From Paecilomyces variotii (Eukaryota), in assembly GCA_004022145.1 (NCBI GenBank), contig RCNU01000018.1: a stretch of 64,000 bases of DNA, one strand, 5' to 3'. A program made the position numbers and the translations under genes. Positions within the stretch are counted from its first letter, which is position 1; every line of letters starts with the position of its first letter. A model generated the notes under the pieces. That model saw only the letters and a program-made list of their open reading frames with translations, had not been told where the DNA came from and did no database searches. This document shows, in pieces, positions 1 through 64,000 of this stretch.

Positions 1-964
1 GCATTGGACGAATATGCGATGAAATAGAGCAAGCCTAACTGCAGTGCATGCGTAAGGGCCTTCTTGACTGCGTCCTTGCGAGACTTGCTAAGGTGCGCAG
101 CGAACAGGGCCTCGAGACGCTCATTGGCATTGAAGGCGTGCACCAGTGGCAGATGCGACAGACTGGACGATGCAATCGAAGTAGCTGCATTGACATGCTC
201 TGCCATTCGTCCGGCATATTTCTTCATGTAATGGCCACCCAGGAATGCCATCAGGAAATAGCAGGGCACGACTGACACGAGCATACCGGCAATAGCTGCA
301 ACCTTGATGAATGCAACGACATACGAGGCTGTGAAGTAAGAGAGGGTTGATATATAGATACCAACTTTCTCAGAAGTACCTGATTGGACTACCTCGATGT
401 CCGCGACAAGGCGCGAGACGACATCTCCTGGGGGCAGAGAATCGATAAAGGCCGCCTCTTGCTTTAGCACACTGTCGAAGTATCGCTTCCGCAGACGCCT
501 CACCAGGCGTTCTCCAACCAAGCTCCAGCATCCCGTGTGGAGGTAAATGAAGCCGAAATTTGCGATGGTGATGTAGATCACATACAACACCTTCGTGCGT
601 ACGCTGTCAGTCAAGGCAGACTTGTTGGCTGTCGTTGCATCGCATGTGGCCGAGTTCATGTCATTGACCAGCTGTCCGAACAGGATACCCAGCAAAGGGA
701 AAGGAATACCGGCTGCGATAGCAAAGATCAATCCGCCGATTACCAGGAAAATATCCAGAGGAGTCGGATCCGACGAAAAGAGCAAATGGAGATAAACGAA
801 GGTTTTCCGGAGGTCCTGCTTCGTTGGAATATATCTCAAAGGCGACCACCACTTAACCAGCTGTTAGAGCAGGTAATGCGCGACAGGAATAATATTGGAC
901 ATACCGGCTTTGGGCCACCTTGCACCCCATTGTTCTTCTCATCTTCTGGTGCTTGTTCTGACAT
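1..964 (-). CDS. ABCB/MDR-type ABC transporter, N-terminal part (Mdr4/siderophore-exporter-like); continues off the left edge
   Basis: ATG at 964 (MSEQAPEDEKNN..), intron 904-861 (GTATGT..CTAACAG). Exon 2 encodes TMD1 motifs IAAGIPFPLLGILFGQL and GERLVRRLRKRYFDSVLKQEAAFID..DIEVVQSGTSEKVG, typical of P-glycoprotein-like transporters. Not in the ORF track; translated by hand. Confidence 0.88.
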
Positions 965-1329
965 CTTGTCGGCCTGTTTCTCCAGGACTTACACGGCCAT
1001 CAACCCCTCTTTGCGTCTAGGATAGATGAACACCGCTACCAGCTACCTCTGTCAATCGCAGGGAAAGCGAGGGAGCCCGTTGAAGACGCGAAATCGGGTT
1101 CCTGCAGCTTGGTGAGGGGTCTAATTCTCAGAGTTCTTTGTCCCACGGGGTCCGTCGCGTTTTCCAAAGAACCACCAGGGGCGACTCCAAGTCTCTAAGA
1201 GCGCCAGTCGAACGCCAAGAGAGCTGCGCCTGGTTAACGTAATAATAGGGATAACGATCAATTCATCTTCTGCGACTGCCGGAGCAGACAAGAAGAGTCA
1301 GTGGATTTCTTTTTTCCTCGTGGCAAAAG

Positions 1330-2017
1330 ATCTGATAATCTCGCGAGACCGCCATCGGAGAGATCGTTCTCCGCCATGGACAACCCTCAGAGCTGCCAAG
1401 GGACAGTACGAGCAATTAGTCGACTCTAGTCTACTAGTGATGCGTCTGTGGAGCTGCTGCGTTGCCAGAAGAAAAGAAACCACAAGGAGCTGTCACCCCA
1501 CAGAGCTGTAGGCCAGATCTTTTCTTTTTTTTTTCTCCCCTTCCTTCGTTGCGGACACTGATTCCTGGCTAGTGGCTTGCATGGGCTCCATAGTGGTATC
1601 TCGGTATGTAACGAAAACACTACTTCGTCCTACTATTGAGGGAGCTGTCCAGAGACCGGCAACAGATCTTCAGCGTGACCTCTGTTAGAGCGGCATCAAA
1701 AGATGTGGAGTTATTAGTTTACCAAAGGGTGGCATCGCGCCCTCCACATCGGAGAAGATTCTTCAGACTCGGCCGCTAACAGGGCGTTAGACACGGTAGA
1801 GCGGCTCTAGAAAGTTATCCATCTCATCAGATAACTCTGTTCGCCTCTTTAGTGTCATTTAGTGTCTCCGCTTCGAGGTATGGTATTATCTGGCCCACTG
1901 CACGAAACGTCATGAGGTCTCTTGTTGGCATGCACCGGACGTATGTACCATACAATGTCTCGCACCGGTGATTCTTTCTGAGCTTCACGACGGAGTTAAG
2001 TAATTATTATCTGATAA
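1330..2017. promoter_or_regulatory. SreA-type GATA boxes in the divergent ABC/sidF promoter
   Basis: ATCTGATAA 1330-1338, ATCAGATAA 1826-1834 and palindromic TTATCTGATAA 2007-2017 match the SreA/Sre1 consensus ATCWGATAA. Confidence 0.75.
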
Positions 2018-2580
2018 TCTTTTACCGATGCTGATGCACCCAGACTCCGAACCTGTCGGTACTGCTGAGTAAGTTCATTAGCAGCAGTGGGCCTCCGATA
2101 CAACAGAAATAGTTACTGTACCTGATTCGGGCGAGAGAAACTCCCATCGCCTGTTCTCCGGATGCTCGCGAAAGTGTGAGCTGGCGCCAAGTGACGTGAT
2201 GATGGTGATGTCCCGCAAATGTGGGCATTATCAGCTTCGAGACTCGCAAGTCTAGCTTCGTCAGTGGTCGGGCTCTGCCGTCGTCTCGTTCTAGGAGTGT
2301 ACCATACATACCCTGTCACTTGAGTGGACTCGATTTTTCTGGATCGCCGTTGTGCCCAGACTTTCGGAAAACCGAGGTTAGAATCCATCTTTATCCATCA
2401 AAGGCCGCGGGAATGATCCAGTTCATAATCGCAATGCGGACCGGACAAAGTTCTTCCAGCTGGCGATGAGTTGTGCAACGGTGAACTCGTCCAACGTTTG
2501 AAGCTCCCGTCATCCGAGACGTTCAGTAGTTGAATGCTATTTCCTCTCATTTCCAATTGTTACATATGATTCAAGCTGCC

Positions 2581-4011
2581 ATGGCTTCCGCATCGTCTCC
2601 TCCGGTGGGATATCACCAGCAGGAGCTTCCTCTCGTTCGACTTCCGGAGCCGTTCAAGACTGCCTACGAGATCCAAGTTGCCTCGACAGACCAGACATGG
2701 AAGATATTTCGATTGGCGCTGAGCAGCTTTGATGACGGTGCAATTGCTCCTCCTGAACCTCTTCATCACCCGTCTCTCGTTTTCAGCGAGCTGTTGACGC
2801 CCGATCCATCGCAAACACCGCCCGAAGGCAACAACTCTCCATGGGCGCGCGCGAAGCGAAGCCCAGCATGCTACTTGACATGGGATGGGGAAGATACACC
2901 TTCCGTGGGACAGATTTGGAATGTCGTCTATGCGATTTTCTCGTTGCGACCAGACCCTGAGATCTTCCGCCTGGTCTTGTCGGGCGTTGGCAGAGAGCTT
3001 CTCTCGAAGGAATTGGAAGCAGTCGGCTTAGCGATCCAGCATCCTGATCCCTCTGCGCCGCCAAACCAGCCTATTCCGCAATCCAGCGATCATGTTGGGC
3101 AATTGGTGATCCTGCGCCGGACCTTCTGGCAAGGCGCTGGCTGGCCATTTGGTCCTCGTGCGCCGTGGGTTTCTGACCCAAGTATCTATTCTTCCTACCG
3201 TCGTCCACTCACTGCGTTCCCACTTCACCCTCTCGAATACACTCTGACGACCAAGTTTCCCGATGTGCGCGTGCACGCTCATCACCCTGTCAGACCTGTA
3301 AAGCCAACTCCGGGGTCGACGATATACAGCCGGTATATTCCTCATCTGAAGGAGTACTTTTCCATGGTAGCTCTCGATTACGAGAACGATGAGCACCTCC
3401 AACTGTTCCACAAGTGGCAGAATGACCCCCGAGTGTCGAAAGGATGGAACGAGACCGGCACTCTGGACCAACACAGAGAGTATCTGCGCAAAGCTCACGA
3501 GGATCCGCATCAATTGACCGTCCTGGCCAAATTTGATGACACATTTTTCGCATACTTTGAAATCTACTGGGCCAAGGTAGGCCGTTGACTCTCTTGCTCA
3601 TATTTCTATCCATACTTTCGAGTCCGGTAAGCTGATAACCACCTCAAGGAGGATCACCTAGGCGCATACTACGACGCAGGCGACTACGACCGCGGCCGAC
3701 ATTCCCTCGTGGGAGACGCCCGCTTCCGAGGACCGCACCGTGTGATGGCCTGGTGGTGCAGCCTGATGCACTACATCTTCCTCGACGAGCCGCGAACGAG
3801 CTTTGTTGTCGGAGAGCCCAAAGCCACAAATACCACCGTCCTCGCATACGATCACGCGCACGGGTTCAACATCGAGAAGCTCGTCGATCTCCCACATAAG
3901 CGATCTGCATTCGTCCGATGCAGTCGCGAGAAGTTCTTTCAAATTGCGCCTTTCGGCTTCAACGGCGCTGGGACCATCAAGGGAAACCCGGATCGCGCAT
4001 TGAAGCTTTGA
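2581..4011 (+). CDS. sidF: N5-hydroxyornithine acyltransferase, SidF-type (IucB/AlcB GNAT domain)
   Basis: Exons 2581-3576 and 3649-4011 (intron GTAGGC..AAG, frame preserved). Motifs [66 protein letters not shown]. Ends in LKL (PTS1-like). The N-terminal half resembles SidF more than SidL. Confidence 0.85.
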
Positions 4012-5396
4012 AATGCTGTCATACATACTTTCTTAGCGTGGGCGGTTACTTAAATTGTTTTGTACTCTAGTGAAACGACCTCTTTTCAATTATTAGACTA
4101 GCTTTTTTCTTTTCTACCCGTAATTGTATTGTGGCTGCTTGGCTATGTAGTAGTTAGCCGCTGTTTCCATGTCTCACTTTTTTTTTTTTCTGTCAAAAAT
4201 TTTCCTCCTTCTCTTGGCGCACATAATAATTGATATCGAATCGTTATCACCATGTGGGGGACCACAAACTTAGATCCCTGCATACTTAGTACAGTACATA
4301 CAGACATTAGTATGTACGATGAGCGGGGTACGAGCTCGGTTCACTGAATACGGAGTAGATAGTCCCAAGTTCCTTGGGCTGGGGATGCTCCCCAGCAGCA
4401 GCAGCCCATGCTGGTTTAGCTTGGGAAGAGACTTGGCTTAATATACGGACCACTCTATACTACTACATGACATATAGTACATACTATACCCGCCTAGGTC
4501 CGTGCTCTCCGCGTAAGAATAATACGGCATCGCTTCATTCTCCTGCAAATGCCAAGTAATTCACTACGTACCTATACACTACTATGTAGTACGGAGTAAG
4601 TACATGATACTCTTAGATCCTTGGCTTCTTTTCCCATTAGTACAGTAGACCCCGCTTGAATCAAAGCCACGTCGTCAGCCTAGACAAAGAACGCGAAAGG
4701 AGAAAGCCTAAGCGCGTCAGGAACTTCCGAAAATACATGCCGTACTACTACGTACGCTGTGATAATTAATATTAATTTCAATGGAAATATGTAGACTCCT
4801 GGCGGTACCTCTGGAGACGGATCGGCGCCATGTCGGCGAGACTAAAGTACAGTACTAAGTACCTGAATAATCACTAGTTACCGGAGTAAGTAAAATATAG
4901 AGTGATAATAAGTTAATGCTACCCCGGGTGATGGTAGGACGAAAATGGAAAACGAAAGTGTAATATTTTTCCTCCATATTATTATTATTTCCCTGGACTG
5001 GAGATTACGGACATAAAGAAGAAAAAAAATCACCTCCGAACTAGATAATAATAACGATCTAGGGCCCAATAAACCGACCCACGGACGGCAACGAGCCCGG
5101 GGAATGATGATGGCAATAGCCGGATCCAAGACCCCGGAAGTTGATGAAACCGAGACAAAAAGTGCAAAAAGGAAAGAAACTCGAAACAATCTATCGTCTT
5201 CTAGGCCCGGTATACACCTTCACGGTGGCGGGACCACCGAGCTTTTCTTTACGTGTTCGATTGAGTGACTGCTCCCGTTCAGGATGCCTATTGGAGAGGA
5301 GAGGAATTTTAGTTCAAGTAAGAGAAACATGGTGACATCTGACTAGAAAAAGCCAAGGCTGAGACAAAAAGAAAACAACGACAGAAAAGGGGGACC

Positions 5397-5466
5397 ATCT
5401 GATAATCTCGGCGACTCGGACCCTAGATTGATAATCTAATCTGATGGGAACATGATGATCTGATAA
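5397..5466. promoter_or_regulatory. Cluster of SreA-type boxes in the convergent sidF-sidI spacer
   Basis: ATCTGATAA at 5397-5405 and 5458-5466, TGATAA at 5429-5434, ATCTAATCTGAT at 5434-5445. Confidence 0.6.
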
Positions 5467-5738
5467 ATTTCCGCCACCATTTGCCAAGCCGGACGCTGAG
5501 ATATCTCGGAATCAAGATGCCATGCGCATACGTGACACTACATGACCACGGCTTATACTGATCGTTGAGATTTACTGACTGTATGATCCTGATCGTATCA
5601 AGGGGGAAGAAATGAATACTTGGCTATCTAACTTTTAAACCCGCTAATTACCTAAGTGACTATATACAACGTTGTAGATATTTCCAAAGTCAGCATCAAG
5701 TATGAACAAAAATACAAAAACATCACTTCTAGAGCATT

Positions 5739-7806
5739 CTACGCCTGAACAGATCCCGTATTCGTCTTCCTCCTCTCCAACACTTCCGCCGCCATTTTTC
5801 TGAGATCCACTTTCCTCACCTTCCCGCTCCCTGTGACAGGGACCGTGGCTGGAACGCCCTCTTCGCCGAAAACGAAGAAATACCGAGGCGCTTTATGCCG
5901 ACCTAGCTTCTCCCGGGTCCAATCTCGGAGGTCCTCATCCGATGGCCGCTTGTTCTGATATTCTGGTTCGATCTGGATGAAGGCGCCGACAACCTCACCA
6001 TATTTGGGATCAGGGATCCCGATCACGGACGACAGAGTAATTGCCGGGTGTGCTGTGAGACGCTCCTCGATTTCAAGGGGGTAGATGTTCTCCCCACCTG
6101 GTTCAGGCATTAGCTTTATTTCACGGATGCATATTGCTCATGTAGAGATGCAACCTACCTCGGATGATGATGTCCTTAAACCGGCCCGTAATCGTACAGT
6201 ATCCCTGTTCATTAAAGGATGCTTCGTCACCAGTCTTTAACCATGTAATACCGTCAGAATCAGTTATCATGGTCTCTGCGGTTTTTGCTGGGTTGTTCCA
6301 ATATCCCTTGGTGATCTGGTAGCCAGCCATGCAGAGCTCTCCCCGCTGCCCAATTGGCACGGTGTTGCCAGCGGCATCGATGATCTTGGCACTGGCGTGC
6401 GGCATAACCTTGCCAACTGTTGTAAGACGCGTGTGGATAGTGTCTGTGGTGAATGCGTTGAAACACGTCGGCGATGCTTCCGTCAGGCCTTTGTAGGATG
6501 CTATTAGCATTTTTTTTTTCACGCAGGTACTTGGCCAGAGACATACCGTAACTACTCGTAAACTCAGTCATGTTTAACTCCTCAAGCAACCGCTTCATCA
6601 GTGGCCTAGGCACCGGTGCTCCGGCGATGATACCTGTCCTCAGACTCGTGCTATCAAACTTCTCCGGTCGTGGCAGGGCCAGAATAGCTTCGAACATCGT
6701 CGGGACGCCATGAAGAGCCGTGCATCTTTCGTCCGAAATCGCGTGAAGGACGGCCTTTGGGTCGAATGTCTCACCCGGATACACGATCTTTGCGCCATGC
6801 GTCACGACAGCCAAAAGTCCCAGAACGAGACCAAAGCAATGAAACAGTGGCGGTGGACAGCATAGAATATCGAAAGCTGTAAAGTTCATTCGATCACCGA
6901 TGAACCGTGAGTTATTGACCAGGTTACTAGACACACATTAGTTAGTAGCTTGTTTTCTTTCTTAACGATCTGAATATTCAGTAAAAGTGAAGGGGGGGCA
7001 GCATACTGATGCGTCAACATAGCTGCTTTCGGATTCCCAGTTGAACCACTGGTGAATTGCAAATTGCAGACGTCATGCGGACTCAATTGCTCTTCTCGAT
7101 TCAAGAGCGCTTCTGGCGTCAACCCAGATCCCCTCTCGATGACATCGGCATAGGTTCCGAAATCCTTATATTTTCCCCGAACAATAACAATTTCCTCAAG
7201 GGACTTTGACGTCCCATTCTTCTGAGGACGAGGGCCCAATTTCTCCAACACTTCAACCAGAGAATGGCGTCCAATGGTGGGGCTCATAAACAGGAACTTG
7301 ATATCTAAAATGCCCCCTCATTAGAACAATTTCCTCGCGAAAAAAAAAAAACCCAGTTAATTGATTAAATCTCACTCACCCGCATGATCCAAGGCATAAT
7401 ACACCTCTGAAGGCGTATACGTATTATTCAAAACCACCAATATCGCTCCAACTTTCGCGGCCGCAAAGAAAACCGAAACATATTGCTCGCAATTGCCGGC
7501 CATGATACCGACGCGATCGCCCTTCTGGATCCCCACCGCCAACAGTCCCTGCGCGAGACGATAACTCTCCTTTTCGAGATCGCCATATGTCCATCTCGTT
7601 CCTGTCCATGGTACAACGAGACATTCAGAATTCTGATGCTGTAGACTCTGCAGCGTGAGGAGCTCTCCGAGTGTGATATCCAGCAATTCCGGCTGTCGCG
7701 GCCCATGCACGATGGAGAGCTGTTGGGTCTTGGAGGTCGCGCTCTCTTGCACATGAAGAAGCGTCTGTTGCAGTCGTTGAAGACTGGTATTTCGTATTGT
7801 CGACAT
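5739..7806 (-). CDS. sidI: Acyl-CoA (mevalonyl-CoA) ligase, SidI-type, 5 exons
   Basis: ANL motifs QFTSGSTGNPK, PPPLFHCFG, YGLTE (across an intron), TGD, GRFKDIIIRGGENIYP, SGKVRK. N-terminal PTS2-like RLQQTLLHV. Four GT-AG introns join the track ORFs. Divergent from the NRPS. Confidence 0.88.
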
Positions 7807-8438
7807 TTTTTTTTTCTTCTCTTATTTTTTCTCTTATTCAGAAGGGGTATAATCTGTCCTGCGACGTTCGAGAATATCTCTCCAGAAGAGCGAACTTTAA
7901 GGACTAATTAACTATCGACAGAAGTTTAATGCTCCTCGGACAAAGAACCGACAATAATGGAGCAAGCTCGGCAGATCCTTCATATGATAAGTTATGATCA
8001 GAATAGATAAAGCCTAAGTATGCCCGATCTAATCAATCGATCTTCGGTATTTGCTACTTGATCAGGGATACGTTATCCGAGACAGTGGGAAGCCCTGGTC
8101 CCAGTGTCGCGCAGAACACACCAGTCTATTCACGATTCTAGGCGCAAATTGTACGGCATCGTACCAAAGTCAAGGGAAGAATTCTGCACGTATCTACTCC
8201 GTACAGGTAATAATAATAATAATAATGATCGGCCGTTTACGGAGCTGAGTGGATCAAAGACATGGCCTACATCGGCCTGAGCCGCCATTGGCGTTTGGGA
8301 CATGTCAACTTTTTTTTTCTTCGAGTTTTCGTCCATAACTAATGTTTCTTTCTTTTTAGTTCCCGCATGTCTGGCATGGTCCCTTGTTCCTACAGTATGT
8401 ATTATGACTCATGCGTGGAAAAAACGGGGGAGCAGAAG

Positions 8439-8467
8439 TAATAATAATAATAATAATAATAATAATA
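8439..8467. repeat. (TAA)n microsatellite (second shorter run at ~8207-8226)
   Basis: Directly visible. Confidence 0.8.
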
Positions 8468-9050
8468 CATCGAGATGAAAGGATCTTACCAAAACATCGC
8501 ATGATTCAGCTCTCCATAGTTATCTACTGGCTTTCGGCATGGTTATCCATCAACTACTGTACTAAAAATGCCAAGTCCGCTTCTCACTACTTGCGTCAGC
8601 TGGTTCCAGGAGCGTACAACGTGGAGTAGAGTCGTACTCGAGTAGAGTATCTACATAGTTAGTCTCTGCGTGGCCCCCATCTTTCCCGGCATTGGTCTTG
8701 ACAGGTTTCTGGCATTCGGTAGTGTGGACCTGGTTGGGCTGTACGAGAAAAGAAAAAGAAACCTTGGAGAGATTCCCGGAAAACGAAGTTACCGCGCTGT
8801 TAATTTTTCTTTTTTTCTTCTACCATAATAATGGTGGTCCACTACTGTAACTGTATTATTACTGAGCAGCAATTTGATGCAATGTAATTACTATCGAATG
8901 ATAACCTCCGAGAGAATTATTTTTTTATTTTTTTTTTTTTTTTTCTCATGAAGACCCTGTGGCAGAGTCGATACGATAAGTGGAGAGATAAAATACCACG
9001 ACGCTACAGTGGGACTTTACGTCTTAGTTTACCAGGGCCGAAAGCGAATA

Positions 9051-9811
9051 ATCTAATCAGATCGGACATCTAATCAGATTGGGCACAGTGGCTGATTTTA
9101 GTGCTGTCGATCTCATTAAAGCAGCGTGAAATCCGCGTTGCTCTTCCATTCCACCGCAGGAAAAAAACAAAAGCCCACCAGAAGGACTGGTACAGTAGTA
9201 CAGTACGTACATACATACATACTTAACCACGCTGCCGAAATACATAACGATGGTAATACAGGCTCACTACTAAGTACGCCATGTAATATTGTTAATTGGT
9301 TACAGCTCCGAGTCTGCTCTCCGTCCGTAAACTGCCGGACGAAAGTTTCCATTAGTCTAACTTACATCCCACACACAATCCTTAGCATGATCGGTTTCAA
9401 CCGCCGATACTTCCTTATGCCAAGCAGCTGGTCCCATTGGCTTGTCCTCCATCAAACTTGGAGAGGATGGGTTCCATTATTCCATGTGCGATCGTCCGCC
9501 GATTCGAGCGTTCTACGGGACCGCGCTAAAGACAATCTCGCACCGATGCCACGGGGACGATGGGGGGCCACTCGTCACTTGGGCAAGGGTCTGGACAGGG
9601 AATGATGGTGAAATCATACACACTCGCCGACCTGGTGCCTGACCAACATACATTTCTTTTTTCCGCACCGGCTCAAAGTACAGTAGTATGGTACATGGCG
9701 GCGGCGATTTTGACAAGGGGACTCGGCACCGATGCTAAAGCAGTGGACCTTGCTTTAGCACCATCAAGCTCCGATAAAGGTGTGCCAAGCTTAGGAAGAT
9801 TATTATCAGAT
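9051..9811. promoter_or_regulatory. GATA-factor boxes in the sidI/sidC divergent promoter
   Basis: TTATCAGAT at 9803-9811 (= ATCTGATAA on the minus strand). Tandem ATCTAATCAGAT at 9051-9062 and 9068-9079. Confidence 0.6.
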
Positions 9812-9963
9812 CAAAAGAAGAATGTCGTACGCATAGACACAAGTGCTGTACACTTTCTCGGACACGAGGGCTCTCAGTCGCAGGGTTATGTTTAACTAAC
9901 CTCGCAATCCATTCTTTTTCCATAGAGGTCCTAGGACGCATATCGAAATCCAATCCTTTTCCA

Positions 9964-12900
9964 ATGGGAGGTAATACCTTGTCCCGTGAGGGGCAGCAAG
10001 CTCCCGCCCAACAGCACGATCAACCCTCAGTACCTCTGCAGAACGGTCACGATGGAAATGTTGCCGGAGATGCCAACATTCTGCCTACGACGAAGGTACC
10101 TGCTCTGGATACTATCGACCAGTATGCTCTCGAGACCCCTCTTTCCCGTCACTCTTCCCGGGTGAGCAGCTCCACGCGTCTGTCATATACCGCAGACATT
10201 TCCAGCATTGCGGACGACGTCGTAAAAGGCTATGCGTCCTTTATATCCGAGTTTACTGGTCTCGATGACCTTGCCTTCTCGATCACAAGTACCGACAGTC
10301 CCTGGCAAACCGGTGCCAGGTGCGGGGTAATCTGCGCGTCTTTTTCAAGACCAGATTCTGAAGAAGCTGGTTCTTCAGACTCTCAGCTCCCGGAAAAGCT
10401 CCAGGAGCTCGAATTTGCCTCCTATAATGAAGATGAGATCCAATTTGCTTTGCTCTTAGCGTCTGGCGTTCGACCTGAGAATGGCGAGCAGCAAGCGGAC
10501 ACTGGTTCTAAAGATGTTAGTCAAGTTGCATAAGATGCATTGAGCCCACTTGAGCTAACAAGGTGTAGACATTCGTTTTGGCAGTTCAGCCGGAGGAGAC
10601 AAAGAACGAGTTGCAAATTTCTATCTCATGCTCCGGACGATTGATTCCCGAAGGCTCACTCAACCAGATATTGAAGACGGTCAGCTCTTGCCTAGTGAGG
10701 GCATCCAGTCACCTCCAGCTGCTAGCTTCTGAAGATGAAAGCGCTTCTCCGGAGCTCTCGATTATCAACTACCCTCCTCTCATGAAACCCCCACCATTGG
10801 AACACGAACGTGATGAGCCCATTCCGGACTCTTCTCTGCTTCATGGGGCCTTCGAGCGCTGGGCTCGCAGGGATCCTGGAGCCGTGGCTCTAGATTTCAT
10901 ACAATCACTTCCATCATCTACATCCCCAGCGGAACATAGCGTTCTCACATATGCCGCCCTAAACGCTGCCGCGACGAACTTGGCAGTTCATCTCCGCGGG
11001 TTACTGTCACGCCATGACTCAGTGGCGAACTGGCACCGCATTATTCCTGTATACATGTCGACTTCACCTGAACTGTATATTTCATATCTCGGCATCCTGA
11101 AAGCTGGCTATGCTTTCTCGCCAATTCCGCAAGATGCACCGGATCAGCGAGTGCGGGAGATATTGGGAGACATTGGCTCCCCTGTGATCTTAGGCAGGAC
11201 TCCTGAGCCTTCCTCGGGCCCATGGTATGAAAATTTGGGACATTGCAACAACGGATCAAGGCCAGCTTGGATTGATGTGGCAGAGATCACAAGATGGAAA
11301 GAGCTGAGCCAAATGTCTCTGACGGAGCTGCAAGCAAGAAGTCCTACCGATCTCCCCCGATCCTCTGAATTTGGAGAAGACAGCGTTGCCTACCTCCTTT
11401 TCACGAGTGGTTCGACCGGTAAACCTAAGGGAGTGCAAGTTAGCCATCTCTCAGCAACCTGTTCTATCAACGCTCATGCGACCTCTATTCCTCTCCCTCG
11501 AGACCCAAATGGGAGATTCCGCTGGTTTCAATTTGCCTCTCCGACATTCGACCCATCCCTGATGGAGATATTTGTGACTCTCAGTTCGGGTGCTGCTCTC
11601 TGTTCAGCATATCGACATCTCACTTTGACCGACCTCGAAACTACCGTAAATGAAGCTAGGGCCACAGTGATGATGGCCACGCCAAGTTTGGCAGCGCTGC
11701 TGCGGCCCTCACGCCTTCAGACGCTCGAATACCTTTGGACTATGGGAGAGAAACTCAATCGCACTGTTATTGAGAATTTCGCTTCCAAGGGGCTTCCTTC
11801 TGATGTAACAGATGAAAAGCGACCCTCGCGAATGCTCGTTAACGCGTATGGTCCAACAGAAGGTGCTATTAACTGTACCTTCCTAGCTCCAGTTGAACGT
11901 TCAGTGCGTGGATCGATCATCGGTGAAGCCTTGTCCACTTGTACAATGCTCGTATTAGATCCCTATTCTCGAGTGCCAAAGGCTGTCCCTGCGGGTATGG
12001 CCGGTGAACTAGCTATTGCAGGCCCTCAGGTCAGCAAGGGGTACTTGAACCGTCCGAAGGAGACGGCCAAGTCATTCGTGCATAGTTCAGAATTTGGCCC
12101 GGTCTACCGAACTGGAGATATGGCCCGTATCGTCTGGGATGAGAAGGGTCGTCAGTTATTCGAGTTCCTCGGCCGTATTAGCTCCGATCAAGTCAAGATC
12201 AGTGGTCGAAGACTAGAGTTGGGAGAGATAGAGTCTGTTCTCGCGACTGTCAACAATGTTAAGGAAGTTGTAGCTGTGCTCTTGCAGAGAGATCCAGCGC
12301 AGCAAGGAAGCGAGCAAATTGTCGCTTGTATTGTCCCAAGTGAGGAGACTGAGGCTGTCAAAGACCAAATTCTCAAGGACGCTCACGAAAGTACCCATAG
12401 GCATCTGGCCTCGTACATGTGCCCGTCGTCTTATGCTTTCTACGACGCCCTACCTCGTTCAAGCTCTGGAAAGGTGGATAGAAAGACTCTCTTGGCGAGG
12501 TTACAGCAAGCCCTGAAAGACGGAGTCAAGTTCGCAGCTGGATCTGAGACCCCAGCTACAAACGAAGTGCATAATGAAGATGAGCCCGATGACTCCCAAG
12601 TCGATGATCTGGCATTGCAGCAGCTTGTCTTCCAGTCTCTCGCTGACACTGCAAATGAACCCCTGACCGCTATCCAATCTTCAGTCAGTCTTTATTCTCT
12701 CGGCATAGACAGTTTAGGAGCGATGCGGTTCCTCCAGAGGCTGAGGGATAATGGCATTGACGGCTTGTCAGTCAGTGATGTGCTTCGCGCAGGAACCCCC
12801 GGAAGGCTGGTCTCCACGATCTTTCAACAACGTCAGAAGAGCTCCAGTCAGCTGCCCAATGGTTCCCAGTCAGCTGAGTTCCGCGTAGTGTCTCTTCAAG

Positions 12901-15900
12901 AGCAACTGCTGGCTTTTGACGAGCGAAACCGCCAACTTTGTGCAGAGAGACTACATGTAGATGCGCAGGCCATTGAAAAGGTGCTACCAACTACAGCAAC
13001 TCAATCCGGTATGCTGGCCAGCTTTATTCGCAGTTCATCAGAAGCAACACGTTCGAAGCGATCATATATCTACCACTCAGTCATTCGCCTTGAATCGGGT
13101 GTCGATATCGAACGGTTGAAAGCCGCCTGGAATACTGTTATAGCCAGCTATGATTCCTTCCGCACCGTTTTCTGCATGTTGGATGACGAGATGGCGCCGT
13201 TCGCTCAGTGTATTATAGCACCTTCTTCTGCACCAAAATCTCAATGGAAGACATACGGTGACTCCAAGCAGGAGAACTCCAGTGCAGGACCACTGGACAC
13301 TGCTCTTCGCGAAAGTGAGGAGTCCATCTCATTAGAACGCCATCCCTGGAATATCTCTCTGGTGGCAGGAACCAACCAGACGGCTGTTATTTTGAGCATG
13401 TTCCACGGTATCTTCGATGGTGGCTCTCTTCAACTTCTCCTAGAAGACGTTACTTCTGAATATCAGGGCAATTCTCGCAGTCATCGGACCTCTATAGAGC
13501 ATATTGTGAAGCACCATTATCTGGCCGATCAGGAGGAGACGTTGAACTTCTGGAAGAGTCACCTGGAAAACTATTCTCCTGTTCAATTTCCTTCCGTCAC
13601 ACCTTATAGACCATCATCTGCCAAGGGTGTCTCTGACGCGGTAGAGATCACTGCTCGCACGAGCTATGACTGCCTGCGAACGCAATCGAAGATCATAGGC
13701 TCCACACCGCTCTCTGTACTTCAGGCTGCTTGGGGTTCGATCCTTCTCGCCTACACTGGGTCTCAGGAACAAGATATCGTTTTCGGAAGTGTGGTGTCTG
13801 GTAGGCTTGACACTGAATCCGAAGCATGCGTTGGGCCCACCTTCACCACGGTGCCATTTAGGCTTGCACCAGGTCGGGTGAGCAGTGGTCAAGGGAACGG
13901 CAGTCATACAAACAAGACTCTTACCAACCACCTGGCTTCCTTGAATGCGGAGACGTTGCCATATCTTCAGCCACGATTGGGATCGTTGATCACTGCAGAC
14001 GGCCGGCTACCTTATGATACCCTTCTGGCCTGGCAAGACTTCGGTGCCGGGACCCGTGCGAGCAGTCTCTGGACGTCCGTAGAGCATCCACCTATGGCGA
14101 ACGATTTCGCCGTCATGGTCGAGGTGTGGCCTGACACGAATGGCGCGCTGACCCTGCGAGCCACTTACAATGATATACAGCTCGACAGGGCTGCTGCACA
14201 GCTGATGCTTCAGCAGATGAGCGATATCATAGCTTTCATCCTTGACTCTCCCGACGAAACCTTCGAACATGGCCTTACCAGCACTAGCTCTAGCTTGAAG
14301 TCGTCCTGGAATCCAGAGCCGGTGTACCTTGAGGAGCCGCTAAACAAGACTCTTCTGCATACTCAATTTGAAGATCATGCGAAGGATCATCCCGAAGATG
14401 TCGCTTTGATTTTCAAAGGAGACCTTGAACGCGACGACAGCCCTCTTAACATCACATGGACTTACAGTGAACTCAACCGCAGAGCTGATGCTTTGGCGCA
14501 CTACCTTGTCGACCGCTATGGTTCATTTGCCAACTCTCCCATCCCTATCTGTATCACCAAGAGCCCAGCAATGTATGTCGCCATTCTCGGAATTCTCAAG
14601 GCAGGAAGTGCATGGTGTCCCATTGATACCTTTTCTCCCGCGCAGCGTCGGCACGATCTCATTGCTCGCACTGGCGCAAGAATACTTCTAGTCTCTAGCC
14701 CTGACGGAGAACAACCAAAGGATGCCATCCCGGACGGCGTCGACGTCGTAGATATCAGTGCCTTCGCCAACAGTACGCCAACTTACACAAATGGGTTCAC
14801 AGGCGATGATGCAGCCTCAAAGGCAGGTCCTAACGACATGGCGTATTTGATCTGGACTAGCGGCACCACTGGCGCACCAAAGGGAGTTCCAATCAAGCAT
14901 TCTGCGGCTGTTTCGAGTATGAGATCTCTTCAGAAAGATATTCCCGCGGACGTCCCGGGAGGCGTGCGTTGCTTGCAGTTCTCACAGTACACCTTTGACG
15001 TCTCAATACAAGATATCTTCTACACTTGGGGCGTAGGAGGTGTTTTGATATCTGCCACTCGAGAAATTATGCTTGGATCATTCGCAAAGCTTGCCAATAC
15101 TACCCAGGCGACACATGCACATTTGACGCCTGCATTCTCTGCCGGCATTCCCCGAAAGAGCTGTGAAACTCTGAAAGTCATCACCATGATCGGTGAGAAG
15201 CTCACCCAGCCTGTTGCTGATGATTGGGGTTACGACATGCGAGCTTTCAACACCTATGGTCCCGCCGAAGTCACTGTCGTCTCGACAGTCCGCGAGTTCG
15301 GCAACGAACACCGAAACCTCAAGAGTGCTAACATCGGATGGCCGCTGGAAACCGTTTCTGTCTTTGTGATGAAAGATCAGAAAGTCGTCATGAAAAACGC
15401 AGTTGGTGAACTAGCGCTCGGGGGTCCACAGCTGTCTGATGGATATCTCAATCAGGAAGAGACGACAAAAAAAAGGTATATCTGGAACGAAGAGACCGGT
15501 CAGAGACTCTATTACACGGGTGATCTCGTTCGCATGCTTTCTGATGGCTCTCTGGAATATATGACTCGTGTCGACGACCTGGTCAAGCTGGGCGGTATCC
15601 GTGTTGAACTGAGCGAGATCAGCTTCTCGCTTGGTGGTTGCCATCCACTCGTCGAACAAGTCGAAACTATGATCCTCAGCCGCCCAGACCGACCAACAAA
15701 GGTAGTCGTTGCTTTCCTATCTGCACCTGAGGCCGTCTCAGGCGAAGCTGGCGATGGGCTCGTTCTTTCCAATGACAAAGCAGTTGGCATTGCTCGTGCT
15801 GCTATCGACCAGGCACGATCTGTTTTGCCAGACCACATGCTTCCTTCGGTTTATGTGGTTGTCAAGAACATCCCCAAGACGCAGTCTGCAAAGATCGACC

Positions 15901-18900
15901 GTGTTGCGCTTCAGAAATCTTATGCTTCAGTCGATATTGAAGCATGGGAAAGCAAAGTCGACCCATCTGTCAATGGCGAGGTCCAACAGAATGGAACTTC
16001 CGAAGAACATGTCATAGTCGATATTATTTCTTCACTAGCTGGAATCTCTGCCAAGGGTATCAAGAAATCGAACAGACTGGCGTCTCTCGGCATCGATTCG
16101 ATTCGCGCTATCAGGCTTGCATCCAGACTGAACCAGTCGGGTTATCGAATCTCCGTGATAGACGTCCTCCAATGCTTCACTGTGCAGGATCTCATCTCTC
16201 TCGCTACAGCGTCCTCTAAGAACCAGTCGTCAGCCAACCGTTTCAACATTGACGAATTCGAACAGAGATGGCACGACTCTGTCATGACCAAAGTCAGCGA
16301 GGACTTCTCCGTTGTTCGTGCATCTCCTATTCAGGAAGGTTTGCTTAGTGAGACAATGGGAGTGTATAATATGTATTGGAGCAACCACTTCTTCTCACTT
16401 GATAAAGACGTCGACTTAGGGCGACTGAAGCAGGCGTGGCTATACTCCGCCCAAGAAAACCAGGCGCTGCGCGGAGGATTCATCCCGATTGCTGAACTTG
16501 AAGTGGACAACGCTGCTGAATTAGGCTTCTCGGTCTTGCAGCTGATATACAGCCAGCCAAGTCTAGACTGGAAGGTCTGTCAATGCACGTCGGACGATTC
16601 CCTGCAGGTCTTGCAGAAGAGGATAAACGGTGTCATGGCCAAGCACCAAGCAAACTATTTCCGCTACCCGCCTTGGGCAGTGACAATCTTAGATAAAGAT
16701 GGCGAGATGATTATGGTCTTCACAGTCCACCACTCAATTCACGACGGCCCGTCACTTGAATACATTGCGGAAGATGTGCGCTCAGCATACAACAATCCTA
16801 ATTTGACACCGCCCGTAAGGCACCAGCTGCTCGATGCGCTCGCGATTGTCCTCCCAAACTCAGACAAGGATGCTGAGAATCTTCACTTCTGGACAAGGGA
16901 GCTGGAAGAGTTCGCTGACCCAGAGGGACCGGCTTGGCCCGATTTGACTGGAAAGAGAAATGCAGCCGATCCCTCTCGACGTCGTAGATTCATCGCAGAG
17001 GAAATCACTCTTGGTGTTTCTGCGTCCAAGTTACAGTCTGCTGCAGTTCAATTCGGCGTCTCTTCAATTGCCTCCATTATTCGTGCAGCTTGGGGCTGTG
17101 TCTCATTGAATTACTTGGGAGCTCCAGCAACGGTATTCGGCGAGACGCTGTCAGATCGTGTTTTAGACTCGACTCTCCAAGATGTCATTGGGCCCTTAAT
17201 ATCAGTTGTGCCTGTTCCCTTCCGTCCCAGAGGCACCGTTCGGGAGTTCTTAGCTGAGCAGCAGCGGCTGTCGGCTGAAACGTGGAAGCATCGTCATATC
17301 CATGCTCGGACTGTCCAGAAGCTCCTGATGCGCTCTAGAGGCCAGACATTATACCCTGGACTCTTCACCTTCCACCCTGTCTCCGATGGTCGCGACACGA
17401 AGGCTGATGGACCGTCCCTCTGGTCAGAGCTCGAGGATCAGATCGGTCTAGATGTGGAACATCCGATGGCACTCAATGTCACACAAAACGATGCCGGTGA
17501 ACTCATTCTGAGTGCATCTTCTGAGGATGCGGTGATGAGCTCCGAGCACTTGTCGTTATTCGTCCGTCAAGTTGATGCTCTCGTCAGTGTCATGCTATCT
17601 CATCCGGATGAGGAAGTTCTGGAGATCGTCAACCACTTGCCTACCCACATGCTGTCAATAAGTAACCCCAAGATCAGTCCAGAAGTCGCAGACTCAGTGA
17701 CTAAGAGTCCTACCTTCTGGCTGGAGAAGTGGGCCGGAGAGCACCCGGAATGGACCGCAGTAGAGATCGCCAGTGAAATCACAGAAGCCAAGGTCGAGAA
17801 GGAATCTATGAGCTTTGGTGAGCTGAATGCTGCGGCTAACCGTGTCGCTGCATATATTGCAGCAGCCGGCGTGAAGAAACGGATGGTTGCACTCTGCTCT
17901 GGGCGCACTCTTGCTTCCTATCCGATCATCGCGGGTATCTTCAAATCGGGCAATACGTACCTCCCTATCGACGAAGCACTTCCTGATGACCGCAAGGCAT
18001 TCTTGATCGAAGATGGAAACTGTGCGTTTGTCTTCACCGAGTCTAGCCTTGTCGACACATTCTCCGGTGCCCCTGATAGCTGCAAGGTGATTTGCATTGA
18101 CGATCCAGCCTTCCAAAACACTCTAGAAGGTTATTCCCCGGAGAATTTTGAGTCCCAGGCAGAGCCAGACGATATCTCCTATCTCCTTTACACATCTGGT
18201 TCGACAGGCAAGCCCAAGGGTGTTCTGGTGACTAGAGGTAACCTCTCCTCATTCGTGGAGAGTCAATCAGAATTCATCTGTCGTCATGCTCCGGCAACAC
18301 TCAAGCTCGCTGGCGCTGGTAAATATCTGGCACTTGCCAGCAGAGCTTTCGATGTCCATCTTGCAGAGATCTACCTCGCCTGGCGCCATGGCTTGGCGAC
18401 AGTAACGGGTCCCCGATCGATGCTGATGGACGATCTCCATTTGGCTCTCACCAAGTTGGACATTACCCATGCTAGCTTTGTCCCGTCGCTCCTCGATCAA
18501 GCCAACCTCATCCCAGATCAGTGTCCGAAGTTGAAGTATCTGAGTGTGGGAGGTGAGAAGATCTCAAAGAGAGTGGTCGACACATGGGGCGCCTCCACCA
18601 GCGTGGCCCTGGTCAACGCCTATGGACCAACAGAAGTGACTATCGGCTGTAGCTCAGCACTTGTCACGCCAGAGACCAATTTGAGGAATATAGGAAAGCC
18701 CCTCGGGTCTTGCGTAGCTCACGTGTTGATTCCCGGGACTGAGATTTATGCTCTTCGTGGCCAAACAGGAGAGCTTTGTTTCACCGGAGATCTGGTCGCA
18801 AGAGGCTATCTCAACAGACCTGATGCCAAGGGATTTATCGATGACTTCCACGGCACTCGGCTCTACAGGACGGGTGATATCGTCCGCTTAATGGCCGATG

Positions 18901-21900
18901 ACTCCATCGAATATCTCGGTCGTGGCGATGATCAAACCAAAATCAGAGGACAGCGACTGGAACTCGGAGAAGTCTCAGAAGTCATCAGGTCCTCGTCCGA
19001 AGTCAAGCTCGATGTTGTCACTATGCTCGTCCAACATCCAAGCCTCTCCAGAGTACAATTAGGCTCGTTCATCGCACGAGCAGAGGACAGGCCGCGTGGA
19101 AAAGGTCACACTGTTTCCTTCTTGGAGTCCGAGTTCCGGACAACAGGTCAAGAGCTTCGGTCCGCATGTCAAAAGAAGCTCCCTGCGTATATGGTGCCCG
19201 AACTCGTTATCCCCGTGAACTTTATCCCGCTGGCACCAATGTCTGGTAAGGCGGATGTGAAACAACTCCAGGCTCTATTGGCGGGAATTCCGTTGTCGAA
19301 TCTCCTGCAGACAAATGGCGGACCGTCACTATCTTCTAATACTGCACCGAGTCGTCCCCTGACCAGCAACGAAGAAGAGGTGGTCAAGGCAATCCTAAGT
19401 GTCATCTCCACGGATGCCTCGATTATCAGTCATGCAACGAACATCTTTGAAATCGGCCTCGACAGTTTGAGTGCTATCAGTCTGTCGGTCAAGCTGAGGA
19501 ACATTGGCTATGAAGCAACCGTCGCATCCGTGATGAGCAACCCCATAGTTGAACAACTTGCTCAACTGCCTAGGTCTTCAGGTGCAGCGACCGATGCCAC
19601 AAGCGAGGAGACTCGAAACAGATTCCGCGAATTAGAAATCTATGTCCGTGAGAACCCTGCAGATGGCGTCGATGCAGCAACGATATTTGCTGTTAGACCC
19701 TGTCTCCCCCTCCAAGAGGGACTGGTGGCACGTTCCATGAACAGCGAGGGTGTGCAGCTATACGTCAACCACATCATGCTGGAGTTGTCCGGAAGCATAA
19801 ACTCGGACAGATTGAAAAATGCCTGGGAAGAAGCTGCAAAAGACAACGAAATCCTTCGAACTGCATTCGTCCCGACGCCGTCAGGCATCGTTCAAATGGT
19901 CCTCGCCAAAAGTGAATACAAGTTACCTTGGGACGTAAAAGAAGTTGATGACACAGAGCTGCCGTGGTTGAGCTCTCAAGATCAACAAGAAGAACTCGCA
20001 AAGGATATCATCAACCGTATTTCCTCAATCCCACCACTTCGTTTCCGGTTGGCAAAGTCCACAGGACCCCAGCAACGACTACTCCTGTCCATCGCTATCC
20101 ACCACTCTCTTTATGATGGAGAGTCGCTTTCCATGTTACTGGATGAGGTTGCAGCGCGGTACAAAGAAATCGATGTCCCCAAGAGAGGTTCTGCTGCCGC
20201 TTTCGTGGAGTATGTCCATTCTCAAGACATCGAAAGGTCCAAAGTCCATTGGACACAGTTTCTTGAGGGCTGCGATCCTACCACTTTCAGAGCCAGCCAA
20301 GACGATGTATTGGAGCAGCCAACAGTCGTGCATCGAACTCTCGGGTTCAAGCTCTCTGCACTGGAAGCGCGCGCATCAAGTCTGCGGACAACGGCACAAT
20401 CTCTGGTACAAGCAATCTTTGCGCTACTCCTTGCGGACACTGTGGGCAAAGGAGATGTCACGTATGGAGCGGTCCTTTCAGGAAGAGCTGTCCCAGTTCC
20501 CGGAGCTGATTCCGTGCTCCTCCCTTGTATTACGACGGTGCCTGGTCGACTAAACACTGACGGTCTTACAACCGTCAAAGAGGTTATAAAGGCCGTTCAG
20601 GAATCAGCTGTGAAGTCGCTGGAATACCAACACACCTCTTTGCGACTCATACAACGCTGGGTTGATTCTGAGAGGCCTCTTTTCGATTGTCTCTTCTCGT
20701 ACATTCGGAGCACGAAGCCTCGGGATCATGGTCTATGGAAAGAACTAGACAGCCAGATGGCTGCTGACTATCCTTTTGCTCTTGAAGTCGAAGCGGACAA
20801 TGCAAACGACCTCATGTACACCCACTGTGGCTTCACCTCCGCGTTTGGCGCATCACACAGCGCAGAGGACTTCCTGGAGAAAATGGACGTCCTTATCTCG
20901 AGCATAATCGATGGTGCAGACGTTTCCTTGGACAACTTCAACTTGTCTGTATCGAGACGATCAGACGCAATCACTAAGGAATCCCGATGGGACGAGGCGT
21001 CATGGTCGGAGATTGATACGAAGATCCGTGAGCTCGTCGCCAGCTTCTGTGGTCTAGGCCTAGAGACCGTTTCCAAGTCAGCTTCATTCCTCAGTCTCGG
21101 TATTGATTCAGTTACCGCTATTCAGTTTGCGCGCAAGCTGCGTGAATGCGGGATTCAGGTTTCATCAGCTGATATCATGCGTTTCTCTTGCGTCGGAGCG
21201 TTGTCTGCTCACATTGAAGACACGCGTGCTGAATCCAAGATCAACATCAATGGCGTCACGGAGACGAATGGTATCAAGAGCCTTGATGAATACCGGGATA
21301 AGATACCTCTTCTAGCACCCGAAGATTCTATCTCGACCGTCTTTGAATGCGCACCGCTACAAGCAGGCATGATCACTCAGACACTGGCTTCTTCCGGTGA
21401 AGTGTATGTCCACCCGCACATTGTCCAGCTTTCCGATACGACAGATATTGAGAAGCTTCGACACGCCTACGCTGAAGTGGTCTCTTCAAATGATATCCTG
21501 CGCACATCATTCCACTCTATGCAGGAGCTTGGCTTCTCATGGATCGGCGCAGTCCACAGCTCCCCCCCTCTTCTATGGGAGGAGATTAACTTATCTTCAG
21601 ACCTCAATATCGCTGCTGAAGTGACGAGCCGTTTCCGGTTGCAAGATGAAGCTTCCTTCCAATCCCCACCGCTGCGCGCATTTGTGCTTAAGACCGCGGA
21701 CAAGATATACCTGGCTATAGCCATGCACCACGCGCTGTACGACGGTGTCTCGTTGCCGTACATCTTCGAGGATCTCGCAAGCATCTACCAAGGATCAGTA
21801 CCTCCAGCAAGACCTCAGTTCACAGAGGTGGTCGGACATATCTTGGAAGGTCAAGAAGAAGCATCCAGGTTCTGGACCCAGAGACTGCGTGGCTATGATG

Positions 21901-24434
21901 TCTTCGAAATCCCACCGCTGCCCGAAACCGAATCATCAGAAAAGATGTACCTCGCAGAACGGCGCGTCGACCTTGATCTGTCGATGATCATTGAAGCCTG
22001 CAAGAACCTGGAAGTTACCGTCCAGACAGTATCTCTCCTGGCATATGCCAAAGTCCTAGCGTGCTTGACAGGTAAGCGAGACGTCGTTTTCGGACACGTC
22101 CTCGCCGGACGTTCTCTTCCTGTTACTGGAGGCGAAAGGACCATCGGTCCATTATTCAACACTGTTGCGGAGCGCGTCACATTAGATCCCAAATTCCTCA
22201 GCAACAAGGCAATAGTGACTCGCCTGCAGCAACTAAACACCGATGCCCAACAATACCAGCACGCTTCTCTCCGCACCATTCAAAGCTCCCTGCGCCAGTC
22301 TGATGATCTAAAGACTGCGTCCATCTTCGACAATCTGTTCGTCTTCCAGAAGACTGCCGACCTAGAGCCTGGAGTTCTCGACGAACAGCAAATCTGGCAA
22401 CCATACGTGACAGAAGACACCGGCGCACAAGCTGAGCACAAACTGAACGTCGAAGTCGACCATACTCGAGACGGCGTCATAATCCGAGCATCTTGCAAAG
22501 GACAGTACATATCTCAGGAGACGCTCCGCTCTCTTCTCAGGGACTTCGAGCTCGCGTTCAAAGACATCATCGAACACCCAAATCGCTGCGCAACGATCAT
22601 TCCTGAGAAGCTCCAGCAGCTACCACTTCAACTGACCGACGGCAACAAGTCCACAGACGAGTCGACTCACCAGGATCCCAACATCCCCGCACACGAGGAC
22701 ACCGTCCGGCAAATCCTGGCTGAAATCGCAAGCGTGCCCCCAGGAGTCATCACGCCCACCACCAGCATCTTCAGCATCGGACTGGACTCTATCGCTGCAA
22801 TCCGCATCGCTGCCACTTGTCGCGCCAAGGGCCTCAAGGCAGGCGTTGCTGATATTCTCCAAGGAAACACTCTTCGTGGCATCAGCATGCGCGTCTCAGA
22901 CGAAGCCTCTTCGCCATCCTCCCAGGAAGAGAGGAACAACGACTCAGCCAAGAAGACGAAGAAACCGCTCCTTCCCAACTACGAGCAGGTCCAGGAGACA
23001 GTGACGCGACAACTCGGCATTCCTGCCGATGCCATCGAGACTATACTCCCCTGTCTAAGCGGGCAGATGTACCATCTCGTCAGCTGGTTGAAATCCGGCC
23101 GTACGCTCTTTGAACCGGCATGGACGTATTCCAGTCGTGAAAGACTAGATGCGGACAAACTGAAGCAAGCATGGTTCAAGCTCCGACAGAGACATCCTAT
23201 CCTGCGCACATGCTTCGCGGCTCTCTCGCCAGCTGACGCTGTCCAGGTTGTCTTGAAAGAAGCACATCGCAACGGTAACGGGGAAGACGAAACGTTCGAA
23301 TTGATCGATGCCTCTTCCAAGGCCGTCGTCGAAGCAGCGCAAACTCAAGCAAGAGAAGAAGCGCTCCATCCCTCCTCGCTAAAAACACCACCCGTACGAC
23401 TCCGTCTCGTGAGGGCGTCTGATCAAGATGCAATCCTCCTCCTCGTCAACCACGCCGCATACGATGCATGGACCATGCCTCAATTCGTTAACGAACTCGC
23501 AGAGCTGTATCAGAACCTCGAGCCAACTTCGAACCCGGACTTCCCATCCTTCGTCGAATACTCGATCGATTCTCTGCAGAGTCTTGATCAGGAGAAATAC
23601 TGGATCTCAGCCCTCGCAGACGGCACGCCTACAATTCTCTCCAGTGAAACAGACCCGTCAGATAAGCAGCAGCAGCAGCGACCATCTCAACTCTTCGTCG
23701 GAGCCTGGGACACGATCCACAATGTCTCCAGCCTCGACAAGACTGTCCGTGCAGCAGGAATGGGTCTCCAAACCATCGTGCTTCTCGCGGTGGCCCGCAC
23801 CCTCGCGCGCCACACCCAAACCGCGAACCCGACGTTTGGTCTCTACCAGACTGGTCGCTCGGCCTCGTTCACAGACATCGAGCGCCTCTCTGGACCCTGT
23901 TTGAACGTCACACCTTTCACCGTAAAGAATGCCCTCGATGCACCATCTGACTCACACGCAGGAGCGGAAGCGGAAGCAGAAATATGCATCAATGCAGCGC
24001 GCACTATCCAATCCACCCTCGCAGAGCGCGTCCCCTACGAGCAGTCGTCTCTACGAGATATCCTCCGCTGGACAGGCCACGGCAGTAAAGATGCCCCGTT
24101 GTTCAATGCCTGGGTCAATCTCCTCTGGGCTCAGCCCAGTGATCCCACAGACTCCTCGTCGCTCTTCAGCCCTCTCCCTATCGGGGTGCCAACAGATTTT
24201 ATGCCCTCGCATCCTCTTCCCGGCAGCACGTCAGTCGACCTGCTTGACACAACCTTCTTGCCTGACGAGGGCTTCTACATCGATATCGGACCAGATCCGC
24301 GCAAAGACACGATCGGATTCGGTGTCCGAGTCGAGGGTGGGATCATGGATGAGAGTGAGGTGAGAACGTTCATTGATGCGGTGGCTACTGAGGTGGAGAG
24401 TATCGCTCAAAGTCTCGCACGGCCCGTAAAATGA
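9964..24434 (+). CDS. sidC: Ferrichrome-family siderophore NRPS, SidC-type, ~4,805 aa, A-T-C-A-T-C-A-T-C-T-C-T-C
   Basis: Exon 1 9964-10515, intron 10516-10568 (GTTAGT..CTAAC..TAG), exon 2 10569-24434 in frame. Three A domains (FTSGSTGKPKG, WTSGTTGAPKG, YTSGSTGKPKG), five T domains (LGIDSL, LGIDSI, IGLDSL, LGIDSV, IGLDSI), five C domains (FHGIFDG, HHSIHDG, HHSLYDG, HHALYDG, NHAAYDA). Confidence 0.93.
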
Positions 24435-25019
24435 TCATTGCAATGTGGGAAAGGGGGAGAAATACCAGGGCCGTAGTGCTCGGGAAGGGAACGAAACATA
24501 GATATAGAGTGCATACCCAGTCCATTGTATATACTAGTAGTAGCCGTTGATGTACATTTCCTTTTCTCGTCCTTTACCGGTCATCGTTACGAATCAGCGC
24601 GTGTATATATACTTGTAGAACCACGCTCAATCTACACGAGTGATAATCCATTACAATAGCACTCGATGACACAAGAAAAAGAAGCTTTCTCGAACACTTG
24701 TCAACTTTTGATATTAAATATGTATATACATCAGGGGTAAGAGGTCGTTATACATCATTGCGTCACACCATTGCCTGTGGGCGGAGCAAGGGATGGAGAG
24801 GCCAAAATAATTATGCATCTAAGATGCGCGGAAGCAGGAAAAGGATATGTGACAGGCATTACAATGAAGAGTGTGAAAAGCTGTTCAATATGTATGTGCG
24901 AATGGGAGACATGCTTGGAGAGCATTGTGCTCTGTAATGGAAGGGGTTGATGAAGACGGAGTCGAGCCAAGGGGCCCCAGTGAAAGCAAGAAAGGAAAGC
25001 CAAAGCCGAATATATAGAA

Positions 25020-25298
25020 GCCTGGGGGCCCCGATGACAAGATGGGGCCCCAGGCACATGAATGTGAAAAGAACAGTGGGAATATGAGAACACTGAAAAG
25101 CCTGGGGCCCCCGGTGACATGATGGGGGCCCAGGCACAGACAGAAAAGAAGAGAGAACCAAAGAGAAATACATACATAAAAAGCCCAGGGGGCCAAACAT
25201 ACGGCCCCCCTGGGCACATGTGAACACTCAATGTTGGGGCCGGTAAAGAAGAAAGAAAACATAAAAAGCTCCGAAGGACCACATACGGCCCCTCGAGC
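25020..25298 (-). repeat. Array of four GC-rich stem-loops, ~80-85 bp period, A-rich (plus strand) spacers
   Basis: Stems start at 25020, 25100, 25183 and 25268. Each is framed on the plus strand by AAGC..GCACA. A partial fifth arm lies at 24971-24980. Confidence 0.85.
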
Positions 25299-25641
25299 AC
25301 AAGACCGTATCGATGGGATCGACTGTCGCAACCATATGGATGTTGTTGGGGAGAGACATATAATTCCGATGAGGCCATGCGGCAACGCCGGCACAAACGG
25401 ACGACAAAACAAACAATAGCACAAAGGATGCCGATACCCCCGAAGGGATAACGATACAAAATAAAACAGGGGGTAAGGATATCAAAAAAAAAAAAAACAC
25501 AAAACAAAAACGCCGAACGCCCCCGGCCCCAACCAACGCCAACAAAACTAACATACAGGATAAAAAAATACAAAAATAAAAACTACAAAAACAAAAACAA
25601 AAAACAAAACAAAACAAAAACGAGCGACAGGCACGTCACGA

Positions 25642-28600
25642 CTAACGATTCGTCGTGACGTAGTAGAGGATCAGGTTTTTCTGTTGACGGTTGGCGTCAA
25701 CAGCCCTGAAAAAGGCGTCTTCGTTGGCGAAGACGCCGAAAAGAGGGACGCAAAGGTCCATTACCCCCTTTCGTACCTCGGGGTCTTTGTCTGAGAGGTT
25801 GGAACGAGTGAACGAGGCCACTCGTTCCAACAGCGGCTGCTGGACTGCCGTCTTTGTCATGGCGCAGTCGCGGAGGAGCATCGTTAGGACCCAGATGCCC
25901 ATGTTCACCGCGCGGAGACCTTCTCGGTCCCGCTTCTCCGTCTCGATCTGGTCGAGGACGGCTCTTATCATGCGGTGTCCGTCGCGGGTGTCGACGACGA
26001 AGTCTTCAAAAGTTTCTTCCAGTCCGCTGACGATGTAATGAGTTGCGTCGTAGTATTTCCGAGCCTTGAGCATTGCCGTCGTGGCAGTCGGGTAATACGG
26101 GGCAAACTGTTCGCGTCCGAACATGTATATGACACGGATCGTCACTAGAATCTGGACCTTGATGTCCAGGGCGGCCGGTAGCTTTGATGTAGGGGGCTTT
26201 TCGAGAGCGGAGAACAAGGCAAGGAGCAAGAGCATGTAGAGGTGATCGGTGTCAGCGTTTTCCCCTGGGTTAAACATGGACTCATGGAACTTGATGAGAC
26301 CTTGGATTTTGCGGTAACCGTATACGTCGAGCTTATTGTCCTTGATTTTGGTGATTCCTTTCTCCAGGATTTCTCGGGCCGCGGCAGGATCTTTCGAGCG
26401 CGGACTGATACTCTTGCATCTGTGTGCAAATTCGAGTCTGATCCAGCTCTCACGGTTCGCTCTAGAAGTCGGGTTTGAAGTCGGGTTTGAATCTGGGTTC
26501 GAAGCGGCGCGCAAGGATAGTGATGAGAGACGGAGTGAGGAGTCGTTCAGAGAACGTTCTTCCAAGGGGCTCGAAATCGTCCGACACGGCGTGGACAGAC
26601 TGCTGTGATCGGGGCCCATGTTTTCGTTTTGCATCTGTTGCATACGTTGGAGACGTTCAGGACGAAGGAGGAATGGTGAAGGTGTGTCATTGAGGATGAG
26701 TTTATCCTCAGAGAACTCGAAAGATTTGGCAAGGTCGTTTGACTGTGAGTCTTCGTATACCTTGACCGTCTCAGGGTCCATAGTGTCTGCCTCAAGCTTT
26801 AGCTCGGGCTTTTCAACCGTCGTGACCGTCTGAAGTTCCATAGTGTCTGCCTCAAGCTTTAGCTCGGGCTTTTCAACCGTCGTGACCGTCTGAAGTTCCA
26901 CAGTGTCTGCCTCGGGCTTTAGCTCGGGCTTTTCAACCGTCGTGACCGTCTGAAGTTCCATAGTGTCTGCCTCGGGCTTTGCCTCTGGCTTTTCGATTGT
27001 CACCGTCTCATATTCCATGCTGTCGACCTCGGGCTTTGCCTCTGGCTTTTCGACTGTCGTCACAGTATCGGTCGACTGGAAACCACCAAGTCTCTTTGGC
27101 TTGGTGGTGGTGGTGGCAGTAGTTGGCGCCGAGTCCGTTGTGGACTTCGGGCGCACTGGATTCGAGGACCTCGCAGTTGGTGTCACTGGGCGGAATGTCT
27201 CAGGACGGGTGGTGGTGGTGGTGGTAGGCGCCGAGTCCGTTGTGGACTTCGGGAGCACAGGATGTGAGGGCCTCGTAGCCGGTGTCACTGGGCGAGATGC
27301 TTCAGGACGACGAGGCTTCAGAGCTGGTCGCATAGGTGCAGATGATAAAGAAGAGGTAGGAGCTGCAGCAGAAGGTGCGTGCTTCGCATCGGGTGTCGCC
27401 TTGGACGCAGCCGCCATCTTGGCCTTCCTCTGAGCCGCGATAGCCTCCTTCAGCGAAGTGCGGGTTGGTGCAGCAGAAGTGCTTTTCGAGAACGCAGGTC
27501 GTGCTTGATCAGAAGTCGACAGCGATGGTTCGCCATGGTTCGGATTCGCTGGGTCCTTCTCCAGCAACGACCTCGATTTCGAATCTAGAGTAGAGAGTAT
27601 TCTAGTGTCCTATGGTCAGCAACCGCAAATCAACGAACCTTCAGGGAAGAGACAAAAGACTTACTCATTGGCCCTGTCCGGCCACACCGCGTAGAAGGCC
27701 CAGAAAGTTCCCCGCATCCCCTCTCGGACGCCCGGGTTGGCATCAGCCAGTCCTTTCTTGATACACTTCTCCAAAAGGTCGAGTCCGCCTCCGTGTTCGA
27801 CCGAGGCCTTGTGTTGGGCTTGTTTCTGTATCAGAGTCTTCAGCCAGCCCGTGACAAACAAACGCGGCTGGGTGTTCTTGTCCTGGCAGGCGAGCCACAG
27901 GTGCTGCAGGAGACGGGGGGTGTATGAAACATGAGCGATGATCGCGTCGACAGTGACTTTGCCGTTGTGAGCAGAGATCTTCTTGATGATCGCGCACATC
28001 TTGATCATGTTTTGCATGAGTATTTCAACCATGTGGTCGATTCCGGGTCCGTTGACTCGGGCAAGGTCTTGGATAAGGAGGCATCCGGCAGTAGACAGAG
28101 TCGTTCTGAGGGAGTTGACCGTCTTGAGGATGCCGTCTAGCAGGGTCTTGATGGCGGCAAGGTACTGCTGAGGGTAGGTGTGAGGTGCGTTGCCTCGCGT
28201 TAGTCTGCGAAGCGTCATGACATGCTTCTCGCGGAGAGTCCAGTTCTGTTCCGACTCTCTTCCTTCAAAGTCGGGAGTCATCTCGCGCGTCATGTCGTCG
28301 ATTTCGCGATGGGAATGGATGTAGAGAGGGTCGATCTTTTCGCCCTCGTCGGTCTCGATAGGAGCCGCGGCAGCAGAAGTCGTGAGCGAATCCATGCTCC
28401 GACTCTGAGATAAATTCTGAGGAGGTAAGGGCGCCGGCCGTCCCAGCTCACCCCTGCGTGCTGTCGCTGCACGCGCTGCCAACGCACGCTTTTCCAGGAT
28501 GTCGATCGAGTCTTCGCGCGGCATTTTGAACGGCAGTTGATGGGTAGGTGTATCACATCGACAGTTGGAAAGAGTCGAGAGGACCGATTCAGGACGTGGC

Positions 28601-29950
28601 ATCGACATGGCCGACGTCGACATGCTCGTCGAGACGCCCGACATGGCCGACATGACCGACATGACCGATGCTGGACGTGGAATCTCCTCGGGAGCACGGT
28701 GTGAAAAGCTGCTTTCCGGTCTTAGTGCAGAATCGAGTCGAGGCTGGGAATCGACACGAGGTTGTGGATCGATAGTCATAGTTGCCTTCGTCGTGGGAGC
28801 ACGGTGTGAAAAGCTGTTTTCCGGTCTTAGTGCAGAATCGAGTCGAGGCTGGGAATCGACACGAGGTTGTGGATCGATAGTCATAGTTGTCTTCGTCGTG
28901 GGAGCACGATGTGAAAAGCTGCTTGCCGGTCTTAGTGCAGAATCGAATCGAGGCTGGGAATCGACACGAGGTTGTGGATCGATAGTCATAGTTGCCTTCG
29001 TCGTGGGAGCACGGTGTGAAAAGCTGCTTGCCGGTCTTAGTGCAGAATCGACACGAGGTTGTGGATCGATAGTCATAGTTGTCTTCGTCGTCGTCGTGGT
29101 CGTCGACATCTCTTGGTCGACGGATCCATCGAGGTCAATGCTGTTGATGATTGCAGTGGCAATAGACTTGCGGACATTTAGAAGCGTCAGTTGCTTCTTG
29201 AGATCAGACTTGGCTCGTGGGGGTGCGGTCCTGTCATGTCCGGTTAGTGAGTGACGAGGAGGAGACAAGGGGTCAGTGGGTCGACGACGACTTACTGGAA
29301 GAGTTCAATGACAGTAGCCTTGGCGGTGTCTCTAACACCACTGTCTGCATCCTCCAAACAGGCAACCAGCCGGCCAACATGGTTCTTGAAAAGCAGACCG
29401 TACTGCTTGGTCATCTGTAATACAATGACATGTGAGTGAGTACAAAGTTCAAGTTCCAAATGAGGAAGGAGGGTATCTCGGGGAAGGCTCCTACCGTGCT
29501 AAGCCAATTCATGGCCGTTTCCTTCGCGCGCGGGTTCTTTCCCGTCAGTGCAACCTCGAGCACATGGTGTTCGACATCTGCGCCTGCCGCTGACCAGAGT
29601 TCGGTGAATGCTTGGGCCGCCTGCGCGCGGACCCGTTCCTTGTGATCGCCGAGGCGTTCGAGGAGCAGCGGGTAGAGATAGCGGCTCTGAAGGACGACTG
29701 CATGTTGCTGTTGCTGGATTCCGAGCCGTTTGAGGAGATGACCGAGAGCCGAAAAACCAGCACCGGAGAGAGAGGTGTGGGGGGAAGCTATGGCCTGCTT
29801 CACGCTGTCGAAGATGGGAGTAATGGCGGATTCTGGCACGTTCTTCTGTTTGATCTCAGACTTCAACGCAGTCATGTGGGTGACTTTGGTGTCGACGGAA
29901 GCATTGCTGTTCCTGAGGATGGCCAGGAGCTCGATCGCCTTGGCCTCCAT
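25642..29950 (-). CDS. stu1: Stu1/CLASP microtubule-associated HEAT/TOG protein, 4 exons, with internal tandem repeats
   Basis: Exons 29950-29495, 29414-29296, 29230-27665, 27601-25642 (GT-AG, frames join). N-terminus MEAKAIELL..LLERLGDHKERVRAQAAQAF; CLASP_N segment FEGRESEQNW..NSLRTTLST..KGLADANPGVRE; C-terminal HEAT-like region. Confidence 0.9.
26778..27070 (-). repeat. 60-bp coding tandem repeat (20-aa TVTTVEKPELKLEADTMELQ), ~5 copies
   Basis: Near-identical 60-nt rows at 26781-26960, followed by degenerate copies. Confidence 0.9.
28691..29092 (-). repeat. 105-bp coding tandem repeat (35-aa TTKATMTIDPQPRVDSQPRLDSALRPESSFSHRAP), 3 full + 1 shortened copy
   Basis: GGAGCACG anchors at 28691, 28796, 28901, 29006. 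Confidence 0.92.
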
Positions 29951-30460
29951 GATGGTCAACAGGCAGGTCAGCTCTTCCGGCTTAGCGAAGAGCACATAGA
30001 TCAGGGAGAAGACCAGAAGGTAGAAGAAGAACTTGAACGGGTTGAGGGAGATGATGAGGGTGACAACCAGCGCTCTCGACACTGGGTTGAGTGGGAGAGA
30101 GACTCTGTCAACGTCCATTGTGGAGTTAGCAAGAGGTCAGAGAGAAGAGAGAAGATGGAGAAGAGTGCGATGACACAGAAGTGTGAAAGCAGAAGTTGTT
30201 TTCGAAGCAGATGAAGCAGAAGCTGTTTTCGAAGCAGAATTCGAAGCAGAAGCTGTTCGACGCAGAGAAAAGTGGTGGTGAAGAGGGAAGAATCAGAGAC
30301 AGCGGGGGGATCTCGAGACGGGGGATATATACCCCCCAAACACTGCGCATGGAGGAAGGAGCACATACCGATGCTGTTGAGGATGATACTGCGATCGCAG
30401 GGAAAGAGGTCGCCGTGGTGGTGAGCGATAGAGGCAGGCGAGTGACGGGGTGGAGGGGAG

Positions 30461-30514
30461 GTTGAGGAAGTTGAGGAAGTTGAGGAAGTTGAGGAAGTTG
30501 AGGAAGTTGAGGAA
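30461..30514. repeat. (GTTGAGGAA)x6 tandem repeat upstream of stu1
   Basis: Six exact 9-bp units. Confidence 0.9.
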
Positions 30515-31724
30515 GCTGTCGAGGGGAAGTGGGAGGAAAGAAAGAAAGCAGTTGCGTCGGAGAACGGAGAGAGTGGGACGTGCACTGCCGGGGGGGGTTA
30601 ATTAGTTAGTGAGTTAGCGCAGGAGCGATAAACGATAAGCGCGCCGTTAGTTAGTTACAGTAAAACAGTACAGTACCTAGATCATTCGATCGCCCAGGAC
30701 GAGATCCGACCAGTTCAGTTCTGTTCGCAAGATAGAGTCTGTCAGAGATCTCGTTTTTTATTTTTATTTTCCCACCCGTCTACTTGGTTTGTTTATGTTT
30801 ATGTTGTTGTCTGGGTGTTTCCGCGTACCGTAGACTGACTGGGCTGTTGAACCGTGGTTGGGCTGCCGGGCAGCACGAGCAGTTCGGAACGGGAAGGACC
30901 GCAGAGAACGAAGAAGCAATGGCAGCACAGCGACAGAGGGGAGGGTAAGTTGCTGCTCGTAGTGATCGAGAGGATGCTAGCATCTGAAATGTCTTCTCGA
31001 TGAGTAGATAGATAGAGAAGCGAAAAAAGAAAAAAAAAAAGGCTAGAGTACAGATCTCGACGAAATGAGGGACCGACATACTCGGACTAGAATATATATA
31101 TATATATATATATATATTCCCCACAGCCTCATCTGCCCCTCCACACACGTACCTACAGTGAATAATGCGACGAATTCCCTCCACGACTTCATATCGACCA
31201 TGTCGCACCTGCCTTGACTGTGAGCGATACCATAAACAGTGTCGTAATCCTCAGCATCTCTCTACATCCCCCGTACGAATGGTCTACAGACGTTGAGTGG
31301 AAGTCCTATACAACACAATACCATACGTAGAGTATTAATTATGATTAGCTTCGTCTGGATGATCGACGGCAGGGTCAGCCCTGTGGACCAAGAAGTAATC
31401 CTTCATCCACCGTCATTGGCCCGGAGAAGCGACTGGCGTTACTTAGATCGAGTGCCGTATCTTTTTCACCCCAGAGTCCAGACTTCGATCTGCGCGTGTA
31501 TTTGGGTTAGAGATTCAGGTACTGGTAGACCAAATCGGAGTTATCCTTTTTGGTCGACTGGCTAGCATGTCTTCCTGGCGCCTCTAAGACGAGGGTTCGA
31601 ATCCCGCGACTGCAGAATAGAATTTCTAGCTGCCAGATTAACTCACTTAAGTTAGGTGCCCAAAAGAGTTTAAATGCAATGAAGGAGATTCAATGATCCG
31701 GGCGTCATCCATTGATCGCATAGT

Positions 31725-32000
31725 TAGGGATGGCATTTGAAATTCAAAATTTCAGAAATTTCATGAAATTTGGGGGTCTGAATTTCATGAAATGAAATGT
31801 GTGAAATTTTGAAATGTTACTAATCAATTAGTAACTACCTAACTGAATTATTATTAGCTGATTTGCTCTCCGCGTTTCCTAATTTGTAATAAGCGCGCCC
31901 CATTTATGGTCCGTGCGTTTCGAATTTCGAAACGAAAAAAAGGGTTGAAATTTCACGTTTCGTGAAATTGACCCCCCATTTCAATATTTCACCATCCCTA
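31725..32000. mobile_element. Non-autonomous hAT-superfamily MITE, 276 bp
   Basis: TIRs TAGGGATGG (31725-31733) and CCATCCCTA (31992-32000). Perfect 8-bp TSD CGCATAGT at 31717-31724 and 32001-32008. Many subterminal GAAAT(T)/AATTTC motifs; no ORF. An 8-bp TSD and TAGGGATG ends are hallmarks of hAT (Ac/Ds-like) elements. Confidence 0.92.
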
Positions 32001-32144
32001 CGCATAGTTAGTTTTATAGCAGTCAAACTGCGGAGTTTATTTACTCTATTATTGACTCCTATTTTTACTATATGATCTGACCTGCCATCTCTCCTCTCAG
32101 CTGTCTACTTAACTATTATACCCCGCAATCGCTGAATTCACATT

Positions 32145-33104
32145 ATGACTACCGCTGCTGCGACGCCAATTCCTGTCCGGCCATCCAAGTCGGAGACAGA
32201 CAACAATAAGAACAACAACAACAACAACAACAACAGCCCTGCAGTGCCCTCGCCTACGCTGCGCCTGCACATCCAGGACCTGCACCATCCCGCCGCCAGC
32301 GCCTTCCTCCGCCTGGTTCCTGACCTCGCTGCCGTGCTCGACACCGCGCTGGCCCAGATCATCACGCACCTGTACAGTCCTCCCAGTCACAGCAGCAACA
32401 ACGCATTTACTCCCTCAATTCCCCCAACTCGCTCTGTGACCATCATCCTGCGCGACTTCAGCGGCGTCGCCTACACCACCGGAACCGACCTCGACAACGA
32501 CCACAAGGAAATCCACTTCTCCCTCTCCTACATCCGCACCGCCACCACCACCTACCCCGATCCCCGCAAGGAACTCGTCGGCGTCCTCACTCACGAACTC
32601 GTCCATTGCTACCAGCACACCGCCCCTCCTCCTTCTTCTTCTTTTCCATCCAACACCTCCCCAAACGAGAATAACGACCATCTCCGCCCCCCAGGCGGTC
32701 TCATCGAAGGTATCGCCGATTTCGTCCGTCTCAAAGCCCACCTCGACCCTCCCCATTGGAAACGTCCCTCCAGCGCAACAGACCGGCCAGATCGCTGGGA
32801 TGCCGGCTATCAACATACCGCTTTCTTCCTCGCATGGCTTGAGGACGTGCGTGTTGGTCAGGCGGCGATCGGTCGATTGAACGATCGACTCTTTCGTGTG
32901 GGGTATGTTGGAGATGATAATGATAATGGTAATGGTAAAGGTAATGAGAATGAGAATGATTCAAGTAAAAGGAATAATGGGTTCTGGAAGGCGTTGTTTG
33001 GAGTGGATATTGCGGATCTCTGGGATGAATATGGTCGGTATCTAGATGGCGGCAAGACAAGAGTTGAGGAGAATTGGGAAGAGGAGATTGTGAATCCAGA
33101 GTGA
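32145..33104 (+). CDS. BSP/PBSP (basic secretory protein) family zincin-like peptidase
   Basis: GVAYT, HELVHCYQ (HExxH), GGLIEGIADFVRL, WDAGYQHTAFFLAWLE, LWDEY; poly-Asn near the N-terminus. Confidence 0.8.
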   Translation: MTTAAATPIPVRPSKSETDNNKNNNNNNNNSPAVPSPTLRLHIQDLHHPAASAFLRLVPDLAAVLDTALAQIITHLYSPPSHSSNNAFTPSIPPTRSVTIILRDFSGVAYTTGTDLDNDHKEIHFSLSYIRTATTTYPDPRKELVGVLTHELVHCYQHTAPPPSSSFPSNTSPNENNDHLRPPGGLIEGIADFVRLKAHLDPPHWKRPSSATDRPDRWDAGYQHTAFFLAWLEDVRVGQAAIGRLNDRLFRVGYVGDDNDNGNGKGNENENDSSKRNNGFWKALFGVDIADLWDEYGRYLDGGKTRVEENWEEEIVNPE

Positions 33105-33659
33105 CGGTATGTATTTGATTGGCTTGTCATGACTGAGAGAAGCATTTCGTAGGTAAGTTGGCAGTAGTATCTCGATCTATAGGATATCTAGACATTGGTA
33201 TTCATTCCTACTTCCTTCCACTGGGCTATTCCATAGTACTGTACTTCATTCATGAACCACCATCGCCCAACAAGGGACAGAAGCTGGAGCGGAGAGCAAC
33301 CGAGGATAGAAAAGAAAAGAAAAGAGGAAAGAGAATTGGATTTTTGCCCATACTGTACAGCATCTCGTTGCAGATTTCAGTTTATAGAAACATGGTTGAC
33401 ATAATAGATATAAAAAAAATTTGTTAACAGACAGAGCGCAGATCTTGTCGGCTCCGTTTGATGATGCCCTGGCTCCCCGGTCCCCAATGATGAAATTTGC
33501 CAATCAATGTACCGTCAATAAAAAACATAGGCATAGATGGATGCAATGCACGCATGCATGCACGCAGGGTAAAAAGCGCCGTTGAGGTATCCTCGGGGAG
33601 AGCCAATGGGGCGCGCCGTTCGTTGGAAAACACACTTAATATGCCGCTCAGCCAAAATC

Positions 33660-34871
33660 TTACACAATCACCTCGCCCAGATCCACGTGCACCGGCTTCC
33701 ATGGCTTCGCTCCCTCTTCCTCCATCGAGCTGGGCACTCGCACGTGCAGCGGACTGTACAGATACCAGCCCTTCAGAGCAGCAACCGCCGCCCGGAATCG
33801 AGCCTCCACCAAACTGGCGCCGGATCCCTCGCCCAGCTTGTCCTTGCCGGAGAAGATGCCCACCACGAACACGGGGTGTCGACTCTTACGACCAGTCTCG
33901 CTCAGGATCTTGGCCACCGGGCGTTCGAAGTTCTCGCGGGCGCACAGCCGTGCCAGGTCGCGCGTCGGCTGCGAGAAGTTGAAGAGTCCGGCAATGTCGA
34001 GGTGTCGGGACAGGAAGTGCTCCTGGAAGAAGCGCTTAGCGGCCGGACGGCCAGCGTGCACATAGATGGCTCCCATCACCGCCCGGACAAACGTAGCGCT
34101 CGCCTGCTCGGCGGTGATGCCCTTCAGGCTCTGCGGGTCGGGGATGACTGGCGTCTCCGCAGGGTCCGTCGGGGCCTTGGACGGGTCACCGAACTCATCA
34201 TCGTAGACCACCCGCGAGGTCATCGATTTTCTCCACGACTTGCGGTCGTCGTTGGGTCTCGTCGTGCCCGTGACAGGTTCCGCATCCAAGTCGGTGTCTG
34301 GCGGAACCCTCTTGAACTGCAGCAGACCCGGGTCGACTTCTCCACCAGGGACCGCAGCCAATTCCACACCCCATTCTCGTGCCATTGCTGCCAGAGACTT
34401 AGGGCCCACGTAGGCATACATCGCGGCGAAGACGACGGTCAACGGAAGTCGAGGGTATGTGCAAAGGAGGTGTTCGGAGGTATAGTAGGTGAGGAGGTCA
34501 TGACCGAGAGTGGCCAACGACTCGTTATTGAAATCGGGGTTAGGATCGGCGGAGGCATCGACGAGGGCGCGAGCCAGCGTCTCGAGAGGTAGTCGTGAGG
34601 GGAGATAGAGTCGGGCATGTAGGGCGGCCAGTTTGGCTGAGTCGCGTGCTGCCTCTACCGGCGGCGAAGGGAACAGAAGTCGGGACTGTCTCGAGTGTGC
34701 CGGCGGAACAGGCGGGTAGTCGACATCTAATTGATCCTCCTCGATTGCCAGAGCCGGCGAAGCTGAAGACTGATATCGCAGACCGACAGAAACATATTGC
34801 AGGCGGTTAACGGGCCTGACCCGCGGCGAGAGAACCGAACCGCTCCATCGCAGGAGCTGCAGCCTCTTCAT
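33660..34871 (-). CDS. MRPL3: Mitochondrial large-subunit ribosomal protein mL44 (MRPL3), RNase III-like + dsRBD
   Basis: Arg/Leu-rich presequence; NNESLATLG; FVRAVMGAIY; ILSETGRKSRHPVFVVGIFSGKDKLGEGSGASL. Confidence 0.88.
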   Translation of the reverse strand: MKRLQLLRWSGSVLSPRVRPVNRLQYVSVGLRYQSSASPALAIEEDQLDVDYPPVPPAHSRQSRLLFPSPPVEAARDSAKLAALHARLYLPSRLPLETLARALVDASADPNPDFNNESLATLGHDLLTYYTSEHLLCTYPRLPLTVVFAAMYAYVGPKSLAAMAREWGVELAAVPGGEVDPGLLQFKRVPPDTDLDAEPVTGTTRPNDDRKSWRKSMTSRVVYDDEFGDPSKAPTDPAETPVIPDPQSLKGITAEQASATFVRAVMGAIYVHAGRPAAKRFFQEHFLSRHLDIAGLFNFSQPTRDLARLCARENFERPVAKILSETGRKSRHPVFVVGIFSGKDKLGEGSGASLVEARFRAAVAALKGWYLYSPLHVRVPSSMEEEGAKPWKPVHVDLGEVIV

Positions 34872-35185
34872 CTGGGGATTTCGTGCGCCTGCCGCACCCT
34901 AGAATCAATGAGGAATGGAAGAAAAAAAGGACGGCCAGAACGTTGAAGAGGATGGCAATCGACGGAGCGTGTTCGGCGATGCTCTTCTCTCGTCGAAAAA
35001 AGTGTCGAGCTTCGCTGGAAGTCACGGGGAGAAAAGGACCGGACGGCGCTAGGCCGTTTCGAGCACTAGCCGACCTGCCGCGGGAAGTTGGACATCGACG
35101 CTCTCTCGACCTCACGGACGACGAACCTCCCACACATCCACCCCGTTTCCCTCGACCGATTGCATTCATCCAGCCCGTTTTCACC

Positions 35186-35592
35186 ATGGGAGGAGGCGGC
35201 AAGATCTAGTACGTTTCAATGACCCCTCATTGCCGCACAATTCCCCCGGCGTTGGCCCGTTGGTGTGGTGCGCTAACAGTTCTCTCCGCAGTTATCCCAA
35301 GGAAGTCTGGTCTCCTGCTGGAGGCTGGTACGCCCAGCCTGGCAACTGGAGGGCCAACACTGCTGCGATTGGCGCCGTCATCCTTGGAATCTCAGTCTTC
35401 ACATGGAGCCTCAGCGCTGAGCGGGAATACCGCGACAAGATGCCCGAGCCCGGCCGATTCTTCCCCAGTCGCTAGTCAGTCGCACCCTACCCCTCAGATT
35501 GTTCCATCGCATACATACTCACCCGTCTCCTTTCTTTCAGCTGGAGCAAGCAGATTATCGAACACGAGAAGGCCACGAAGGAGTCGTCATAG
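35186..35592 (+). CDS. Small complex I accessory subunit (fungal NUUM-like), 3 exons
   Basis: Exons 35186-35208, 35292-35474, 35541-35592 give MGGGGKIYYPKEVWSPAGGWYAQPGNWRANTA-[TM]-..PSRYWSKQIIEHEKATKESS. Head-to-head with MRPL3. Confidence 0.75.
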
Positions 35593-35695
35593 AAGAGAGA
35601 AGTTCTGGTGCGGGGATGACAACCGGCAGTTGTTGATATCATATCGTGGGCTGTACAACAGGAATAAACAGGCTATGGACAATGAATTGATTTGA

Positions 35696-37069
35696 TCAAA
35701 GAGCCAATTGATGTCTCTGTGGAGACTCTTCTAACGTTCTATATAACCGTTGTGTATACAGACGGACCCGTTCCGTGAATTCAGATCCATTCCAGGTTTC
35801 CTTTCCATCCTTTTCTGATATCTTAGGAACGCCAATCTGTTCCACCACGAAACCTGCTGCAACCGTTGCGCAAATCAGTGCTAGAGGAATCTGCCCGTTT
35901 TTGCCCCAGGTTTGGACAATGTTCTTCCAGGGTTCCGATGGTGCAAGGACAGATTCGATTGTCTCGACAGGACTTCTTCCCTGACTGATCATCCCTTCCG
36001 CCAAGGCTCCTAAAAAGGAATTCCCGCCGCCTGTGGGATCGACCACAGGTGGTGGATTGGAAGGGTCTGGCTGATGATAAGCGGGCAGCCAGATCCCATG
36101 GCCCCGCGAGTATGAGTAGCTGCCATTCTTACCTGCCCTGATCACCAAGGTCCCGTTCCCGTCAGGACCAATTCCCGATTTGAGAATCTTCCTCACTAGT
36201 TCTCGGTCATCTTCATTGCTTTCATCCCATCCTGGTCGACCGAACATCATGCCCAGCTCTAGTTCGTTAGGACTGACCACATCCACCACCCGAATCGCCG
36301 TGAAGAACCTCTCCTGCTCTTCTGGAGTGCAAAGATCGGGAACGGGCTCCCAGACGAAGAGCGGTCTCGTAGCTGCGCCAGAGGACGGAGGAATATAGCC
36401 CTTCTGTAGCAACTCTTCTCTCCTCTCCAGAATCCTTTGCACGATGGAAACAGCCCGCACGGACGAGCAGACCATATGGAATGTCCGCGAGAAGACCTGC
36501 TGTTCGGACAGCATGTCCGGTTCCAAACGCAATTTCGGCGTCAGATACTTAAAGTCTGTCGATATCATCGTATACAATCAGTAAAAAGGCAAAAAAGTAG
36601 ATTGCTAGAGGTCAATTGGCACCAACCCCTCTTCTCATTTGGACCATAGCCATTCCACGCCCTGGTGGTCAATCTCCCCTTATCCTCTCGAATTACACAT
36701 TTCGTGTTCCACGAGCGGATTACATCCAATACGTCGTTGGGGAAGTCACATCCAACATCGACGATCCAACTGACGGCCTGCGAATGCTCTCTGCCGGCCA
36801 CCATCCGTGCGCCGACGACTGCGAAGGAAGCCGCTCCGCCCAAGGCGCCCTTTACGGGCGGAATGCCCTCTCCAAACTCAATGTCATCTGTAAGAGGAGT
36901 TGATTGTTAGGTATTTTACTGCAGGAATAGTTCGCATTTGATCTAAGAACAATGCGTGGCTGATCATCCGAGGCGGGAGTTCTTGTATCATACCAAGGAT
37001 GAACATGCCAAGAGTGCAGAAGTCGACATCCTGTGTGGAGGGGTCTGTCGAGCTCTGCGATGTCGACAT
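35696..37069 (-). CDS. PfkB/ribokinase-family protein, Mak32-like
   Basis: DFCTLGMFIL|DDIEF, LGGAASFAVVGAR, LTTRAWNGY, FVWEPVPDLC, VVSPNELE, VVDPTGGGNSFLG, VEQIGVP; two introns. Confidence 0.8.
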
Positions 37070-37566
37070 GGCCGGTTAAGAGGACAATCCAGAGGAGAGA
37101 CCCGACAATGAAAGTCTCGCTGCGTTCGCGCAAAACCACAAGAGGAACGTTGGGATATAATAATTATGATTATTGACTATTTCGAAGAGTTCGTACGGAT
37201 TACACACACGTCATTTTCGATGGCGGGCATTTTAGCCATTTTAGGGGGGTGGAGGCACGAGCGGGCGGTAAGGTACGGTAAGATACGGTCACGGTCCACC
37301 CTGGAGCTCCGTCTCGTCTCGTCTCATCTCAGGGACATCTGGATTCTGAACACTGCACCGTTTCTGCAACGCCCACGGACTCAGGAACGGTCTAGCTTCC
37401 ACGTACCTCCTCAGTCCTTCTGTTTGACTGGGCTTCGCGAGCGGAGATCCCATTTCCCCGGGCCTTGTCATTCTTGACAGGCTCCTCACTCGAGCTCCTG
37501 AACCTCCCCCTAAAGACAGCTTTCCACCCAAGACGTGTCCTCGAACGCATCGAGGAAGCAGCCAAG

Positions 37567-39394
37567 ATGGCGACAGGCAACCATATGCATAATCTAACGA
37601 CCTTGATCAAGCGGTACGTACTCTGGTTTCAGTTGCGGTGTCTTCGGATCTTGCTCAATGCTGCCTTGTCCATCTATCTGCATATGGCTGACGCCGTATA
37701 CTTCTCAACAGGCTGGAAGCTGCTACGTCGCGTCTGGAGGACATGGCTATGTCCTTCGACGGCGGCAGTGAACATGTCGGGCAAAATGCATCCAACAATG
37801 GAGCTATCCCCGCTGGTGGACAGATTGCGCCTCCTGAGCCTCCTAAAGCGCCGACTCCTGCACCCGCCCCGAGCGCCGTACCACCGGAAATCGCGGACTT
37901 TGATGCCTTGATCAAGGAGGACGTTGGTAAATTTGTGGAGATCGGACAGAATATTGGAGGCCTGGTTGCGGAGCAGGTAGGTTGGACTCTGAAATAAGCA
38001 TCTTTGGAGGACGGGGCGCAAGGTAGCTAACAGTTGTGAAAAGTCAAAAGCAGTGCTGCAGGCTTTCCAGGCGGAGCGCACCTATATCTATGTAGCCACG
38101 AAAGCGAAGAAGCCGGAGCCGCATCCTCCAGAGCTCATGACCGAGCTCCACAAGGCTTCAGATACCATCAACAACCTCAGAGAATCGAACCGAGCGTCGC
38201 CGCTGTTTAACCACCTCAGCGCTGTCGCTGAAGGCATTGTCGCGCTCGGCTGGTTCTTTGAGTCGAAGCCCGCGGATTTCGTGAATGAGATGCAGGGTGG
38301 CATTGAGTACTACGGAAACAAGGTCCTGAAGGAGTACAAGGAGAAGTGAGTTTAGATTACGGCAGCGTTCGTCTTTTGTCCTCACAGAACTGACGACATT
38401 CCCCAGGGATGCGACACATGTGCAGTACATTCAAGGCTACTACCGTATCTTCAAGTCGCTTGCGGCGTATCTCAAGAAGCACTACCCCAAGGGCCTGACA
38501 TGGAACCAGAACGGCACCGACGCTCTCGAAGCTCTTAAAGAAATCAAGTCTGGCTCTGGCGCAGTCCCAGTTCCTTCAGTACCAACCATCAGCACACCAG
38601 CTGGTGGTCCTCCTCCACCTCCGCCTCCTCCACCTCCACCACCAGCTGATCCCACACCCGCTCCTACATCGTCTGCTTCTAAGGGCGGAGATATGTCCGC
38701 CGTGTTTGCGGATCTGAACAAAGGAGAGGCGATCACATCTGGCCTGCGCAAGGTGGACAGGTCGCAAATGACGCACAAGAACCCTAGCCTGCGCGCAAGT
38801 TCGACTGTCCCAGAGCGTCCCGACTCGCAAGGTAGCAACAGCTCCTCTCGGGGCAAGTCACCCGCTCCGCCGGGCAAGAAGCCCAAGCCTGAGAGCATGC
38901 GTGCCAAGAAGCCACCGCGTAAGGAGCTGGAATCCAACAAGTGGTTCATCGAGAACTTCGACAACCCCGGCGAAATCATCGAGATCCCTGCTCAGCAGAA
39001 CCACTCGATCCTGATCAGCCGCTGCAACAAGACCATCGTCAAGATCTCCAACAAGGCAAACGCCGTCTCCATCGACAACTGCACCGGTCTCTCCATCATC
39101 GTCGACTCCCTCGTCAGCAGCTTGGAAGTCATCAAGTCTCCCAAGTTCGCCCTTCAGGTCGACGGCGTCGTCCCCACCGTCCTCCTCGACCAGGTCGACG
39201 GCGCAACCGTCTACCTCGGTAGCCAGAGTCTGGACACGGAGGTCTTCACCAGCAAATGCACCTCTGTCAACGTCATGCTCCCACCCAAGGAGGGTACAGA
39301 TGAAGACACCAAGGAATGTCCCGTCCCAGAACAAATCAAGAGCTACGTCAAGAACGGCACTCTCATCCACGAGATCGTCGAGCACGCCGGCTGA
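37567..39394 (+). CDS. SRV2: Adenylyl cyclase-associated protein CAP/Srv2
   Basis: TTLIKR|LEAATSRLEDM, FNHLSAVAEG, poly-Pro, WH2-like VFADLNKGEAITSGLRKVD, CARP beta-helix, C-terminal EIVEHAG; three introns. Confidence 0.93.
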
Positions 39395-40397
39395 AAAGAG
39401 CAGGAGGAGTGGGGTGGGGGGGGAACCTATACTGTGTAATTAGTAACATCTTTTGTTTGTGGAGGTGCGAGGTGAGCGTGCTGCATGTGGCTTCCTGGAT
39501 ATACTCTGCAACCTAGCTAGCTAGCTAGCGTCTATCATTATCTTGTTTCGTTCTCCGGTCTATTACTTTCCGGAGTCGAGAGGGATTCAAAAACGGGAAT
39601 TAACCATCCCATCCCGCGTATTTGAGTAAATCAACTCTAGATCTAAAAATATATATCTTTTTGATATCTATCGTCCTTCATATTGTAGTCGAACAGAACG
39701 TTCATGTAGGAAATATCGTGAATACTGTACTTGCATCAAATTAAAACAAAAGTACGTATATATATATATATATTGTATATATAGACCTCGATTAAATACA
39801 ATGCCATGTAGATTCGATTATGTCTAGAGCACTCGCTACGTACATCCAAGTGAAAGCTGTGTGCGCATATGCTTCTCAAATCACACAACATCCGCTAATG
39901 AGATGAGAGATAGTCCAGAAACCAGTCTACGCAAATTTCCATGATTGCTGTTGAAAAAAAAATCACATATACAAAACCCAAGTCCACTGACATCGGGGAC
40001 TAATAGCGATCAGGACTCGACGTGATGCTGATGTTGGAGAAAGCCGGCCCAAATATATAACTCCGGAAAGTTGAAGTGCCTGCCTGCCCAACCGAACGGA
40101 ACCAATTTTTCCAATATGTGCTGTTGTTGGAGATATTAAAAGATGACTAGTTGGGGGGGTATAGTAGTGTTTTCGGGTGAAATAAAGAAATCATTCCGTC
40201 ACATATGAGAGTCGATGACAACGACGCTGACGCTGACGATAGCCCCGCATCTTGAAGAATGCTGCTATGTGCATGTTGTTGTGCTGCAGTGATGCCTCCG
40301 TGTACCTTAAAACGCCGAGGAATATATATGTTCATCAAACGAAAGACAGAAGACGCGTATATAAATGGCATACGGTAGTTTTCGCTGCTAATGAGAC

Positions 40398-42992
40398 CTA
40401 TTCAGAGTCCCGTTCTTCTTGTTTCTTGACTTCGAGGTCTCGAAGTCTCTTGGCTAGTAAACTCTCTCCCGCCTCAGAGACGCTCGAGCCGGAACTGAAA
40501 GGATAGCCACCATAACCTGCGTCGCCCTTGCTGAGCTTATTGTAGAAGCCGGCCATGTGCTCGGGGTAACCCGTGTCTTGCGAACTGGGGGTAGTGCCGG
40601 TGCCAAAGAGGCCGCTCGACGACGATGAGGTGGCTTTGGTGTGTATTCTCAGATGCGAAGGTGAGCGGAACCATTCCTTGCCATCCTCCCTATACTGCTC
40701 AACATTGGGAAGAGATCGATGCTCCTCTCTTGGAACTGAGGATAACGAAAACGGAATAGCCGCGACATTCGGGGAGGCAGGAGAGAAGCGATGTGCATAC
40801 GGAGTCGGCCCAGGAGCGCCGTCGAAAGAGACCAGACCTTCCGAGAAACCTATGCCTGCACTCCGTCTGCGGAACGATCTGTCCATAGCCGATTTGGCAA
40901 CACTGGTGCCAAGGGTGGTGTCCCTCGCAGGCTTATAAGCACTGTAGCGCGGCTCCGGATACTGCGTCTCATTTCGTAGCTTCTCCTTGCCGTCCGGGAC
41001 ACGGTTGGCGAAAACGACCCGTATAGTAGAATATAAGTAATACCGCCCCTTAGAAGGACAGCATATATTCAAGTGTATAAGGTATCTGAGGACCGGTTTA
41101 TCTTTCGGATCCTCGGTAGGATTCAGTGACGCCTCCGGACGGTCTGTACCGTAATTCTTCCGGGCCGTCAGGGGCATGTCGATGATGGGGCCAGCCGAAT
41201 AGCTTCGCTGTCTGATGAATGTCTTTGTTCCTGGCTCCATGTCACTGAGATCATATGGAACTAGGAAAAGCTTGACTGCAGTCTTGTTGGGGTTCTTAAT
41301 AACAATCTGCAGCTGGCCTTGCTGCGGGATGCGGTAACAACCTCCAGGTGGTGCTTTGGGCGACTGAGCTCTCCGGGATTTCTTCTCACGTTTTCGACGC
41401 TCCAACTGATCATCGTACGGCATTTGCGGATTACCCTCATCGCCCAGGTTGCGGCTAGGGATTGTCCGTGACGGACTTGTGTGAGCTCTGCGAGACTTAC
41501 TGCTGCTGGAATCGTCTTTGGGCAGAGAGTGTTCGAGATCGATGAGACCGACATATGGGCTTGGGCTGTCGTCGGAGATGGAGCGGCCGTTCCCCGAATT
41601 TGGGTAGCTATAGAAGACCGCGGGGAAGGCTACTGTCACATGTGGTGGGCATTTAAGATTGGCTTTACATTTGCCCTTGCCAAGCACACCGATCTGAGCG
41701 GTGAAATCAAGTGGTTTAGAGGGCGTGGTTGACATCCTGCCACGGAGGATAGATTCTTCATATGAACCGACCATCGGGGCATAGTGAATAGGAGAAAGAT
41801 CGGAGGTAAACGAGGGCCCCCGGGGCCGCGGCATATATGACCGCGGGGGCGACGCTAGTTGCAAACTGTAGGATGAAGTCAAAGACTTCCGTGGCTGGTG
41901 CGCCTGATATGGGAATGTTGCCTCCCTCCGAACGGTCGTGTGCGACCTGCTGATATTAATAGCCCCAGGTCGATCGGAAGGCGACAATGCAAGCTGCTGG
42001 GTCGTCTTAGGAGGAGGAAGAGTGCGACGGCGGTTGGCCCTGTCTGCATTATCGGACAAGTCCATCAGATCGACCTTCGGCGAGAAGTCCAGATCTGTAT
42101 TGTTGGCCTGGTGAACCAGCGGGCTGGTTGGAGCTTTGAGGACATAGCTGGACGAAAGAGATCCGGTCGAAGGTGCCCGCGCGCGAGAAACAGACGCAAG
42201 AGACTGCCGATGATTGCCGTTGATCTCATTCTCTTTCCGCGAGAAAACAGACGGTGTATACCAGGGAGTCGTAGGAGAAGAGGCAAGGCGGAGTGATTGC
42301 GGATGATCCTGGCGGCCCAAGAAAGAAGAGAGCGAGTCTCTTTGGATTTTCAATTGCGCAGCGCCTTCTCTGAAGTCCCCCGAATGCAAGGCCGACCTGG
42401 GCCGTTCGACTTCAGCGGGGGTTGCTAAGACTTCCTTTTCACCGGACACTGGCGCATCTTTGCCGTTGTTTGATGGAACATCTTCTTCCGGTTGCAAGAC
42501 ATGGACAAACGACTGGGAGGATTGATTCTGGGTAGCAGGATAATCTCCTAGCTGTGAGGACAGTCAGCAAACCAGGATCTCAGAATAAAATCCGAGGCTT
42601 CTATAAGAGAAAATGTATATAGAATCTAAGGGAATGAAAGATCCCCGCCCGTACCCATTCCAGAAATAAAGAATTTAAAAAAGAAGAAAACGCACTCAAG
42701 AAGGATTACTCACACTCTGACCCTTCCAAGCAGGAACCTGCCTCCTCTTAATCTCACTAATAATGCTCTCTCTATCTCCCGTCTGCAACCGCAACCCTTC
42801 AGGCTGGTGGTGCTGGTGATAGTCCAGATGCTCATCCGCCTGAAAGATCTCCATCATATCACCGTCCTTCCTATCCGTTCTTCTGTTATCCGTCATGACT
42901 GTATATCCTCGATTTTGACTATAGTTCTGATTATGTTCCGCAGACCATGAGCCATAAAATCGCTCATGGTCCGGGTCCTGAAACATCGGCAT
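40398..42992 (-). CDS. DUF4210 / Chromosome_seg domain protein (FAM214/Atos-like)
   Basis: MVGSYEESILRGRMS, PYVGLIDL, GCYRIPQQGQLQIVIKNPNKTAVKLFLVPYDLSDM..TFIRQR, LRYLIHL. First exon begins MPMFQDP at 42992. Confidence 0.75.
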
Positions 42993-43912
42993 GATGATTT
43001 CAGCGATATATCATCGAAAACGCATAGCATCCGACCCAGCGCCTGTATTTTTTGGTTTTATTTCTCTCAGGCTATTCCGAACAGTGGCCACCTCATTCAA
43101 CCAGTGAGAACGGAGACACCAGAGAGAAAAAGCAAATAGGTGTGCAGTGGCACTGTCGTAGAAGTGGCGGAGGGGAATAGGGAAAGTTCCGATATACGGT
43201 GCTTCTGGGGACCGTCGGGGAGGTCGGGACTATCTATGGATCGTACCGGTACGGTTGACGGAGACCGGACGAGGAATCCCTGGTCATTTGGCGGCAGCAA
43301 TGAAGGTGAAGGAGAAAAGGGCGCGACAGGATCTGCCGGAGGAAGCGCAACGAGGGAGTAGTCATGGACGAGGGAGTCAGAGCCGGAGATGAGACAAAGA
43401 CAAGGCGAGATGCGCTGTTAGTCACGAGGAGAAGGTGGATTATTTGCACGTCATTCGTTTTCCAGACTCCCCACTCGATAGGAGTATCGCTCCAGTTCAT
43501 CGTGGCTGATTCCTGGACACGTCTATCATACAGAGTAACTAGTTATAATGACTATGAGTCAAATGAACCAGTTATGAAGATGATGAATGAATAAATCATT
43601 AAATAAATAAAACTGCGATGCATCTTCCCATCTTCCCTCTTCGCTGCGTGACAGTACCTGCCCGGTACCGTACCGCCGATACGGTAATATTACCGCGCCA
43701 ATCGATAAGCCCATCACGTGATGGCGATCAATAGTCCATTTCCTCTTTGGGACTGGCGGGATCCGCTCCCGACGCTAACTGGCTTCTTTTTTTGCATTTC
43801 CGCCTCAAGGTATTATTTGCTAGGAGATGGTTATCAGTTCGCGCTGCATCTTCTGCATTATTTCTTCCTAAACCATTCTGCAGATCACGCGGGCTGCAAG
43901 CAATCATCAACC

Positions 43913-44634
43913 ATGGCCCCAAAACGAACGCGCGATGATGGAAACGTGAAGTCCGGGCCTGGAAATACGGAGCAGCCGCCCGCCAAGAAGAAGAAGGGCT
44001 TCTCAGTCGGTCCAGCTAATCTACCAGATGGGACATATCGAAGGAAAAGTACGTTGGGACTCCGTTTGAACTGTGGCTTATTGCTCCCCATTCATGATGC
44101 TGGATGATTGCTGACGACACAACCTCGCTGATAGCCCAGAAGATCAAAAATGACCTGATCCAAAAAGCAAAAGTCAAAAAAGCCTACGCCAAGATCAAAG
44201 AGCAGGAACTTGCGGATATCAAGCCCGTCTTTACGGACAAAGACGAGGAACACGACAAAGATGGCAGCGCGCAGCCACAGTCCGCATCGTTGGAACTCCA
44301 TCCGGATCGTCTGGCGATGCTGAATGCTCCGTCTCCCGAACCAGAGCGTCGGCCGAGGAAGGACAATTCGACCAGGACCAAGAACAGTCGCGACGAGAAT
44401 GGACGGCGGAAACGTCGTCCTAAGCCGTCTGCCTTCGCCAAGGAGATGGAGATCGCAGAGAAGCGGAGGCAGGAGGCTGAAGCGAGGAGGAAAGAGAGGG
44501 AGGCCAGGCTGAAGGAACGGGAAGCCATGGCCAGGGCCAAGAAGCCAGATCAGTTCGGGAAGAGGAGACTGGGACGGGAGAGTAAGGTCTTGTTGAGTAA
44601 GGTGCAGCGCGTGATGGGTCAGGCTCAGACATGA
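43913..44634 (+). CDS. Basic nucleolar rRNA-processing protein, Fyv7-like
   Basis: Exons 43913-44048 and 44135-44634. [42 protein letters not shown]-terminal [16 protein letters not shown]. Confidence 0.65.
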
Positions 44635-44992
44635 TTTGAAACGGCGAGAAACAAAAGTTCATGATGATACCCAGCTAGATGTCTTGTTCATTGTTCAATG
44701 GAATTGAAATTGGAATTATTGGTACTACAGTATACGTTCATTTCGTTATAACCCAGCTTCGAAGCAGAAGGCTATATCATTTCCCTCGAATGCGCCGCAA
44801 AGCCTGAACGCATTGGCTATCCAAGACAAAAATGGGTATCGTCATATAGGCTATTCCACTGCGAAGCAAATGGGGCCATGGTCATTGCCCCATCCCCCGA
44901 ATCCCGAGACCTTGCTTGACTTTGTGCAGAATCACTGCTAGCAAAAGACAGGGGAAATCAAAGGATAAGATAGCGGATAACCGGGGCAACAA

Positions 44993-47900
44993 TCAAGTGG
45001 CTTTGGCGCCACCGCTCCGGGGCTTCTTGAAACAAGCAAACTCTCCTTTCGTCCGCTCTCTCAGCCGCTTCAGCACGACCCTCATCTCTCCGAGTTCCGC
45101 CTGCAGCTGGGCCCGAGCCTCGTTGGATGTCCGCCGGTCGAGCTCCAGGTATATTTGACTCTGGATTGACGATGCTTCATCCGTCGCATACTGCGACATC
45201 GTCTGTGCAATGAATTCAGTATCAAGCGTGGCCTGCATCAATGCCGCCAACGTATACTTGGTCCGCGAGCTGAATGCAGCCAGAAGGGACGCAGACACCT
45301 GGGTCAGCAGGTGAGTGAGCACAGTGGAGAGCAAGGATGGCGTGGAGGATCGGCTGGCCTGGGCGCTGCTCGGAATAGTCGTCGAGATCTCAGTGTGGAC
45401 GAGAACGAGTGTAAGCAGGGTCGTGTAGACATAGGGCCGGACCTGGTCAGGGCGATTGTTCGCTGGCACCCAATCCGGGGCCGTAATGCCGTCCATGATG
45501 GTCTTCTCCAGGGTCGCGATGGTTGGTTTTGTGTATGACTGGAAGAGCCTGGTGTCAATCTGGCTGACCACATCACGGATCGTCTTCGCTTCCTCGGTCA
45601 ATTGGACAGAAAACGAAGTCTCGAAGTTCGTAATCAGCTGTGGGACGAAATCTGCTTGCAGGGCTTTCAGATTGGAAAGCGTAAGCAGCATACGGACATT
45701 CTAAATTCAACGTTAGTAACCATCTCGCTCATGCTGCGGGTAATGACAAGCTCTTACCCTGTTCCTGTAATCAACAGCGTCGACTGCGATGATCGAAGAG
45801 GTGACATCGGCTCCAACGGTTGCCGCTGGGCCAACGACAACCCACTCATCGTCCTCCCCCGACTTCACAGGGCGCTCCGCGTTCTCGACCAGACCGCTAA
45901 GAGCTTTGTATACGCTGGTCACAAATTGCGTCCGCACCATCTGCAACAATTTCGCCGGGGGCGGAGTGACCACGTCCACAGCCCCGGACTTGGTCATGGC
46001 GTCCGAAATGTAGAGAATCTTCTGCATCCCCGCGAGGATGGCATTCTCGAACGACACAAACAGGCCAGGCATCCTGGTAAGCTCCCTACGCTCAGGGTCG
46101 CGCGTCCAGTCCTCGAGCAGCTTGATACTTTCGGCATCCTTGTTCCAGGCGGCACAGGCTGCCTTTGCGCATCTTTCGCGAGCAGCACTGACCAGCAGCT
46201 TGAGCTGATCGTAGGTACTGCTTCCCCTGGATATTGGCCCCAGAGCGCTCATTTCGCTGGCAGCCGTGCCAAGCAAGATCAGAAACTTGCTTAGATAGTG
46301 GACCGAGCTCAGAGAGTTCGAATGTGGCGGCCAGAATGCGAAGTCCTCCCAGGGCTCTCCCTTTTTAGGCGACGGTGGCGGTAGGTTTTTCGGGTCAAGC
46401 TTGAAGCGAGACTCGGTGGGAGTGATGCCTCTGCTTAGCGGGCTGCTTGGGCTGAGTGGAGGTAGAGGAGAGAATAGCATGGAGACATCCTCTGTCGGAG
46501 GGTCAACAAACAATGAAAGGACACTCTCACGGATCCAGTTCACGAGCTCGACCACGCCATCCTGCAGATCTTGGATGCTCTTGGGACTGAGACGATGGTG
46601 TTTCCGGCTCTCTCCTTCGAACCCAGCTGGCAGGAATTTCTGCTTTGTACCATCAATGAACGACTGCGCCGTCTCCCAGAAGTCGACGACGTCGCCGAGA
46701 AGACCACCCTGCAGCGACAGAAGCTTGGTGAGGTAGGTGTGGATACATTCCCACAGTTCAATCACTTCATCCGAGTCCAATCTGTCCGCTAGATCAGTTG
46801 TACCCTCGCGGGGAGAGAGGCGGAGATATGAGGTCACTTCCTGGGGCGTGGGCTTCTCTTCAGCGGCCACTCTGCGCCTAAGAATCTCAATTTCGACCTT
46901 GGAGCGTTCGCAGAAGGATGCGATCTTCGTCTTCAGGAAGTCATATCGACTAAGAAGCCACACCCACACAGGATTGTCATCGACTCCCAACTCCAAAAGA
47001 GCCCCGATCAATTCCATGTGTTCCTCGACGGGACCGGTGGGTGCAACGGTCGATGACGGCGTCTGGATGGTGCTCAAGCGCCGCCACAGATCGCGTTTGA
47101 ATGACTGGGCTTGTTGTTCGACATCCGCCCACATGCGTCCGGTAATCAGGATCGTATGTGTCTCTTCGTCGGTCAGGGGTGTCTTGGTCCTGATCGCTCG
47201 ATCTGCGATATTCTTGGCTTCTTTTGCAAGTGTCCTGGCCCGCGTATACTCTTCGAAGATAGACTCGTAGTCCCTCAGCTTGATCGACCTGGAGAGATTT
47301 GCTCCGATCTCGTAGACCGCGCGGTGTCTTTCCATCGTCGTGACCACCGATTTTAGACCCTGTTCACGTTCCCGGCCACCCAGCGCTGGTCCCCAGACCT
47401 CTTCCGCCTTCACTGAAGCTTCGACCAGGGGAGCCCGGATACCTCTCACTCCGTACTCGCTTTCCTTGGTGAGTGCATTCTTGTTGGAACCCGTGGCCGA
47501 TGTGACTAGTGCTGCCGGACTCGGTGCTCTGCTTGTCGAATAGTTTCTGAAATGACCAGATCTCCGACGAGCCTCTGGGCCATCATGCTCCGCACCCTGG
47601 TTCCTCATTTCTTTATAGACACTGTCGATGGTCGCCTTTGCTCGGACGAATCGTTCAAAATTGGCCTCGACGAGGACCTTCAACGACGCCGACTTCTGAT
47701 CGATTGAGCGGGACAGGAAGTCCAACCCTTCCAGAAGGGACTTGGTCGAGGCCGTAGAATGTGCCTGGGAGAGGAACAGCGCTGGTGAGAAGCTGGTCGA
47801 TGAGAGGAGGAAGCGATTTCGCAACTTGGCATCCTCGTCAACGGGCAACCCTCGTTGCTTCAGGATGGACACCACGCTCTCCCCAGTGCCTAACGGGTCC

Positions 47901-48130
47901 CGCTCGTCTTTGTGCACCAGGGTATCGCCGTCCCCATCTTGCTTTGAGCCCACGAAGAGACTCCTTCTGTCACTGGCGGGGCGCTCCAGAGCAGAATATC
48001 GCGAATGGCGTTTCTGTTTCTTGGAAAGGGCTTCATCTTCGGATTCGTCGCTCTGGTCGAGCTCAGCTGGCCACTCCTCGGGGTAGGCTGAGGGCAGGTT
48101 GTAGTGGTTTACCACTTCGACGTCTGCCAT
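44993..48130 (-). CDS. SEC5: Exocyst subunit Sec5
   Basis: DPLG, FLLSSTSFSPALFLSQAH, LKVLVEANFERFVRAKATID, NVRMLLTLSNL, LMQATLDTEFI; intron 45757-45701. Confidence 0.9.
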
Positions 48131-48649
48131 ATTGAAGAATGATTCAACGTGACGTGCAGAGCAGGCGTACGGTTAAGGGCTCTGTGGCAGCGTGTCTCCA
48201 TCCACCAGAGATCGAGACGGGAGATCGAGCGGGGAAGAGACAGCTGGAGCTCTGAGATAGTTACCGGATGAAGTAAGGACTCGTTCTAGAGGACAGTCCA
48301 AGTATAGTAATATAATTAATTAATTAGTTCACAGCTAGAGTAGTACCACAGACTCTAGACTGTAGAATATCCGACCGGAGCGAATGTCCAGCCTGTTTCA
48401 TTTAGGGGCCGAACAAGCAAAAGTGCCGAACGGCGGAAGAAAGTACGGAATCGAGCAGTCGGATCGGGCGGCGCTGGTGCCGTAGTGAATACTTAAGTTA
48501 GTTAGCTCGCGCTCTTTCGGCCCACGCCAAACTTCAGATGCTCTTTCGCTCAAGCTTGCCTCTGCTCTCCCCTCCCCTCCCATCCATCTTCATCTAATCC
48601 TTCTCCTGCCCCGTTGAAGCGCTTGCTGTCCCTCCGGAGGCTACTCACA

Positions 48650-50197
48650 ATGATCTCTGCTCGTGCTTTCGTTGCGCCGTCGCGCCAATGCCTGCGCAGA
48701 GTTCGCGTCGCTCCCAGCTGCCCGTCGCCATTTTCCCAGGTCCGTCTTTCGCTGCATATCGGACAACACAACCGCCAATGGATTGAGACTGACAAGCTGC
48801 ATGTGTTTAGATTCGAGGCTATGCTGCTGCCGCCGACGAGGCTGTTGCTAAGTTCAAGGGACAGAAGGGTTCTGACGTACGTCACATCCCCGCGCGCACT
48901 TTTTCCTTTACTCCGGAGCATAACGCCATTTTCGAACTCACGGCGCAAATCTGGATGGAGCCCAGGAAAGATACGGGAGCTAACATTGGACTTGGATCTG
49001 TATAGGGAAAATACACGGTAACTCTGATTGAGGGTGATGGTATCGGTCCCGAGATTTCGCAGTCCGTCAAGGACATTTTTTCGGCAGCAAATGTAAACTC
49101 GAAAACAAAAGAAAAGGAACCCCCGATGGAGAAGAATCAGAAGCTGAGACGACAATAGGCCCCTATCAAATGGGAACCCGTTGATGTGACCCCCATTCTC
49201 AAGGATGGCAAGACCGCCATTCCCGACGATGCTATCCGCAGTGTGCAGAAGAACTTTGTTGCGCTGAAGGGACCTCTGGCTGTACGATCCCTTCTCCCTT
49301 GTCTGTTTATTGCGCGCTTGCTCAGATGAGACTACAGACTCCCGTTGGAAAGGGTCACGTTTCTCTGAACCTGACCCTGCGCCGTACCTTCAACCTCTTC
49401 GCCAACGTCCGTCCCTGCCGATCGATCGCTGGCTACAAGACCCCCTACGACAACGTCGACACTGTCCTGATCCGTGAGAACACCGAGGGTGAATACTCCG
49501 GCATTGAGCACGTCGTTGTCGATGGTGTTGTTCAGAGTATCAAGCTTATCACCCGCGAGGCTTCCGAGCGTGTCCTCCGCTTTGCTTTCCAGTATGCCCG
49601 CGCGATCAACAAGAAGAAGGTCCGTGTTGTGCACAAGGCCACCATCATGAAGATGTCCGACGGTCTCTTCCTGAACACTGCCCGGGAAATCGCCAAGGAG
49701 TTCCCCGACGTCGAGTTCGATGCTGAGCTCCTGGACAACGCCTGCCTGAAGATCGTTACCGACCCCACCCCCTACAACGACAAGGTCCTGGTCATGCCCA
49801 ACCTGTACGGTGACATTCTGTCCGACATGGGCGCCGGTCTGATCGGTGGTCTGGGTCTCACTCCCTCCGGTAACATTGGTGACGAGTGCTCCATCTTCGA
49901 GGCTGTCCACGGTTCCGCTCCTGACATTGCTGGCAAGGGTCTCGCCAACCCCACTGCTCTGCTGCTCTCCAGTATCATGATGCTCCAGCACATGGGTCTG
50001 ACCGAGCACGCTGGCCGCATCCAGAAGGCCATCTTCCAGACCCTGGCTGAGGGAAAGGTATGTCGTCTTCTACGCTTTCTGGCTGAGCCTTTGGCGGTTA
50101 CTAACAGTTTCTTTTTTACTTCTAGACTCTCACCGGTGACCTTGGTGGCAAGGCCAAGACTCACGAGTACGCTGATGCTATCATTAAGCACCTGTAA
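48650..50197 (+). CDS. IDH2: Mitochondrial NAD-dependent isocitrate dehydrogenase subunit 2, 6 exons
   Basis: [79 protein letters not shown] at 50195-50197. Confidence 0.93.
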
Positions 50198-50998
50198 GGG
50201 ACTGCCCTTGCAGATTCTGTACCATGCACCTTTCATGAATCGTTCCATAGCCGTCACACCTAATCTATCTACCAATGTAGCTAGTTAGATGCCATTTCTA
50301 CCGATCTAAGAATTCTACCGAAATTTCTTTTGTCTCCCAGAGGCGCTTCTCTAATCTTGTCTCAATCCCATCGGCTTTTCGCGTATGTCTCCATCTTGGT
50401 TGTAGAGTCAAGGTTTGATCGTGTCTGAGAGGTATGTAACGATTAGCCAGTGCTAGCTTTCTCACAGTTTATTTGTCATTAGAGTTGCCAGATCTGCAAA
50501 TAAAAAACGTAGCGATCATTTAGAATCGAGAACCGACCAATCTGAATGCAGATATAGGATCAAAGCTCCTACTTCTGGGACCGTCCTCTAGAGTACGTTG
50601 TAAACGAAACTTGAGCGGGAGGACCAACAAATATCTATCTCTCTACTTGCATGATACGTAAATAGCAGTCGTCCTGAGTATTAATATAACCGATCAGAGG
50701 TCAATTCGACCCGGTTGTATCTGTGATCGATGCAGTCATTAGTTAGCGCACGGCGATGGTCTACTTTATATTTTCAATCGCGAAGCGATAAAGTTATAAG
50801 TGAGGCTAAAATATTGGAAACAAGCACTTCAGCTATTCATACAGACGCTGGAAATAACTTCAGGTCTCGTCTCGCATTATGCCGCCCGGTCTTTCAAGGT
50901 ATCAATGGTAGATCATAATCGTACACGAAAAAAAAAAATGTTAATATGAGAGAAAGAAAAGTGAAGAAATGACACCCTTGTCATGGGAAGTCATAGTA

Positions 50999-52095
50999 TC
51001 AACGACGTCGCCCGGTCCGTCTTGTCGTCGTCCCCCCACTAGTTCCAGTGCTTTTCTTCTCCTTCTGCTTCGTGCGTGAGCTTTGGGTTCTCGTGCTCCG
51101 TGTCTTTTCCGAGCCGCCTGCCTCTGCTTCGGGTTCTTCGCTGCCTTCGCTGTCCTCCTTGGCTCCATCAGTGCCTTCCTCATCCTCCTCGGCATCTTCC
51201 ATCTCCTCGTCTTCTTCTGCGGGACTGGCTCTATCACTGGGTGACTTTTTGAGCGCTTCCACTTCAACCTGGAGTCTGGTCGAGCGCGTACCGCGGGTGG
51301 CAGTACGTGTGTTGCGATTTGTTCGTCGTCCTCGAGACGGCGCTGGCGATGATCGAGGTTCTGTGGTGGAGATCACAACGTTAGCTTAGAGCTTTGACGA
51401 GAGGCGAAGGCTCTCGAACTGACCGTCTGTGTCTGCTACCGTGCTTCCTCGTCTCGATTCGGGGGGACCAGACGTCGTCGGGGATAAGGACGCCTCTACG
51501 GCCAACCGCCGTTCGAACATCAAGTCACCGTACTCGTCCTCGGGGAGTTCGAACGGACAGTAAAGTTCCTTAGAAGGGTCTGCATCGTCGGATCCCTCTG
51601 TGATAAGCGCGTCTTCCTGCAATAATCAAATTGGTCAACCACCTCCCAGCTCCACCAAGGTTGTTGGTGTATGTGCTCACCCGTTCGTCCAGCGCGGGGA
51701 GGTTATAAAGCGTTCCTAGTTTCTTCCATATCCCAGGTATCCGCGTATGTGGCTCATCGGGCGAGGCGTATCCTTGGCTTCTCATGTATTCTGCGATTGC
51801 GATCATTCTGAAATGTTTGTGCATGCCTATTCATCATGAGCGGCACCGGTTAGCGCGACCGACTACACAGAGGTAATGACGGGTCCCACAGACCAACAGG
51901 TTTCCATCGGATGACGCCCTTTAATAATGAAGTCTCCTGTTCATCTGTCCATGGGTCGCTGACAAGATCGTAATCTGCATCTGGCCGCTTGGCGCCTGTG
52001 TTGCTGGGGGTGTCTGCGGAGGGCGGCGCACTGTCGCCTTGTGACGGCGTCGAGGGGCCGCGCGAAGAGATCTTTGGCTTCTTCTTGGGAGGCAT
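50999..52095 (-). CDS. EAF7: NuA4 subunit Eaf7 (CT20/MRGBP family)
   Basis: WTDEQETSLLKGVIRWKPVG|MHKHFRMIAI, IWKKLGTLYNLPALDER, FELPEDEYGDLMFERR; acidic/basic tail; three introns. Confidence 0.85.
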
Positions 52096-52416
52096 TGTTG
52101 CCTATAAACTTGGGATCGAAAATGACTCTCAAGATCGCAGTCGTAGAAAGCGTGGGGACTACAATCCGCTGGTCAAGCTGTAAGCTCCGCGTTCCGCGCT
52201 CGTGACGAGTTCCGGCGGAGGAAACGGAGGAAAGTTGTTCCCAATTAAGATGTGGTCTGTGCACATGTCGCGGGACGCCTATTCCAAGAAGGTACTAGCG
52301 CTTTATCTGCCATGTGACTTTCCTCGACGCGGGCAAAAGCGCGTGTTTGCAGTTGCTGATAAGATCCATGTTCAAGTCTGCAATGGCCTCACTTCCTACC
52401 ATTGTGGGCCATCACA

Positions 52417-55388
52417 ATGAATCTACCAGAGGATAATGTAGATCCTTTCACAGACCGCGACCTATGGAGGTCCTCTGCATTTACTTTCCAGCCGTTGCAG
52501 CCGTTGGAACATCCGCGATGGGACGACGACCTGCCTGGTAAGTCTGCCCTGTCACGGCTGATCACAGTGCTGATGGAAAGAATCCGCCAATAGATCTTGC
52601 GCGTGATGTCTTCCAGAACCCATTGGGTCTGATCGAAAAGGACCCAACCACGGTCTTTCAGCTTGACGTTTTTGGGACCAACCCTTATGCCCTCGAGTCC
52701 ATCGTTCAGCGCAAGTTGTCCACTGAAGAGCCTAGTATTCCTTCAATCCAGGAAACTGAAGAGAAAGGTTCCTGCAAAGAGGAGGAGCCTGACAACATAT
52801 GGTCTCTGGATGGTCTTACGGCGGAAGACGTCGCGCAGTCTCAGCTGAAATCATGGGACGGGTTTTCCCAGCCAGCCTTCGAGGAACCTGTTTCTGCATA
52901 CCTAAGTGAATCAGGAGCCCATGGGTTTGATGCCGCGTTATCTTATCAAGCGTCTCTGACTGGGCTGGAGGACTCAGGTCGTCTTGTGCAGTCGGCTATT
53001 TTCTTCCAATCGCTTTTCCGCCTCGGGCTGGGTTGGAACTCCGTCTTATTCCGATATAATGAGCAGAAACGGACCTTTGAGAAGGAACTCAGAGACGTGC
53101 GAATCTCTGGCGTCAGTCTTCCTGCAGTTGATGGAGTGATCAAGGACATCTCCCAGTGTGGGACCGATTTGCAGAGGATCAGAGCATTCGTACGCACGAA
53201 TCCCGCTGTGTCTGACCAGCCGACTGCTCTGTCGACGCTGGCAGCTGCGACGACGGTCATTGTGTACAGTCTCGAAAAACAACTCTCCGAGCGTTACGAC
53301 CAACAGAGGTCGTTGCTTCAGATTCAAACATTGTTCCAGCGATGCGGCGACCTGGTCGGCACTTTGGTCAATATCATAGACGCCGTCGAGAAAGTTAAGA
53401 CTGAAGGTGAAGTGGTCTCTACTGTGCTGGCCAGATGTGATCACTTCTCTCAGCGCTTTGTCTGGATGGCAGACTTACTACACGAGCTTACCTTCCGTGT
53501 CACCCAGCCATGGCTTAGACTGGTAGAAACGTGGCTCGGGCTACGGGGCGAAGAAAATGCACTGCCTGAGCTTACAAAGAACGGGTTTATCGAAGCAGAA
53601 TATTTTGAGGATCCTACTGGACGAAAGACCGAGCCAAAGATCGTCGATTACCTTTATCATCCTGAGATGATGCCTTCTTTTATACCAGAGCAGCAAGCAC
53701 GCCTTATCTTTGAAAGCGGACGGAGTCTTCGCCTTCTCAAACAGTCGCATCCCAGGCATCCAATTGGCAGGTGTGACATATTGCAAGCTACCTCTCCGCC
53801 CGCTCTCCATTGTGCGATCTCATTCCAGGACATTGAAAGAATCCAGGGGAAGGCTAGTGATTATGAGTATCGGCTGCGCACAGAGATCCTGAGATATATC
53901 AGAGGTGATTCCGCGCAGATCAAGTCTTCGTTTCCACATGGCAATGAAGATGGAGATACGAATGAAATTGAGATGATCGATGATCCAATCAAGCACACCT
54001 TTGAAATCATCGATGTCGACGATGAGAAACATGTCACTGGTCTGCTGGCAGACTCTTCGTCTCTAGAATCGGACAAGCTATATACGATCCTTGCTGGTAG
54101 CGATGGTCTGAATATCGAGGAGGCCATGACTAGTGACAGCCCATTCGGACCACCACTCATGTCAGCCTTCCATCTGTCACTTGCACCCATCATATCAGCC
54201 CAGGCGCGGCTCATTGATTTCTCCTGTCTCCACCTCCTCTTTAAAGAGCAGAAAATCAGATTCCATCTTCATCTACAGTGGCGGTTCCAGCTTCTAGGTG
54301 ATGGTATCTTCGGATCTCGTCTTTCCAATTCTCTATTCGATCCAGAGATGAATAGTGGCGAGCGCAGATCTGGCGTGATGCGCAGCGGCGTTCACACCGG
54401 TTTGCGTCTAGGAAGCCGCGATACCTGGCCGCCAGCAAGTTCAGAACTGCGTCTCGTCCTCATGGGCTTACTCACGGAATGTTATGCTGCCAGTGATAAT
54501 TCCTCAACTGCAACCACAACACCAGGTACCATGCCTCGAGGTACCGAAAACGAACTCCCCGGAGGCCTCAGCTTCGCTATCCGCGACCTATCCGGCAACG
54601 AGCTGTCCAAATGCAAAGACCCAAACGCCGTCGAAGCCCTTGATTTTCTCCGTCTGCAATACAAGCCACCTCCCATTCTCGAACCGATCATTACCCCCCG
54701 CAGCCTACGCAAATACGACCAACTCTTCAAATACCTCCTCCGCCTACTACGCATGATCTCCGTCGTCCGTGGCCTCATCCGCGACTCGACAGCCCGCACC
54801 TCCCTATCCGGCGACACGCACAACCTCTTCCAAAAATTCCGCGTCGACGCCCAACACTTCATCCTCTCCATCAGCGACTACACCTTCCACATCGCCGTCG
54901 GCATCCCCTGGCACCGCTTCGAAGCCACCCTCTCGAAAATCGAACGCTGTCTCGACCGCGGCGATATCGACGGCACCATCGAAACCGCCCACTCCCTCCC
55001 TCATCTCCGCGACTATCACGAAGACACGCTCGATCAGATCCTTTTCGCTCTCTTCCGAACCAAACGCCACGCGCAGGCAGGTCAGCTCCTAGACGATATC
55101 TGCGGAACGATCCTTGCGTTCGCGCCACTGTCCAGACTCGATGGCGAGAACGGAGTCAGACATCAGAGTGAGAAGGCTGTGTTTCAGCTACATGTCACCC
55201 TGCGGAAGCAAATTCATTCCTTCGTGAGCTACTTGCGCGGTTTGGATGCTAGGAAGGTCTCTTCTAGGTCGGGAGGACTAGGCAGCTCGGGGATGATGTT
55301 CGCAAGTGGTAGTAGTGGAAATGGTAATGACGCGACGAGTGTCTTTGAGCAATTACTTCTGAAGTTGGATATGAAGCAGTACTACTGA
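52417..55388 (+). CDS. Gamma-tubulin complex component (Spc97/Spc98 GRIP family), probably GCP6
   Basis: Short exon 1 (MNLPEDNVDPF..DDLP, donor GTAAGT) plus a long exon with IFESGRSLRLL, FQLLGDG, LRLQYKPPPILEPIITPRSLRKYDQLFKYLLRL, LLLKLDM. The GCP6 assignment rests on recalled similarity and adjacency to niaD. Confidence 0.78.
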
Positions 55389-55795
55389 TGCGTGGAGATA
55401 ATAGTCGTCTGAGAGGGCACATTCCGCCTTTTCACTTGTGTATATATTCACACTATTATTGTATCTTATTGATCAGAAAGATCATTGCGAGTCAACGAAT
55501 AGATAAAAAGCTAGCTTGTCTTGAACTCATGCAATTACTGGACACGTTATGTTGCTCTTCTAACTGTAGCTTCATACCGAGCATAATCTTAGTGACGGAT
55601 AGAATATGCCAGTATATGTTTCCATCCAATTGTATTTCTATAAGTTTATAAAGTTCCGAGACTTCGTTTATGGACCGTTTATCTATAGCCTGACCAAGAT
55701 TATAACGCCTTAACCCATGACGAAATTCCGATCGTCTGTGTGATATCCCGTGCTGAAGAACAACCGACACCAAAAACCCACCCGCTAGATATCTA

Positions 55796-58740
55796 CTAGA
55801 AGAACACCATAAGGGATTCATCCCATCCCATAGCCAAAAGCGCCTCACGAGCTGCTTTCTCCATCGCGGGAGGACCGCAGACGAGCACCATGCATTCATC
55901 GACTGGAGATGCATACTCTTTTAGAAGCTCTGCTGAAATACGCCCTCTACGGCCCGTCCAGCTATCGGGCGCTTTGCTCAGGGTGTGGATTATAGTGCAT
56001 CGGTCCGGGTTCTCCGCAGCGTAAGTGTCGAGTTCTGTCCGGCAGAGGATATCCTCTTCGAGCCGGTTGCCGTCTAGCAGGACGCAGGTGGTTGGGTCCT
56101 GCTTATCCTGCATGACGGCGCGAAGCACCTGGAACGGGGGTGTAATACCACTGCCGCCGGTGATCATGCGGAATGAGCGAACGTGGTGTTCTTTGCCCTT
56201 GAAGATAACGTTGCCATTGCCACGGTACTCGAATTTGCCAGTTGGACCCTTGAATTCGACCATTGTGCCAAGAGGGAGCTTTTCGAGGGCCATGGTCATC
56301 TTGCCGCCCGGGGTTGTAGCCGTCTCAAAGTATACCTTTACCAGCACCTCCAGAAAACCTTGTTGGTTCACCTCTGAGACGGGCGTGTAAGATCTAATGA
56401 TGGATTCATCCGTGGAAGGATGTTTGACCTTCATCATGAGATGCTGACCGACAGGCAGACCCAAGTTCTGCTTCTCATGCTCCAGCTTGAATATGAAGAT
56501 TCTAGTGTCCCAAGAAACCACTTTCTTCTCGACCAGTGGTGCCTTAGTCCAAAAGCGGGATTGCAAAAACACATTACGCGGCTCGGTTGATTCTTCCGGC
56601 TCTGAACCGTTCTTCAGTTTCTCCTGAGAGACCTTGTCGAGTGTTCCGATATGGTAATCGGGCATCATCGCCTTGGCGGTTTCGCTGTCTGTGGAGAGAC
56701 ATTAGTATCACAGTTTCTACTAACAGATCTGAAAGTAGCTTACGGATAGCAAGGAACTCCTCAGATGCATCCGTTGCAGCGGCAGAGATAATACTCTGAG
56801 CACCACCTGGATGACCCTCGAGGAACTTGTTACCGTCATAGACTTCCCCGTTCACAACGAACCAAGGCGCTTCAGCAGTAGTGTGTTTCTGAAGTTCTTC
56901 GAGACTGATGATTCTATTAACGCCTTCTTTCTTCATATTGATCTCTTGCACGGGCTCCGGTGCTTTCGGTGGTTCTCCGTCGAGCCTCTCGCCCCAATTG
57001 CCGTTGGTTAGATCGCCACCTTCTTTCTTAACCCGTTCCATCCATCCAGGAATGCTCAGAGTTGGGTGAGTCGGATGCTCAAATTTCAAAGCACCTTCCT
57101 CCTTTAAGATAGCAACTCGGAACCACGGATTGTTCATCATACCGAGTACGGACCAATACATATCGCGAGGCTGGACCTGGAGCGATTCATCCATCGCTCG
57201 AAGGAGAATAGCATCACTATTCTCAAGATCGGACGTCGGTATGGCAAGAGACCAGAAGCACCAACAGAAGCAAGTCTCCCGCCAGGCCATATCCACCCTA
57301 CCACCGAAGAGATATGCGTCGTAATCGCGATATTTGTCTTCCGGGTATTCTATATCCGCCAGCCGCCATGCTTTACGTACGTTAGCGAAGCAGAAGTATA
57401 AAAAAAAAACATGAACATCACCTACATCTTCCTTTGTCCAGCGATATTTCCACCCGATTGATTCGCCGTCCACCACCACCATATGCATAGCCACGGGCGG
57501 TGTATGTAGGACCAGCAGAAGCAAGATGCAGGACTTCGTTGTGCTGAGGATACACGGCAGCGGAGTTAACATTGAGGTCGTAGATAGCATAGCGATCGTC
57601 AAGCCACCACTTCTTCTCTTGTGCTGACAGTTCAGGTGAAATCATAGTACTGATCAATTATTAGCCTTCCAGAAGAACTTCCCCGGCAATATATCACTTA
57701 CGGAAGTACTCTGTTATCGTTGATGTGATACCAGTTATCACTTGGAGCGTCAGTCAGTATTAGCTTCGTCAGCCACTTGACACTCCGTCCGCCAATCTGA
57801 CCAGGGACAACAGCCCTCAGGGGGCGGCCATGATCAGGGGATAGCGACTGCCCGTTCATCTTGTGGGCGAGCATGATTCCTCTATTCGGGTCCAAGACCC
57901 AGTTCAGCTTCACTGATGTGCCGTAGTATCCATTAGGCTGCAGACCAGTCAATACTGTTGAAGATACCTAATCGGCTCAACCATAACTCACCAGCTTGTC
58001 TGCCCCTTCCATACAAACGAATCTTGCTTTTCGGAGCGGCTTTGCCTTTCGAATGATGTCCGCCATCATTGGGCCCGTCCATAAGGCGGTGGAGAGGCCA
58101 GCAGGGCCCCATGAGAAACCCTTTGTTTTTCGCACAATGTTCTGTTCCTTGCGCCTGTTACCGGCACATACGAAGGTGACCGGTGCAGTGATTTGCTCAA
58201 AATCCTGTAATATCTGTTTGAAGCTCAAGGTAATCGGGTTTTCGACCAATCTGCGCATCCTGTTAGTGGAATGATCTAAAGAGAAAGAAGCATTAAGTAT
58301 ATTGCTCACCCCTCAATACTAACTTCCCATGTTGGAATGTCCTCATCCCGAACCTGTGGGACAGCTCCATGATTGCGAACATAGAAGAGTTCCGGCGAGG
58401 TCAGGAAACCTAATAGGCAGTCAGTAAGAGATGTTTATATGTGTTATCTACAACACGCTGCCTGCTTGCCCTCATTGAATAAATCTGTCAACGGCGGTTC
58501 CACGTTGAAGGGATGGACTCCCGTCAACCGAATCAGTCGTGGGTCTCGCGGGACATGGCTATCGGGAGTGTCTTTGTCGACGCTCAGAACTTCTGTCAGA
58601 TTTTTAGACGGCGGTGGAAGAGGAATATCGGGTAGATTTGGTTGCAATTTCTCTTCTCTGTCCACATCGACAGCCTCTAGAGGATAGAGCTTCGTCCTAA
58701 CAACGCTCTCCTCCGTTTGCACCTGTGTGATAGTTGCCAT
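55796..58740 (-). CDS. niaD: Assimilatory NAD(P)H nitrate reductase
   Basis: RLTGVHPFNVEP, FYVRNHG, CAGNRRKEQN (Mo-ligand Cys), HPGG cytochrome b5, RSYTP, ITGGSGITP, CGPPAM; multiple introns, the first being GC-AG. Confidence 0.96.
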
Positions 58741-58974
58741 GATTGATTTACGCGATGGTTGTCATTCTTTCCGTTGGAGCAGGAGATATATTTGTCGAAC
58801 CGTTCAAAGATGGTCTGGATTCAAAGGAACTAATATTGACCTGAAAGTTGAACACTCGGGCCGCAGCATCGGCCTTCTGGGGTAGATTCTTCTGGCCAGT
58901 TGCTATGGTACGTGCCCAGCGGCCATGATGCAAAGGCCGAAGCGAAACCGGTCTGATCGATCGTTAAGTGCGAT

Positions 58975-59714
58975 CTCCGCGGGCGAACTAGGGAATCTCT
59001 GGCTCTACGATCCACCGTTAGAGAATCAAAAGAAGTGGCCCCTGGTGGTGGCAAGACAAATTGGTCGAGATCCACTAGGTAAACACTCTTTCGGGAGGAA
59101 AACATAAAACTGGAACGTAAAGCGAAATCAAACGCGGACTGCGCGGAGACGTTCTCCGGTAGAATGCCTGTGCTGCATCATTCCAGGACTCTGATATCTT
59201 GGCACGTGTATAGCATAGCAATGTCGTACAAGTTCAAGATCTCACTGGTCCTTTGAACGGGAGTATCCTTCTAATTGCGATACTGCAGGAGGTAGTTAGA
59301 GAAACAATGTAGCGTAGTCCATATGTGTTTCCATTAGCATCCTCACACAAAGACCATTGACCCATCCATTATTACGCTGCTGTCGAGTACAGAGCATTGT
59401 TGCCTGCCTGTGTACATCTTTTTGTGTTCTCAATTCCTCGCATTTGATTCGCGAGAATGCGCTGCTTATCGCACGCCGTCCGGTGGAACCCGTGGAGAAC
59501 TTGAAGGCGCCGCGCGATATCTGCTGTCAAGTTTCAAGTCTCCGCGGAAGTGCTTGAAGAAAACCAAAAGAGATCCAGATGCATTCATCGGAGAGATCAG
59601 GAAAGCTAGATGACCCGAACTGGCCTGTATTGGACGTCTTAGCGGAATGCCTGTATCGCAGCCACACTGGTCGGATGTTGTCTGATGCTGTGGTCATAGT
59701 CAAGGGCCACGGAG
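58975..59714. promoter_or_regulatory. NirA boxes and GATA sites in the niaD-niiA bidirectional promoter
   Basis: CTCCGCGG at 58975-58982 and 59540-59547, and CCACGGAG at 59707-59714, match NirA consensus CTCCGHGG. HGATAR (AreA-type) sites at ~59465 and ~59836. Confidence 0.75.
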
Positions 59715-59885
59715 ATACTTCGCCTTCTCGGAGTGACTGGGCGTAGTGGACGGCCACCGTGTGTCACCGTGTGCCATTGTAGATCGTATATGAGTTAACG
59801 ATAGCCTCTAGAACCGTACTTTGTCAACGTAGTCCCTTATCACGGTTGCCAGCCGTTGCTGAGGTCCCTCCCAGCTACGCCGACA

Positions 59886-62800
59886 ATGGTGTCCATCAAC
59901 GGAGTCAGGGACGACCAGCCTGTCAATGGCTACGTCAGCGAGAGTCGCAATAACATCGACAATATCGACCAAGAAAGAGATATTTCCAATGATCTGGAAG
60001 CAGTCAATGGCGCTGGAGGACAGCAAAACGACAGACTGGCACAGGCGGATGCGGGGAGACGCAAGAAGATCGTGGTGGTTGGACTAGGCATGGTGGCCAT
60101 CTCGTTCATGTATGTGACAGTCGAATGATCATGACTCGATCGATAGAGCGTCCTCTTCTAACTGTCAGAAAGTGAGAAAGTAAAGAAGCTCGACGCGCAG
60201 AGGCGGCTGTACGACATTGTGGTGATTGGAGAGGAGCCGCACGTTGCCTACAACCGCGTCGGCCTTTCCTCCTTTTTCGAACACCGCAAGATCGAGGATC
60301 TCTACTTGACCCCCAAAGAATGGGTAAGAAGCCATCATGGTATAGAACGACTAGAGACATCTACTGACTATAGGTAGTATTCATCCTTCGAAGACGGCTC
60401 TTTCAATTACCATTTAAACACTCAGGTCACAGAAATCGTCCCCGAGCACAAGTATGTCAAGACTTCGACCGGTGACTCTGTTTCCTACGATATCCTGGTT
60501 CTTGCGACCGGGTCAGATGCCGTACTTCCCACGCGTACGCCAGGATGGGACGCAAAGGGCGTTTTTGTCTACCGAACAATCTCGGATCTGGAAAGGCTCA
60601 TCGATTTTGCAGCTGAGCACAAGGGTCAGACAGGAGCTACCGTGGGAGGAGGCTTACTCGGACTCGAGGCCGCCAAAGCGATGACGGACTTGCAGGACTT
60701 CGGTGCGGTCAAGCTGATTGATCGTAACAAGTATGTCCTGGCACGACAGTTGGATGCGGACGCAGGAACATTGGTCACGGAGAAGATCCGGGAGATTGGC
60801 CTTGATGTAATGCTCCAGAAACGCGTCGCAAGTATTGATACAGATGCCGACAACAATGTCGTTGGTATCACTTTCGAAGATGGGGAAAGTCTCGAGTGCT
60901 GCTGTATCTGCTTTGCGGTAAGAGTCCAACAGACCTTTTCACTCGAACGGTTACTAATTGGTGATATAGATTGGCGTTAAACCAAGAGATGAACTAGCTC
61001 GAGTCGCAGGTATCGAGTGTGCTCCCCGCGGGGGATTTGTTATCAGCGAGTCGTACGTTTTGACTGTTTTAAACCGATGGGATGAAATTGCTGACTACTT
61101 CTTAGTTTGCAAACATCAGCGCCCGATATCTATGCCATTGGAGAATGTGCCAGTTGGGAGAATCAGACGTTTGGCATCATTGCGCCTGGAATTGAGATGG
61201 CGGACGTGCTGTCGTATAACCTCACAAACCCCGACAAAGAACCAAAGCGTTTCAAGCGGCCTGATCTCAGTACCAAGCTAAAGCTATTGGGGGTTGATGT
61301 CGCAAGTTTTGGAGACTTCTTCGCCGATCGAGATGGCCCGAAGTTCTTGCCGGGCAGACGAGCATCAACCTTCAAATCCCGAGGGGGTCAGATGACGGGA
61401 AATGAGCCAGCGGTCAAGGCGCTTACTTACAAGGACCCATTTGCTGCTGTGTACAAGAAGTATCTCTTTACGATGGACGGTCAGTATCTGCTGGGAGGTA
61501 TGATGATTGGGGATACCAAAGACTACGTCAAATTAAATCAGATGGTCAAGACCCAGAAGAAGCTGGGAGTGCCACCCAGCGAGTTTATCCTTGGATCCCA
61601 GAAAGGAGGAGAAGAGAACGCGGACGAGCTGTGAGTTGGAGTCATAGAATTTCAACTTGCTGCTTACTGACTGCGCATGCAGGGACGATGATACACAGAT
61701 CTGCTCATGCCATAATGTGACAAAAGGCGACGTCGTCCAGAGCGTCAGGAGTGGAAACTGCAAATCAATTCCTGATGTCAAGTCATGTACCAAAGCCGGC
61801 ACAGGCTGTGGTGGATGCATGGACCTTGTTACATCCATCTACAAAAAGACAATGAAGGAAATGGGTCAGGAAGTTTCCAATCATTGTAAGAGCTGGAAGC
61901 CCCTATTCGCTTTTGATTTAGGCTGACCTATTAGTGTGCCCTCATATACCGTTCTCGCGAGCAGACCTCTACAATATCGTCGCTGTCCGGCAGTTGAAGA
62001 CGTTTGTCGATGTCATGACATCCGTGGGGAAGAACCCCGACTCGCTTGGTTGTGAATTGTGCAAGCCTGCAATCGCCTCCATTTTGTCCAGTCTCTACAA
62101 TCCACATCTCATGGATAAGCCTGTCCATGACCTACAGGAAACCAATGATCGGTTCCTGGCAAATATCCAGCGCAACGGCACGTTCTCTGTTGTTCCTCGC
62201 GTGGCTGGTGGAGAGATTACCCCGGACAAGCTCATTGCCATCGGTCAGGTGGCCAAAAAATACAATCTATATTGTAAGATCACAGGTGCTCAGCGTATCG
62301 ATCTGTTTGGCGCCAAGAAACAGGATCTGCTCGGTATATGGGAAGCGCTGGTGGATGCGGGAATGGAGAGCGGTCACGCCTATGCTAAGGGACTGCGGGC
62401 GATCAAGGTCTATTTCCTATTCTCTATGATAGCCTGTAGTTCTACAATAACTGACATATTTTCAGAGCTGCGTTGGAACGACCTGGTGTCGCTTCGGAAT
62501 CGGCGACAGTGTTGGCATGGCCATCCGACTGGAGGAGCGCTATAAGAGCATTCGGGCTCCGCACAAGTTCAAAGGTGCTGTATCAGGGTGCGTCCGAGAA
62601 TGTGCTGAGGCGCAGAACAAAGAGTACGTCAGAGAACATTTGCTGTCGTCAGTAATTGGCATGCTAATACTACGGATAGCTTTGGTCTGATTGCAACCGA
62701 AAAAGGTTTCAACATTTTTGTTGGCGGAAATGGGGGTGCCAAACCTCGGCATGCCGAGCTCCTGGCCAAAGATGTCCCTCCTGAAGAAATTATCCCGCTG

Positions 62801-63685
62801 ATCGACCGATACCTGATCTTCTACATCCGGACCGCGGACAAATTGCAGCGGACTGCTCGATGGATAGAGAACATGCCAGGCGGCATCAGTTACCTGCGGG
62901 AGGTGATTATCGACGACAAGCTAGGCATCTGTGCCGATCTAGAGCGCCAAATGCAGGAGCTCGTGGGCTCATACTACTGTGAGTGGAAGGAGACGATTAA
63001 CAACCCCGAACGACGCAAGTTCTTCCAGCAGTTCGACAACACATCCGAAACGGTGGAGACAGTCGAGATTATTAAGGAGCGGGATCAGCAGCGGCCGACA
63101 TACTGGCCCAAAGAATCCGCCACGGAAGACTTCCGTGGTCATCAGTGGTCGACTGTATCCTGGCAGCCCATCATCCGGGCGGATCACTTCTCTGATGAGA
63201 AGCCACAGATCTCTTCGGCCAATATCAAACGGGGTGACACGCAACTTGCAGTATTTAAGATCAAGGGAAAGTACTACTCGACACAGCAGATGTGTCCTCA
63301 CAAGCGAGCCTTTGTCCTCTCGGACGGGCTCATCGGAGATGACGATGCAGGCAAATACTGGGTCTCGTGTCCGTACCACAAGCGCAACTATGAGCTTAAC
63401 GGAGAACAGGCAGGACGCTGTTCAAACGATGAGGCGTTGAACATCGCAACCTTTCCTGCGGAGGAGCGAGACGATGGCTGGGTGTACCTCAAGCTACCGC
63501 CTGTGGAGGAGCTGGATGCAGTTCTGGGAACAGAAAAGTGGAAGGTCCGCAAGGGTGAGGCAGAAGATCCGTTCGTGAAGGTGGATCAGAAATATAACAA
63601 GAAGGGGATCCGGGGCAAGAAGGTTGGGCATGTCGACGTACAGGTACGCGAGGTGCACTCCACGGCCAACGGGATCGACTGGTAG
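59886..63685 (+). CDS. niiA: Assimilatory NAD(P)H nitrite reductase
   Basis: [35 protein letters not shown] and CPH..GCELC (BFD 2Fe-2S), CVGTTWC/SGCVREC (siroheme-4Fe4S), C-terminal Rieske-like CPHK..CPYH; divergent from niaD. Confidence 0.96.
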
Positions 63686-64000
63686 AATATGCATTTGCTG
63701 GATTTGAACATTAGGGCCTACGATGGTGTCGGTGTTTGTGTTTGTTCGGGTGATGACCTTGGTTTTTTCGTATACATCAGCATTGGTTGAGTATGGCGTT
63801 TGTATGAATACCTGAATATGTCAAGACTCTGATGACGCTGCTTATGGGATTACTGCTAGACATGAATACATTTATGACTTATGAATATCACTCTCATCAT
63901 TTAACATTCATTCATAGGTTCTCAGAGATTCACTACCTAAGTGACGGAGTTCTTCCCAACAAGCTCCACCCATGGGGATAGATAGCCTGGGCTTGCTAGA

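Follow-up and report, generated by a model that had tools for sequence, protein, structure and literature searches.

A transcribed local array of four homologous GC-rich hairpins downstream of stu1 in Paecilomyces variotii

The 3' UTR of transferrin-receptor mRNA carries an array of five iron-responsive elements (IREs), and multivalent protein binding to the array controls decay of the message. Bacterial repetitive extragenic palindromes (REPs) shield the upstream mRNA from 3'-5' exonucleases. The GC clusters of fungal mtDNA are short GC-rich palindromes in AT-richer sequence, often several in a row. Here we describe four homologous GC-rich hairpins (hp1–hp4, or units 1–4) at 25020-25055, 25100-25135, 25183-25215, and 25268-25298 of a 64-kb stretch of fungal nuclear DNA from Paecilomyces variotii (hereafter, the window), and compare them with these systems.

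The array resembles the IRE array in that several homologous short hairpins lie within a few hundred nucleotides of one putative 3' UTR. However, its loops, AUCWUGUCAYC and GUAUGU(UU), are not the IRE loop, no Rfam IRE family matches 24300-25800 at E-values up to 10, its stems are longer and almost pure G-C, and it is so far found in one species only. The likeness to bacterial REPs and BIMEs lies in the units themselves, which are bulged, imperfect GC-rich palindromes of 33–36 nt, clustered, extragenic, and transcribed at the 3' end of a gene. However, the locus is eukaryotic and nuclear, and it holds a single cluster within 64 kb, whereas REPs occur as hundreds of dispersed copies. We know of no transposase associated with the hairpin array. 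The units also share with mitochondrial GC clusters that they are GC-rich palindromes embedded in AT-richer sequence, but they are located between two nuclear genes, and their flanks are strand-asymmetric (A-rich on the plus strand), not simply AT-rich. Like intrinsic (rho-independent) terminators, the minus-strand forms of hp3 and hp4 have a GC stem with U5 directly after it, and a terminator-like scan matches both; however, the gene is a nuclear RNA polymerase II gene, and RNA continues past hp1–hp4 and is polyadenylated 325 nt after the array. Neither the REP/BIME nor the IRE family includes the array. We found no description of such an array in fungi in the literature, which is not proof that none is in print.

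The array lies in a 1.2-kb gap between two convergent genes. On the plus strand, the ORF at 10578-24434 ends in Condensation and PP-binding domains and therefore encodes a non-ribosomal peptide synthetase (NRPS); its stop codon is 590 bp from the array. On the minus strand, the ORFs at 27661-29268 and 25642-27567 belong to a CLASP/Stu1 gene (Pfam CLASP_N, E = 3.3e-90), with 25642-27567 as the last exon and 25642-25644 as the stop codon. In the protein comparison of the C-terminal 312 residues, 14 of 2314 candidates passed; identity is 100% with 13 proteins of Paecilomyces variotii and 88% with one of P. lecythidis, which bears the name 'suppressor of tub2 mutation'. The alignment extends to the last residues of the P. 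lecythidis protein, indicating that the stop codon is real. The gene beside the array is thus stu1, as had been read from the sequence.

The gap is U-rich and A-poor on the stu1-sense strand (A 14.5%, C 25.3%, G 20.8%, T 39.4% over 24695-25641). Between the stop codon and the array, a U-rich low-complexity tract occupies 25477-25626 of the minus strand, in accordance with the long U-rich tract reported earlier; it was masked as a repeat in the mapping of RNA contigs described below. Tandem Repeats Finder reports only A-rich low complexity here, at 25484-25621. In the 64-kb window, neither TACCCTCAAACACAA nor any tRNA or tmRNA is found.

The hairpins start at 25020, 25100, 25183, and 25268, that is, at spacings of 80, 83, and 85 bp. 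This array, with its dissimilar spacers, had been described in a reading made from the sequence alone (the sequence-only reading), and its sequences and coordinates are as described there. All folds given below are RNA folds of single units, each compared with 200 shuffles. On the minus strand, hp1 has a 12-bp stem with one bulged C and an 11-nt loop, AUCUUGUCAUC, with UGUG on its 5' side and CUUCUAU on its 3' side; it folds at −26.4 kcal/mol (z −3.75), and at −27.3 kcal/mol on the plus strand. Hp2 has 12 bp, a bulge, and the loop AUCAUGUCACC (minus strand, −26.4 kcal/mol; plus strand, −27.8 kcal/mol). Hp3 has 12–13 bp, a bulged G, and the loop (G)UAUGUU(U), also given as GUAUGUUU, and at −28.5 kcal/mol on the minus strand (−27.8 kcal/mol on the plus strand) it is the most stable hairpin of the window. 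Hp4 is the weakest unit, with 12 bp including two G-U pairs, a bulge, and the loop GUAUGU. Across all units, minus-strand folds have z-scores of −3.1 to −4.3, and 0–1 of 200 shuffles is equally stable.

The sequence-only reading gave each unit a 12-bp stem with one bulge, a 5' UGU, and a U-rich 3' flank. The stem is as stated for hp1, hp2, and hp4, while the best fold of hp3 has 13 pairs and one bulge; the position of the single bulge differs between units. The flanks are present: UGUG precedes all four units, and CUUUU(U)A follows hp2–hp4 (conserved as UGUG and CUUUUUAUG), but hp1 has CUUCUAU instead. Hp1–hp3 are about equally stable on both strands. Hp4 is stable only on the minus strand (−19.5 versus −11.4 kcal/mol), where its two G-U pairs complete the stem, just as had been noticed. 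A fifth, decayed unit at 24965-24983 of the minus strand retains only a homologue of the left arm, with 79% identity to the left arms of units 1 and 2, and shows no significant fold (z −0.21). The smaller hairpins proposed to follow the array are not borne out, since 25300-25395 folds no better than shuffles (z −0.19). Separately, the final 200 nt of the stu1 coding sequence contain three more strong hairpins at similar spacing.

Within the window, the array stands out by several measures. A scan for Watson–Crick hairpins returns 18 with at least 10 matched pairs, among which only hp1–hp3 have a GC fraction of at least 0.75, the rest reaching at most 0.67. Of 31,978 sliding 44-nt folds of both strands (mean −7.6, s.d. 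3.75), the seven most stable include six from hp1–hp3; when only the minus strand is considered, hp1–hp3 rank first to third in stability among 174 hairpins at −15 kcal/mol or below. All four copies of the octamer GGGGCCCC in the window fall within 24971-25111. A covariance model built from the four units, as the sequence-only reading had proposed, recovers from the 64-kb window those four only, besides their own reverse strands (hp1, 54.5 bits; hp2, 53.7 bits; hp3, 59.5 bits; hp4, 45.5 bits), and the next-best place scores 13.1 bits (E = 0.33). Neither this model nor the hairpin scan finds a further copy in the window.

The units are related in sequence. Identity between units 1 and 2 is 90% over 41 nt, and one G-C pair is flipped to C-G. 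In unit 3, two stem pairs differ at both of their positions from those of units 1 and 2, and units 3 and 4 have the loop and part of the stem in common. The spacers of the five 80–85-nt units do not align, so that Tandem Repeats Finder detects no tandem repeat of about 80 bp. No target-site duplication is found; the palindromes are bordered by AAAA or GAA on the left and by ACA on the right, with no direct repeat adjoining them. The shared flanks, the regular spacing, the single cluster, and the lack of target-site duplications make local duplication the simplest origin. We read the four units and the decayed half-unit as probably one family of homologous GC-rich hairpins, local and restricted to its lineage.

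The resemblance of clustered, extragenic, 33–36-nt GC-rich palindromes in AT-richer flanks to REPs and to yeast mitochondrial GC clusters suggests two other origins, from a mobile mini-palindrome with dispersed copies (MITE- or REP-like) or from mitochondrial GC clusters copied into the nucleus. Such origins are very unlikely, given that no further copy lies in 64 kb, that the flanks carry no target-site duplication and have a purine/pyrimidine strand asymmetry, and that local duplication agrees better with the shared flanks and the regular spacing. In addition, the hairpin pattern has 0 matches in viral contigs, and 596 billion bases of prokaryote genomes contain no more than 35, which are scattered. 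Of these, 21 are in records titled Streptomyces and most others are in other actinobacteria; we take them as unrelated high-GC palindromes, arising by chance or terminator-like.

The stems vary in sequence and remain paired. RNAalifold predicts 12 pairs common to the four units, of which 6 show a double change in at least one unit with pairing kept. The earlier statement to this effect therefore stands, on the basis of four paralogous copies in one genome, not of orthologues. In unit 4, two transitions produce G-U pairs on the minus strand and A·C mismatches on the plus strand. This asymmetry, taken in the sequence-only reading as pointing to selection on RNA, is real, but two transitions would place G-U on the transcribed strand with a chance of about 1 in 4, and so it is only a hint.

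Paralogue covariation can also be explained without selection. Template switching during replication is reported to generate both perfect stems and compensatory changes at several bases through a single event (PMC8794818). The hairpins treated there (Monttinen and Loytynoja 2022) resemble the present units in their near-perfect reverse-complement arms and multibase 'compensatory' differences; that work concerns the origin of stems in RNA genes and does not predict four units at regular spacing or conserved single-stranded flanks (PMC8794818). Two explanations can be given for stems that stay paired while the spacers diverged, namely selection on an RNA structure in the transcribed strand and replication template switching.

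Variation among sequences bears on this point as well. The four RNA runs whose contigs were mapped on the locus list no difference from the window between 24445 and 26139, while they have 6 variant sites in 24223-24444 and 12 in 26140-26347. The 207-residue translation of 24755-25378 (minus strand) occurs in two Logan variants, identical over hp1–hp3. One of the variants replaces Gly by Arg at the codon 25289-25291, which lies within the hp4 5' arm, so that a G-C pair would be lost; hp1–hp3 show no polymorphism among the sequences compared. Invariant units 1–3, conserved flanks, and kept spacing argue for some constraint, whereas the weak, polymorphic hp4 and the dead half-unit argue against tight constraint. 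A weakened hp4, a strain variant that would break one more of its pairs, and a decayed fifth unit look like birth-and-death rather than tight constraint.

The same evidence bears on the array as a functionless by-product, in which a short GC palindrome would have been duplicated locally, its arms kept complementary by template switching, and the result carried in a transcribed 3' region. We regard this as doubtful in itself, but nearly as likely as a role in the 3' UTR. It would account for an array that is confined to one place in 64 kb, lacks any known protein-binding loop motif, and includes a decaying, stem-polymorphic hp4 and a fifth unit already reduced to a half; it is also consistent with the lack of the array at distant stu1 loci (see below), and template switching is reported to supply perfect stems and compensatory changes at a stroke (PMC8794818). 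It accounts less readily for spacers that have diverged beyond alignment while stems and short flanks stay alike, for the retained 80–85-nt spacing, and for hp1–hp3 without polymorphism among the sequences compared. The wobble pairs present only on the transcribed strand also speak against it, though weakly, at a chance of about 1 in 4.

The array is transcribed. The stretch is contained in 20 public runs, of which 6 are RNA libraries, and contigs of 4 RNA runs from 4 studies were mapped on 24000-26400. In three of them (X17, X19, and X20, from three studies), RNA contigs cover 24695-25158 and 25080/25189-25476. Contig 7 of X17 (24695-24980) continues into 24 T on the plus strand at a point where the genome has no A-run. 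This is a non-templated poly(A) tail on the minus strand, added at 24695-24696, and the RNA that carries the hairpins is therefore of stu1 sense, in agreement with the strand proposed in the sequence-only reading. UAUAUA and AAUAUC-like motifs are located just upstream of the site, and may be its polyadenylation signals. The contig of the fourth run, X15, crosses from inside the NRPS gene over the convergent boundary to 25476 at even depth and so is probably genomic DNA; this run was discounted as evidence of transcription as probably DNA-contaminated.

The hairpins are 344–622 nt past the stu1 stop codon, and the RNA ends 947 nt past it. To relate this RNA to stu1, we consider contig 13 of X19, which has 542 letters, 397 of them aligned on 25080-25476; no part of it continues into sequence unlike the window. 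If colinear, its other 145 letters probably extend it to about 25621, approximately 21 nt from the stop codon. Over 25642-25893, no contig is listed in X17, X19, or X20, such holes being unreliable as evidence, and 25477-25626 is masked. The hairpin RNA is likely in one molecule with the stu1 coding part. The proposed placement of the array in the 3' UTR of the stu1 mRNA thus holds as regards sense and polyadenylation, whereas the link to the coding sequence, interrupted by the masked tract, is only likely.

The same data could instead reflect an independent polyadenylated transcript of about 0.7–0.9 kb, either non-coding or from a young gene, with its start within the U-rich tract or shortly past it and its end at 24695; the hairpins would then be its own structure and no part of the stu1 mRNA. 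The depth over the hairpins exceeds that over the stu1 coding sequence (87–105 versus 52 in X17, 217 versus 8 in X20, and 47 versus 16 in X19), the three runs have a contig hole over the last 250–400 nt of the coding sequence, and 947 nt is long for a 3' UTR in a filamentous fungus. However, contig depths are as unreliable as the holes, being inconsistent within the array itself (87–217 over hp1–hp2 versus 4.5–6 over hp3–hp4 in X17 and X20, but 10 versus 47 in X19), 3'-biased libraries inflate 3' ends, and the X19 contig probably comes to within 21 nt of the stop codon. A separate 207-aa protein in NCBI/UniRef, encoded over the array at 24755-25378 of the minus strand, would also favor such a transcript. 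However, the translation of a 272-codon ORF over the array has a hit in its own species only (1 among 845 candidates, and 0 of 49), and the A-poor minus strand is open over the array in all three frames. On both grounds, the ORF at 24755-25378 is judged spurious and is not credible as a gene, and the database protein is probably spurious as well. On balance, we consider an independent transcript unlikely.

Since hp1–hp3 are equally stable on both strands and the array is located where two genes converge, 590 bp away from the stop codon of the NRPS gene, it could act as DNA, as cruciform-prone palindromes or protein-binding sites that form, for example, a barrier to read-through or replication. 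In accordance, CTGGGG in the arms of hp1 and hp2 fits the CreA/Mig1 consensus SYGGRG. However, hp3 has no CTGGGG, the asymmetry of hp4 favors the RNA strand, and the poly(A) site downstream of the array means that transcription passes through it. A DNA-level element is the least probable of the readings weighed here. CreA sites and a Puf/UAUG motif were also considered as ideas for the units, and neither fits all four.

Comparison with known RNA families places the array in none of them. Rfam 15 gives 0 matches at gathering thresholds in the whole 64-kb window. Over 24300-25800, the best hits stay below threshold and are on the plus strand: mir-680 scores 25.2 bits against a threshold of 104, and snR67 scores 23 bits against 55. 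A milRNA-like precursor of small RNAs, or a snoRNA precursor, could draw on these hits, on the ACA that follows each hairpin on the plus strand, and on the GAUGA...CUGA that brackets unit 1 to unit 2. However, the hits score far below gathering and are on the strand opposite to the polyadenylated RNA, and the whole window, as stated above, has no Rfam match at threshold.

The individual classes fit no better. Box C/D snoRNAs have a box C (RUGAUGA) and a box D (CUGA) joined by a terminal stem; here, CCGAUGA...CUGA occurs only from unit 1 to unit 2, a box C/D-like pair at 1 of 4 units, and on the plus strand, while the polyadenylated RNA is minus. H/ACA snoRNAs have two long hairpins with pseudouridylation pockets, a hinge ANANNA, and an ACA 3 nt from the 3' end; the present hairpins are 31–36 nt long, each has one bulge but lacks an internal loop, an ACA is found after them on the plus strand only, and no H/ACA family is among the Rfam hits of 24300-25800. 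A Dicer substrate has a continuous stem of about 20 bp or more, and stems of only 12–13 bp do not suit a milRNA precursor. The processing into small RNAs that had been offered as one interpretation is thus weak on the length of the stems, and we hold a small-RNA or snoRNA precursor to be highly improbable. With respect to protein-binding loops, the IRE has CAGUGN with a C bulge, the Smaug recognition element CNGGN, and Rnt1 substrates an AGNN tetraloop; the loops of the four units fit none of the three.

We also looked for the array in relatives. The C-terminal domain of stu1 evolves fast: among 231 proteins with E-values up to 0.001, one relative has 87% identity, and the representative that comes after it has 46%. 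Scanning metagenomes with a seven-sequence stu1 alignment yields 8 loci, 7 of them distinct, with 33–43% protein identity. No array is present downstream of stu1 at these 7 distant fungal loci: within 2 kb downstream there is no hairpin with a GC fraction of at least 0.6 and at least 9 matched pairs, three loci have a single AT-richer hairpin each, and the covariance model finds nothing better than 9.6 bits (L008, a duplicate of L001, being omitted). The structure, which the sequence-only reading had asked to be sought in relatives, is therefore not an old feature of stu1 genes.

Taken together, the array is real, transcribed, unclassified, and so far known from one species. The observation of the hairpins in the sequence-only reading is confirmed, and its interpretation is supported in part, by the stu1 sense, the polyadenylation, and the kept pairing. 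We tentatively prefer, at somewhat less than even confidence, a reading in which the hairpins are cis-acting elements of the stu1 3' UTR, locally duplicated, that serve stability or protein docking. The units would have arisen by short duplications inside a long, pyrimidine-rich 3' UTR of the stu1 (CLASP) mRNA. The hairpin RNA would then be stu1 mRNA whose 3' UTR measures about 947 nt, and in this UTR the four very stable 12-bp stems are predicted to form. The stems may constitute a multivalent cis module that either blocks exonucleases in the decay of the message or offers docking sites to a protein that binds double strands or loops, and such a module could set the stability or handling of the stu1 message. 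Selection on the RNA would keep the pairing, possibly aided by DNA-level template-switch repair. The three strong hairpins near the end of the stu1 coding sequence and the lack of listed differences between 24445 and 26139 also count for such a role. Against it are the length of 947 nt, which is long for a filamentous fungus, the lack of the array at the 7 distant loci, and the fact that no binding protein or motif is assignable.

By analogy with the bacterial and transferrin-receptor systems, the array might go further and represent a eukaryotic counterpart of a REP/BIME or an IRE cluster. In that case, the set of four units, each a hairpin plus a U-tract, would be young and specific to the lineage, with a periodicity of hairpins that possibly extends into the final 200 nt of the stu1 coding sequence; it would halt exonucleases or dock a protein, and thereby yield a stable polyadenylated 3' fragment or control turnover or localization of the CLASP mRNA. 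We consider this quite unlikely. If it were true, the locus would offer a rare view of a structured 3'-UTR element at its birth through duplication and template switching.

The locus matters on either outcome. It already flags the 207-aa protein in NCBI/UniRef as probably spurious. If the array is without function, it is a clean example of DNA-level processes that mimic the covariation usually taken to prove RNA function, and a caution for covariation-based scans. If it is functional, the message of a conserved microtubule regulator would carry a multivalent structured element of recent birth, which would provide a tractable case of the birth of a 3'-UTR structure, by duplication, template switching, and then selection on pairing.

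The hairpin array downstream of stu1 (four GC-rich hairpins, 25020-25298, minus strand) is covered by an annotated protein. The NCBI and UniRef databases hold a record of a 207-residue protein identical to the translation of the ORF at 24755-25378 (minus strand). The ORF has no homologue beyond Paecilomyces variotii, and the minus strand there is poor in A, with all three frames open. The 207-residue protein is probably a spurious gene model.

On the plus strand, an intronless ORF of 4618 codons (10578-24434) is positioned convergently with stu1. Its final 977 residues contain Condensation and PP-binding domains, indicating that the ORF is a large NRPS gene. RNA contigs over its 3' end terminate near 24653-24659.

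Two contigs from public RNA runs, at 25341 (X17) and 25443 (X20), continue into the reverse complement of 25298-25309, the 12 nt immediately upstream, in the RNA sense, of the fourth hairpin (25268-25298). The two runs belong to different studies. Their run-ons probably arose artefactually, by cDNA folding back at microhomologies of 3 nt, but they converge on one site. In addition, loose contig ends at 24659 and 25158, from two runs, share the 15-mer TCAAACACAA, which is absent from the 64-kb window and is followed in X17 by Illumina adapter sequence.

Outside the array, a perfect 13-bp GC-rich hairpin is located at 36013-36056 on the plus strand (-28.1 kcal/mol). Of the seven 44-nt folds that rank highest in stability across the window, no other lies outside the array.

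Within its final 200 nt, the stu1 coding region has three more strong hairpins on the minus strand, at 25632-25662, 25705-25746, and 25798-25831, with folds of -17.6, -20.3, and -22.3 kcal/mol, respectively; one of the three goes across the stop codon (25642-25644), and one has a perfect 13-bp stem. Their centres are 78-89 nt apart, a spacing that resembles that of the 3'-UTR array, the hairpins and this likeness being post-hoc observations. The background rate on the minus strand is about 0.4 hairpins per kb at -20 kcal/mol or below.

Farther upstream, at 26700-27100 within a stu1 exon, the coding sequence specifies TVEKPELKPEADTMELQTVT-type peptides repeated in tandem. The recorded Stu1 proteins of P. 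variotii range from 1197 to 1402 residues in length and have identical C-termini, which suggests that the range reflects either variation among strains in the copy number of the TVEKPELKPEADTMELQTVT-type repeat or differing gene models.
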